From contig NC_087246.1 in the NCBI RefSeq assembly GCF_037042905.1, positions 35,898,001-35,962,000 on the forward strand: 64,000 nucleotides of DNA. The letters are read 5' to 3'. Position numbers and translations under genes: made by a program. The DNA is from Lytechinus pictus. Taxonomy: Eukaryota. The notes beneath the pieces were generated by a model. It saw nothing but the letters and a program-made list of their open reading frames with translations. It was not told the DNA's origin and searched no databases. Below, in pieces: positions 1 through 64,000 of the stretch; the first letter of the stretch is position 1, and every line of letters starts with the position of its first letter.

Positions 1-568
1 GTATCTCCCCTAGTTCACGTGGAAGGGGTCTCACAATCAACCTTATTTACACAATATTTTTTTTCATTATTTTCTCTCAATGAATTATGTTTACTCACGT
101 TTTTTTTTCAAATTTTCAACTTCCAATTACCTTTATCCAACAATACTACCAAAAATAATCAAAATTATGAATAACTGAGGCAAATTATTACATTTTTCAA
201 TATTTGTTAGAATTTTATTTAAATATATTAGTGAATGGAAGACACATAAAAAGAAACAAGCAGCATCTTAAATAGTTACTTTATATAAAAGTCGAATGAA
301 GAAGTGATCTTCATACACATTACGACACTCGAGGCAAATATGGTATACTGTGTTTCAACCTTTGCATGGGCGGAAATCTCTCCTTGAAGGTAGGGGGGAC
401 ACAATTGAGTTTTCCGTGTTTATGTTATACAGAATTACTAACTCAAACACACACACACATACATATGTATATATATATAACCAAAGTATATGTATATATA
501 TATATTTATAGCCATTTTTAGAAGAGGGTAGGTTTTCCTAACTAAAGATGAAAGGCCTCATTAAATAA

Positions 569-3500
569 TGCGAGCGCGAAGCGCGAGCCCAAATATGTTG
601 ATATTTCATAAATTGTGACCTGGAAATTAAACATTCTGAACATTTTTTGTGATCATGAACTAAATTCGAACCTACCTAAACCATTAATGCGAGCGCGAAG
701 CGCGAGCTGAAAGTTTTTGGTTTTCCAACCTAAAAACTAGACATTCGTAACACTTTTTCAAATCATGATCAGGATAGGAATTCAACGCGAGCTGAAATCT
801 TTTGATTTTCCAACCTAAAATTATTTATTTATTTATTTTGTTTTATTTATTTTATACTGCAGGGTAGGCCTGTTCAGTTCTTAAAACTGCTTTACAAAGG
901 CGCCCTGCAGTTTAAAATACATGTCAAGATAACTATGAACAACAACAACAAACAACATCAAAAATACAAAATACAAAATATCTAACATCAGAAACAATTA
1001 ACACCAAAATATAGAGTGGGAAGTGACAATTTAAACATACATAGCATTGTAAATCAAAGGAATATCATTTCGCTCTTTATCAATTCGTATGAAAGGCTTT
1101 GCATAATTTTTTAAAAACTAACAAGGAGGTACAAACTTGTAAATTTGAAGGAAGTGCATTAAATAATTTGGGTCCGACATATGCGAAAGATTTTCTTTTA
1201 TGTTCAATTCTAGCTTTGGGAAGCTGAAGGGGGCATCGTAAAGAATACCGTGTCCTGTATTTCACGGGCCGTTTACATACTAAAGGTTTTAAACAATTTG
1301 GAACTAAATCATTCATTATTTTATATACAAGAACACAATACTGATATTTTATACGCTGATCTACTGATTGCCACTTCAGTGACTGCAACAAAGAAATTTG
1401 TGATGTATTATAATCTTTTTTCAAAAGCATTCTGGCATATTTATTTTGAAGTTTTTGTATCTTATCTAAATGTATTTTTGCACTGCTTCCCCAAGATGTA
1501 ATACAGTAATCAATGTAAGGTAAAACCATAGAAAAGTACAGCTTCTTCATAATATCAAAGGACAGTAAGTGCTTAATCCGCCTTACACAACCTATTGCCC
1601 GAGATATTTTACAAACGATATTAGTAATATGTTCGCACCAAGTCAAGCCCGGATCGAGCATGACACCTAAGTATTTAATCTTTTTTACATTTTCTAATTG
1701 TATGTTCCTGAATTTCACTGACAAATGAGCACCCCTCAACTTTTTCTTTTGACCAAATACCATGGCTTTTGTTTTTTGCGGGTGTAAATGCATATTATTT
1801 AAGTCTAGCCACTTACTTATTGAATCAAAATCATCTTGCAAATACTTTTGTACCTCCTTAATTGATTCACCGTGATTAAAAATGGCGGTATCATCAGCAT
1901 AAAGAGACATTTTAGAATCTACATGCAATTTCAAATTACACATGTCATTAATAAAAATACAAAATATCAATGGACCCAGTATAGATCCTTGTGGGACACC
2001 TGATTTTATCTTCAAAAATTCACTGCGACAATTGTTAATCATTACAAATTGCCTTCTGTCTGTTAAATACGATTCCATCCAGTTGTGTTCATTGCCAGTA
2101 ATACCATAGTACTTAAGTTTTGCAAGTATAAAATTATGAGGAATAACATCAAAAGCTTTGCGTAAGTCCAAGAAAATACCACCAGTAACATGTTTTCGGT
2201 CCATTTTATCATACAAAAAGTCTGTAATCTCAGTTAGACAAGTGGCAGTAGAATAAGACGGTCTGAAGCCAGACTGACAATTTGCAAGTAGATCATTTAC
2301 ATTTAAGTACTTATACAATTGATCATGTATTGCTCTCTCTAGTATTTTGGACAGGACTGGAAGCACAGAAATTGGTCTATAATTGTCAATATCAAATGAT
2401 CCTCCCTTATGTACAGGAGTAATTCATGCTGTTTTAAAATCTTCTGGAATAACACTAGTTTGTAAAGTTGCATTAAATAAATGGGTTAAAGGGCCAGCTA
2501 TACTCTCTGCTGCCAGCTTTCTGCTGCCAGCTTTCTTAACAGTTTTATAAAAATCATGAACAGGATAGGAATCTCATAAAATAATGCTAGCGCGAAGCGC
2601 TAATAGCTGAAGGTTTTTGATTTTCCAACCCAAAAACTGGACATTCGTATAACACTTTTTCAAATCATGAACAGGATAAGAATTTAACTAAATAATAAAT
2701 GCGAGCGCGAGCTGAAAATTTTTGATTTGCCAACCTAAATATTGAACATTCATAGCACTTTAAAAAGAATATGTACAGGATAGGAATCTAAACAATTAAT
2801 GCGAGCGTGAAGCGCGAGCTGAAAGTTTTTGATTTTCCAACCTAAATATTGAACATTCATAGCACTTTAAAAAGAATATGTACAGGATAGGAATCTAAAC
2901 AATTAATGCGAGCGTGAAGCGCGAGCTGAAAGTTTTTGATTTTCCAACCTAAAAATGGACATTCATAGCACTTTAAAAAGAATATGAACAGGATATGAAT
3001 CTAAACAATTAATGCGAGCGTGAAGCGCGAGCTGAAAGTTTTTTATTTTCCAACCTAGAAACTGGACATTCTTAGCAAATAATAATGAACGGAATAGGAA
3101 TCTAAACAATGAATGCGAGCGCGAGGTGAAAGTTTTTTATTTTCCAACCAAAAAACTGGACATTCATAGCACCTTAAAAAGAATATGAACAGGATAGGAA
3201 TCTAATCAGTTAATTCGAGGGCGAAGCGCGAGCTGAAAGTTTTTGGATTTTCCAACCTAAATACTAGACATTCTTAGTACTTAAAAAAAATTATGAACAG
3301 GATAGGAATCTAAACAATTAATGCGAAGTAAGAGGTGAAAGTTTTTGATTTTCCAAACTAAATATTGGACATTCTTAGTACTTTAGAAAAGATTATGAAC
3401 AGGATAGGAATCTAAACAATTAATGCGGGCGCGAAGTGCGAGCTGAAAGTTTGTATTCTCCTACCTAAAAATTGGGCAATCGTAACACTTTTTCAAATCA

Positions 3501-4040
3501 TGAACATGATAGGATTTTTACTAAACAATATTAGATTCGAGCCCGAAGTGTGTGCTGAAGATATGTAATTTCCGGCCTAAAAATTTGTATTATTAGCATA
3601 ATATCTTAAAATCAATGACAGGGTAGCTATCTAACTAAATTTTAATTAATGTGAGTGCGAAGCGTATCCTGATTTTTTTTTCCGACCAAAAATGTAATCT
3701 ACTTTTCACCTTATAGCAATAAAAGGATAGTATCTGACTTAACCATATTACTGATGCGAGCGTGAAGCGCAAAATGATTTTTTTACATTCAGATATGAAA
3801 ACTGGATCTTTCAAGCACTTTTGAAATAAAGAACAAGCAGTTTATCTCAATAAGCAATGCGAGCGCAAAGCGCGAGCTAATTTTTTTAAAAGATTTTAAC
3901 CTACAAATTATGAAAAAGATGGATTTCTTCCTAAATAAATGATTTGATTTTATATATTTCGATCTAAAAAGTGAAAAAAAAATAAACACGTTTTGAAATA
4001 AAGAGATGGCTGTGTATTAATGCAAAGCGCGAGCGAATTC
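569..4040 (+). repeat. ~107-bp tandem satellite with core GCGAGCGCGAAGCGCGAGCTGA, interrupted by a LINE at 821-2534
   Basis: Core recurs at about 570, 689, 2801, 2908, 3014 and onward; 106-107 bp spacing in the best-conserved part. Confidence 0.9.
821..2534 (-). mobile_element. 5'-truncated L2/Crack/CR1-group non-LTR retrotransposon (RT and C-terminal domain only)
   Basis: ORF 1080-2366 has RT motifs QSGFR, LDLRKAFD, GVPQGSILGP, YADD. The frame continues upstream (NYRPIS, VIPEDFK) through an in-frame TGA at 2424-2426. 3' stem-loop at 856-911 and (TAAA)n tail at 821-855. Confidence 0.92.
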
Positions 4041-4873
4041 TTTATTTTTATAATATGACCTGAAAGTTTTCTTTTCTTCCACTTATTCCCCTCCCCTTCC
4101 ATCATTTAGTTTTCTTCCTCGTCCTATCTTTCTTATTTTTCTCCTCACCTTCCTAATTTGCGCCGCCAATAGGGGGCGGACTGCCGCTTCGCCCCCTTGA
4201 TTTACCTATGATGACCCTCCCGCGGCAGGAATTTTGTGTAAAAATTGAATATAAAAGTCTCGTAAATAGAGTATTTAAAAAAAAAATTTGGGGGATTAAA
4301 CATAGTTAAAATTTACTGCGAAGGATTAATCATAACTCATGAAAACTATTTTTTTTTACTGAGTACGTGAACAATGAAAATATTCTTATATTCCAAGTAA
4401 ATTTGGATTAAAGGGAAAATTAATTGGTTAAACAAATGTATGTTTTTACGGGTTATGGAACATTCTCGTCTACCATCTATGCACTAAATTTACTTATAAG
4501 CATTCAGAGGCGATTTTCTTTTTTCGTCATTTTCATTAGTTATGAATTTGACAATGGCCATCGATGTCATCAATGTCATCACTCTTTGGCTGGCATATAG
4601 GGCTATATAGATGCGGGCCGGTATGCCTTTTGTTTTCCTATCCAAGTTCTTAACAAAAACTATCTGTTTACATATATTTCGAAATTCGAGGATACATGTG
4701 TATAATTTCGATTTTGAATTATTTATTTTTTTCCATAATAAAAGACCACAAATAGTAGGGGGACATTTGATATTATGTACCCCCTTTCCAAAATGGTAGG
4801 GGGGACGCGTCCCCCTCCCCCCCTGTCCCCCCTGGGATTTCCGCCCATGAACCTTTGGCCTGCGATGACCTCC

Positions 4874-6693
4874 TCAGTCTGTTTCACTAGACATGCTAGA
4901 TTCAACGGATGACGATTCGGCAGAGACAGACGAAGAACGTCTGAAACGAGCTGCAAGTAATGAAATATAATTGCAATCATTATTAACATACGAAGAAACT
5001 CCAATGATTAATCGGAATGCATATCATGTAAACATGGATATTTAACGATAATTTCTTTGAAATATTGTATATCGGTTTGTTTTTATCTTTTGGAAAAGGG
5101 GGAGATTATGATAACGACTTACGTTTGTTTGAAATGTGAATAATGAAGACCAGAAATTGTGTAAGAGAATTAAAACATTTGAAAATGTCATTGAGTTTAA
5201 CTATGATAAACTGAGAAGAGCAACAATCGAATATAGGAAGAGGGATCTTTTGCATTACATATCATAAATGTTTTTGGACGATGTCACAGAGTGTCAACGA
5301 AAGCAGCAAAAATCTTTATAAATGGCATTAGGGGATTTGAAGATATTACTTACCTGTAGAGGAACAGTCGACAACTTCAAGGCAAATTTTCTCCAAGATT
5401 TCACAGGCATCAGCGCTATTCTGCTCTCCTTCCTCTAGCAGACACACCATATCATTCTCAGCTTCATCGATGAGGTTCTGTTCAGTAGATGTAAGAAGTC
5501 CTCTTAGGTCTTCTTCACACGTGTCAACCACCAGCCTGTATATGTCACATAGGGCTTTGAACTGAGCAGTGCGATCGGTAGTCATGGTAGTTTGGGCTAG
5601 AAATGAAAGAAATTATCAAATCGTGACTTTTCGTAAAGTTTGTCTGTAAAACACATAACAAACTAGTGGCATATTGAGCCAAACGTTGAGGGGGCAAGAT
5701 ATGGGGTATCGGGAAAATTTTTTTTTTTTAAAGCTTAGAGAGAGCGAAGCAAGCGAGCATAAATTTTGAGATAATATTCAGAAAATAATATATTTCAACC
5801 TCCTCTCTTTCCCTTTAATTATTTCCTTTTCTCTTTTTATTTTCTTGGTCTTGGTTATTTGGGGGCAAGTGCCCCAAGACCCCCCCCCCTGTACGCCACT
5901 GTAACAATCATATATTCCAATTAAACAAAAATTATTGCACCTAAATAAACAAATTGACATGTTTTGTTGTGTAATGTGGAAACTCGCTGTCCTAACAATA
6001 TCAAAAGTTTTATGTCATTCCTCAAAATAGATGTATCATGCATGATGAAAGTCACGATAGAAACAGTACCCAAATGAGAAAGATATCTGCAAATTTCGAT
6101 AAATGCCTTTTTTTTCTCTATCAATTTTTAATTGAAAAATATACAAAAAAAATCCATACCTTTCACTCCCATTGCAAAAAATGCAACGATACACAAACAA
6201 ACGCAGAGTGCTTTTACCTGTAAAAGGGAAAAATTGAAGAAAAAAAAAATAATAACATGAACATTTTAAGAATTAATTGAAATTCGAAAGAAAAAAAAAA
6301 CAGGAATAAGAGTGATAATTAAATGGAATGAAATTGATATAGCATGAAAAAAATATAAAAATTGTAAAAAATCAATAAATATAAAGTTTATAATCCTAAT
6401 TCTTAATATAAATGGAATTTAATAGCATATACCATTGGCGGATCGGGGGACTGAAACAAAACGATATACCCCGACTTGTGATATCCAAGATAAAAATTCG
6501 GTGTATAATGCAGATTTCTATTTACGTATACAAACAAATTCACAAATAAATTAAAATCCATGTCATCAAATTTGCTCTTTTTTCTTTCAATATCTCTTTA
6601 AAATGCCTAAAAATTTAAAACTATAACTGCAGTTTGAATTGTTTCTGCTGGAATAATTTTTAAAAATAATGTTATACTTACCGATTGAGCCAT
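4874..6693 (-). CDS. Small secreted acidic Cys-rich proprotein, copy A (129 aa); exons 6682-6693, 6160-6217, 5354-5596, 4874-4950
   Basis: All introns GT-AG with phases 0,1,1 giving one frame: MAQSVKALCVCLCIVAFFAMGVKA-QTTMTTDRTAQFKALCDIYRLVVDTCEEDL...ICLEVVDCSSTA-RFRR-SSSVSAESSSVESSMSSETD*. The paralog has the same exon structure. Confidence 0.85.
5664..5901. mobile_element. Short hAT-like MITE in intron 2 of copy A
   Basis: Ends TAGTGGCATA / TACGCCACTG; near-perfect 8-bp TSD TAACAAAC / TAACAATC. Confidence 0.65.
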
Positions 6694-6785
6694 TTTCAGG
6701 AGTTTTGCTGAGCCGAGCGTTTTGAGAAAATAAAGTGTTATTTAGAACGCTGATGAATGAGTGATTAATGAAGATATTTTCTCCC

Positions 6786-6792
6786 TTTTATA
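6786..6792 (-). promoter_or_regulatory. TATA box of copy A
   Basis: TATAAAAGGGAG on the minus strand ~95 bp upstream of the ATG, followed by an Inr-like TCATTC; same arrangement in the paralog. Confidence 0.7.
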
Positions 6793-7260
6793 GTATTTGA
6801 AAGTAATCAAAATTTAGGTAGGAAATGTTTGGCTTTCAAGATAGCGAGATTGGATTATGACATAATATGACAGTGTAAGAATAGAACAAAAGGACATTTT
6901 ACATAATTTGTTTGTGATAGGTAAAACTGTCATTGCGAATTTCGTTACTAATTATATGCGTAATTAATATCTGTAGCAATTAAGATTAAGTTGACAGTTT
7001 GAAAGGCCAACATTAAGAGAAAATACAAAACGAGTGAACGACCAATAAATACCTTTCTTTGTGTTGAAATCCAAAGAAATTTTACGTAATTTGTTTGTGA
7101 AAGGTAAAACTGTCATACTGTATTTTGTTTTCCATTTATATGCATAATTCATTTATATTATTTAAATGAGGTTGGCAGTTTCAAAGGTAAAAAATTAAAA
7201 ATAAACTAATAAAACGAGTGAACAACCAACTAATTCGCTTGTGTTTAGAGCCAAGGACCC

Positions 7261-7287
7261 ACTCTCTCTCCCCTCTGTCTCTCTCCG

Positions 7288-7327
<40 letters not shown>

Positions 7328-7347
7328 GCGCGCGCGCGCGCGCGCGA
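7261..7347. repeat. Compound microsatellite (TC)n(CA)n(CG)n
   Basis: Read directly from the sequence. Confidence 0.95.
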
Positions 7348-9151
7348 GCCACTCAATCTTTCTCTCTCTCTCAATTTTGATTGACATGGTCTATTGTCTT
7401 GTTTCATTTACCTTTTAAAGTTATGATTGATATTAGCCGACAGTTTAACTATTGGCTATGCTATAGGAGTTGTATAGGACCTAATTCTTTCCATCATTTT
7501 TTTCTTTAACAGCTTAGTGCTTTGTATGTTTAATATTGAGGAATATTAGAATTAGATATACAAATAGTCCACGTAAATATATTAATATGTATTTAAAAAG
7601 TCTTATTTGTTAGTGTCTATTAAAATTCACCCATTACATAGGTTGATCACTTTTATGATTTTTCAATAAAATCGTGTTCTTTCTTTAATACATAAAACTT
7701 AACCAGTGGGTATACTCGAGATTAGAGCTAGATTTTGTGCATAATCCAATCAAAAGTGACATCTAGCACCATCAGTGGTGTAATGAGGGGCGCGTGCCCA
7801 CCCCCCCCCCCCCCAAAAAAAAAAAAAAAAAAAAAAAGAAGATAGAATATAAAAAAAAGTATAGAAAAAATCAGCAAGCCCCCCAAAATATGAAATAAAG
7901 TAAAATAAAATAAAAGCAGGGGAAAAGGGAGAGAAAGACCGGAAAAGAAAGAGAATTGTGGTTGGGGAAACGGATATATAAGGTTTTTTCAGAATTTGAT
8001 GATCATGAGACACAATTAGCTTGGGGCCTATGTGTTCACTCCTCCCGGAGCACGCATTGCGTGTTAAATTTGATACATATTCCCCTTCCAAAGTTCCAAC
8101 ATGTCCAAGGGGATTTGATGGCGCTTAAAACATTCCATTTTCAAATCAATATCAAATATTAATCCTCGCGCTTTGAACTCTCGTTATTCTATTCAGTGAC
8201 ATACGCATCTTTTTCATGATTTCCAAGCGCTTAACAATATTCCTTTTTTGGGACTGAATAAAAAAGCTCGCGCTTCATGCCTGCCTTTGTTTTTATAAAG
8301 ATTAATTCCAAAAGACAGTCCTTTCAAAATGCAAAAAAAAATCAGCTTACTCTTCGCGCTCGAATAATTTTTTTAATGAATTCTTAGAAACAGTCCTTAA
8401 AATGTGTCCCTTTCCAATCCTGTATAATTGTATCATTAATATCAAATAAAGTTTTATTCATAACACTATGCATTAATATTCATTTATCATACTGGGGCAC
8501 TGCTTTATAAGGAGGAACATACATATAAAAAGTAAAAGGAAAAAAAAAAGACTTCGATATAAGAAATAAAAGAATAAGGTCATCTGAAAAGTGGCTCTGA
8601 CACACCATCCGTTAAATCACCATTGATTCTAAAATTAAAAAAATGAACGACATAAGACCTCTTTGTATATACCCATTTCTTCGCAATGATTCATACTAGA
8701 CTAGAACACCAGTTAATTCGCTGTAATTTCAAATAAAAACATTGAAACAAGAGATCTGTCGCCAAATGACTCTCATTGTTTCGTTTACTTTCAAAGGTAA
8801 AGGAAACAAGATAATTAATAGACCGTGTCATTCACATTTAGGTGAGACTGAGGGAGAGAGAGAGAGTCCTTGGATTTCAACACAAACGTAGTAATTGGTC
8901 GTTCACTCGTTTTGTTTGTTTATTCTTTTAATTTTGACCTTTCAAACTGTCAACTTCATCTTATTGGTATAGATATTAATTACGCATATAATTAGTAACG
9001 AAATTCGTAATGACAGTTTTACCTATCACAAATGAATTACGTAAAAGTTTCTTTTGTTCTATTCTTAAACTGTCATAATCATGTCATATTTCAATCTCAC
9101 AATCGTGAAAGCCAAACATTTCCAACCTAAATTTCGATTATTTTGAAATAC

Positions 9152-9158
9152 TATAAAA
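9152..9158 (+). promoter_or_regulatory. TATA box of copy B
   Basis: TATAAAAGGGAG ~100 bp upstream of the ATG at 9252; Inr-like TCATTC at ~9180. Confidence 0.7.
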
Positions 9159-9251
9159 GGGAGAAAATAGTGTCTTTAATCATTCACTCAACAGCATTCG
9201 AAATAAATTTTTACCGTTTTTCAAAACGTTCGACTTAGCAAAACTCCTGAA

Positions 9252-12026
9252 ATGGCTCACTCAGTAAGTACACCATTATTTTTCGAACTATTCCTGCATG
9301 CAGAAACTGTTATTCAGTTTTTGCTTTAGCTTATTAAGAATATTAGGGATATGATGAAAAGAAAATGGAACGAATTTGAAAACATGGATATTTATTTCTT
9401 TCTGAAATTGTTTTCAGTGAAATAGAAATACAAATTGAAATCTGTATACCAGAGGTTGATCTAGGATCTCACAAGTCAGGGTAACTATAGCTATTTAAAT
9501 TCAGTTTTCTTGTCTCCCGATCCACCAATGGTTTGTGCTATTAAATTCAATTTATCTTAATCATGTCACCATTTTCTGTTCGACATTATAAATGCAAGTA
9601 TATCTATCATATTGGTAAAGGATTATCAGTTGTTGGTTCTTTTTTTTTCTTTCCATAATTTTCAATCTGTATTCGTTTTCATGATTCATGATTTTACTCA
9701 TTTTTTGTATTCCCCCTTTTCCGGGTGCAATTGCATTCCCTTGTGTGATTTCTTTGTAAAAAAAAAAGAAACTGCTAAATTGAATGAATGAATGAATGAA
9801 TGAATGAGCGAAATTGATCCGGCCACATCCTTAAATTTGTCTGCAAGAAAGATGGTCTCATCTAATTATTTAACTTCAATTGATACTATAATTTATGTAA
9901 TCATTTAAACTGTGATTGTAGAGTATACAAAACGAATCAGATATTTTATTCATTTTCCCCCTCTATATACAGGTAAAAACACTCTGCGTCTGTCTGTGTC
10001 TCTTTGCATTTTTTGCAATGGATATCAAAGGTACAGAAACTTTCTATTTCTTATTTTTCATTGAAAATAAGAGAGATATAAGAGGTATTTGTCGAAATTT
10101 GCATAATGTTGTTCACTTGGGTATGTTTCTATCTATATGTGTTCCCTTAAAAATCGCTTATGTACATGATAAGTCTATTTGGGCTGATGGCTTCACGTTT
10201 AAACTCTTCACGTTCAGACTGAACGATTTTCCACATTACAAATCAAAATTTGCTCATCTGTACGTTTTGGTGCCATTATTTTATGTTTTATTATGATTAT
10301 AATTCCTCACCGATCATTAAGAAAAACAATACAAGTTCGATGTTTGGCATATGTGTTACTGTTAAATTCAATGAAAACCCCATGATTTGATAATTCCTTG
10401 ATTTCTAGCCCAAACTACCGATCGCACTGCACAGTTCGAAGCCCTATGTGACAGATACAGGCAGGTGGTTGACACGTGTGAAGAAGACCTAAGAGGACTT
10501 CTTACATCTACTGAACATGTATTATTTGATGAAGCTGAGAATGATATGGTGTGTTTGGTAGAGGAAGGAGAGCAGGAAAGCGCCGATGCCTGTGAAATCT
10601 TGGAAAAAATTTGCCTTGAAGTCGTCGACTGTTCCTCTACAGGTGAGTTTAATCGTCGAATCCGCTACAGTTTGGATCTCTTACACCAGTTGCATACGCA
10701 GGATTTTTGAAAAGGGGGAGGGTTCAAGCTGAATGAAATGTTGACACCCCCCCCCCCAAAAAAAAAGAAGGTTTAACCCCAAGTTTTAGGTCGTTTCATA
10801 CAAAAAAATGACAAAAGAGGTCTTCATTTTTTACACTGTGACATCGTCCAAAAGCATTATATGTATGAAGATCCATCCACTAATAGTACTCTGTATGTCA
10901 TTATTATCATTAATGTGACCTTTCATCAGAATTATCTTTTCTTTATCGTGACCAGCATTTTTGTTCTCTTTATACAATTTCTCGTCTTCTGTATAGTATC
11001 AAAGAAAACGTAATCTATTACAATCACACCGACAAACAATATCTTGTGTTTGTACGGGGATAAGGTTCTAATTTTCGTGTGTACGAGTGAAGGGAGAGTG
11101 AGAGGGAAAGCGAGAGAGAGAGGGAGAGAAGGAATTGGGGCGGGGGATCCTTCAGCTGCTTGTCCTCATTCTAGTCCGATTTCTTTATTTTGGTTTCTGT
11201 TCTCCTTTTCTTTAGGGCGGTCTTTTTTGTTTCTATCTCGGCGCTTCCCTCTTGAAAACTTTTAGATAATAATAATCTTATATCTGCCTTTTTTTATTGT
11301 AATGTTTCCTGATTTTATGCTTTTTCATCATACTAATCATTTGTAAATATTGTGATTGTTATGATTTATTTCAATAAAAACTTAAATATAAAAAAAAATC
11401 TTAAGGTAATAAATTTGAAAAATACAATGATGATCAGTATTAGTTCATTTGGTATAATTATTAACATCAGCCTCGTTATATAATCATTTTAATCATTTTT
11501 TTAATGATATCATTATCCTTATGGGTATTAATAGAAATTGTTTTTTTTTCTATGACTCACACTCTAAAAACTTTAACCAATATTGGGTAAAATGGGAACA
11601 TACATGCTTGTTGGGTAAAAAGATATCAAATATTTGGTAAATTGTACGCAATGTTGCGTTGAAATTTACCCTTCAAACATGCATTATGCCCAATATTGGG
11701 GAAAAATTACCCAGCAAACATGCATGTTCCCATTCTACCAAGCAATATTGGGTAATTTTTTTTTCTCTCTGTTTTTAGAGTGTATCATATCTAATATCCT
11801 CTTCATCATTTTTACTTCAATGAATCAATATTTTTTATCGTTCATATAGAGAATGGATCGATATTTAAGATATGCATTCAGATTAATTTTACATGTAAGG
11901 AATTTCTTGAATGTATTTTGATTTTTATCATCAATCGTTTTTTTTTCATTACTTTCAGCTCGTTTTAGACGTTCTTCGTCTGTCTCTGCCGAATCGTCAT
12001 CCGTTGAATCTAGTGAAACAGACTGA
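9252..12026 (+). CDS. Small secreted acidic Cys-rich proprotein, copy B (123 aa); exons 9252-9263, 9973-10030, 10409-10642, 11959-12026
   Basis: GT-AG introns, phases 0,1,1: MAHSVKTLCVCLCLFAFFAMDIKA-QTTDRTAQFEALCDRYRQVVDTCEEDL...ICLEVVDCSSTA-RFRR-SSSVSAESSSVESSETD*. AATAAA at ~12512 is shared with the paralog. Confidence 0.85.
11560..11782. mobile_element. CACT-ended (CACTA/EnSpm-like) MITE in intron 3 of copy B
   Basis: TIR CACTCTAAAAAC / GTTTTTAGAGTG; internal inverted copies of CAATATTGGG..AAAATGGGAACAT. Confidence 0.7.
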
Positions 12027-13086
12027 GGAGGTCATCGCAGGTCAAAGGTCGAAACTCAGAACACCCATTATCCCTGAGAACTGGAGCAAAGAGATCTCAA
12101 ATCATTGAATTAATTGAAATATTTATATCAAACTCACCGAATAACCTTTCTGTACGATGTATCGGTAACATTACCAAAAGTAGGCGTTCAATCATGATTA
12201 AATTTTCCACTAAATATATTAATCAAAGTCTATCGATAATATTCGAAAAGACGTTCTGTATCATAATTACGCCATCATTTTATTAAGCTATTGGAGACAT
12301 TGAAATCTATGTTCTATTTCAAATGCAATTGGTAGATGGGAAACGGCATATCCATTCATTCCAAAGTAATGTAAATTGAAATAAAATGAAACAGGTTACT
12401 AATTTTCACTATGTGAATACATGACGCTTTGCCTTTTTTTATAATGTGTATGGTGATCACCTTTAAGATGCTGTTTTATAATATATCTTTACTTGATGAA
12501 TGTCATATTTAAATAAAATTCTAAGCAAATATTGAAGAATCTAATTTGATTTGATTTGATTTTATTTGGCAAGTCACCATAACATATATACAGTAGCATT
12601 AAAACAACAGGCTTGCACAGGATGACCCACGAAAGCTCGAAAGCTTATTTCCAGTGGGGTCCTCAATATACAGAATTAAGATAATAAAATGTTAAAATTA
12701 TACTATTTACATATTAAAAATGAAGAAAAAAATCAGAATATTTACTATTACCAATAAATAAGATATATAGACAATAAATAAGATATATACAAGAATATAA
12801 CGAAGAAGAAGAAGAAAAGAAGGAGAAGGAAGAGGAGGAACAGAAGAAGAGAGGGGACGAGGAGTAGAAGGAGACGGAAGAAACTGATAACGAAGGGAAA
12901 TAAATAAGGAGAAGAACAACAGCATAAACGTGACGACAATAACAACAAGAAGAGGAGAATAGGAAGAAATAAAAGAAATAGAAAGAATAGAAGAAAGGAC
13001 ATATCGAAGCTTCAATCAAACTATGTAAAATACATAATAATACCTAGTAGAGAAGAGAAAAGAACTAGGTCAGTATTCAGGCTAAA

Positions 13087-16000
13087 TCAACCGTACAACA
13101 TATCATTTGCATCTTCTTTTTGACTCTCAAGTGAAAGATATTCTTTCAATTTCCTCTTAAAATGCAAAAAGTTTCCTATTTCCTTTATATCATTGGGAAG
13201 GGAATTCCAATGTTTTATAGCATTGTAATAAAATGAGTTACCAATACTACCTACCCTTTCTGGTAAGCAAAAATTGAAATGGCTGTTTCTTGTATTATAG
13301 TTATGTATTTCGGTAACTAGATTAAAGTTTGATCCAATGTAATGATTCGATCTATTGTGATAGATTTTATGCACGTGGTGCAAAATAAGCTGTTTTGATC
13401 TTTTGTTGACTTCAAGAAAACCTGCTCCAGAGAGTTCGGTGTAGCCAACATGGGTTCTGGGACCAGAACAGCTAATGAATCTAACCATTTTATTCTGTAT
13501 AATTTTCAACTTCTTTTTATCGAGTTCGCTTATGCCACTAAACCAAGCAGGGTTGGCATAGTCAAATAAACTCTGAATAAGAGCAAAACAGAGAATACGC
13601 CTTGCTTTTTGATCCATACAACTTTGATACCTGTACAAAAATTTCAAACGGGCATTCGCCCTTTTTACGATTGATTCTACTAAAGATGAAAATGAAAGGG
13701 AGCTAGTCAACTCAATGCCTAAATACTTTACAGATTCTTTCCTATGAATTATCTTATTATTGTATGATACTTCAAATTCAAATGAAGTTTTATGATTACT
13801 TTTAGAACAAAACAGAATGCTTTCGGTTTTGCCTAAGTGTAACGATAATCTATTATCAGTCATCCAATCGACACATGTAGACAGCTGTTCGCTAAGTTTT
13901 TCCTCAACAAATTTTGGGTTGGCATTTGAACAAAGTAGTACGCTATCATCTGCATACAATAATAATTTACAGTCAGCTTTTAAACAAATAGACATGTCAT
14001 TGATATAAGTTGAAAATAGGATTGGGCCTAAAATACTTCCCTGTGGAACTCCACACGTTATAGGCATAATTTTGGAACAAATATCGCGAATAGCCACTAC
14101 TTGATGTCGATTCGACAAGTAGGATTTGAACCATGCTACAGTAGCCTGGTTAAAACCCATTATTTGTAATTTTTTCAATAAGATGCCGTGATTAACTGTA
14201 TCAAATGCTTTTTGAAGATCTAGGAGTACCATCCCAACGAATTGTCCCTTAGACATATTTGTTCTCAGATAATCAGTCAAGTGAATAAGGCATGTCTCAG
14301 TCGAATAGTCATGTCGAAAACCTGACTGATATTCGTAAATCATATCATTTTCTTTAAAATATTTTTCGATCTGAACACATACCGCCTTTTCTAGAATTTT
14401 GGATACTATGCTTAAAACACTGATAGGTCTATAGTTTTCAACAGCAGTTTTATCTTTCTTCTTATGAATAGGAGTTACTTTTGCAATTTTCATATCCTCT
14501 GGGAAAGTGCTAGTAAAGATAGATAGATTTATTAAGAAATTTAATGGTTTGTACAAACTCTTTGCTCCTTCTTTTAGAAATTTAGCAGGTATCAAATCTA
14601 ACCCAGTGCTTTTTGATACATTTAATTTACGCAACTCATTAAAAATGAATTGATCACTAACAGGTAATAATTCAAATTTATCTTGGCTTATACCCTTTTT
14701 TTCATAAAATTTACGAATGTTTTCACTGTCTGCACTGAAAATGTCTTTGCAAGATGGAAGTTTATCTACCAACGTAGCTGCGACATTTGTAAAATAGGAA
14801 TTGAATTCATTGGAAATAGTTATCTTATCATGACATAATTCTCCGTCAATTGAAACGACTAATTCTTGGTCCTTTCCATTTTTCTTTTTTAATCCCAAAC
14901 TTTTTAGATTCTGCCAAAGTCTTTTAGAATCATTTTTATTTTCTTCTATTTTATTTTGTAGGTATTCTAATTTGGCCTTTTTCACCTCTCTTTGAACCAT
15001 ATTTCTTAATTTCTTGTATCTTTTGGAAAGCGTGTCATAATCCTGATCGCTTAGATTTTTCTTCATTTTTTTATACGCCACATTTCTTTCTCGAATAAGA
15101 GAAATAATATCTTTAGTCATCCAGTTTTCTGATCTCTGTTTAATTCTAATCCGTTTTTGAGGCGCTATCATATTCAACGTTGAAATAAAAGTATTTTGAA
15201 AAACTGACCAAGCCTTATTTACGTCAGTGCATTGGGTTAAATCTGACCAATCAACGGCAGACAGTTTAAGATTGAAAGATTCTTCGCTATATTTTTTCAA
15301 CGATCTGATATCAGTGGTTCTGTGAACACCTATAGCCAGCCTAATTTTCTTTCGTGTACAGAAAGTAAAAGAATGGTCACTTATACCAAGATCAATAACA
15401 CCACTTTGACTTATTTTTTGTTCGTTATTACAAATCACATGGTCCAATAAAGAAGAACATGTGTGAGTGACACGGGTTGCATCTTTGATGAGTTGGCTAA
15501 ATCCATGAAGACTCAATAAGTCAGTATATTTTTTAGCCAGTGGAGATTTCTGAAAAAGACAAACATTCATATCGCCTAAAAGTATAATTTCATCATCTTT
15601 CTTTAATATATCGAGAATATTTGACATCTTCTCAATAAATTGATTGCTTTTCGGAGGCCTATAAATGACGCCAGCAATAATTGGTTTTGATCTTGGTAGA
15701 AGCAAATTAATCCACAGTGATTCAGAATCACCTGTACTTAAAACATCTATGATATTGAATGCAATATCATTTCGGACATAAAAACATACACCACCCCCAG
15801 AGCCTGATAATCTATCATTGCGTATTACTTTGTATCCATCTATATTGATTTCTTCATCGTTCACCGAGTTATTTAGCCATGTTTCTGTGAAAGCAATGAC
15901 TGCAAGATTCTTTCTCTTAAAAAGAATTCGAAGTTCTGAAATTTTTGGTAGAATAGATCTAACATTTAGATGTACAAAGTGAAGGCCTTTTACAGCAAAT

Positions 16001-16611
16001 ATGTTTTCAAAATCTTGATAAAGTAAACTTGAATCCTTCGAGTTTTTTTGTTGTAAATTTGGCTCTGGAATGTTTTCGGGTACCCGAATTTCTTTCTCAC
16101 AGTTTACAATAGTACTATTGTAGTCGTCAAATAAAGATTCACAGAAAGATGGTAAAAAACAGGTTGAACAAAACCATTCCTCATCGGGGCTCAAATATAG
16201 ATTTGAATATATTTCCAGGCTTATTTCTTGACAGTGAATATGATACCATCTTTTACAAGTGGAACAAAGAAGGCCGCACTGATTTGATTTTACTGGTTTT
16301 TCACAGTTTCCACATGGAAACTTAAATTTTGGGCCTGGGTTTGATTCAATATCACCAGACAATAATAAGAGAAGGAAAACAATGATTTTGGTCACTTCCG
16401 TATTTATTAATTCTATGGAAGGGATCCATTTGTTTTGAAAATAATAAAAGTACAATTTGGGATATATCATTCCCAAGTTTATTTTTTCATAACAAATCGT
16501 TTTGCAGGTAAAGTCGTGCATAAACACAGAACTCACCAGGTCAATTGATCTGTTATATAAATCAAAATTTCCCATTTCCATCTTTGCCATCATAGTATCA
16601 TATTTTTCCAT
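13087..16611 (-). CDS. LINE ORF2: N-terminal peptide ending in a 2A/StopGo motif, PHD finger, APE endonuclease, reverse transcriptase (1174 aa from the first ATG)
   Basis: SGDIESNPGP; C4HC3 PHD (CGNC..CSTCKRWYHIHC..WFCSTC); APE motifs HLNVRS, FTETWL, IYRPP, GDMN, LLDHV, ISDH; RT motifs LDLQKAFD, PQGSILGP, YADD; frame uninterrupted. Confidence 0.95.
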   Translation of the reverse strand: MEKYDTMMAKMEMGNFDLYNRSIDLVSSVFMHDFTCKTICYEKINLGMIYPKLYFYYFQNKWIPSIELINTEVTKIIVFLLLLLSGDIESNPGPKFKFPCGNCEKPVKSNQCGLLCSTCKRWYHIHCQEISLEIYSNLYLSPDEEWFCSTCFLPSFCESLFDDYNSTIVNCEKEIRVPENIPEPNLQQKNSKDSSLLYQDFENIFAVKGLHFVHLNVRSILPKISELRILFKRKNLAVIAFTETWLNNSVNDEEINIDGYKVIRNDRLSGSGGGVCFYVRNDIAFNIIDVLSTGDSESLWINLLLPRSKPIIAGVIYRPPKSNQFIEKMSNILDILKKDDEIILLGDMNVCLFQKSPLAKKYTDLLSLHGFSQLIKDATRVTHTCSSLLDHVICNNEQKISQSGVIDLGISDHSFTFCTRKKIRLAIGVHRTTDIRSLKKYSEESFNLKLSAVDWSDLTQCTDVNKAWSVFQNTFISTLNMIAPQKRIRIKQRSENWMTKDIISLIRERNVAYKKMKKNLSDQDYDTLSKRYKKLRNMVQREVKKAKLEYLQNKIEENKNDSKRLWQNLKSLGLKKKNGKDQELVVSIDGELCHDKITISNEFNSYFTNVAATLVDKLPSCKDIFSADSENIRKFYEKKGISQDKFELLPVSDQFIFNELRKLNVSKSTGLDLIPAKFLKEGAKSLYKPLNFLINLSIFTSTFPEDMKIAKVTPIHKKKDKTAVENYRPISVLSIVSKILEKAVCVQIEKYFKENDMIYEYQSGFRHDYSTETCLIHLTDYLRTNMSKGQFVGMVLLDLQKAFDTVNHGILLKKLQIMGFNQATVAWFKSYLSNRHQVVAIRDICSKIMPITCGVPQGSILGPILFSTYINDMSICLKADCKLLLYADDSVLLCSNANPKFVEEKLSEQLSTCVDWMTDNRLSLHLGKTESILFCSKSNHKTSFEFEVSYNNKIIHRKESVKYLGIELTSSLSFSSLVESIVKRANARLKFLYRYQSCMDQKARRILCFALIQSLFDYANPAWFSGISELDKKKLKIIQNKMVRFISCSGPRTHVGYTELSGAGFLEVNKRSKQLILHHVHKIYHNRSNHYIGSNFNLVTEIHNYNTRNSHFNFCLPERVGSIGNSFYYNAIKHWNSLPNDIKEIGNFLHFKRKLKEYLSLESQKEDANDMLYG
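16330..16389 (-). other. 2A-like ribosome StopGo sequence (KIIVFLLLLLSGDIESNPG/P)
   Basis: Exact match to the D(V/I)ExNPGP consensus with an upstream Leu-rich stretch. Confidence 0.88.
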
Positions 16612-16644
16612 CAATCAAATAGGTATATATGGAGATACATGTAC

Positions 16645-17914
16645 TTAACCATTAAGTAATGATCTCACTAACAGTAAATAGTCCTGCCACTCTCTTGTCG
16701 AAGTCCTCGATCTGGTTGTCTCACCATGCCTTCTGACATTTCCGTGTAAGTTGGTCGTAGGAGCAGCTACGTCAGCATAGGACCTTCCATCAAAGAAGTT
16801 TGGACGTCGATGCTTCTGGTTTGGTAAGACACGGCGGATGTTTGCTGCGAAGATACCCTGGCCAATTTTGTTAAGGTGGACCCCATCACGACCTAGGTGT
16901 TGCTCGCCGATGTTGTCATTGATGACGAACCCCCATGAGTTTCGCCTCGCAGAATCCCTCAAGGTGGAGTTGACGAAGTCGATCCTCCTCTCTTGGTACC
17001 GCGACTCCCATCGTCTATGGATGATGCCAGATAGGATGACCTTCAGCCCCTTTCTGGAAGCAATATTTCCTACGTCCACGATCTTGTTGTGTAGATAGTT
17101 GGGACCATCCTTGATGTTGTTTGTACCGACATGCACAATAACGGTACCTCCTCGAACGATGTCGGCACACTCGTTAGATAAACATGTCAGAATGTCTTCG
17201 GACCTGGCACCGGGAACGGAACGACATCTCACTTTCATTTTGCTTGCCAGGCGACGACCATCAATGTTCTTCAACATCGAATCTCCTAAAAGTAGCACGT
17301 CGTGCTCCTTACGTCTCTGGCGTTGGTTGACCCCGACCCGTCTCCACTCACTGACGCAATCCGATGATTCTGCTCCATTCGCTTCGCCCTCCACCCCAAG
17401 AATCTCGAAACGATTGCTAGTTGGAATGTTGGATACAAATTCTCTTGAATTCACAGTTGGAAGTTGAATGTTTGATGATGATTGTAGGATGCTCGATTCT
17501 TCTTCGACTGATGTTGCCTGTTGTACAAATGCATCGTCCATGTGAAGACTGCTATGACAGTCTTCCACAACGATGGTGGAGGTTGAGGCGTCACGGACGT
17601 CTTTCTGTGCTTCCAGTCGCTTGAGTCTGTTGTCGATGTTTTTGACAATGTCCAAGATTTCGAGTAGGATAGGCCTAACCGATCGATCATCACAAGTAAC
17701 ATTCTCTCGCTTATTAGTAACCGACTCCTCTCTTCCATTTCCATTAATATTTAGCCCGAGTCGTTCTCTTAGGTTTGATGATATTTTATTGGACTGTTGT
17801 GGAAAAGTGATTAAAAGGGAGAAAGTGAGAAAAAAAATCTACGTGAGGAAACTTAATGAGATGGTTTCTGAGACCACGGGGACTATAGGGGAGTTGTCCG
17901 GGAAGGGGTTCCAT
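16645..17914 (-). CDS. LINE ORF1: coiled-coil plus SGNH/GDSL-type esterase; the probable ATG at 17914 is out of frame by one extra T in a T8 run (17830-17837)
   Basis: SGNH blocks LLGDS, VPGA, VHVGTNN, DGVHLN; heptad-like LEILDIVKNIDNRLKRLE; frame open upstream of 17655 to a TAG at ~17841. Confidence 0.85.
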
Positions 17915-18099
17915 AATAGAGTAAGGTGCTCCAGTCGATATCCTATTGTTGTATACAATATTAGCACATTCAAAGAAAGGAAATGAATCCGAATTTCTTT
18001 AACCCCCCACCCCCCCCCCCCTGGGCTGCCAGGAGTAAAAAAAAAACAGAAGAAGAAAAAGAAGAAAAGTAATGACCTATATTTCGGAACCAACCCCTA

Positions 18100-18957
18100 C
18101 TTACCATAATCAAATTGTCCCTTTTTCAGAATGGAATATCGACAAGTTTCATCTCGCGCTTCGGAAGAGAAATAGGAAGATATTCATCAGTTTCATATGA
18201 TGACATAATGTTCTTAGAATGTCCCGGTATATGTCAAAACTCAAAGTAATAATTATGAAACATATATCAGCTCTCTTTTAACTGAGATCCAAATTCACCT
18301 CACAATTTTCCTACAAAGTGCTTGAAATACAGAGCCTAAATTGTCCCTTTTCAGATCAAAATATCAATTATTTAAGCTCTCGTTTCGCGCTCGCTTTATT
18401 GATTTTCATGATAAAAAAGTATTTAGAATGCCCAGATTCTAGATCGAAACACGCTCGCATGTTTCTTTGGATACGCAGCTTGTTCTCTATTTAAATCATT
18501 GTCCAGTTTCAGATCACAATATCAAAAATGTTCTGCCTGCGCTTTGCGCTCGCATTATTAATGTACGAAGATTTCCGATCACTCATCCTTTTCACGATTT
18601 ACAAAGCATGAAAAGAGTATCCCATTTTTAGGTGTAAATCTCGAATTTTTCCTCTCGCGCTTCGCGCTCGCATCAATTGTTTAGTTTGATACACATCTCG
18701 TTTAGGATAAAAAAGATTGCCCAGAATGTTTGAATTTTAGGACAAAATACATGGGAAAAAAAATAGCTCGAACTTTGCACTCGCACTGAATAAATAAGGC
18801 TTTTGAGATTATTAATATATTTATGTTGATTTATAAGAATAAAGCTTAGAAGTGACGATTCAACGAAACAAACAAAAATCAACTTCGAGCGGCCGATCGG
18901 GGAAAATGTGGCTGAAAAAAATCCGCCCCCTATTGGCAAAGGCTGGATCTGCCCCTG
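18100..18957 (-). mobile_element. hAT-like non-autonomous element carrying the GCGAAGC satellite in reverse orientation (left end not resolved)
   Basis: Repeated CGCGCTTCGCGCTCGC units; terminus GGCTGGATCTGCCCCTG. Confidence 0.6.
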
Positions 18958-19006
18958 GATTAATCCACTGATCTCTCCACTTAGTGGAGAGATCAGTGGA
19001 TTAATC
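18958..19006. repeat. Perfect 49-bp palindrome
   Basis: GATTAATCCACTGATCTCTCCACT-T-AGTGGAGAGATCAGTGGATTAATC. Confidence 0.9.
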
Positions 19007-22000
19007 ATATATCAAGTATCATCATAATAGAAAGAGTACATCCTGACGGATCGTAATGGTAACATTGATTGTCGTATATGCGCATTCTTTTCTCTGAATT
19101 TACTGTATGTATATTGTTGAATGAATCCATTCCTTTCAGATATTGTTAGAAACATTGATAGGAAGATAGATTTTTAAAAATCAAGTATGAAATACAATTT
19201 TCATGATTACATGAAATTACCTTTTAAAAAATGATTTATTCCCTCCGGATCCCTGCAAGCAAGTGCTAGGAGTCACGTGCCCCGTTTATTTGACCAACAT
19301 TGAGACTTTATTTTTGTTAGTATTCTTATTATCCCGGTTTATGAAGTAGAATAAGTGGAGAACAGATAAAATAAATGAGAATTTAAATTGTAAAAAGTGT
19401 ATACAAGGTCAATCACACCGAAAACCGATAAAATTCCTCAAAATTATTCTTTTTTAAGACATAAAAAAAAGCTCGCACTCGCATTGATCTAGTACTATAC
19501 GTAATACCTAATCTTGGAAACCATAATACGTTTTAATGCATATCTTTTTTTTTTAAATATGTCAAAAGTCTATTACATAATTAAATTTTTTGCATTAAAA
19601 TGTTAAGAATTTTGCTCGCTCCCATTTTTTCAAAAAAATGAATAATGCCTTTTACCTCACGTCTGGCCCACTGAAAATTTTAGACTCAATCAATAGGGCA
19701 TTATATGCAATTGAAAAACTTCATGAAATTAACCAAAAGTGCGCACGAAATCTTCAATATTACTTTAGAAAATGCAAAAGTGCCCCAAATGGCAAGCTCG
19801 GTTGCTTAGCTCCTTTGCTTTTGAATTTCTTCGAAAAAATTTCCGCCGCCCCCCCCCCCCCCCCCCCCTCCCTGGAAAAAAAAATATGTGTATGGCCATG
19901 GCATGGTCATTCCCCCAACTAACCATGAACACCGATCGACACCCATGGGAATATCACATAGAATATAATCATTTGTTTATTATTTAAACTAGGGAGGGAT
20001 GATTGTATACTAGTATAGCATCACCACCTGGAAACTTCGGAAATGCAGCTGCACCCCATATCTCTATGCTGCACCCCCACCCCATCCCCTCCAGCTGTCA
20101 ACGCCCCCGTGCATTTTCTTTTATTCGTTACTTTTTTCGTGATCCTGAAATGTGGTGTGTTGACGCCCTCTAACGTTCGTCGGTCTGTGTTAAAATACTA
20201 GCAGACACCTTTTCGAGCTCGAAATAATTTAATCCACGTTTCAATGCTTTGACCTAGAAGAAGAGCTGATCTAGAGACTGCCACTGGCCTGGTAAGAAAT
20301 CGTAGTACTTTATTTTTCTTTGCTAATGACCTGCTTTGTATACACTTTCATGAGACTTGCCTTATCGCACTCGTGGCATGGCATGAATAATGAAGTCACG
20401 ATGACCAACTTGGCCTTTTTTTTGTAACGGTCCCACATACTGAAATTTTGGGGTGCAGCGTGTATTATAGACTAGCCCACCCATGGCCACTTGTTCACCC
20501 CGACCATTCGCCTTACAGCAAAAGGTAGGGGATGGGACTGTACAGTGTTCAGCCCTGCTTCCAGACAATTTTTTAACTTATGAAGAAAAGAGTGAAAAAG
20601 TTGGACTTACCAATGATTGTCAAGAACCAAACGAAGATTGTGGGTCCACTGTAGCTCTGTTGTAACTTCACATCCAAGAAATATTATCCTTTATTCATTG
20701 ATTGTCTTCTAAATCGTGTAAAATGGTAATGAAATTCTTCGTTGTCCTCGTCTGTCCATAGATTCCTACGTAGAGTGCCGTAACGCCCTCTTGTGGTAAA
20801 TAAAAGAAAGCTAATGGGAGCGCGACCACAGAGCTGGATTATTCATGCTCCTGACCAATACCCGTTTCCTGTGAAGCCTGTTCCTGCGAAGGTAGTCTTT
20901 TTATCACCTGACACAAAACATTTTTTCACTATTTTTGTACATCAAAATTATATTTTTGTCACAGGTGGCGGAAGCGAAGGGGGGGGGGGTGAGAGGGGAC
21001 AAGTCCCCCTAAATTTTAGGTAGAGGGAATAGTTCCCTTAAAAAAAGAAAAAGAAAAAAGACTAAGGAAGAAAGAAAGAAAAAAGAATCGAGGGAAGGAA
21101 GGAAGACAGCGATTTTCATCAGAAAAAAAAAATACAAGCAAAAAAAAATTGCACCCAAATGAAGGGAATTGGGGTCAAAAATTTGAACCTTATTTCCAGA
21201 CAAATCTTGGCTATAATTTACAGGGCCCTGGGAACTATTTTTTGAATGGGGGCGCTGAATTAAATATGCAAAGCCCCCAAAAAGGTTTCACAACAAAAAT
21301 GGAGAAAAAAATTATTCCCGAGAAATTTGAAAAGCAAAGAAAAAACCCCCCAGAATGACACAGCCTTTCAAGTGCGGCAAATATTTCTTAGTAAAATTCA
21401 AGATCAAGAACATTTTGTTCCCTTTTCATAAGTAATAGAACATAGCTATATTACACCTTTCCTTTTCTTTCTTTCACAATTTCTTTGATTTCTTGGTCGT
21501 ATCCTGTAGCCTTTCCATTGTACCATTATTTCCCATTTCTCCTCTTGTTTTTTTATTATAGATTCCATTTTGCTTTCCGAATACTTTCCTCTTTCTCACT
21601 CATTTATTAGCATTTCGAGATGAGTTTCTCTCATTATGTTCTCCTTTCTTTCACTCTTTCCTCGCGTTCATTGACTTTTTTTTATCTTTATTCTTTCTTT
21701 ACTTCATCTACTTTTCTCTTTTACCCTTTCCATTTTCCTTCGGCTTGCCCCCCCCCCCTTAAGTTATTTTCCTTCTCATTCTTTCCCTTTCTCTCTTCTC
21801 CATTTTTCTTGGCGAAATATATATATATTCATCTTGCCCATCTGCGCTCGCAAGATTTATTTAGAGATTTATTTAGCAAGATTCCAATGTGTTGAGTCAG
21901 TGTTAGCAAGAAAAGCAGATTAGGGGGATTAGGGGGATGATACTGATCTTCCTTTTTCATTTCACTTATTTCCAAAATAACAGCAAGCAAAGTAAATACA

Positions 22001-23005
22001 TATTTTCATCTCAACATAATTATGGAAAGGATACAATACTGAGTACATAAAAAACCAATACATTCGTGAAAGTAGCAAAATACATGTAATAATGATCATG
22101 TAACTTAAAAAAATATGTCATGTGGAGGAAACCTTGAGAAAACAGAGGTCGTGAAAAAGATTCCCCATATAATCAACTTTTATGATTGTGAGCAACAATC
22201 GGAAGACAAGACAATACAATCATTTTCAGAATTACAAAAATTCTATAGAATGTCCGTTTTAATCTAAGGGAAAAATATCTCGCGATTGGCGCACTCGCTA
22301 TCATTAACTTAAGCCTTATTTGATAATATAATATTGTTTATAAGAATAAAACTAGATATACTTAAAACTTCAGACTTAATGCAGTATGGACTTCCCCTCC
22401 TGAATGATTTTTTAAAAATAAGGGTGTAGATATCCCTCCCCCTATTTTGATGCTTCGTCCGCCTCGAATGAATAGTTGTAGCACCATCAGCCTACTTCTA
22501 AACTATATATTGTATGGTGAAATTAGGACCTATGATGATTAATTTATATATCTTATATATTTTATTCTTTAAATATGTTTATCGAGACGAAACAAGATTG
22601 CCAATTTTGTCTTGATAGAGGCTATCGAGACTTCCTTACCAGAATGCATCACGAGTTGAGTTTCGTCCAAACGGGTGGATAAACCTCTCAGGTTTCGTGA
22701 GATTTTTTTTCTTTTTTGATTTGTCACTGGTGAACACCATAGCAGCAACCCAGAGGATCAATCGCCATCACGCGTAAATTTCGGTGAGATTTTATTCATT
22801 TTTTTAATGTTTTAAGGTCAGTTAAGGATGATCTTCTTATAAAAAGATGTTGGGCTAAGTATCACATTTATAAAATTGCATGAGTTCGTGATACTTGGTA
22901 TGACTAATGGGGGGAAATGAGCAATGTATTTTTGCTCAACAGCACTGTATGCTGCCGAGAACGAGGTTATATTATAACCTCGTTCGTAGGATGAGTGCCC
23001 ATGGC

Positions 23006-23967
23006 TAGCCTGGAGGCGTCTGGGGAGTGAAAGACTTATACTGTACGTATGGTCACTCCCCTAACGCCTGGCACTGTGTCCTATACTATCCTACACACCG
23101 AGGGAAAATGCAACTATAGAAATGCGCCAAACTGCTAGTTATGTTTAGATTCTAGCTTTAAAACTTATGTACATGGGTAAAAATATTGGTTGGCAACGTT
23201 TGGCAAAAAATAAGTGTTGATGGATTTGAAATGACGAATAAATTAATATGATTAAGAAAAGTAGAAGAGAGTTCACTTACACTTGTTGACATCGCCATCT
23301 TTGAATCCTTTTAATTGCAACCTAGTTACGTGACGCGTATAGAGGGCGGCAAAATCATGAGCGGTGCTAGATTAAAAAGTGCTAAAATGTCCCGCTTCAA
23401 CCACTGAACTAGAAATACATAGAGAAAAGTACATATTGCATTTTGCCTTCTACGGCGCGGCGCGTTCTCGAACAATTGACCTAGCAAAATGGCGGCGGTC
23501 ATGTGACTTATCGAGTTCGCCAGCGATGTTTTGCTTGGGTGTACACGGCTTCCACGTATTTCTAGTTCAGTGGTTGAAGCGGGACATTTTAGCACTTTTT
23601 AATCTAGCACCGCTCATGATTTTGCCGCCCTCTATACGCGTCACGTAACTAGGTTGCAATTAAAAGGATCAAAGATGGCGATGTCAACAAGTGTAAGTGA
23701 ACTCTCTTCTACTTTTCTTATTCATATTAATTTATTCGTCATTTCAAATCCATCAACACTTATTTTTTGCCAAACGTTGCCAACCAATATTTTTACCCAT
23801 GTACATAAGTTTTAAAGCTAGAATCTAAACATAACTAGCAGTTTGGCGCATTTCTATAGTTGCATTTTCCCTCGGTGTGTAGGATAGTATAGGACACAGT
23901 GCCAGGCGTTAGGGGAGTGACCATACGTACAGTATAAGTCTTTCACTCCCCAGACGCCTCCAGGCTA
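23006..23967. mobile_element. Fold-back non-autonomous DNA element 1 (~413-bp near-identical arms, 137-bp spacer; TAG..CTA ends; Academ-like candidate)
   Basis: Arms 23006-23418 and 23556-23967; perfect 8-bp TSD CCCATGGC (22998-23005, 23968-23975). Confidence 0.9.
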
Positions 23968-24955
23968 CCCATGGCCATGGGTTCATATCATCTCGCGTGC
24001 GAAGGAATATCAGTCATATGCACGCGACACACACGACAAGTCAAAAAGATAGTGGGCTTTTGCCCACATAAAATATCACCAATAATCTGGTATTTCACAT
24101 TCTGCTATGACACTTACCGAATCATTTAGATCATTCCGTGACTTCTCCTTGAAGTTTCTTTTTGAAAAAATGTATCCTATATTTTCTTGATCTTGAAGAT
24201 TTCACGGAGATAAAATTTGGTCAGCGTAGATATCAATTTTCGCCTAAAGAGGGCGCGCGATTTATATTCATATCAAAGACACGACAAGGGAAAGATTAGG
24301 AACCTACACTATTTTACACGCAAATCGACGCAAGGCATTACGCGAAGTCCGTGAAGTGTCCAATCTTTTCATTGTATAGACTTTGGTATACCGTGACGTT
24401 CGTTAATACTGCTTGTACTGCTGGTTTCGTTTCAGGCATGTGTATTTAAAAAAATATATATATATTAGTCATCGTTTTAAATTGATTGCAACAAAAGTGT
24501 TATCATCGCAAATAGTAATCTTGAATTATGTTTTTGAAGGTATTTTATTTATTGGTGCCCATAATTAGTAAATTAATCATAAGAATTGCGCATTCAAAGA
24601 ATTTAGACACAGTTATAAAATTACCGAGGAGCTGAATCAAGGTTGTGAAATTTATTAGCGCCACCAACGGGCTTCCTTGTTTCCGTAGAAGAGACAAACG
24701 AAGTCACTTGCTAGGCCGAGGTAAGCGAAATTTGCTCTTTTTAAATGAAATTAGTATAATATCATATGTATAATTTTGTTATGTATTGCTACTTACCGGA
24801 AAGAGCCCCGGTGCGTAGCGAGAAGGAGTTTCGGCAAATATTACTTCAGCAATGAAGCAATGTTTGCCGACTACTTCGAAATCTACGGTCAAACACGGTC
24901 CGGTGTACGTGTACGAGGTTCGTATATACGAACCTCGTATTAGTGTGAGTGAGAC

Positions 24956-26110
24956 TAGTCTGGAGTGGAGGCGTCTGTAGCCTGGAGACTTCTGAGACTG
25001 GGGAGTAAAAGTCATCTACTATATGTAGGATTACTCCCGCACGAAGCCTGGCGCGGCTGTATATAGGCTTCCGCGCACCAAAGAAATAGGCAACTATAAA
25101 GTATAAAAATGCGCCAAACTGCTACTGCTAGTTATGTTTAGAATCTGAGCCTGAGGTTAACAGTACTAACACTTCTGTACATGGGTAAAAATATTGGTTG
25201 GCAACGTTTGACCAAAAATGGATTGTTATGGTTGCAAAATGACGCCAAAATGCGCTAAAATAATAAAAGTAGAAGAGAGTTTAATCTGTTGACATCGCCA
25301 TCTTGGATCCATTGTTATTGCAACCTAGTTACGTGACGCGTATAGAGGGCGGCAAAATCATGAGCGGTGCCAGATTAAAATGTCCCGCTTCAACTTCAAC
25401 TCGCAAGTTGAAGCGGGACATTTTAGCACTTTTTAATCTAGCACCGCTCATGATTTTGCCGCCCTCTATACGCGTCACGTAACTAGGTTGCAATAACAAT
25501 GGATCCAAGATGGCAATGTCAACAGATGTAAGTATACTCTCTTCTACTTTTAATTTTTTTATTATTTTAGCGCATTTTGGGCTCATTTTGCAACCATAAC
25601 TATCCATTTTTGGCCAAACGTTGCCAACCGATATTTTTACCCATGTACAGAAGTGTTAACCTCAGATTCTAAGCATAACTAGCAGTTTGGCGCATTTTTA
25701 TAGTTGCCTATTTTTTTGGTGCGTGGAAGCCTATATACAGCCGCGCCAGGCTTCGTGCGGGAGTAATCCTACGTATAGTAGATGACTTTTACTCCCCAGA
25801 AGCCTCCAGGCTAGGCGTCTGGGGAGTAAAAGTCATCTACTCTACGTAGGCTTACTCCCCACTGACGCCTGGGACACTAAGGCATACTCATGCACGTACG
25901 GCCACAAAACCTGAAACTTTCGCCCCCGAGATTTCTACTTTCACTCTAAAAGATCTAGCCCTAAATCATGTACATGGGGTTCAACTTCATTTCCAACATT
26001 TCTGCGATATCGATTTAGTTTTTAAAGAAGAATTCATTAAAAAAACGAGAAAAATGTTATGAAAAGATGGGAAGAGCTTACGGCCGTGTTTACGCCGCCA
26101 TCTTGATTTC
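24956..26110. mobile_element. Older solo arm of the same family, split by fold-back element 2
   Basis: Removing element 2 restores TAGTCTGGAG..GGCGTCTGGGGAGTAAAAGTCATCTAC..ACGCCTGG, followed by diverged arm sequence ending near CGCCGCCATCTTG. Confidence 0.7.
24978..25813. mobile_element. Fold-back element 2 of the same family, almost spacerless palindrome
   Basis: TAGCCTGGAG..CTCCAGGCTA; centre ~25400; perfect 8-bp TSD GGCGTCTG (24970-24977, 25814-25821). Confidence 0.9.
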
Positions 26111-26498
26111 TTTGTCTTCCGCTTGGCAACAGCACGCACATCACGCGATGTGCGTTTGTAAGTTACGAGCCATTTTGCGTATAACTGGTGTCATTAGAAA
26201 CTAAAATCAACACCAATGGAAATTTGGTGTGTATCATTTACCACTCCTACTAGTACCAATAAGGTCAATTCATAACAGTATTGACCTCATAGGCAAAAAC
26301 AGCACATATACAGGTTGGTGCGAGCACCCGCGGTAACACACAGTGATGGCATGCAACAAGGCTTATTTTTTTATTCAATGTAGGCCTAGCCTTGACTCTT
26401 TATTATCCAGTCTCTCAATTTGCACTCATAATAAAATCCTTACATTTTTCACAATCCATAGGTTAGGAGATCCTTGTCACACTCTGTATTGAAATGCA

Positions 26499-29400
26499 AT
26501 GGATGGACAGAGGAACAAGGGATACCCAACAAGAGTGGAGAAGAAAGGTCATCACAAGTTATACAACCCACCTTATGAACCATTGACTCCCATTATGATA
26601 ACTGATCCAGATGGCTTGACATCAGTCAAATCACCAGGAAAGAAGTCTGATGTCTTGTCAGCTAAACAATTGTCAAGAAAGAAAAGATCCACCAAGAAGC
26701 AGGGAAGGGATGAAGATGATGTTTGGGGGAGTCATCAGGATATTTTTGTTAAACCCAAAGTCAGAAGGAGACGAAAATCCTCATCATCTAGTGAACGGGC
26801 AGCCCTCTCTTCAAGATTAATTCCTTTACAATCACCCATCAAAAGACAGAAGCTAAGGCAGAGTTTGTCTCATATATCACCAAGGAGATCAGGGACAGCG
26901 CAGCATTCAATCTCCATGACGAAAGAAAATGCAAAGAAGCTTCAGTTTGTAACTAATCGGGCTCGGCAAAGAAGGAAAAGTATTGATAGCACTGAAGCAC
27001 AGAGAAAATGCAGAGTGGATAAGTTACCTCCCCCAAATATGGAACAGAATGTGTTGGCTCAAAGAGCAGGGGTTCATAAGGAGAGTGAAATGTTAAATGA
27101 GTTTAGAAACAAGCAACATTTATACTCAGAAGTGGGAGACTCCTTTATACATAAAGAATCAAAGCAAGAAGAGAGGAATTGCTCAAAGGTACTCAATTTT
27201 AGCATGTCTGGAATGCATGGATGCCAGTCAGGGAAGGATTTCATAAGTTCAGATGCTTTGCACAACCCAAGCGAAGGACTGTTCACTGATACTGAATCTG
27301 GAAATGAAACGGACACTCAAGCCATTGTCCAGAGAACAGTTTCAAGATTCCTCAGTTCACAGGAAGTGCAGAATGATTCCAACAAAGCCAAAGCCAACTT
27401 AGACCACAGATCTTCCTGTTCTGAAGGTGTCAGGAATATTGATTCTGAAGTTAGTGAGAGTTCCGTTGATAATGATGAAGCCAATGAGACTTTCTTAGAG
27501 AAGGAGGTTCGGAGTTTCTTCGAAAGTAAGAAACAACCAACTTCAAGAGATCACAGAGAGGTAATCCTGCCATCGGTAACATCATCATTGAATCCTGTAC
27601 CACAGGGGATGATTGATGGAGTATCAGATGAAAGTGAGGTCATTTGTGCAGGACAAAAGATGCATTCACAGCGTGAGCCTGATGCTGTTAGGGATAATGA
27701 TACTCAGCATAGTTCTGAACTTGTCATGGGTGATAGTGAATACGGGCAGAGACTCTCTGTTGACTCATCAAGTTCCAGTAGTAGCGGTGTGGAAATAAGT
27801 GACATCGATTTAGACCAAGTGGATGGGACTTTGAGTGAAGACATTTTCAGTGGATATGAGAATTCAAGGGACAACATGCAGAATTTTTTACAGAGACGTG
27901 GGTCATTTACAAACCAGGATGTTGAAATGGATTCAGCATCTGAGGAATCAGAACTGCAAGGTCCTACTGGGACTGGGAAGTCAAGTGATGTCAGCGAGAG
28001 GCATCAACCGCCTGGAGAACAAGCTGCTACTGTAGTATCCCCACCTCCATCAAAAGCTGAAATAGGAAAGCAGATGTTCCGGTTGTACTGTCACAAAAAT
28101 GCAGCCCCGAAAATTTTGAAAGTCCTCAAGACCTGTGGAAGCATCGATGGCAGCACTCTGCAATCAGCGGCTGTTGATGAGCCAATGTGTATTGAGGCAA
28201 TATGGGGGAAGGTATTAGAAGATTCAGCTGACAGAACTTTAACCGATGCATCACCTGTGCTCTTTGAGGAGAACTCTGATGATATTGATGAGCATGCCGA
28301 TATTGAAGAGGTTGAACAATTAACCAAAGAAAAAGATTTGGGGAGCGATTCAAGAAAGAGAGCAGGTAAGGATTTCAATTCATACCTTTTCCAATCCAAC
28401 TAAACAGGCTGCATGGCCACCTTGGAGAACAATGTATTTCACTGTGATTACCCTGTACTAAAAAAGAATAATAATCATTAATTATGACAATTACATGTAT
28501 AATGATGATGATGATATTTATATTAGTAATTGTTATGGTCTTGAAAAACATTAAAATAAAAACTTTCACAAAATGAACACATTATAAACCACTTAAGAGG
28601 TTTGTTGTGCTTTAATTCCATCCTTTGGCAAGGCATTTATCTGCATTTGCCACTCTCCACCCAGGTGTAGTAAATAGGTACCCAAGAGGAAGGAATTCCT
28701 TGAATTCATGAACACCTAATCAGAGTAGTTGTGCTAAAGCCAATAAAGTGATTTGTTGTGCTTTAACTCGCATCCTTTGGCAAGGCATTTATCTGCATTT
28801 GCCTCTCCACCTAGGTGTAGTAAATATGTACCCAAGAGGAAGGAATTCCTTGAATGCCTGAGCACCTAATCAGAGAGTAGTTGTGCTAAAGCCGGGGAAA
28901 TAATGTGCTGTGCTTAAAAATTTTTATCAAATGTTATGTAAATGTTGCATATATATTTTATTCCTTCTCTCTTCAGTATCTCACCTCTCCCATTCTCTTC
29001 TCATTGCCTATATGATCTATGTATTCTTGGCTTTCTGTATCTCACTTCTCCCTCTCCTCCCCATTTTATTGTAACATTATTTTGTTGCGGGGTATAGCTG
29101 AGAATAGTACAAAGACCAAACCAAAGAAGCCGAGGAAGAAAAAGAAGAAAGTCCCAGAAAATCGAGGAGATTGCATACTACAAAGGAGAATTAATATCAT
29201 TACTGGACCTATAACAGGAGGTGCAAGAAAGATAAATGGTACTACAACTGTATATTTTTTTATTCATAGGACAAGTCCAGTCCAATTGCAAGTTGGTTTA
29301 ATAAAAAAAAGAAATAGAAAACAAATATGTCGCTAAAAATTTAATCAGAATTGAACTGGCATGTAAAGTATAAAAAGTTACACATACAGTGTTTTTTAGT

Positions 29401-32400
29401 TTTCCCTTATTTCACACAAGAGTAAAATTAAAGCAAACATGAAATGCGGATGGCAATGATGTCTCGGAATCAGCATTTGATTTGTATTTTATTTTATGAA
29501 ATAAATGTATGTAAGTATTTTTCCTTTTTCACAAGAAAAAGTTTGTTATACCTCCCTCCTCTCCTTTCTCTGTGTGCTACCTCTTCATCTCTCTCTCTCT
29601 TGTTTTTAACTTCATTTTGTGCAGGTGTAGCTGAGAATGATACAAAGACCACCCCAAAGAATTTGAAAAAGAAGAAGAAAAAGGAGAGAATGCCAGAAAC
29701 ACATGGAGATAACACACCACAAGATGTGGAAATCACCACTGGACCAATTAAAGGAGATGCAAGAAAGAAAAATGGTACTGGAATTATATCTTTTTTGTAC
29801 TTGTATTTGAAGGACAAGTACACTCCAACACCAAGTTGGTTTGAATGAAAACAGGATGAGCCATGTTGCTGAGAATTTCATCAAAACTGGACACAACCAT
29901 CGTAGAAAATAAGAGCATTTTAAAATTTCCTTTGATTTCACATAACAGTTATATTCACAACATGGGTAATGTGCAAATGAGTGGATGGTGTCTGGTCATA
30001 TTTTATTTATCTTAATTTTTTTAATACATGTGTGAAATTTTTCATTGTTTGAGATAGAATATAGAGGTTCTTTATCTATCCTTGCCTCTCCCCACTGTCC
30101 CTTTCCTACCCCCTTTCCTCCCACCCTCTCTCACTTTCTTTTATTTATTTTTTTGATTGTTTTTTTTTGCCAGGTGTAGCTGATAATGATACAACCAACC
30201 CAAAGAAGTCGAAGAAGAAAAACAAGATAAAGAAGAAAGTGCCAGAAATACAAGGAGATAGCTCAATTCAAACTAGAATCAAAATCATCGCTGGACCTAT
30301 TAAAGGAAGTGCAAGAAAGAAAAATGGTACTGGAATTATATCTTTATATCCATGCCAACAAAAAGTTGGTTTGAAAGGAAGATTTGAAGATTATAGAAAT
30401 AGAAGAAGGAATTCAACCATGCTTTACATTATTGGAGGAAAACTAATATTGAAATATTTCATATTTCATAATGGATTAGTGAGTGTATGATGTTGGTTCC
30501 CTAATCTCTATTTATCCTGTGTTGTGTATATAATCTTTTGTGAAAATTTAGCAAACTAGTTTTAGATATCACAACAATATGAAGTAATCATAAGTGATGT
30601 AGTTCTCTGATTTTTCTCTCTGTATCAATATTGACCTACTGCGGGGTCGACTTGTTCTTGATTCAGTGTATTCTTCTTTTGCTCATCCGAAATCCTGTCT
30701 TTTCGGATAGAAATTACTGTGTAAGTTTTTTATTTCTATATTCTTCAGAATTGCGATGGAAGGAAGAATTGAGAGAACTCACCAAGTGCCTGTGGAGTCC
30801 TATCACTTTAGAACCATCCTTGGAATCTGGCCTCTGCATGCTGAGGCGTTTGAAGGCAGCGGCTAAGGCAACACCTCATCAACGAAAGACTCAACTTGAC
30901 AGGTAACATCATATGTATAGTGCCGTCTATCTGGTTGCCTTTTCAGAGCCACTCGTTTGGTTTAATCCCACTTGGGGAAAGTATGTACGTACCTTGTCAA
31001 CTTTCTGTTTGGGGTCGCATTGGTCGTTTTTTCTAGTTCATAAAGGATGGATCCAACCAGTTGATCTAGTTGCCTCGGAGCCCATTCACCATTTTCTCCC
31101 GGGGGGCCACTTACATTGACGAGTGGATACCATGCACGACCAAAAAAACACGTAAGAAGGATGTCTTTTTCAAGATAGGGCACGTTACGTACGTAACGTA
31201 ATAAGGGTGTCAAAACACTAAAATTATGAAAAAAGGGTATCTATTTTCGCTAGCAAAGCTACGTGTTTAGGGTCAAATTTGCGAGGGTATAAAAAATTAA
31301 GACTAACATGTTTTATAAAGGATGTACTTTTTGCCCAAAGAGTCAACACTACGTGTTTAGAGTACGATTTGCGCGAGGTGTGGGAGGTGGGGCTGTGCTA
31401 AACCCAATGATGCAGGTAAAGGTCAAACCGACGTCCATGACATAACAATTGAAATATTGCTGTACTTGTTTAGGGGTTCAATTCAGGGAATACTTGCCAA
31501 TAGTATCATTTTGTTTCCAATACTTGTTAAGGGTAGGGTTTCACACGCCAATACTTGTTAAGGGGTGCATTTTCAGAATATGGAAAATACGAGTTTAGGG
31601 TGCTTTTCGAGACCCCATGGTCGCGCATGGTATCCACACGTCAATGGAAGTGCCCCCCCCCCCCCCCCCCCCCCGGGCATTTTCTTTAATTTCCAATTTG
31701 GCTCTACCCACCTTGACTTCAATCCGCTTGGTCAAATACCACTTAATCTTTATGATTAGGTGGACTGTTAATAAATTAATTTTCCATTTGACATACCGCC
31801 CTTTCACAGGGTACCAAATCGTAATTTGAATGATGATTCCAGTGAAAAACAATTCTAATGACAAATTTTTAGCACGTGTGAAACCAAACTAGAATCGCGA
31901 ACGCTAATCACAATCACAAATTCAAATTCTACTCCGGAGGTGAATTCCAGTTAAGTATCACAGTCTTCACAATGTGAGACAAGGTCTAGAGGAAATGTAG
32001 TAGGCAAAACCCTAACACCAATTAACATAGTGCAAAATATAATGTCAAACAGCTTGCAACAAAACTTTGTTGACATGAGTAAATGTGCTCTCAATACCTA
32101 GACAGGAATGAATTTAAAGGGGGAATGAAGGAGGGAAGAGGAAGCAAACAGGGGGGGGGGTGGCAGGTAGAGGACAGCGTGTACGCTTTTGGGAGAGGAG
32201 TACTTCAAGGTTCAAGGGCATGGAAATATGGTTGGATTTCTTCAGAATCCTCTAATAAAAGGAGAAAAAAGGTTATTGTCACGAAAAAGGACACATTTAC
32301 TTTTCAAAGAAATATAACAAACAAAAAGCGTGATCTTATTTTTTATTTGTTTTATTTCTATTTTATTTCATTATTATTATTTTCATTTATTTATTTATAT

Positions 32401-32920
32401 ATATGCATACATCCTACGTAAGGGCAAAGTCTATGAATGGGTTTATTCCGTCATAATACACATTTAGACATTAAGTCGAAGGTAGAGGGCGTTAAGGCGC
32501 ATTGCGAACATTGAAAGAAGAAAAAAAAAAATCGCCTTAAAAACAGATGTAGAGAAATATATATATATATATTTTTTTTTTTGGGGGGGGGGGCATTTCC
32601 TACAAGGCATGCAAGTTCTTGTACAAGTTCCAGAATAGACATGGCATATGTGGGCCGGTTTGTCATTACAGGTCTGAACATTAAAATATTTTGAGCTGTT
32701 GTTTTAGATCTTAATTGCACCATATCAGTGGAAGATCTTTTATATATATTTTATATATACATTCCATTTTAGGATGGCAGATTTGAAAGAAAATGACCCA
32801 AATCTTGGAGGCTTCATCAATCTAATATCATACCCTGATGTCTTCATGACAAGGAAAAAAGACAGGCCCGCAATTCGTAACCTAGCTCCAAGTGAAATCC
32901 AAGTTTTGGGCGGTTCCTAA
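26499..32920 (+). CDS. Uncharacterised Lys/Ser/Glu-rich, probably disordered nuclear protein; exons 26499-28365, (29098-29238 uncertain), 29625-29774, 30174-30326, 30749-30902, 32773-32920
   Basis: Acceptor at 26461; in-frame stop just before the ATG; compatible phases (1,1,1,2) to TAA at 32920; NLS-like KVRRRRK and KKKKKK; ordered-looking C-terminus WKEELRELTKCLWSP..GGFINLISYPDVF; AATAAA at ~33160. Confidence 0.75.
28601..28892 (+). mobile_element. Tandemly duplicated (~151 bp) fragment of a SINE body
   Basis: Two copies of CCTTTGGCAAGGCATTTATCTGCATTTGCC..CTCCACC(C/T)AGGTGTAGTAAATA(G/T)GTACC, resembling conserved tRNA-SINE body domains. Confidence 0.6.
31098..31677. mobile_element. CCCGGG-ended non-autonomous DNA element
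   Basis: ~45-bp imperfect TIRs; perfect 8-bp TSD CATTTTCT; internal TGTTTAGGG repeats. Confidence 0.85.
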
Positions 32921-33225
32921 GCACCTGATTGAATGTTTATATAGTCTGGTCGATTCATTTGATATACAGGTATGATTTTATACTCATACACTTTGCACAT
33001 TCTATTTATACCATCACCATCAGCAAGTTTAGTTGTCGTTGGCCGTCCCTCTGCCCCATCAACTGAGTCATACATCTTTAAAAGGAAGTAATGCATGTAT
33101 GGCAAAAAGAATTGCCATTTTTGATATTACACTACCAGTCAAAATCAATTTGCCACTTAAATAAAAAACTATATACAAGCCTTTCTGAATACTTTTATAA
33201 TTCATATCATTCTTCACTATATAGT

Positions 33226-33658
33226 CAGACCTGCCAACCAGTACGTTTTAGGCGTATTTTGTACGTTTTTGCAACGAAAATACGGCAGTACGTTTTTTCT
33301 TTAAAAAATACGTTTTTTTGTAAAAAAAAATAAAAATTAAATCGTAATTTATTGAGAAAAATCATCTCTATATGTCTCTATTTCATAAAATGTACACAAA
33401 TATGGTTATTAGATCAATGTAATTTCATGTAACTTGTTTTTTCAATCATTTTGTTAAAACCAGGGTTAGATATACACATGTTTCAATGTTTTTTTTTTCA
33501 TCTGCAAATAGCAGTGCGCATTTTAGCTTGCATGCAGCTTGAGCGCCGCGATGAGCAAGTACGCGAAGCATTTTATTATGAAATACACTTTTTGGGGGAA
33601 AAATACAGTTTTTTTATCATAGAATACAGTTTTTCATTCCCAGAGGTTGGCAGGTCTG
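33226..33658. mobile_element. MITE with 14-bp TIR and 6-bp TSD (possibly a hAT subgroup)
   Basis: CAGACCTGCCAACC / GGTTGGCAGGTCTG; TSD TATAGT. Confidence 0.85.
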
Positions 33659-33689
33659 TATAGTGTTGATCATTTGAGACAATCGGCAC

Positions 33690-34347
33690 CGCTTTTCCGA
33701 CGGCGTCAACATTGAAATCTTGATCAAGGTTAAGTTTTTGATATGGCATCATAACTTTTAATGTATATGGATTTTATTTCATGACACTTGGACATATTAA
33801 GGGTAATCGAGTATCATTCATATTCTTACATGAGTTACATGTTTTATTATTAAGGTAAAAGGTTATTTAGGGTCAGTGAACATTGTCCATGTTTAGGTAT
33901 CAACATTGACAATTTTTTTGAATGCCATCATAACTTTGAAAGTATATGGCTCATTTTAAAGAAAATTTGGACACAAGTGTATCACTGATATTCTTGCATG
34001 AGTTTCAGGTCTCATGGTCAAGGTCAAAGGTCATTTAGGGTGAATGAACTTTTACCATATTTTGGTATCAATATAAAAATAAATCAACCAAGGTTAAGAT
34101 TTTGAGTTTTCCATTTTCCATAAAACGTTGATAAAGACACTAATGATTATCAGGAAATGGCAAATGGATGTAATTTCAAGTCACTGGGTAAAGGTCAAAA
34201 GTCATTTTAGGTAAATAAATTGATAATTTTATTATCAAATGAATATTGTATTTTCCCCTCTATGTAAAAATTGTTAATCTGGGTCGTTTTTAAAGTCCTC
34301 ACTGCTGGCATAATGCAGGCGAGACTGGAAGAGGCATTCCACTTGTT
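33690..34347 (+). mobile_element. 5'-truncated Helentron/HINE-like element with internal AGGTCAAAGGTCA tandem units
   Basis: About three ~190-bp units (CATAACTTT..TTGGACA..GGTCAAAGGTCATTTAGGG); 3' end GCAGGCGAGACT..CCACTTGTT. Confidence 0.55.
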
Positions 34348-34409
34348 GTGTTCTCTGAAAGAGCTTGTTCATATTTATGTGTAAAAGCAGAAGATGACCA
34401 GTCCTCGTC

Positions 34410-34791
34410 TTTTTATACGCCCATCCTAGATGTCTGTCAGTTAAACTTTTCCTTGTAAACGCGATAACTTCAGTTTGACCTAACCTAGGCTCATATAATT
34501 TGGTGTGTATGATACTAGCATTGATCCCAGGAAGCCTATTGATTTTGAGGTCAAGGTCACAGTGACATGTTTTCATCTTGCCCTTCTGCAGAAGTTGTAA
34601 ACTCGATAACTTCAGTTTAACTTAACCTAGGCTCATATAATTTGTTGTGTATGATACTAACATAGATCCCAGCAATTCTATTGATTTTGAGGTCAGAAGG
34701 TCAAAGGTGAAGTCGCCACCTTCCACCAATCACTCCATTTTCCGTGTTACAGGCAGGCGTAATATGTGCTCGCCTTAGCGACACTCTTGTT
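34410..34791 (+). mobile_element. Helentron-associated (HINE/DINE-like) element
   Basis: 5' TTTTTATACGCCC, two ~140-bp tandem units, 3' subterminal repeat CAGGCGTA, short hairpin GTGCTCGC-CTTA-GCGACAC, then TCTTGTT. Confidence 0.65.
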
Positions 34792-36644
34792 GTTTATAAA
34801 GGGGAAGACTAAAGAAAAACCTGAATTATATTTTAGGAGTTGGAGTTTTAATATTCATCCTTGAATAGGTTTATTTTTACTTCAATCCAAAAGAAATAAT
34901 GGCAATAGTCTACCAACAGCCAGATGACATGCCTCTGAGAAGATACATTAGATTTGTCTTTGCCAAGAGGGATTTTACCCTGTATTGCAAAGACATTATT
35001 ATGCAACTTTCATCCATGATATGTCACAATTATTATCCATTTCTTGAGGTAAATATATTTTCATTCATTGCATAACCAAATTTTCCACATATTGATTATA
35101 TTTTGCTGGATTATCACGACCCCTGAATTCGGTTGTAAGTCCCCCTAAGTACTGGCACAGAGAATGATTTCCTCAGACCCCTGTCATCTTGTTTGGCCCT
35201 TTTATTAGCACCTTATGGCCGGCCAATATTTCTTTGGAGAGTATAAAAAAAACCTCGATAGTCTCGGGGGAAAAATATCAAACAGCTTAAACCTTTCTTT
35301 TACTGATCATGTCTATCTCTCAAAATTTAATATTTGGTGCCCTTTGTTTCTTTTGTCCTCTCTTTTAATAAATTTGGGTCATCTGCTGCCCATTCCTTAT
35401 CGTAGCAGAATCCTCATCTAAGATGGCTGTTTAATATTTTTTAAATTTCTTTTGAAATTCCTTGCAAATGAATTTATTTTTCTTCATGAATATCTATGGT
35501 TACGAGAGATATCTAACACTGTTTTGTACTTTCTTTAATGATATTACATATGTATGGAAGATGTACATTTATTTATTTATTTATTCGGAAAGAATCATGA
35601 ATAAAATGTTATGTTATTTTAATCAAGCACTGTCTTCATAGGTTGGTATTTTTTAAAAGAATACGTGCAAATAGAACAAGAGCAGGAAAGAACAAGATAG
35701 TTGAATTATATTGTGAACTTGTCATTGCTGACAATTGTTATTTCATGAAACAGTGCCCTAAATATGATGCTACAAATCTCAGCAACATTAGGCAGTATTT
35801 ATACATGGTGAGAGAGAGACAAATCCCACCTCTAATGTCGATATGCATTTGTATACACTTCAGAGGTAAAGTGCCATTTGGTCTACTACTTTGTCTTTTT
35901 TTCAATTTCGTCTAATTACCATTTAACCCATGAACAATTTTGTCTGATTACCAAATAGGCCAGGTCTGATATCATTTAGTTTATTATAATAAAGCAAATG
36001 GTTTATGAACCAATTTTCATATGAGAAATTGTGAAAAAATAAGTAGATGAAGTGGTAATTAAACCATCTGGACAATAGACTGAAAAACAGTAAGTCCAGT
36101 TGAGTATTAGACCAAATGGTGGTTGGACCAAACATTAATTGAACTAAATTGATTGTAGATTGAATGGGACCCATTGCATGAAAGAGAAATGTTAAAAAAT
36201 CTCCAAAATTTGATACATTAACTGTACCAAAGTTATTCAAATTCATTTACTTAGTAACGCTTCCTGATGTATGAAATCAGAATTTGACTCGTCTTATGTA
36301 GTTCCAAAATTTTGGTCTGGGCAGTTTCTAAAAAATATTTTTCGATTTGACATGCACTTACAAGATCTGTTACAGATTTATGGCAAAATCACCCACCCCA
36401 CCCCTCCCAGCTATATGTATATAGGGTTAAGTGAGAACCCTTTTGAGCAAGTTTGCATGACTTAATATCAATAAAATTCCAAGAAAAATTGGACAAAGAA
36501 TAAGAAAATAATCAGCAATCCAATTTTGAGAAAGCTGTATGGAATCTCTCTAACCCCCCCCCCCCCCCACCTGATCTAGCGATAAACCTGGTATACAAAA
36601 GTAACAGGGAATATGTTCATGTCCGAACCCATACATCTCAACAC

Positions 36645-37462
36645 CAGGGGCGTCGATCCATTTTTCAGATTGGGGGGGCAAAATCATGAATCGTTCTAAA
36701 GGCGCTCGATCACACCAAACAAACTCACCCACACACACACACAGGCCTAATTATTATATATATATATGTGAAAAAGAGACTCGGACACATATCTCACCAA
36801 CAAATTAATGCGAGCGCGAAGCGCGAGCTGAAATGGTACCTGTTTAGGACTGTTTGTAGCAGTAACTCATGTGGGGGATACAAATCTCACTACACAGATA
36901 ATGCGAGTAACGAGAGCGAGCTGAAATTTCTTTATATTCTGACCTGAAAGATTCATTTTTGGTACTAATGATTAGAATGGGTATCTAAAATAACAATAGA
37001 TGCGAGCGCGAAGCGCGAGCTGAAAATTTTGATATTTCGATCTGAAAAAATTGACAGGTTAATGGACGTTTTTAATAAAGAACAAGATATATATTCAACA
37101 AAAGATTATTGCAAATCGGAGCGCGAGTTCTTTTTAGGATTAGAACTGAGAACGGGACATTCTGTTCACCTAATTAATCATGAAAAGTATGGGTTTTGGT
37201 ACATAAATGATGCGAGCGCGAAGCGCGAGCTGAAAATTTTATATTCCAATCTGAAAAACGGACATTTTGAGCACGATTTTAAATAAAGAACGAGTTGTGC
37301 ATCTCAATCTCGCTTGCTGATTTCTGTGTAACACTGCAATCTTATTTTATTTTTGCACATGCATGCGGAATTATTGGGGGGGCAAAACAATATGTTTGCC
37401 CCCCCAATATTTTCATTGGTGGGGCGATCGCCCCCCCTGCCCCCCCAGGATCGACGCCTCTG
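36645..37462. mobile_element. hAT-like non-autonomous element with internal GCGAAGC satellite
   Basis: TIR CAGGGGCGTCGATCC / GGATCGACGCCTCTG; perfect 8-bp TSD CTCAACAC. Confidence 0.88.
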
Positions 37463-37822
37463 CTCAACACTCATATGATCATACCTTGCTTATATTATTT
37501 ATTCATTCTTTCTCACAACTTTCATCGATCTGTTTCTCTTTTGTTTTCTGGGTCCTTTTTCAAAGTCTAACGTTTTCCAAGGTTTCATTTTCCTAGAAAT
37601 TCAGATAAGAAAACTGAGTGTGAAGTGAAGAAAAAAAAATCACATGAAAGAGGGGGTATAGTAAAACTTAAGAGGATGGTGATTCTTGAAGCGTTTGATT
37701 TGGTAGTGAAAGATGTGAGGTGTAGACTACTACTGACATCTCTCCTAGGAAATGGGACTCTGCATGATTATGACAGAAAATAACTGAGCAATACTCGATT
37801 ATACTTCAAAAACATATCCATA

Positions 37823-38070
37823 CACTGCAAAAACAACGGTGTTGATTTAACACCAGCCAGGTGTATCAATATTGGAAAACACCAGGGAAGTGTTGTAAAC
37901 AACACCAGGTACAATTAAACCTATATTGCGGGTTTAACACTGCTTAGTGATGTTCAAATGCCATTTCTGTTGTTGTTCAATTTGGTGTTAGCCTAAAACC
38001 AAAGTGGTGCCGTATCAACACCTCTCTGGTCTTATACCAAGCTGGTGTTAACACACATATTTTTGCAGTG
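37823..38070. mobile_element. CACTG-ended (CACTA/EnSpm-like) MITE
   Basis: TIR CACTGCAAAAA / TTTTTGCAGTG; TA on both flanks; internal AACACC/GGTGTT motifs. Confidence 0.75.
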
Positions 38071-38380
38071 TATCCCCCCACTTCTCTTTAGGGCCTGAAT
38101 GACAATGCTTACAAGTTTTACAAAAGCAATCCAAACATATTGTATAATTGGGAAACAGATGTAGGCTTTAATTGCATTTCCTCTTGTTATGAAATATCTG
38201 AGGAACATTGGGTGATTTCAAATACGGTGTTGAAATCTGGTGTTGTGACAACACCAACACCAGCCACAATACCGAAACTTGAAATCACACATTTACAGGA
38301 CCTTACACTTCTTCCCGATTCTTGATTTTATTGTTACATTTGGGGATATATTAATGATTTAATATGTTTTAGGGTTAAAG

Positions 38381-38816
38381 CCCGGGGGCCAGTCAAATAT
38401 ATTGCTGTACACACGCGTGACCAAAAAACGCGTTGAAAGGGGTGTTTTTTCAGTTTTGGTCGCGGTCAATGCGTTGACTCGTTAAGGGTATCAAAAACAC
38501 AGATTTCAAGAAAAAGTGTGGTTTTGAAAGACTGGTCAATGGTCAATCGCGAGGTCAAATGTATTTAGGGTATGTTTTTTTTCCCCAAAGCCTTTTTTTA
38601 AGACTAGCCAGAGGTGTTTAGGGCATTTTTCCCCCGAGATCATATTTTGGCGACAACTTGTTTAGGGGCCAAAATGTGTAAATAAGCCCGCGAAAAACTT
38701 GTTTAGGTGGTTATTTTGCACACAGAGAAAAACTCGTTTAGGGGGTGTTTGGAAATTCCTTGGTCACGCGTGTGTACAGCAATATATTTGACTGCCCCCC
38801 CCCCCCGGGGGGGGGG
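38381..38816. mobile_element. CCCGGG-ended non-autonomous DNA element
   Basis: TIR CAGTCAAATATATTGCTGTACACACGCGTGACCA; TSD GGTTAAAG. Confidence 0.85.
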
Positions 38817-38937
38817 GGTTAAAGGACGCATCGTAGATTTGATCAAACAGATCACATAAACTATAAGCACACGGTACATTTCAATCTTTCATCGATTAAG
38901 ATTAAAATCATCATTTTAAATATTTATATGATTCAAG

Positions 38938-40101
38938 TTAATATGAGCATGAGCCCTGCCACCATTCTTCCCAATCTGATATCTTTGTTTTTATAGCTGA
39001 ATCTATGCTAGCTCCCTTCATTTCGTCATCGTACATTCGCTGGAAAATGGGGCATATGTTTTTTGTCCCAAAAAGATCCGCCACGCTGACAGTGACCACA
39101 TTCCCTCGCTTCTTCCAATCGAAGAAGCGATTGTAGAGTTTATCGTTACTGTCTACAAGTTTGATATAGTCCGCCAGTTCTTGAACGGACCCAAAGTCAC
39201 TGACGTGGATAAAGGAGTTTGGAGGGCCGACCCGTTCGTAGTCTTCGCGGGGTGGTCCGTCGACAATAGGCACCGTTCCGCTTGCAAGGCTCATGAAAAA
39301 CTTTTCAGTGATGAAATCGCGACATCGACTGTTCTCCAGTGCAAGTGAAAACTTGTAAAATCTCAATTTCTCTAGACATCCCACGGACTCTTCGCATGGC
39401 TTGGACTCGGGGTCTGTGCATTCCCCGTACAGGTCAACTGGTACAAATTCTTTCAGTTCCTTGATAAAGCTGTCACGCTTCCAAGTCGCCGGATGGCAGT
39501 CTGCTGCGGGTGCGATCAGGATATTTGTTTTTTCTGCCGCCCAGTTTTGATCATCGTCTGCTTCTATTTCATCTTTTGTTTCATTATAATAACCAAACCC
39601 AGCAGGAAAATCAGAATCTTGTCGATAAGTCATTGTGTAATCATAGGAGTCACTATTGTATTCAATTGGAGGCATGACATCGGGACGAGTCCTTGTAGGA
39701 CTTTCTCGGCTGTAGAAGAACCACTTTTGACCATGCGGGCGCGCAGAACGCATCTTGTCCCACCCCCATTCCGCATCAGAAAAGAAAACCACTCCATCGC
39801 TCAGTTTGGTCGTCGAGAGGTTGGTGTTAGCTACGATGGATGCTTCGCAAGGGACACCTGGACACTGAAATCGGAAGGGCTCGTTTGAATATCCATAAAT
39901 ATGTGCATTTGTCCACAACTGAAGTTGCCTCGTGCACTTCGACGTCAGCAACGGCCTCTGAGCCAAGAGCCTGGATATATAGTCTTTCGAGTGATATCCT
40001 TTGCCCGGCGTAGGGTCATCGGTTATCCAGATGACCAAACAGCCAATGAGAGAAAAGCAGATCATACTCAGTGCAACGAATTTTCTCACCAACTTCCACA
40101 T
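38938..40101 (-). CDS. Alpha-1,3/4-fucosyltransferase, GT10 family (387 aa, single coding exon, type II membrane protein)
   Basis: N-terminal TM FVALSMICFSLIGCLVIWI; FYSRESP, TMTYRQDSD; signature YKFSLALENSRCRDFITEKF; PPNSFIHVSDF; acceptor at 40177. Confidence 0.93.
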   Translation of the reverse strand: MWKLVRKFVALSMICFSLIGCLVIWITDDPTPGKGYHSKDYISRLLAQRPLLTSKCTRQLQLWTNAHIYGYSNEPFRFQCPGVPCEASIVANTNLSTTKLSDGVVFFSDAEWGWDKMRSARPHGQKWFFYSRESPTRTRPDVMPPIEYNSDSYDYTMTYRQDSDFPAGFGYYNETKDEIEADDDQNWAAEKTNILIAPAADCHPATWKRDSFIKELKEFVPVDLYGECTDPESKPCEESVGCLEKLRFYKFSLALENSRCRDFITEKFFMSLASGTVPIVDGPPREDYERVGPPNSFIHVSDFGSVQELADYIKLVDSNDKLYNRFFDWKKRGNVVTVSVADLFGTKNICPIFQRMYDDEMKGASIDSAIKTKISDWEEWWQGSCSY

Positions 40102-41904
40102 AATTTTCGACCACAATGGGTATATTCAGTTGATTTGATGAATTTACCTTGCCTTGGAAGGCCTCATGAGCTCAATCTATAGAGAGAAAAGGGAAGAAAA
40201 GGAAAATACCATGTGATAAAAATATTGACTGATGAAATATGCAATTCAACCACCAAATAATACGTAATAGCCCCCTAGTCTCTCAGACGAGATAAATTAT
40301 ATCCCTATTTTGTGGTAGAATAGTATGAAATACGCTATGTGTATTTACTAAAAATGTCATTATAATTGCTCCGGCTTGCTTCCCCAAATCGTTTCGCATA
40401 ATTGCAGTTTCCACCTTATCCATTATCCTACATAATATGAGTGATTGAAAACAAAAAAAGCTTTCCTGATAAAAGCAGTGTTATTTAACATATATTTCGT
40501 CATGGATAGGATATAATATTATGTCTACTTTAATAGAAATTAATATTCAGTAAATTTACTCGCTGTAGTAAATCCTTTCCAAAATCATCTTGCCTCTTCC
40601 ATTCTGTTTAAGTCACTAGCGAGGACAAGTAAGCACCGTTTGTGGTGGAAGTGTTATCTATAATCATTAACTGGGTGTGTGAAAAAAAAGTTTGCGTCGA
40701 TCTTAACAGTCGCTTATTTCAAAATTGCAATGGGATATCCTGCATCACATTAGTGCTTTATTCCTAATCAGTTGATGTCAGCTTTGTGATGTCTCTCTCC
40801 ACGCTTGAATAAAAAGAAATCGCAAAAAATACTTGCGGTCTCGCACCAAAGTAATGCAAATCATTCTTTGAGGAAACCATTGATCAATTCCTTTTCCGCT
40901 ACCCGTATATACCTAAACCAGAATTGATATATAGCTAGCATATAGTATTGGGGATACGGGGTTTAGGTTTGAGTACGGGTTATCCTTATTGGGATTCAAT
41001 TTCGAATTTGGACCGTTAGGCCTATAATAACAGATAGGATTTTCCGCGGGTCTTGGCATTATATACAAAACTTTTCCTATCATTTTTGTTTGCTTATAGG
41101 GGGGGCTTATTTCCGAACTCTTATCTTTATACATAAGGATAAATGTTTACCGCGCTCAAGCTATATTGAACAGCTTCAAATTCCCTTCCAAGAAACTTAC
41201 TTTCAGCCTTTCATTAAAAATATATGAAAAACAGCCCCCCTCTTTTCCCACTCTTTTATTTAAATTTTTTTATTCTCTCTCCCCTACTCGTTACCTAATT
41301 CTCTTTCTTTTTCACTTTTTTCTCCTTTTCCTCTTCATTAATTTAATTATATCTCACTTCTTTTTATCAGTTTTTTTCCTTCTCAATTTCTCTTCGACCT
41401 CATCCCCTCTTTTTATATACATTTCCACTCCTTGCATTTTATTAAGGCTATTGAGACGGTTATCATTATAAAATGAACTTTAAAAAATAACATTAAGCTA
41501 TAAACGTGAGCTCCTCCCTCTCCCAAATTTCATATATCCCGCCTGGGCTACATAGGATTCGTGTATTTCTTGCTAGCAAGCGAGCGATCATCTTCTTTCC
41601 TCGCTTATCGTCGAACTTGGAGCAGGTAAACCCTGTCTAATAAAACGCCACTCCTGTAGGCTTCCATAATATGGTAGGCGCGTACTTCTCCCGATTTTCA
41701 GCTCATCACTAGTACGATAGACATAAATATTTGGATGCAAGCAGGTTATAAAATTTGTACCGCCTAGAGAGAAAAAAGAAGTACACTACTTCTATTCAAT
41801 ACGATGAAACTTATGGCATATCCCTGCACATCTATTATATGAGCCCGAGAAATTATACATCTCCCAAAACCCCGGTATATCAGAGGTTTCCGCGCCTCGC
41901 TTAA

Positions 41905-43017
41905 AGGACAAATCCACCCAAATAAAATGTTGATTTAAATAAAAAGAGAAAAATCCAACACGCATAACACTGAAAATTTCATCAAAATCGGATGTAAAAT
42001 AAGAAAGTTATGACATTTTAATCCTGGTCGGTATGTCATCCACTCACTATTTCTTTTGTATTTCATATAAGATATAAAATATAGTAATTTTCTCCTCACT
42101 GTCAAGTGAAACAACGATTAATTCCTCCCTGAACATAAGGAATTAGCATTGTTTGATACTACGGTTCAGTCAAGTTGGTCCATTTATGTAAAATCTGTAA
42201 AAACTTAAATATTGTATATAATTCAAACAATAAAAAACAAAAGAAATAGTGAGTGAGGGATCGTCGTCTGTCTCATTTGCATGTCACTGAGTTGTGCATA
42301 TCACTGTTTTGTGAAAAATAAGTGTCATAACTTTCTTATTTTACATCCGATTTTGATGAAATTTTCAGCGTTATGCTTGTCTGATTTTTCTCTATTTATT
42401 CAAATCAACATTTTTCTGGGGTGGACTTGACCTTTAAAGGACAAGTCCACCCCGACAAGAAGTTGATATGGATAAAAAGAGGAAAATCCAACAAGCATAA
42501 CACTAACAATTTCATCAAATCGGATGTAAAATAAGAAAGTTATGCTATTTTAAAGTTTTGCTTAATTTCACAAAACAGTTATATGCACATCATGGTTAGT
42601 ATGCAAATGAGGAAACTGATGACGTCATCCACTCACTATTTCTTTTGTATTTTATTATATGAAATATTCTAATTTTCTCCTCATTGTCAAGTGAAACAAA
42701 GATTAATTCCTCCCTGAACATGTGGAATTAGCATGGTTTAATACTATCTGTTTCAGCCAAGTTGGTCCGTATTGTCAGATCTATAAAAATGAAATACTGT
42801 ATTAATTCAAACAATAAAAAACAAAAGAAATAGTGAGTGATGGACATCATCGACTGACTCACCTAATTGTGCATATCACTGTTTTGTGAAAAATAAACGA
42901 AACTTTAAAATGTCAGATTTTTTTTTTTATCCGATTATGATGAAATTTTCAGCACTATGCTAGTTTGATTATTCTCTATTTATTCAAGTCAGCATTTTCG
43001 TGGGGTGGACTTGACCT
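41905..43017. mobile_element. Two head-to-tail Kolobok-like non-autonomous elements (41905-42433, 42438-43017)
   Basis: TTAA|AGGACAA(A/G)TCCACCC..GGGTGGACTTGACCT|TTAA; long imperfect TIRs; shared TTAA at 42434-42437. Confidence 0.85.
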
Positions 43018-45676
43018 TTAAGAAGGGAAATCCCCCGGGGAAATCCCTTTGGCTTGCACCGTCTCTTTTCCATTTTTGCGTTATTTTCCCTCTAATGAAG
43101 CTTTATAATCTCAGAAAAGCAAGTGATCTTAGAGTGGGCGAAGGTACTAGAGAATAAACATTACAGCATTTGGTTTACAACTTGATGAAACTTCCCGCCA
43201 CTTTCATATCGCTATAAAGCTATGCGAGGGAAGGAATATATTCTCCCTGCAAACATACCCGTCTTCTCGGTTTAGCGAAAAATATCTTTATTGTGTCTTT
43301 TTACCACTATTTTTTGCAATCAGATCTGATTGCGGTTGAAGCATTTAATATGACTTTATAGAATGCCTTTCATTTTCCAAAAAAAAATGATTAAACGTTT
43401 TAGCGCTGGAATATCAGGAATAATTTTTCTTTTTTTTTCACCTCGTCTCTTCTTGCGTTTTTTTGCACTTTGGAGTACTATAATTCACATCAGTCGACGT
43501 ACATTGCAAATATAGTTTGTGTTTTTTACCCCTCCTGACCTCAGAACCTTGATGTTACGAGGAAAATCAAGTTTTTAAGTAAAAAAAGTGTAAAAGCGAA
43601 TCCAACCCAAATAAAAAGTTGTTTTTAGAGGAAATAGAAAATTAAATTCAGACAAGTTGATGGATGAAAGTTTGAATAAAATCGGACAAACAGTAGAAAA
43701 TTATGAATATTAAAAGTTGTAAAAATATGTAATCACTAATATAATACTCATGGCCGAAGACTTCAAATTTGCCGCATTTGTGATGTCATAATGATGTAAG
43801 TCAAGGACTACTCTAAATGGCTTTTTTTTTCAAAAGTTTTACTTCAATTTATATTTTTCTTCTATGAGGACATAAAACAATATGCTACCTAGTTTATATT
43901 TAGATTAATATACTGCCCCAGGGGATTGGCCGGGTACTTAGGAGAAAACCACAAAATCCTATAAATTCATGGCCTAAGGGAAAGTTCCCCTGCCCCCTAT
44001 CATACTGAGCCTACCCAGCTGCAAATTTGAAATTTACATAATAATAGTCTTGGGGATAACCTATAATTGCTTGTCCGATTTCTTTCAAACTTTCACCATA
44101 TTCTGTTTTTCTCTTTTCCAACACAACATTTTATGACGAAGGTTTGATTCTATATAGTCACAGCTGAAATATTGAAATTATCAATATTCACATTTATAAT
44201 TAAAATTACAAAATCCCCCTAAATCAAAGAGACAAAATGGCAGAAATTAGGGCCTATTAATAAGTTTGAGGCAAAAAAAAAGTCCCTGCATGGTGGATGT
44301 TCCTTCACTATTTGGTTATAATTATATCGTTACATTTGTCGTGCATTAATGACCAGCATGTTCAAAGCGAAATAAAATATTTCAAAAGTCAAGAGCATTT
44401 TTATGATATTATGTTGCCCCATTCCCTTTCTGGTGAACGTTCAAGTATTGTACTAGGTTTTTCTTTCTTTTCATCGCTGGATCCGTGCATGGTTGCAAAT
44501 AATCACGGCAATTAATATATCTTGACAAAGCATTTTTTATCGACTTGCATGGTTCAATGATGAGTTCCGAAGTCACTTTCAGCCCTCCAAAAAAAAACTC
44601 TTCAAGTTAATATTTCGACCAATACGTTTTCCAAATTGTGCCGTTTTTAGTTAGAGCCGGAATTTACTTTTGAGTAGGCGAAATATATTATTGATTTCAT
44701 ATATATACATGTATATCTCTACTCACGTTCTCACTGCCTGGAGACCAGCTGATGAGAGTATGCGTTCTGATGAGCATTACCAATTTCGATATTCTGCCAC
44801 CAAATCAGCTTGTAGACATCGCCTTATTTTAGCTCATCTTGTACATCTATATACCAAGGAGTATATCCATAGTCGAACCAAAGCCAGTCCTATACCGACC
44901 AATTGGTTTACATACCAGTACATCTGTGCTGAAGTTGTGTACCTACAATATTTGCTTTGCGTGAGATAAGCCGGTTGCATGATTTCACTTCACATACGAG
45001 CTGAAACTATACAGAGTTGTTATACGATTACGTAACATAAGGAAGTATTGTGAAAAAGAGAAAGTTTATCGTGTGTGTTTTTTTTTTGGCGGGGTTAACT
45101 TTATTAGGAGTTAAAACTTTAGCATTGATGGCGATCTGGCCTTCCATTGACCTACATTGTTTCATTTTAGTTTCATTATACCATGGAGCTATTAAACATG
45201 ATTATACCATGCAGTAGGTCCATGATTACTGTTTATTCGAAGAAAAAGCTAAACGCCGCAGTCTCCATAACATAGACCGATGCACTTTTCACATTTTTTT
45301 ACTAATTCGTCATTCTCATGTCTCCTTTTCTGCCTATCTCTCTCTCCCCTCTCCTCTCCCCCTCCCTCCAATCTCTCCTTATCTCCATCATGATTTCCCT
45401 TTCCCTATCCTATTTTTTTACAATAAAAACAGTTTCTTAAATTGCATATTTGTGACTATTTAGTCCTCGTACTTACCGAATGGCATACACCGACGATCAA
45501 TGGAGAGTGACTTGGGAGTTGAATAATAAACTAAGTATATGTCTGAAGGGAGGTCTATTACGAAAGATTCCTGACAATAATTGGGTGAGATGGCCGAGGA
45601 GGGGGGGTGTAGAGTGGGAGAGGAGGAAAGAGGAAGAGGGGAAGAGAGTGATAAAATTAAACTATAACTTGTTCTC

Positions 45677-46011
45677 CCCCGGGGGGGGGGGGGCAGTCAA
45701 ATATATTGCTGTACACATGCGCTTTTTCCCCGGGGCTTTTTCCTGGTTTCTGAAGAGTGTTCGGATTCTTCCCGATCGTAAGCAACGACCCTGGGAACGG
45801 GCCTGGGAAACGGGAAAACTTGTATTAGTGTCATTCTGGCCGGGGCGGCAACTTGTTTAGGGGCCAAAATGTGTAAATGGAGTCCCGCGAAAAAAAACTT
45901 GTTTAGGGGGTTATTTTGCACACAGAGGAAAACTCGTTAAGGGGGTGTTTGGAAATAATTTGGTCACGCATGTGTCATACAGCAATATATTTGACTGCCC
46001 CCCCCCCCCGG
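45677..46011. mobile_element. CCCGGG-ended element, same family as 38381-38816
   Basis: Same TIR; flanks TTGTTCTC / TAGTTCTC. Confidence 0.8.
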
Positions 46012-46821
46012 TAGTTCTCGAAAACTTATACATCAGAAACCATCAGACCACAGACCTCGAAAAAACAGACACAAAGACAAAATTGTTTCACTCCGAAACT
46101 TTTCAATTTTTACAGAAATTACTCGATATGTAAAATGGGGAGGGAATAATTTCCATAGGTAACAATACCAGTAAACATTCTCAAATAATTCAAACATCAC
46201 AATTTGTCACTATAAATATTTCTTAGCAGGTATGTTTTCTGAAGTATGGGATGAAAACAAAATACAGAGGAATTCTACTAATCAAAATTATTTTTATTAT
46301 TATTATTATTATCATCGTTATTATTTATGTTGTTATTATTATTACTTATTATTATTATCATTATTATTAATAATTATCATTATTACAGTGGTCCACTTGC
46401 ACTCCCCCAATCAGTTATATCGAGAGGAGAGACCTGCTGGTCATAGTGATTCAGTTCGCTTTTCGCCTCCCATGCAGGCACAGGTGACGCCAAAACAAAT
46501 GATAATTATTATTCATTATTGTTGTTGTTATCAATATTTTAGTTTTATTTATTTCGTTTATTAATTTATTTTTCGGGCGGGGGAGGGGCTTGTCAGAACA
46601 TTTTAGAAAAGTGGGCGACTCGACTTTTTACTTCAATGTCGATAGGGGTGCAAGACAAGGAGATCCATTGTCTCCTTATTTGAAACATTTTCTCATGTGA
46701 TTCGAAATGGTAATTTGCACTGGCGTAAATCCGTGTTGATGGGTGGGGGGGATGACTGAAATATTTTGGCTTTTTTTTTTTGCAATCATAGATATGCAAG
46801 GAATTGCCATTGATATGTCCA

Positions 46822-47642
46822 CAGTGGCGTACCGTGGGTCACGGCATTGGGGGGGGGGGCACCAGCAAAATTTTTGAATCACTGAGTGAGTGCGCTCAGT
46901 TGCCAGTTATACTGACCTAATAAAGACATTTTAAGGACAATGTCATTAAACTGATATGTATCTCACTGATCAAATAATGCGAGCGCGAAGCGCGAGCTGA
47001 AATTTTTATATATTCACACTTAAAAAGGGACATTATAATCAAATTTGTGTAATCACGATAGGTACCTGTCTCGCTAAACAATGCGAGCGCGAAGCGCGAG
47101 CTGAAAATTTAGATAATTCAGACCTGAAGTGGGGCATTCTAAGGTTTTTTTTTGTAAGAATTAACTAGGACCATACGTATTTCATTAACCAAATAATGCG
47201 AGCGCGAAGCGCGAGCTGAAAATTTTTGATATTCAGATTAGAAGGGACATTTTAAGGACTGATTTTAGGAATTTATGAAAAGCAGACATATCTCACCAAT
47301 CCACTAATGCGAACGTAATCACGGACAGGAAATGTTTCATATATACGTAGACCTTACCATGGGGCAATCACTTTTTGAGTCGTGAAAAAGAAGCATATGT
47401 CACTACATAAAACAATGATAACTCAAGTGCTAGGAAATATATTTGGTTTATATTGACTTGAAAACGGAATGTTTTAGTACAACAGGATTATATATCACGT
47501 TAAACAGACTGTGCGAGCACCAGGAACAATGAAGACGTAGGCCCTGGGCAAATTATGTTTCATAAAGTTATGATAAATATGTTTCTTATGTAATGTAACA
47601 TAACATAATTATAATATCATGCCCCCCGTAGTTACGCCACTG
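46822..47642. mobile_element. hAT-like non-autonomous element with internal GCGAAGC satellite
   Basis: TIR CAGTGGCGTA / TACGCCACTG; perfect 8-bp TSD TATGTCCA. Confidence 0.88.
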
Positions 47643-47799
47643 TATGTCCATATGGCAAATACCCCTCCAATATTATTATCTTTTTTACCCCATGATGGTT
47701 TAATGGTTTTATTAGAGATTACATTAAAAAAAAAATGACATTCCATCTTAATCCCTTCCCAAAGACCCCAACATTGATGAATTGGAAGAGACGGGGGTT

Positions 47800-50740
47800 T
47801 CTCTTCAATGTTCAAAGGACATAAGTATTTCATTTGGAAATGGTGAACTGGCTCTTTATTTGCATTTTATGATTCAATGATATTGTTTTATTTGTTAAGC
47901 GGTATTTTAGGAAGAATTTTCACCAATAAAACAATTATCTTTTGTGATTTTTTTCATTTCTTTCGTAAAAAGTGGGGGGGGGGTGTTTGTACAGGCCATC
48001 CCCCCCTCCTCGAAAAGTGGGGGGGATATATCCCCCCCCCATCCCCCCCGGGATTTACGCCAGTGGTAATTTGGTTTTGGATTTACAATTTGGAGACACA
48101 GAAGTGAAACAAGTACTATATGCCGATGATATTAATCTTTTTTGTTAAAAATCTTCAAATTCAGATTCATTTATTTGTCCATGCATATCCTCCACTGGCG
48201 GTATACTGACAATAATAATGTAAACTATATAAATACACGCTAAAGACGTATAAATTGGACAATATTTAAACATTACAGGAATGTAAATAAACATGTATTG
48301 CAATTACAACATAAAAAGGAATTGAAAACCAATAAATTACTCATACAGGCAAAGAATGAAGAAACGTCTGGAGAGAGATACAGCTAAAAGTTAAAGAATG
48401 AAAGAGACAAAAGCGAAATGAAAAAAAAATGGATAGAGAAATAGACAGAAATTGGACGAAGAAAAAAAAAGGAACGTAATTAGAAAAAGGATAATGGAAA
48501 CAGAGGAGGAGAGAGAGGGAGAGTGCCAAAGTGCCAAAGGATTGATAAAATGCGTTACAACATGATATACACAGCTGCAATTCAAGTAATTTCATAAGAA
48601 TAAAATTATTATAAATATAAAACCCGGCTTTGTGATGCATTTACGGCAGAGGCAATTAGAATCGACAATCTTAATTCAATGAACCATTTAGAAATAACAT
48701 TCAAAAGTTTCGTAAGTGTGTCTGGGTTGAAAATGAATAAAGAAAAGATATATATAATCATGATAATGCTATCACTGGCGTACAGATGGGGGGCCTGGGG
48801 GGCTCTTCCCCCCAAAAAAATCACGACCAAGAAAAAAAAAAAGGAAAGAGAAAAGAGTGAAATGTGATATCATTTCCTAAAATTATTACAAAACCTTTCA
48901 CAAAATTGTATTTTTTTTAATAAAAATGACAATTTTTTTGCTCGCTCGCAACTTTTTAATAATTTTACGCGATACGCCATATCTAGCCCCTCAATTTTTG
49001 TTTTGCTCATTACGCCACTAAATGCTATTTGGCAATGTTAATCAAGAAAAACCAGGGGCACTCCATTTCGGAAAATTAGTACCATTCATAAAATTATTAG
49101 GGGTATTTTTTAGCTTAACAGGTAAAAGAGAGTATGAACTATATGAAGAAGTTTTGAGCAAAATTAAAAACTCCCTCTCACGGTATGCTTGGGTAAATTG
49201 ACCTTTGATTTTTTATGAAGAGAAAAAGACAAGGTTAAGAGAACTACAATGTTTCTTGATTTCAAATATGAGGAACTTAAAATGATGAATTTTTGTCTAT
49301 ATCACAGTTTTGGAATCAACAAATGAAATGGATTTGTATTGTTATTACTTCATTTTTCTCTGTAAATACGATATTCTAAAGTACAGTTAAAGCTGCATGT
49401 CTTTATCGCCGTTTTATTTACAGCTATTAAATACATGGTTGGAATCGTAACATCTGTAACAGTAATCTGTAATGAAGTCATTTTTAATAATAAATATATT
49501 GTTTTCGGGGCTTTCCATTCCATCATGCAGATCTAATATCGAAAGGTATTTATTCAGGTTAAAACATGTTGCAGATAAAGATGGTGAATTGAAAACGGAT
49601 GCAATTTCAAAAGTAAAGGTCTCACTTCATCATATTCATGGAATATAATTATTACAGGTAATAATTATGCCTATATTTGAGAAAATTCCGCCCAGTTGGA
49701 AAAGGTAAATGCATTTCACGGAAGAAAAGAAAAAAGAGAAATAGATCTGGAAAAAATTTTATTCATTGTTTTGGGGAATTGAACTCGTCTTAAAAAAGAT
49801 GGTAAAGAACTATTCTCAATTCTAAATTAGAAGTTAATCGGTTCAAAGAATAATTTAGTTTGTCTAAAGAGATATGCCTATTGAAAACACTTTCTCAGGC
49901 CGAGAAAATGTATTTTGAATAGTAAGCTGAGGGAATTTCAATTCAAAATGCTATGGGATTATTTACACGAATTGTGATTTATATTGATTTGGTCTTACTG
50001 ATCTGCAGTTTTGTCAGATAGAAGTAGAAACCTGTTCACATTCGTTTGCTATGGGGGGGGGGGGGCATGTGAATACTGGTAAAGGTTTGAGAAAAATCCA
50101 ACAAAGATTAAGGAAGTTATTAAAATTTAAGTTTTGGATATGTGACGTCATAAACGAGCATCTGTTATAAAATGCATGAATTTCAAATTTTTATTGGTTC
50201 ATGATGACTTACTTCCCGGGCTTATTTTTGTTTTCTTTTTAGGAAGGGGTGTGAAATGATTTGCCTACAGATATACTAAATGTCACAATGAAAACTATTA
50301 TCAATTTTCTGAGATAATGACATTTCATTATTTTTTCTTACCATTCGATATGTAGGAATGCTGATCGCATATTACGTTACAAATCAAATAATTAAAATTC
50401 TAATAAGTTTTCTATTCTTTGATGGATTTTTCTCAAACCTTCGGCAATGTTTTTAAGTATTTTTCTGCTAAAATTTTTTGCAATTATCTTTTTGTCAGGG
50501 TGAACTTCCCCCTTAACTTACTCATTTTTAAGAACTGGATTGGGAAGGAATATTTTTGGTGCACCCTTGGGTGATACCAGGAAGACGTATTATTGTGTAA
50601 TATTGTTATTGAAATATATCCTATATTCAATCTAAAAAGAAAAATATACCTCCTTATATAACCACTGGAAGTGAAAGAAATTTTCGTAAGAAATAAATTT
50701 GAGGAAAAAAGGATATACGTCATTTTTAAACATGGGAGGC
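47800..50740 (+). pseudogene. Heavily degraded L1/Tx1-clade LINE ORF2 relic, interrupted by younger insertions
   Basis: Collinear fragments QFGDTEVKQVLYADDINLF (~48085-48140), FVSVSGLKMNKEK (~48710), IKLLGV (~49088), KLREFQFKML (~49924), FCQIEVET (~50010); boundaries approximate. Confidence 0.65.
48773..49020. mobile_element. Short hAT-like MITE
   Basis: CACTGGCGTA / TACGCCACTA; perfect 8-bp TSD AATGCTAT. Confidence 0.8.
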
Positions 50741-51444
50741 TTTTGATTCCGAATGAATGGCAGAGTTACTTTTTTTCCTTTTCTTCTTCTTCCTTTTCTT
50801 CTTCATTTATTTCTCTCCTTTTCTCTTCTCTCTCTCCCCTCAATGTATACGTTGTATAGCAGTGCAGATTCTAATGTTCAAGCGGGGGCTTGCCTGGGTC
50901 ATTGTTTTTTTTTGGGGGGAGCGAGGCGCAGATATGGTGGGGCTGGGGAGGGTGGGATGGGATGGGCAAGGTGGTGTGGGGAAGGAGGGGGCCTGAGTGC
51001 GGGTTTTGGTTTTCTTTATTTTTTCTGTATTATATTTCTTAAGTTTCTTTCAGTGAATTGGAATAATGAATGGACCAGTTTAATTGATTTAAATCTATAG
51101 ATTTGTGTACCTGTTATACTTTGTTATTGGTACTTTGATGTATTATTTATGAAGTTAATCGTCAGTTTATGTTTGTATTTCAGAGCTGGTTGTAAATGTC
51201 ACTGAATGAATTGATTTAAAAGAAAAAAACACTTGGGGTGGGAGGTAGAACATCACTGTTTTTTATCATTGTTTTTTTTTCTCTTTCTTGTCATTTACAT
51301 GTAATACATCACAGAAGCGGATCTAGAGGGGGGGTTGGGGGGGTTGCAACCCCCCAAAAAAAAATCCGGGGACCATTTTTTTAAATCTTATCTTTTTTTT
51401 TAAACTTGTAATTTTATTTTATTCTATTTCTATGTATTTATTTC

Positions 51445-51478
<34 letters not shown>

Positions 51479-52089
51479 TCTTTTGGGGGGAGGGGGGGGT
51501 TGGGCGAACAAATGTTACATTGCAGGAAAATGCAACTTAATTTTACAAATTTTCATGGGGGTTAATTTGGCAACGACCTCTATACCAAAAAGAGTGGTGT
51601 TTTAGATGCAAGAAAACGCCATTTTCACACACAGATTTTCAAAAATTTTCCCTACTGTGGGAGGGGGACACCCCCCTCCCACACCCTCCCCCCTCGCTCG
51701 CTCCGCTCGCTTGGACTCGGTCGCTACGCTCCCTCGCATACCACCCCAACCCCCCCCCTTTATAAAAAGCTGGATCCGCCCCTGCATCATGTTAAAATTT
51801 TCATTTGTAATTGTTGAAACTGGGGTTGAAACGCATGTTGTCATCAGTATCCGGGTCAGTATTAATTTCCGGTATATTTGAAGTTCGATGTATATTTGTA
51901 TAATCATATGGGATATGGATTTATTGCAAAATTTATAATCATGTTTCAATTGATTTTTCATGAAATGTAAATGTGTATTTTGATTTGAGAGAATACAATA
52001 AAAACATCCTTTAAAAAAAATTAAAAAAAACACTCGATTCTGCTCTCCAACATTAGACCTAAAGAGGGCGGTTTTCTAAAACACGTAAT

Positions 52090-52169
52090 AGGCAGTGGGA
52101 GGATCAGCACAGAGGTTGATGCCTGATGTCGAAAATTTTCTTTTCCCCTGTAGATTTGCTAGAATTAAG
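52090..52169 (+). promoter_or_regulatory. Candidate non-coding first exon of the RNF5/RNF185 gene
   Basis: Strong donor AAG|GTAAGT at 52170 next to a CpG-richer stretch; link to the gene is inferred. Confidence 0.35.
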
Positions 52170-52665
52170 GTAAGTTTTCAATTCACATTTCATTTTTGCA
52201 TATATTGTAAAATGATATCATCAACGAGATAGAGCAATATATGTCTCAGGATAGTTATGTAAGCACGAAAAAGAATAGCAATAAAAGATGTGTGTGATGG
52301 GACTGATGAGCTGCTGTGCTAGTCGACGCGAGCGTTACCGAGAACGGTACGATACACTACTGGACCGGGAGAGCGTCGGCGGTGCAGTGCAGTGACGGGC
52401 ATATAGGCCTAGACCAAAAGCTTCAGTCTCTGACTCAGCTTTGTACTGTAGATTTGGTTGTTCCGCTGAACTGCGTTGGCTTCTCGCCAGACTGAAGTAT
52501 ACTTGGCCCTAGATAGCTGGCAGCCGTCTGCTTCAAGGAGCTTTTTTAATAATTTCACACCCCTTCTTAACAAGGAAACAAAAATAAGTCATCACGAATA
52601 AAAAAAAAAATTGAAATTCATGCATTTTATAATATGGGACAGATGTAGCCTAGAAGGCTAGTAGC

Positions 52666-55600
52666 CACGTACGTGCATAGCGCCAACTTAATGTGTTCCG
52701 CCATCTTGATTGTTGGTTGCCGATAAAATGCGCATTTTCAGATTTTTTAACGCTCAGTTATTATCCATGACTGAAACATTGACCAATCAAAAACTAAGAT
52801 TCTATAAGAAATATGAATATTCATATACGAAAGTATAAACATAGATAATTCAGTTTTATGTGAAATTTAAACCCAATACTTCAAAATATGGTTAGTTTTA
52901 TGTCTCTAAAATGACCCTTAAAACCAGAATTTTATTACTAAAAAATAAAGGTTTTCCCAAGTTGCCATGGTAACGTGGTCTGAGATATAAAAGCTTAGCA
53001 AACACTTCATTTCAGTGATCGAGGATGTATTTGTTTACGTTATACGCAAGGCTCGACATTAGCGGTGGCCCGGGGCCACCAAAAATTCACCTCGGGCAAC
53101 CATTATTGATAAAATGTTAAGTTTTGGTGGCCCGAATCGGGCAACCAATAATTTTCAAAGTAGCGCAATTTTTCTCCCAATTTTGCACGCATTTATCAAC
53201 TTTCTACAGCTCAAATTGCAAGCCAGTTCGTCATGCGCCCTTTTTGTTGATCTACACACAAATACACACACACAAAGTTTGCATATTAGGCCTACAGCTA
53301 TAGCATACAGTAGCTATTATCCAGCCAGACGCGCCGGCCGGCTGGCGTGAGCTTTGCATGAAGCCACTGCATACAGCTGTGCTCTAGATCTAGCTAGCTC
53401 AGCCTATTCAGACTCAGGGAGCTGCGATAAAAAATGTTGCAGCTGAGAAATCTTCCACAGAACTTTGAAAATCTCAGTCAAAGTCACATTTTACACCAAT
53501 GAAATGCAATTCTACAGTCTATATTACGAAAATCTGGTGTATCCTGATTATTTGCAAGTATTAAGAAGAGGAATTATGACCTCTCTTTTGACTCAAAAAG
53601 ACCGATTTCCACATGAATTAATACACATAAAACACATAGGCAATTACATCACAGTCCCACGTGTGCATTTGTATGTATGTTGATACTTGGTTTCTTTCGA
53701 AGCTGTGTATTTTCTAGCCAAAAACAAACAGACAGTTTCTTTCTTTCTTGTTTATAAATGACTTCTTAAACCACTCTTGAGAAAGTAAATACTTTGGGAA
53801 GGCATTTCATTGATATGAAATGTGATTTTTTCACCCAACATTTTGGCAAATATAGGGAAGGACTTTTCTCACACTTTTTTTCCAGATATAATTTTTGCCG
53901 TTTTCTTTTTTTTTTCCTTTCATTTTTTTTTGACAGTGGTTAAACCATTTATACACCTTCCCATTGAATATGCCTGATTAAAAAATATGTTTCTACTGAA
54001 AATAAAATAATACAAACTAAAGGATATAAAAATAAAAATGTGCCATTCCCATAAAGTAAGTGAAAATTATTTGCTTGGCTTTTAATTATATTCCAGTCAG
54101 AATAGACTGTTGCCACATCTGTTAAAAAATATATGTAATGGCTTCTTAATTTTCCCCTTTTCCCCATTTTTTTATTAACTTTGTTTTATTAATTTTTCTT
54201 TCATTTTCTTTTCTTTTTTCTCTCTAATTTTTTTATTTTCTTTTTTTCCCTGTTCTTTGTTTTTTCTTTCTTCATTTTCTTTCTTTTGTTTTATTTCACT
54301 AATTTCTTTTATTATTTTTGTTTTCTTTTTGTAATATACTTTTTGAAAATTATTTTCGTTTGTTTCCCCCTTTTATGCATTGTTCTAATTTTGCAGCATA
54401 TTTTTCTGTGATTTTCTCCTTCTATAATATGCTGCAAAAGAGAAAACAGAAATAAACTGGATTTGGGGCATGCATATTCTAGGTTTTAGGATTCAAAGAG
54501 GAAGGAAGGAAAAACCATTGTTTTGTACATCTATCTGAATTTGCTATGCACTATTTATTTACTTTACCATTATCTCTATACAGAGATTTAAAAAAAGTCC
54601 ACACAACCTGCGAACAATACAATTAATTTATTCTCTTTCAATCATTTCATTTTTACAACAATAGAAACGTTTATCAATTAGCAAAGTAAAATTACAGCAA
54701 ACAAGGTTTACATGTATAAAGTAAAAGTAACATAGTGGTAGTGGCTGCAGAATTAATATTTCAGAAGTTTGTTTTATTCATTTTTAATGTTTTTCTTTAT
54801 ATTTTTCGGGCCACCAAACTTTAATATCGGGCCACCAAAAAAAAAATTTTGATGGTTTTGGTGGCCCGAACGGGCCACCACCAAAAAAAGTTAATGTGGA
54901 GCCTTGTTATACGTCTACATAAATTATAACATTTTTTCCAGACCATGGATGAACTTTCAAAAAGAGACATTTAAGGCAAGTTTTTACGATTTCCGGCAAT
55001 TTTCTGACACAGGCACTTTGAAGAGGTAATTTTTACAGAATTAGAAGAAGACATCGTGGATTTTCCTAATTATCACGACGGATATGCAACTTACTTGTAA
55101 ACAAATCAAACAAAGTCTATGATACATTTTCGATAATGCAAAAAGAGACATTCAAGTCTCTGATTGAGAGCCGCAGATTGAACATTCGCACGGCGCAATG
55201 GCAGCGTTTTCGCCGAATTCGTCGGGGCGAAAACTCCAAGCGAGCCGTACCACTCACCAGTCCTGAACGCTGCGCTGTATGTTTGATGATTTATCTGGTG
55301 CCATTTCGTGCTTATAAATTTGTTTTTTCTACAATGCCACTATCTCATTAAAATTGTTTGTCATGATAACATTGGAAATATTATCGTTTAATGGCCCAAA
55401 GGATCGACTGTAATAAAAGATACTTTGAAATATTGTCAGAGAGTGATTAGTTAGGTGATGTTTATGGTCAGAATTTAGTCATGGCTTTGGGTGAACTTAC
55501 GCGAACGCGGTCACTTGCTCACGGGGCGAGTCGGCCTGGCCCTTTGGTGGAAGGCCGTTAGGCAACGTGCAGTGCAGCTAGAGCAGAGTTGGGGAGTTAT

Positions 55601-57444
55601 AGGTATAAAAATACTTTGAAATAAGTAATCTGCAAATATTTTTGTCTTATCCCTTTGGATTACTTAGATGAGAAATTCAAATTCTCAAAGTTTGAATCAA
55701 ATTTTAGACAGTGACAACAAAGAGTGGTGCTGTATGGGGGGGGGGGGTCTTGCATGCCCCCAATTCACGAACAAGAAAAAAAAAAGGAAAAGGTAAGAGA
55801 ATCTTGCGAAATTGTTCAATTGGATTTTTGTAACCAAAAGTCAAAATTATGCTTATGTCGCTTGCTTGCAACTATATATTTTATAAATTTTGCCTGATAC
55901 GCCATATCGTAGTACCCTCAATTATTTTCACTTGTTACGCCACTGACATGACTGATATAACATCTACTAGTTTATGATAACATTATTTGGTTGCGGGATC
56001 AAAGCATCAGCTATAGCTAAACATTTATACTTTATGCCTGTTCAACTTCCAATACAGGTTTAGGCCTGTATTTATGAGATGTTAAGATCTATGAGTGCCT
56101 TTATTATTTTCATTTTCAATTAAAACAATTATTAATTATGTATTAATTTAGTATTAACCTCGATGATACATTTTATTGTGTTAAATCGTACAATTTCTGT
56201 TGTATTAATTAAGCCCCTTATTAAGCCCTTTTAAAAACATGCTTATAGTAGCAGACCCCCCCCCCCCATATATAAAGACATAGTGTAGGCCTATATAGAA
56301 CTAATTGAACCCCCCCCCCTATTGAGGACAAAATGAAAAAAAATACTCAAAATAATCGACCACCCCCCCCCCCCTTTGACGAGGCAGCTGTCGGTGGCCT
56401 GATGTCTTCATTGACTTCTTTTTGCTTGTAAAAATAATATTAAAGAAATAGGGGCTACTCTAAGTTTTCCCATATGAAAATTCATTTGGATCTGCAAGTG
56501 CATGAGGCTGCGCCCCCTCCAACGTCATAGCTACCCCATATCTTTAGGTTCTAGCTCTCATATTTTTCAGCTCCCTGATTTTTTGGAAGAAAAAAAAAAC
56601 GAGGCGAAAGAAAAGAGTGAAATAAATGAAATACGATTAATCAAAATTTGAGTTGTTTGAAAGAATTATACTTATCAGAGAAACTAAATTAAATTCTACA
56701 ACCATGAAGAATAACAGCAATCTTGATAAATTCTGTTTTTTTTTTCAAAATCAGAACCAATCAACCTTTTTCTGATTATTCTGTCACTTTCCATATTTTG
56801 GAGAAAAAATAAAAGTGTTCATCGACGCCCTGTACTGCATGATGAAACTGTATCCCCACTCGGCCCGGCCCTCGTAACCCCCCCCCCTCTCTCTCTCTCT
56901 CCCTCCCCCCCCCCCCCACCACAATGCCCCTTGCTCATTTCTCTTATCTCACCTTGACCTTAATTAATTAATCTTAACTATTTGGCGGTACAGTCAAACG
57001 TGACTGGTCGCCATCATAGTTTCATCCCCAACAAACAAGGAACAAACAATAACAATTCTGTTTTTTCGACCCAACATCATTCCTTTCAATACGCGTAAGG
57101 CTATACGTGGGCACGCACAAACAACGTGGGTTAACAAAAACTGACCCGCGTTTGGACTGAAATTGTGATTAAAATAAAAATGTTATAAATATGAAAAAAA
57201 TATATGTATAATGAAGGATATTTGATAAACGGAAAAACATTAATCGCTAATTCATAAAAATGCTGGAAAAGATTGGACAGAGGTTTTTAACAACGGTAAT
57301 CAAGGGGAATTAGTGTATGGGTGAATGGCGTTCGAGCTTTAGCCGAGCGTTAGCCGGTGAGGGCGCGGGCCAAATCTGCCTGAATCTGGCAATATGGCGT
57401 CGTCCATTAAGCTGACGTTAGCCAGCGGCGACTGCACGTACGTG
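52666..57444. mobile_element. Chapaev-like (CAC..GTG, 4-bp TSD) non-autonomous element, 4.8 kb, with nested insertions
   Basis: TIR CACGTACGTGCA / TGCACGTACGTG; TSD TAGC (52662-52665, 57445-57448); its removal restores the TSD of the neighbouring element. Confidence 0.78.
53047..54906. mobile_element. P-element-like non-autonomous element
   Basis: TIR CAAGGCTCGACATTA / TAATGTGGAGCCTTG; 7-bp TSD TTATACG; subterminal GGTGGCCCG / CGGGCCACC repeats at both ends. Confidence 0.78.
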
Positions 57445-57447
57445 TAG

Positions 57448-57977
57448 CCCGGGGGGGGGCACTCAGTATATAATGCATAGTGGGTATGTGCCGCGGAGGG
57501 GACCCCCATTTTTACACTCAAATTTCCGTTCCAAGGCAAAGCATTTTTGTCTTATTGAGAAAAAGAACAAAGAAAGCCGCTCCAAGGCATAGCATTTCCT
57601 TCTTATCGAGAAAAAAGAAGAAAGAAATCAGCTCCAAAGCTTCGCATATTTTTCGTTACGTCGTTCCGGTCGCATTGATCTGCTACAATTTTGGTGAAAA
57701 GCGGCCGTAGAGCGCTTTTCGACCATCGAGCGCACCCGGCGGAGGCCGCGCTAGCTGCGTCATGCACGATTGCCCGTTCCATAGGGATGCATACGCACTC
57801 ACAGAGATACGGAGATCCGTTCCGAGGACCCCCGTTTTCACAAACATTTGTAGTTCCGAAGCCCGTTCCGAGGACCCTCCTTTTTACAATAAGCCCGCTC
57901 CAAGGCCCCCGTTTTTTGCCTCGCCCGCGGCACACCCCTACCACTTTTTTGGTCGAGTGCCCCCCCCCCCCCCCGGG
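57448..57977. mobile_element. CCCGGG-ended GC-rich non-autonomous element
   Basis: CCCGGGG..GCACTC / GAGTGC..CCCCGGG; 8-bp TSD GCTAGTAG at 57978-57985, with the left copy displaced to 52657-52664. Confidence 0.8.
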
Positions 57978-58017
57978 GCTAGTAGAAGACTCTGTGATCA
58001 TATTTTTAAATGATTTT

Positions 58018-59262
58018 GAGGCGCTAGTGTAGTTTCGCACCTCCCCGTTTAATGGTTTTCAAACATGTACAATCTCACCCTAAATAATTCACAACCTAAA
58101 ATACTTGCATCTGAGCCTCCAAAGTCCAGTAGAAGTTGAATATTTGCCGTTTTGACACTTTTTAAAAAAAAGTTTTACACCTATTTCGGAATCACTCGGT
58201 CGCTTGAAGCTCAGCGCTGCGCTGCACATAAGCAGTCGGTACGCGTACAGTACGTACCACCTAGCGAAGTGCAAGAAGAGCGAGTTTTTCTATGGTATCT
58301 TCAAAAAGATTTTTTTCCCCTCTTTCATTATTTTTTCTTATTTCATCGCTTAATCTACGTGTATTCACATTTTTCACATTTCTTATTTCATTCAAAAAAA
58401 TCACACACACGCACACCCCACACACATACCTTCACACAACAAACGTCAACCACTCTGCACAACCACTACCGTAATACTTGGTGCAAGCTGAAAGAGGGGA
58501 AAAAATCTTTTTGAAGATACCATAGAAAAACTCGCTCTTCTTGCACTTCACTAGGTGGTACGTATATACGCGTACCGACTGCTTATGTGCAGCGCTGAGC
58601 TTGATCAAGCGATCGCGACCGAGTGATTCCGAAATAGGTGTAAAACTTTGTAAAAAAGTGTCAAAACGGCAAATACTGAACTTCTTTATACCTTTATACC
58701 GCATCTACTGGAAAAATACAGTTGTTCCTGCAGTCAAGTTTCCAGGTCTATCTTGTTGTCTTCCTATCTTGTTGTCTTCCTAGCTTGTTGTCTTCCTAGC
58801 TTGGATAAGTTCGAAAACTGAGTCTGTGCTATTTGTGCAATGTGCTGTGCCAATTAATGTATTGGAATGAAATAGGCACTATTCCCATGCGTGAACATAA
58901 TGCCACGCAGACCAGAACTTGTCTAACTTTGTCTTGAAGCCATTGATTGTTGATGCTGTGACTACCTCAGTAGGCAAGGAGTTCCAGTCATTAACCACTC
59001 TAACACTGAAGGTGTTTTGTCTCACTGCCAGTCTACTCCTTTTCAAAAATAGCTTGTAAGGGTGGCCACGCGTTGCTTGAGTGGTAGCTGATGTGAAGAA
59101 TAGGTCTCTATTCACATCATCAATGCCATAAATTATTTTATAGGTTTCTACTGGACTTTGGAGGCTCAGATGCAAGTATTTTAGGTTGTGAATTATTTAG
59201 GGTGAGATTGTACATGTTTGAAAACCATTAAACGGGGAGGTGCGAAACTACACTAGCGCCTC
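58018..59262. mobile_element. Fold-back DNA element with ~310-bp TIRs (GAG..CTC), right arm split by a CR1 fragment
   Basis: Left arm 58018-58327; right arm 58489-58685 plus 59146-59262; ATTTT on both flanks. Confidence 0.85.
58686..59145 (-). mobile_element. 3' fragment of a CR1-clade LINE
   Basis: ETYKII..TRGHPYKL..FSVRVVNDWNSLP..FKTKLDKFW; (GGTATAAA)n-type tail; TTCT at both junctions. Confidence 0.85.
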
Positions 59263-60667
59263 ATTTTGATATTGTCATTTGATCACGGAGCCTAGACAAG
59301 GCAGCCAATGCCACTATGGAGAAGATCGTAGTCCAGATTCCCTTTATATTTAACATTAGAACTAGTCGTCCATATGTAAACCACTCATTCAATGAACAAG
59401 GTTATGATGTAAACCAAAATTTTATTAAATTGCATACCTTTATACACCTAATGCATTAAACATGTTAAAGGTATGATAGTTTCCCCCCAAAAATAAGAAA
59501 AATTAGGTGTTTCTTACCAGACAGATGTCATGTATCTCCATATTGTTAACACTGCAATATAATAGGCTTGACCCTTAAACCCGCTTCGATATGACGTAAA
59601 CGTTCGTCGTAGCTTCAATGAGCTGTATTACGAAGTGCCGTTTTGAAGAAAAATTTATAGATTAAAAATGTTTTTTTATTAAATAATAGAATTTAAATAT
59701 TGATTGTAAATAATATTACAATAATCTCAAGGATCTCAAGAGGGGCCTGGGAGCCCCCCCCCCCCCCCCCTCTCCGGCCATATGAACTCCCAAAATACCC
59801 CGGCCTAGATAGGGTTAAACCAATTAACTGCAGGATTGACTTCTAGTTTATAGAATTGAGAATAGTTCTATGTAATCTTTTTTTAAGACGAGTTGCATGT
59901 AATTACATGCCAGAGTGCAGTGTAGAAGTCTAATCCAACACTTTTTACACTAGACCATTACTAATTGACATGATCTACAGCACATTTTTTATGATGCCTT
60001 GACTTTTATTGCTTACCCAAATGCCCATATTCATTGGCCTATCTTAGTAATAGTATTTATACTAAACTTTTGCTCATTTTAAGAATTATTTTCAGCTCAT
60101 TTTTTTCACAGATTTGCTCTCTAATATCTACTTACTTTTCAGCCACACCAGGCATCATAAACGGCTCTATTTTGGATTTGAGTTTTTCTTTCACGTCTTG
60201 GTTAGACTTCGTCTTTTAATGTACATGTAATTTTGATACGCATAGCGATCAATATTTTGCAAACATGCAACTACGTTCATGTATAAGTTTAGCCGCACGT
60301 ATGCATGAAATATGCATGAACGTTGCTTTACTGATCACTCTGACTCAAATATTTCCTTCAGATTAAGACATCTTTTTCACTTTTTTTCTCCAACAGTATA
60401 TGCACAGCAGTTTTAAGAAGAGTATTCAAGACGTTTTGATGACAAGCACATTCAGTAATAATGCATCTCACAGCCTGGATGTAGCCCACAGTATCGTCAC
60501 GTCCTAATCCATTTGCATAAACACAGAAGTTCCAGCAGACCAGTATGACCTCATAGTCTCCATTATTTCTAAAGGATGCAACTTTTCTAGGAGGCAGGTT
60601 GACTTTCCACAAGATAGATTCAGACTCCTTGAAGAATACATTTTTTGAAATACATAATAATTCCACC

Positions 60668-63600
60668 ATGGCAAGCAACAGTACGGAGGACGGTAACCAG
60701 AAGCCTAGCAATGGGGCATCAGCATCGGCAGAAGATCCAAGTAACCAAGAGAGCTTGTTTGAGTGCAACATATGTCTTGATACTGCCAAAGATGCGGTCG
60801 TCAGTAGATGTGGTCATTTATTCTGGTGAGTCGAAAGTCTTTTCAGAAATATACTTGATGATAGGCAATTTGAGCTTGGCATGATGAGGGATTTGATACT
60901 TTCTTGCAAAGAGGGGGAGTTATTTCTCAAATCATTGAGGAAAGCATTGGAAATATGGCAAGATACATGTACATACATGTAGGCAGTGTCAAAATCAAAC
61001 ATAGCGTCTGTTCAAACTACGGGCCATCATGTTAAACTATGTTGTTCGTAAACTGTGCCTTTTAGTCATTTCATTACAAATAGAGCAAAGATGACAAACA
61101 TCCATGTATGCATGCCCTCTTAAAAATCCAATAGTTATTAATTAAATTATTATTATCAAGCTCTATTTTGAAAATATGTCAAAAGAATTAAGTCCATTAC
61201 AAATAATACATACACTCTATGTACTGTACATAACAGTAACAAATACTTCTTTGTCTTTCCCCCTAATACATGAACATGCAGTTGGCCTTGTTTATACCAG
61301 TGGCTTGAAACCAGACCAAACAGACAAGTATGTCCAGTATGCAAAGCAGGTATTAGCAGAGATAAGGTTATTCCATTATATGGCAGGGGGAGTACAAATC
61401 AAAAAGATCCCAGGTAAGTGACGTTTGCTTTTAATTAGAATTGTAAGTGGTAATGCACAATTAAGCGACATGTTTGATTCAAATCTTTGGTATTCTTCTT
61501 TCATAAGGGCATCACAACCTGATAGAATGACTATGTCAGTAATTTGCACTTGTTCAGGGTAAAGACGGTTTGATCACATGAGATTGAACCAATTTGACTA
61601 TACACCACACTTTGGAGTCAATATGAAAATATCCCTAGAAGTGGAACCGAGTTCATATTTTTTCACTTTCTTTCATTGCATTTACAGAGAAAAGATGCCA
61701 CCCAGACCACAGGGAGAAAGACATGAACCAGAGACACAAGGGGTAAGTGATTTCTGCAGGGGGCTATTTCATAAACCTGGCAATGAAGTTATGCACAGTA
61801 TTACGAACGACTGAAGTAAGGCAGGCCAGTTGTTTGTCTTCTGCACATTAGCTGTTAAAGTGGAAAATGGAGTTTCTGAGTAACATTTCGACTGTTAACA
61901 CAATTTTTAGGGCAAAATGTACCTTTCGTTCAATGAAATGCAGTCATAGTATGCAAAGATGTCATTCAAAAGTTTTGGGTCACTTTGTAGCACTTCATAT
62001 TCCATTTGCTTCTCAAAGTCATGAAGAGCTTTATAAACAGCTTTGTGACACACTTTATCTCTCCTTGTGAGTTGCATTTTGAACCCTTTTTTCTGTGGGA
62101 TAAATGGTAGTTATTATTTTGTACTTTCTTTGGTTGCCAGCCAGGCAAACGATAGTGTACTACTAATATATTATAAGTTGTCTGATACCAACCAAAGAAA
62201 AAAAAGTACAGTGAGATCTCTGTAACCTACATGTAATATAACCAAAGGTTTGTTCTTTTTGATTGGATTTTATACATGCTTCTTTCATTAAACGATTTCT
62301 TTAATTAAATCTAATTGGAACCGATTATTCCCTGTAGAAATTCTAGTGAAATACTTATTTTCTGTAATCAACCAGTTAAAACAGTTATGTGGTGCGTAAT
62401 ACAATCTGTGCTTTAGAATTCTCTTATAGCAAGAATATTTACCAAGTTTGTTACCTTCATGTACCTTAGGAATTCCATTCAACTTTTCATGGGTTTAAAA
62501 GTTTATGAGTAGAGATAAAATCATCCATACATAATTTTATCTGGGATTTAGAAGATTCAAAATGTTTTCTTGTGTTTTTTTTTTTTTTTTTGATGATAAA
62601 AATAATTACATAATAAATTATAAAAATTTCATCTTGAAATGATTTCTAATATATCCTGATTTGTATTCATTTTAACAGCCATTCCAGGGTTTTGGTTTTG
62701 GAGATGGTGGTTTTCACATGTCCTTTGGTATCGGTGCCTTTCCTTTCGGTTTCTTTGCATCAACATTCAATCTAGGTGATGGCAGAGTAGGACATCCACG
62801 TAAGTATCAAGAAAGATTAGGACCCTGTTTTACATTTAAAAAAGTTATGATTGATCCGATCAATGTCAGCAAAGTCTTTAAATATGCCCATTCCATGTTA
62901 AGTTGATGAATACTTGTGAATTTGTCATTGATTTGACCAGTCAACAAGCACGATTCTTGTGTTATCTGACAGTGCATACACCATTAAAAAATTATGACCT
63001 CAATGGATTTTTATAGTTGAGATTGATAGGATCAATTCTGATTCTTGTGAGACAGGTTTCCGGGCCAATTGCAAAGGACCTTCAATTATAACATTTCCAT
63101 TGATTGTAACTGAAATAATTCTAAGGCATATTTTTGAATGGCTATTGAATGATGGGGCCAAAGAAGTTAACATTTTAGTCATCACAAATGAAATATTTCT
63201 GCTCTTAAATAGTGTTTTTATATGTACACCTAAATTTCAAGTATGAATAACTAACAAACAAATGACATTGTTAACCCCCTCAAAAAAAAAATGTTCAATT
63301 TATAGTATATCTTTCAACAAAATCATGTTTAACAAAATTACTTTGCATGAGTTTTTTTTTTTTTTTTTTTTTTTTTTACATTTCTGAGCATTGATAGGAA
63401 TGCTCAGCATTATCACTTTACAAAAGTCACAAGAGTAATTTAGGGGGATCTGTGAATGAATAAAAGTTATTTTTTAGTCTTTATTCCTGTCATTTTAATC
63501 CTTCTTACCTATAACCTGATGCGTTATAGTTTTCATTTCTATTCGTTTCTCTTTAATTGAACCTTGCTAGATCCATAATTTCATTTTATTCCAACCCAAC

Positions 63601-63876
63601 CTCAAGATTATAAGATATCTTACAGATGATCATTAAAGTTTTTTTTTTTTAACTCTCCTTCCTTTCTCTCCATCGCCTCTCTCCCTCCTTCACTCCCTTG
63701 CCCATCTACGTGTCTCTCTCTTTCTCTTTCCCTCCCTCTTTCTTTCTTTCTTTCTTTCTTTTGGCTTTATTCTTACAGCTCGTCCACAAGTTCCTAGCAA
63801 TCCTGAAGAGCAGTTTTTATCCAAAGTGTTCCTGTGGGTAGCATTTCTCTTTGTATTCTGGTTGCTAGTAGCCTGA
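60668..63876 (+). CDS. RNF185: RNF5/RNF185 (RMA1)-family ER-membrane RING E3 ubiquitin ligase, 187 aa; exons 60668-60825, 61282-61413, 61688-61742, 62679-62799, 63779-63876
   Basis: [81 protein letters not shown]-terminal TM; all GT-AG with compatible phases. Confidence 0.95.
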
Positions 63877-64000
63877 TGCTGGTTGAAACCGTGTAAGATC
63901 AAACTACTGCTTTATTGCAACCAGGGCCCTGTTTTAACAAACAATGTCAACTTCCACAATCTGCTGTTAAAAGCTACTGAAAGTAGTCTGTTGATTGGCC

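Follow-up and report, generated by a model that had tools for sequence, protein, structure and literature searches.

Two head-to-head genes in a 64,000-nucleotide stretch of the Lytechinus pictus genome (the window; CM073227.1, about 35.90 Mb) belong to a large, uncharacterized family of small acidic proteins that are predicted to be secreted and have so far turned up in sea urchins alone. On balance, we favor a reading in which these genes, which lie at the end of an array, encode urchin-only secreted acidic proproteins, each precursor giving rise to a disulfide-bonded acidic domain and a polyanionic phosphopeptide. Across species and across two old paralogue groups, purifying selection has preserved the exon plan and its reading frame, the Cys residues (six, or four in one group), an AR[FY]RR motif, and a C-terminal (Ser-x)n-Glu tail. 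The transcripts are spliced, and expression varies by sample, with some samples showing transcription and others none.

Gene models and transcription of the array-end pair

Gene models were rebuilt from the window. Gene A (LOC129280709; 4874-6693, minus strand; CM073227.1 35,902,874-35,904,693) has exons at 6693-6682, 6217-6160, 5596-5354, and 4950-4874, giving 390 nt of coding sequence and a 129-amino-acid protein. Gene B (LOC129272279; 9252-12026, plus strand) has exons at 9252-9263, 9973-10030, 10409-10642, and 11959-12026, giving 372 nt and 123 amino acids. All six introns are bounded by GT..AG, with phases 0/1/1 in each gene, and the two coding sequences are separated by only two indels of 9 nt apiece, both of which keep the frame. 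The rebuilt models thus bear out the initial annotation, which had described two four-exon genes with these indels that a list of open reading frames catches only as fragments; the list contains, for example, 5346-5585 (minus strand) and 10465-10710 (plus strand). The same annotation had called the genes hidden; both loci, however, are already RefSeq genes labeled "uncharacterized" by NCBI. The gene A protein is identical to the RefSeq product (P0005). The RefSeq product of LOC129272279 (P0016) has 104 amino acids, begins at the Met codon at 10018, and lacks a signal peptide; this RefSeq model is N-terminally truncated.

By blastn, exons of the two genes are 90 to 100% identical, while introns are about 78% identical or unalignable. 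In gene A, the promoter together with the 5′ flank and the first intron (6403-7281, minus strand) aligns with the gene B region at 8844-9560 with about 78 to 79% identity, as an inverted duplication. Alignment of the promoters of gene A, gene B, and the Strongylocentrotus purpuratus copies located a TATA box, TATAAAAG, ~95 nt upstream of each ATG (6785-6792, minus strand, in gene A; 9153-9160, plus strand, in gene B). Microsatellites are present in the spacer.

All three introns of gene B were joined in RNA exactly where predicted. The joints 9263>9973, 10030>10409, and 10642>11959 were each found in RNA-library contigs from run X2, and the intron 3 joint was seen in run X3 as well. Word depth over gene B exon 3 was 140 to 250 in run X2, and the gene B introns had no RNA depth except at one repeat. 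Loose contig ends at 10517 and 10525 continue into the sequence of another paralogue, which indicates that several paralogues are expressed together. In two deep raw RNA-seq runs, exon reads were essentially nil. Because of the RNA joints, the recurrence of the same open frames in dozens of paralogues and orthologues, and dN/dS values of 0.40 (gene A versus gene B) and 0.36 (L. pictus versus S. purpuratus), the gene models represent more than chance.

A sea urchin family of acidic six-Cys proteins

What was initially taken for a pair proved to be two members of a larger array. Genes A and B form one end of an L. pictus array of about 100 kb with at least 15 LOC identifiers, whose members lie between 35.81 and 35.91 Mb. 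At least 11 LOC identifiers were found in S. purpuratus, including six in direct tandem, spaced at 6.2 to 8.2 kb and with ARFRR and the tail intact in 6/6 copies, and at least 6 were found in Lytechinus variegatus. The S. purpuratus copies are nearly identical to each other. A divergent group of paralogues with four Cys residues has the same four-exon plan as the six-Cys genes, with phases 0/1/1 and an intron right before ARFRR, and retains AR[FY]RR and the (Ser-x)n-Glu tail; ARFRR and a Ser/Thr/Glu tail are also retained in a contig from a more distant urchin. Diversification among paralogues is concentrated between C2 and C3, the array includes inversions, and dN/dS values of 0.3 to 0.4 give no overall signal of positive selection.

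The proposed protein architecture was recovered in full from the rebuilt models, with the signal peptide judged by eye. In both proteins, a signal-peptide-like N terminus is followed by an acidic six-Cys core, RFRR, and a Ser/Glu tail. The N termini have a charged n-region, a 14-residue hydrophobic core, and V-K-A ahead of the predicted cut, so that the n, h, and c regions and the -3/-1 rule (V-K-A|Q) fit on inspection. Exon 3 encodes the entire predicted mature core (gene A, 5354-5596, minus strand, with 80 full codons at 5355-5594, from translation and alignments; gene B, 10409-10642, plus strand, with 77 full codons at 10411-10641, from translation). The core is acidic (19 to 21 Asp plus Glu per 78 to 81 residues; pI of about 4.05), and its Cys spacing, C-x9-C-x24-C-x12-C-x6-C-x5-C, agrees with that initially reported. 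The conserved Cys pattern implies an oxidizing compartment. C3 and C6 are probably disulfide paired, since both are lost together in the four-Cys subfamily. A structure model of moderate confidence (pLDDT of 67.6 overall and 70 to 79 in the core) has a mainly helical core that includes a beta-hairpin.

Searches turned up no relative outside the sea urchins and no Pfam family, paper, solved structure, or matching fold; Foldseek returned zero matches. This agrees with the earlier impression that the family is not a recognized one. Saposin-like (SAPLIP) domains (granulysin, NK-lysin, and saposin D) formed the top rows of a Foldseek-independent structure search, with Z scores of 2.3 to 3.2, far below the noise level. 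They share with the urchin core a length of about 78 residues, six Cys residues, and a mainly helical fold, but differ in Cys spacing (x9/x24/x12/x6/x5 in the urchin proteins) and in the beta-hairpin of the urchin model. The saposin Cys pattern is C-x2-C ... C-x5-C, with pairs C1-C6, C2-C5, and C3-C4, and the joint loss of C3 and C6 points to a different pairing in the urchin family. Saposin-like identity was rejected: the best Z score was 3.2, Foldseek gave no match, and both the spacing and the loss of C3 with C6 disagree.

The convertase motif and the Ser/Glu tail

R-F-R-R or R-Y-R-R, which fits the proprotein convertase consensus, is carried by all full-length members of the two subfamilies as well as by the more distant urchin contig. 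The RFRR codons stand at the start of exon 4, at 4937-4948 (minus strand) in gene A and, from model and alignment, at 11961-11972 (plus strand) in gene B. They are followed by tails built of (S-x)n-E cassettes, of 20 amino acids in gene A (4877-4936, minus strand) and 17 amino acids in gene B (11973-12023, plus strand); motif and tail lengths are as initially read. All tails of the family are arranged in such cassettes. AR[FY]RR is nearly invariant over both subfamilies while its flanking residues vary, and in the structure model R[FY]RR falls in a predicted coil just past the last structured element.

The tail is the best-conserved part of the protein, with zero nonsynonymous changes between genes A and B, and its register is kept even where the tail sequence differs. 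Both tails have three direct S-x-E sites, with seven Ser residues reachable via S-x-pS priming in gene A and six in gene B. Across the family, there are three to four direct sites in the six-Cys subfamily and one in the four-Cys subfamily, and 6 to 10 Ser residues stand in register per tail. Compared with composition-matched shuffles of tails that are not fully independent lineages, the (S-x)n-E register was in excess in three diverged tails (P = 0.0003 to 0.0014) and gave P values of 0.03 to 0.07 in the remaining tails. This excess fits hierarchical S-x-E/pS (Fam20C-type) phosphorylation; part of the alternating-Ser pattern could also have been left by the expansion of short repeats. N-x-S/T sequons occur in some tails (N-S-T in the four-Cys subfamily and the distant urchin). 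The initial annotation had made retention of R[FY]RR and S-x-E in orthologues a point on which its proposal depended, and both are kept in S. purpuratus, L. variegatus, the more distant urchin, and the deep paralogue group. Its two other refuting conditions, a lack of spliced reads and a clear match to a characterized family, did not apply either.

The tail peptide, for which a search of skeletal and tooth (phospho)proteomes had also been suggested, did not occur in the supplements to two studies of S. purpuratus skeletal matrices (the test/tooth phosphoproteome and the spicule-matrix proteome). Since older gene models were searched there, this is a weak negative. Tail strings were likewise absent from all searchable full texts. 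The family provides a clean natural experiment in how the S-x-E/pS code works: from lineage to lineage the tail sequence changes, but the alternate-Ser register does not.

Proposed processing, alternatives, and known systems

In the processing route that we propose, the signal peptide would be removed after V-K-A, leaving an N-terminal Gln, and the core of 78 to 81 residues would fold with three disulfides. A Golgi Fam20C-type kinase would phosphorylate the Ser two residues ahead of each Glu and then move stepwise in the N-terminal direction through the S-x-S-x-S register, placing about 6 to 10 phosphates on each tail. A furin-like convertase would cleave after R-[FY]-R-R, which the beginning of exon 4 encodes, so that a single precursor would give two products, the disulfide-bonded acidic domain and a polyanionic phosphopeptide of 17 to 23 residues. 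Processing at this site, phosphorylation, and Ca binding are inferences, as is any involvement in biomineralization or adhesion. The large number of gene copies and their TATA promoters suggest that the product is secreted in bulk and by particular cell types. Its role would most likely be extracellular cation or mineral handling, or structural or defense secretion, rather than that of a classical hormone.

A candidate kinase is known from the sea urchin literature: two Fam20C genes occur in S. purpuratus (PMC5865150), Alx1 targets fam20C in the skeletogenic primary mesenchyme cells, where it is expressed (PMC7719703), and Fam20C protein was found in urchin test and tooth matrix, where most extracellular phosphosites are of the casein kinase type (PMC2830187). 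A more specific scheme, which we put forward tentatively and consider possible rather than probable, is that of a lineage-specific two-product precursor encoded by 11 to 15 or more tandem genes, with the last exon acting as a transferable unit that pairs a convertase site with a (Ser-x)n-Glu tail. The released peptide, given 6 to 10 phosphates by processive Fam20C-type priming, would belong to a new class of small extracellular polyphosphopeptides, serving either to regulate CaCO3/amorphous-carbonate handling or as a Ca-dependent signal, and would be cosecreted with a novel disulfide-bonded acidic fold. If the processing is real, the tail peptides would be an independently evolved invertebrate counterpart of casein phosphopeptides, ASARM, and statherin, in a leading model of CaCO3 biomineralization in which Fam20C belongs to the skeletogenic gene network and few of its substrates are known.

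The vertebrate Fam20C substrates that control mineral (caseins/SCPPs, osteopontin, SIBLING ASARM, matrix Gla protein, and statherin) resemble the predicted urchin proproteins in secretory entry, acidity, clustered Ser residues, and an S-x-E/pS register permitting multisite phosphorylation; DSPP, MEPE, and MGP are also cut near basic residues into separate products. They have no sequence, fold, or gene family kinship with the urchin family, which is set apart by its size (about 100 mature residues), folded six-Cys domain, restriction to urchins, and 11 to 15 or more copies. Urchin skeletal phosphoproteins (phosphodontin, P16; Mann et al. 2010) come from the same kind of organism and are likewise acidic and Ser-rich, with casein kinase-type sites and with Fam20C in the matrices (PMC2830187). 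They have no sequence similarity to the family, whose peptides are absent from those supplements, and phosphodontin is long and repetitive, unlike the small Cys-rich urchin proprotein. Granins, 7B2, and proSAAS have in common with the predicted urchin proprotein a signal peptide, an acidic composition of the heat-stable type, and R-x-x-R release of a short C-terminal peptide, and granins, as Golgi kinase substrates, match the model of the urchin tail. In contrast, they are products of single-copy neuroendocrine genes with no detected homology to the family, and the C-terminal peptide that they release is a basic inhibitor of convertases rather than poly-Ser/Glu.

The core could instead be a Cys-rich secreted signal (hormone, pheromone, or cytokine-like ligand) with the tail as a C-terminal propiece removed at RFRR, which we consider rather unlikely. 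Strongly sample-specific expression and the layout of a small preproprotein with a convertase site would suit a signal, and the nearest named clusters by language model features are small secreted six-Cys arthropod neurohormones, eclosion hormone and CHH/ITP, but the scores (0.61 to 0.66) are no better than the chance range. These hormones differ in Cys spacing and have neither an acidic Ser tail nor tandem arrays, and eclosion hormone or CHH identity was rejected since neither PF04736 (Eclosion) nor PF01147 (Crust_neurohorm) matched, even at E values up to 10. Hormone genes do not usually form arrays of 11 to 15 or more near-identical copies, the highly acidic core lacks an amidation signal, and it is the tail that is best conserved, its register kept where its sequence is not. 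Alternatively, RFRR may go uncleaved and the whole protein be secreted with the tail still attached and acidic, phosphorylated, or glycosylated, serving perhaps to anchor the folded domain to mineral or to a surface. Many R-x-R-R motifs go unprocessed, Ser/Thr-rich tails can be O-glycosylated, and some tails here carry N-x-S/T sequons; we nevertheless regard this as unlikely, given that AR[FY]RR hardly varies across the two old subfamilies, unlike the residues beside it, and lies in a predicted unstructured stretch, as expected of an accessible processing site.

It is more doubtful that this is a fast-evolving defense or reproductive effector family whose value lies in copy number and diversity, with the tail of secondary importance. 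A large lineage-restricted array with inversions, diversification concentrated between C2 and C3, spacer microsatellites, and coexpressed paralogues (loose ends at 10517 and 10525) would all be in keeping with such a family, but dN/dS values of 0.3 to 0.4 indicate no overall positive selection, the S. purpuratus copies hardly differ from one another, and, to our knowledge, these anionic products are unlike known urchin antimicrobial peptides. Membership in the syntaxin-5 N-terminal (Sly1-binding) family, for which the S. purpuratus orthologues are named in UniProt, is very improbable. PF11416 matched residues 28 to 39 (D-R-T-x-E-F...) of two S. purpuratus proteins at 17.8 to 18.3 bits (cutoff, 16.6), yet the match covers 12 residues only, with an E value of about 0.001 to 0.002, and is found in none of the L. 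pictus proteins. The motif would be luminal, because it lies behind a signal peptide and in a Cys-rich domain, and the proteins (123 to 129 amino acids) have no SNARE domain, C-terminal membrane anchor, or C-terminal hydrophobic segment. Syntaxin-5 identity was therefore rejected, its defining features (SNARE domain, anchor, and cytosolic N terminus) being absent. Flagging this misleading label on the S. purpuratus orthologues is useful for annotation, and correcting the truncated RefSeq model of LOC129272279 is useful for echinoderm genome annotation, even if the function of the family turns out to be mundane.

Gene models and transcription of LOC129280709 and LOC129272279

Both genes were rebuilt from the window. 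Gene A (minus strand; exons 6693-6682, 6217-6160, 5596-5354, and 4950-4874) has a 390-nt coding sequence for 129 aa, and gene B (plus strand; exons 9252-9263, 9973-10030, 10409-10642, and 11959-12026) has a 372-nt coding sequence for 123 aa. They lie head to head, all introns are GT..AG with phases 0/1/1 in each gene, and both start codons have A at -3 and G at +4. Each protein begins with a short, charged segment, followed by a 14-residue hydrophobic stretch and V-K-A and then Q. The core comprises 78 to 81 residues, of which 19 to 21 are Asp or Glu (pI ~4.05), with Cys spacing x9/x24/x12/x6/x5, and is followed by A-R-F-R-R and a tail, 20 aa long in A and 17 aa long in B, composed of Ser, Val, Ala, Glu, Thr, and Asp. 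Between the two coding sequences there are 31 substitutions and only two indels, each 9 nt and in frame, and the six-frame ORF list holds only exon 3 pieces of either gene. These results bear out the initial annotation, which had described two 4-exon genes with splice sites, Cys, and RFRR retained, two 9-nt indels, and an ORF track that only fragments them. Further family copies were not found elsewhere in the 64-kb window.

The genes had also been described as hidden, but both are already RefSeq loci annotated as uncharacterized. The gene A protein is identical, letter for letter, to the RefSeq entry "uncharacterized protein LOC129280709" of Lytechinus pictus (P0005), and an encoding-contig look-up placed its locus on CM073227.1 (GCA_037042905.1), where window position 1 is base 35,898,001. 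Gene B is LOC129272279, whose current RefSeq product (P0016, 104 aa) begins at an internal Met at 10018 and lacks the putative signal peptide. Because exon 1 (9252-9263) is joined to exon 2 in an RNA contig, which supports the 123-aa form, we conclude that LOC129272279 is mis-modelled.

Transcription was examined by aligning four runs to window positions 6150-12149, with the repeat tracts at 7258-7382 and 7787-7923 excluded. Contigs of run X2, an RNA library, contained the joints 9263>9973, 10030>10409, and 10642>11959, exactly the three introns predicted for gene B, and one contig of 177 nt spanned the 5′ UTR, exon 1, and exon 2 and reached exon 3. The intron 3 joint was also present in run X3, from a separate study; the predicted junctions of gene B are thus used in RNA. 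Word depth in X2 was 80 to 250 over exons and zero over introns, a repeat excepted, indicating that the signal comes from spliced RNA and not from contaminating DNA. Loose contig ends at 10517 and 10525 switched from gene B (TEHVLF) to another paralogue (TEQNLF), and therefore several family members are expressed together. These assembler breaks (10517-10525) fall between C2 and C3, where the protein varies most. Practically no reads fell on the exons in X21 and X22, two deep raw RNA-Seq runs with the same species label; set against the depth in X2, this indicates that expression is strongly sample specific. Intron 3 of gene B also carries a palindromic MITE-like element (11566-11762) with arms at 11586-11618 and 11707-11739 (33 nt, 88% complementary). 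RNA reads from each of the four runs cover it ~10x, and their numerous mismatches and loose ends mark it as a multicopy repeat transcribed elsewhere.

A multigene family found so far only in sea urchins

The two genes had been presented as a pair; they belong to a larger family. Cluster look-ups returned at least 15 LOC ids of the 6-Cys type in L. pictus, at least 6 in L. variegatus, and at least 11 in S. purpuratus, all named "uncharacterized." The L. pictus members that could be located lie at ~35.81 to 35.91 Mb on one chromosome in mixed orientations, with another copy directly left of the window and genes A and B as the last two. In S. purpuratus (AAGJ06000002.1, 31.298-31.332 Mb), six copies form a direct tandem array of ~33.5 kb, spaced 6.2 to 8.2 kb apart (6.2 to 6.5 kb in four of the five gaps). 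Each has exons of 12, 58, 234, and 71 nt, matching phases, and an intact ARFRR and tail. The regular direct array of S. purpuratus (loci L001/L002) differs from the head-to-head and tail-to-tail, irregularly spaced array of L. pictus (loci L005-L008), which points to inversions after the species split.

More distant members share the same plan. A full HMMER profile search recovered an exon 3 fragment from a more divergent urchin (P0008, 43% identity), and exon 4 on its contig encodes ARFRR and a 20-residue Ser/Thr/Glu tail. The same search returned a deep group of 4-Cys paralogues, which comprises LOC129281776 and LOC129281758 in L. pictus, 6.6 Mb away, LOC121406863 in L. variegatus, and LOC100890685 and LOC105442472 in S. 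purpuratus. The 4-Cys gene has the four-exon plan and phases of the 6-Cys genes and, as in those genes, an intron just ahead of the Ala of ARFRR, and we therefore regard the two types as homologous. Among 1.84 billion representatives, the HMMER search found no relatives outside sea urchins, the only non-urchin rows (P0009 and P0010) being rejected as repetitive false positives, and a profile word search covering 5.8 billion proteins added no new taxa. This is a genuine, urchin-restricted multigene family, annotated but uncharacterized.

Sequence comparisons showed that the coding exons are under selection. Between A and B, exons are 90 to 100% identical, the promoter and intron 1 ~78% identical, and introns 2 and 3 mostly unalignable; dN/dS is 0.40, and the tail has no nonsynonymous change. 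When L. pictus gene B is compared with one S. purpuratus copy, the overall dN/dS is 0.36, with values of 0.30 for the core and 0.25 for ARFRR and the tail. In 16 aligned members, C1, C2, C4, C5, D-A/S-C-E-[IV]-L-E, E-E-G, A-R-x-R-R, and the terminal S-S-E are invariant or nearly so. In the 4-Cys group, neither C3 nor C6 is kept, and this joint replacement suggests a C3-C6 disulfide in the 6-Cys core. Synonymous conservation of exon 4 was compared between window positions 11959-12026 and L001 positions 11928-11998; dS for L. pictus B versus S. purpuratus was 0.30 there against 1.03 in the core, ~3-fold lower, though over few sites. Constraint at the codon or RNA level, or gene conversion, is a possible cause.

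No characterized family was recognized by Pfam, HMMER, PDB profile, or Foldseek searches, in agreement with the initial annotation once a marginal match had been set aside as spurious. Pfam gave no match with the L. pictus core exons or full-length members. Residues 28-39 of two S. purpuratus proteins (P0006/P0015) matched Syntaxin-5_N over 12 residues (18 bits, D-R-T-x-E-F), barely over the Pfam cutoff, and this match gave the orthologues their UniProt name, [quoted passage not shown] Since the matching residues directly follow a putative signal peptide, within the Cys-rich domain of a 124-aa protein that has neither a SNARE domain nor a membrane anchor, we rejected membership, and the name almost certainly reflects faulty annotation. 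AlphaFold gave a pLDDT of 44 with 7 full-length sequences and of 67.6 with 14 mature sequences (70 to 79 over the core). The predicted model has four short helices, a beta-hairpin, a helix, and a strand, with RFRR and the tail modelled as unstructured. Foldseek searches with this model found no significant match in PDB, AFDB clusters, Swiss-Prot, or ESM Atlas. Among AFDB clusters, the best rows, at ranks 1 and 6, carried A0A7M7-type accessions listed without an organism; our guess is that they come from S. purpuratus, since the A0A7M7 series was S. purpuratus in the cluster look-up. Several look-alikes were discarded: winged-helix proteins (weak structural matches), the saposin fold (granulysin, NK-lysin, and saposin D at the top of a Foldseek-independent PDB scan, with Z of 2.3 to 3.2, far below noise level), and the bicaudal-D coiled coil (best PDB sequence profile match, with an E value of 0.08, which is noise). 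By language-model features, eclosion hormone and CHH were weakly nearest (0.61 to 0.66), and tests of membership in that family failed.

Tail register and predicted processing

The tail Ser of every member are arranged in (S-x)n-E cassettes. The 6-Cys tails of Lytechinus and S. purpuratus consist of S-x-S-x-S-x-E, S-x-S-x-E, and S-x-E; the tail of the more divergent urchin has S-x-S-x-E and then two S-x-S-x-S-x-E cassettes; and 4-Cys tails have one unbroken run of 9 to 10 alternate Ser ending in S-x-E, whose intervening residues vary between species (N, T, A, D, G, and S). The tail sequence drifts while its register is kept. The number of Ser reachable via S-x-E and stepwise S-x-pS priming was compared with that in 20,000 composition-preserving shuffles, giving P values of 0.0003 to 0.0014 for the three most diverged tails and 0.03 to 0.07 for the others. 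The lineages compared are not fully independent, and short-repeat expansion could have contributed to the alternate-Ser pattern at its origin.

The Golgi casein kinase Fam20C has S-x-E/pS specificity, and the kept register is the signature expected of hierarchical Fam20C phosphorylation, which we predict for these tails. In S. purpuratus, Fam20C is encoded by two genes (PMC5865150); in skeletogenic cells, Alx1 directly targets fam20C (PMC7719703); and Fam20C protein occurs in the matrix of sea urchin test and tooth, whose mapped phosphosites are mostly of the casein kinase type (PMC2830187).

Taking as observed the conserved motifs and their placement within a single exon, together with the splicing, the selection, and the statistics on the register, we somewhat favor the following course of processing. 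The protein would enter the ER cotranslationally and lose its signal after V-K-A, and the core would fold oxidatively with three disulfides. A Fam20C-type kinase would prime each S-x-E, and phosphorylation would spread stepwise toward the N terminus along the register, adding 6 to 10 phosphates. A furin-like convertase would then cut after R-[FY]-R-R, yielding two products, an acidic domain held by disulfides and a polyanionic phosphopeptide. The nearest functional analogues would be secreted Fam20C substrates of vertebrates from which separate products are cut (SIBLING/ASARM, MGP, caseins, and statherin) and acidic convertase-processed secretory proteins (granins and 7B2); the family has no homology to any of these. 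The single parts are familiar; their combination, amplification, and conserved phosphorylation register are undescribed in searchable literature and databases, and the searchable literature contained no mention of 24 exact LOC ids, six LOC-id prefixes, or family peptide strings.

There are three rival readings. The protein may be a Cys-rich signalling ligand whose tail is a disposable pro-segment, or it may stay uncleaved and carry an attached acidic or glycosylated tail; alternatively, the family may supply defence or reproductive effectors. Within the two-product processing that we favor, handling of mineral or Ca is the leading guess, though a tentative one. The tail peptide was not found in the supplements to two S. 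purpuratus studies, the test/tooth phosphoproteome and the spicule-matrix proteome, both searched with older gene models; its absence is a mild argument against the protein being an occluded component of the skeletal matrix.

Promoters and possible secretory output

A TATAAAAG box lies ~95 nt upstream of the ATG in A, B, and the S. purpuratus copies. Comparison of 6800-7080 (A), 8900-9120 (B), and the upstream regions of L001/L002 showed that these promoters also share a start-site-like TCATTCACTCA block and TGACAG/CTGTCA repeats, which are TALE-homeodomain-like; one such motif lies inside a block conserved in both L. pictus and S. purpuratus. Inspection of the promoter by eye revealed no palindromic site of the Paired class (Alx1 type). 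Gene dosage, TATA promoters, and on/off expression together suggest a bulk product of a specialized secretory cell type. Within the spacer between the divergent promoters, positions 7258-7382 and 7787-7923 are occupied by a (CT)n(CA)n(CG)n compound microsatellite and a poly-C/poly-A tract.
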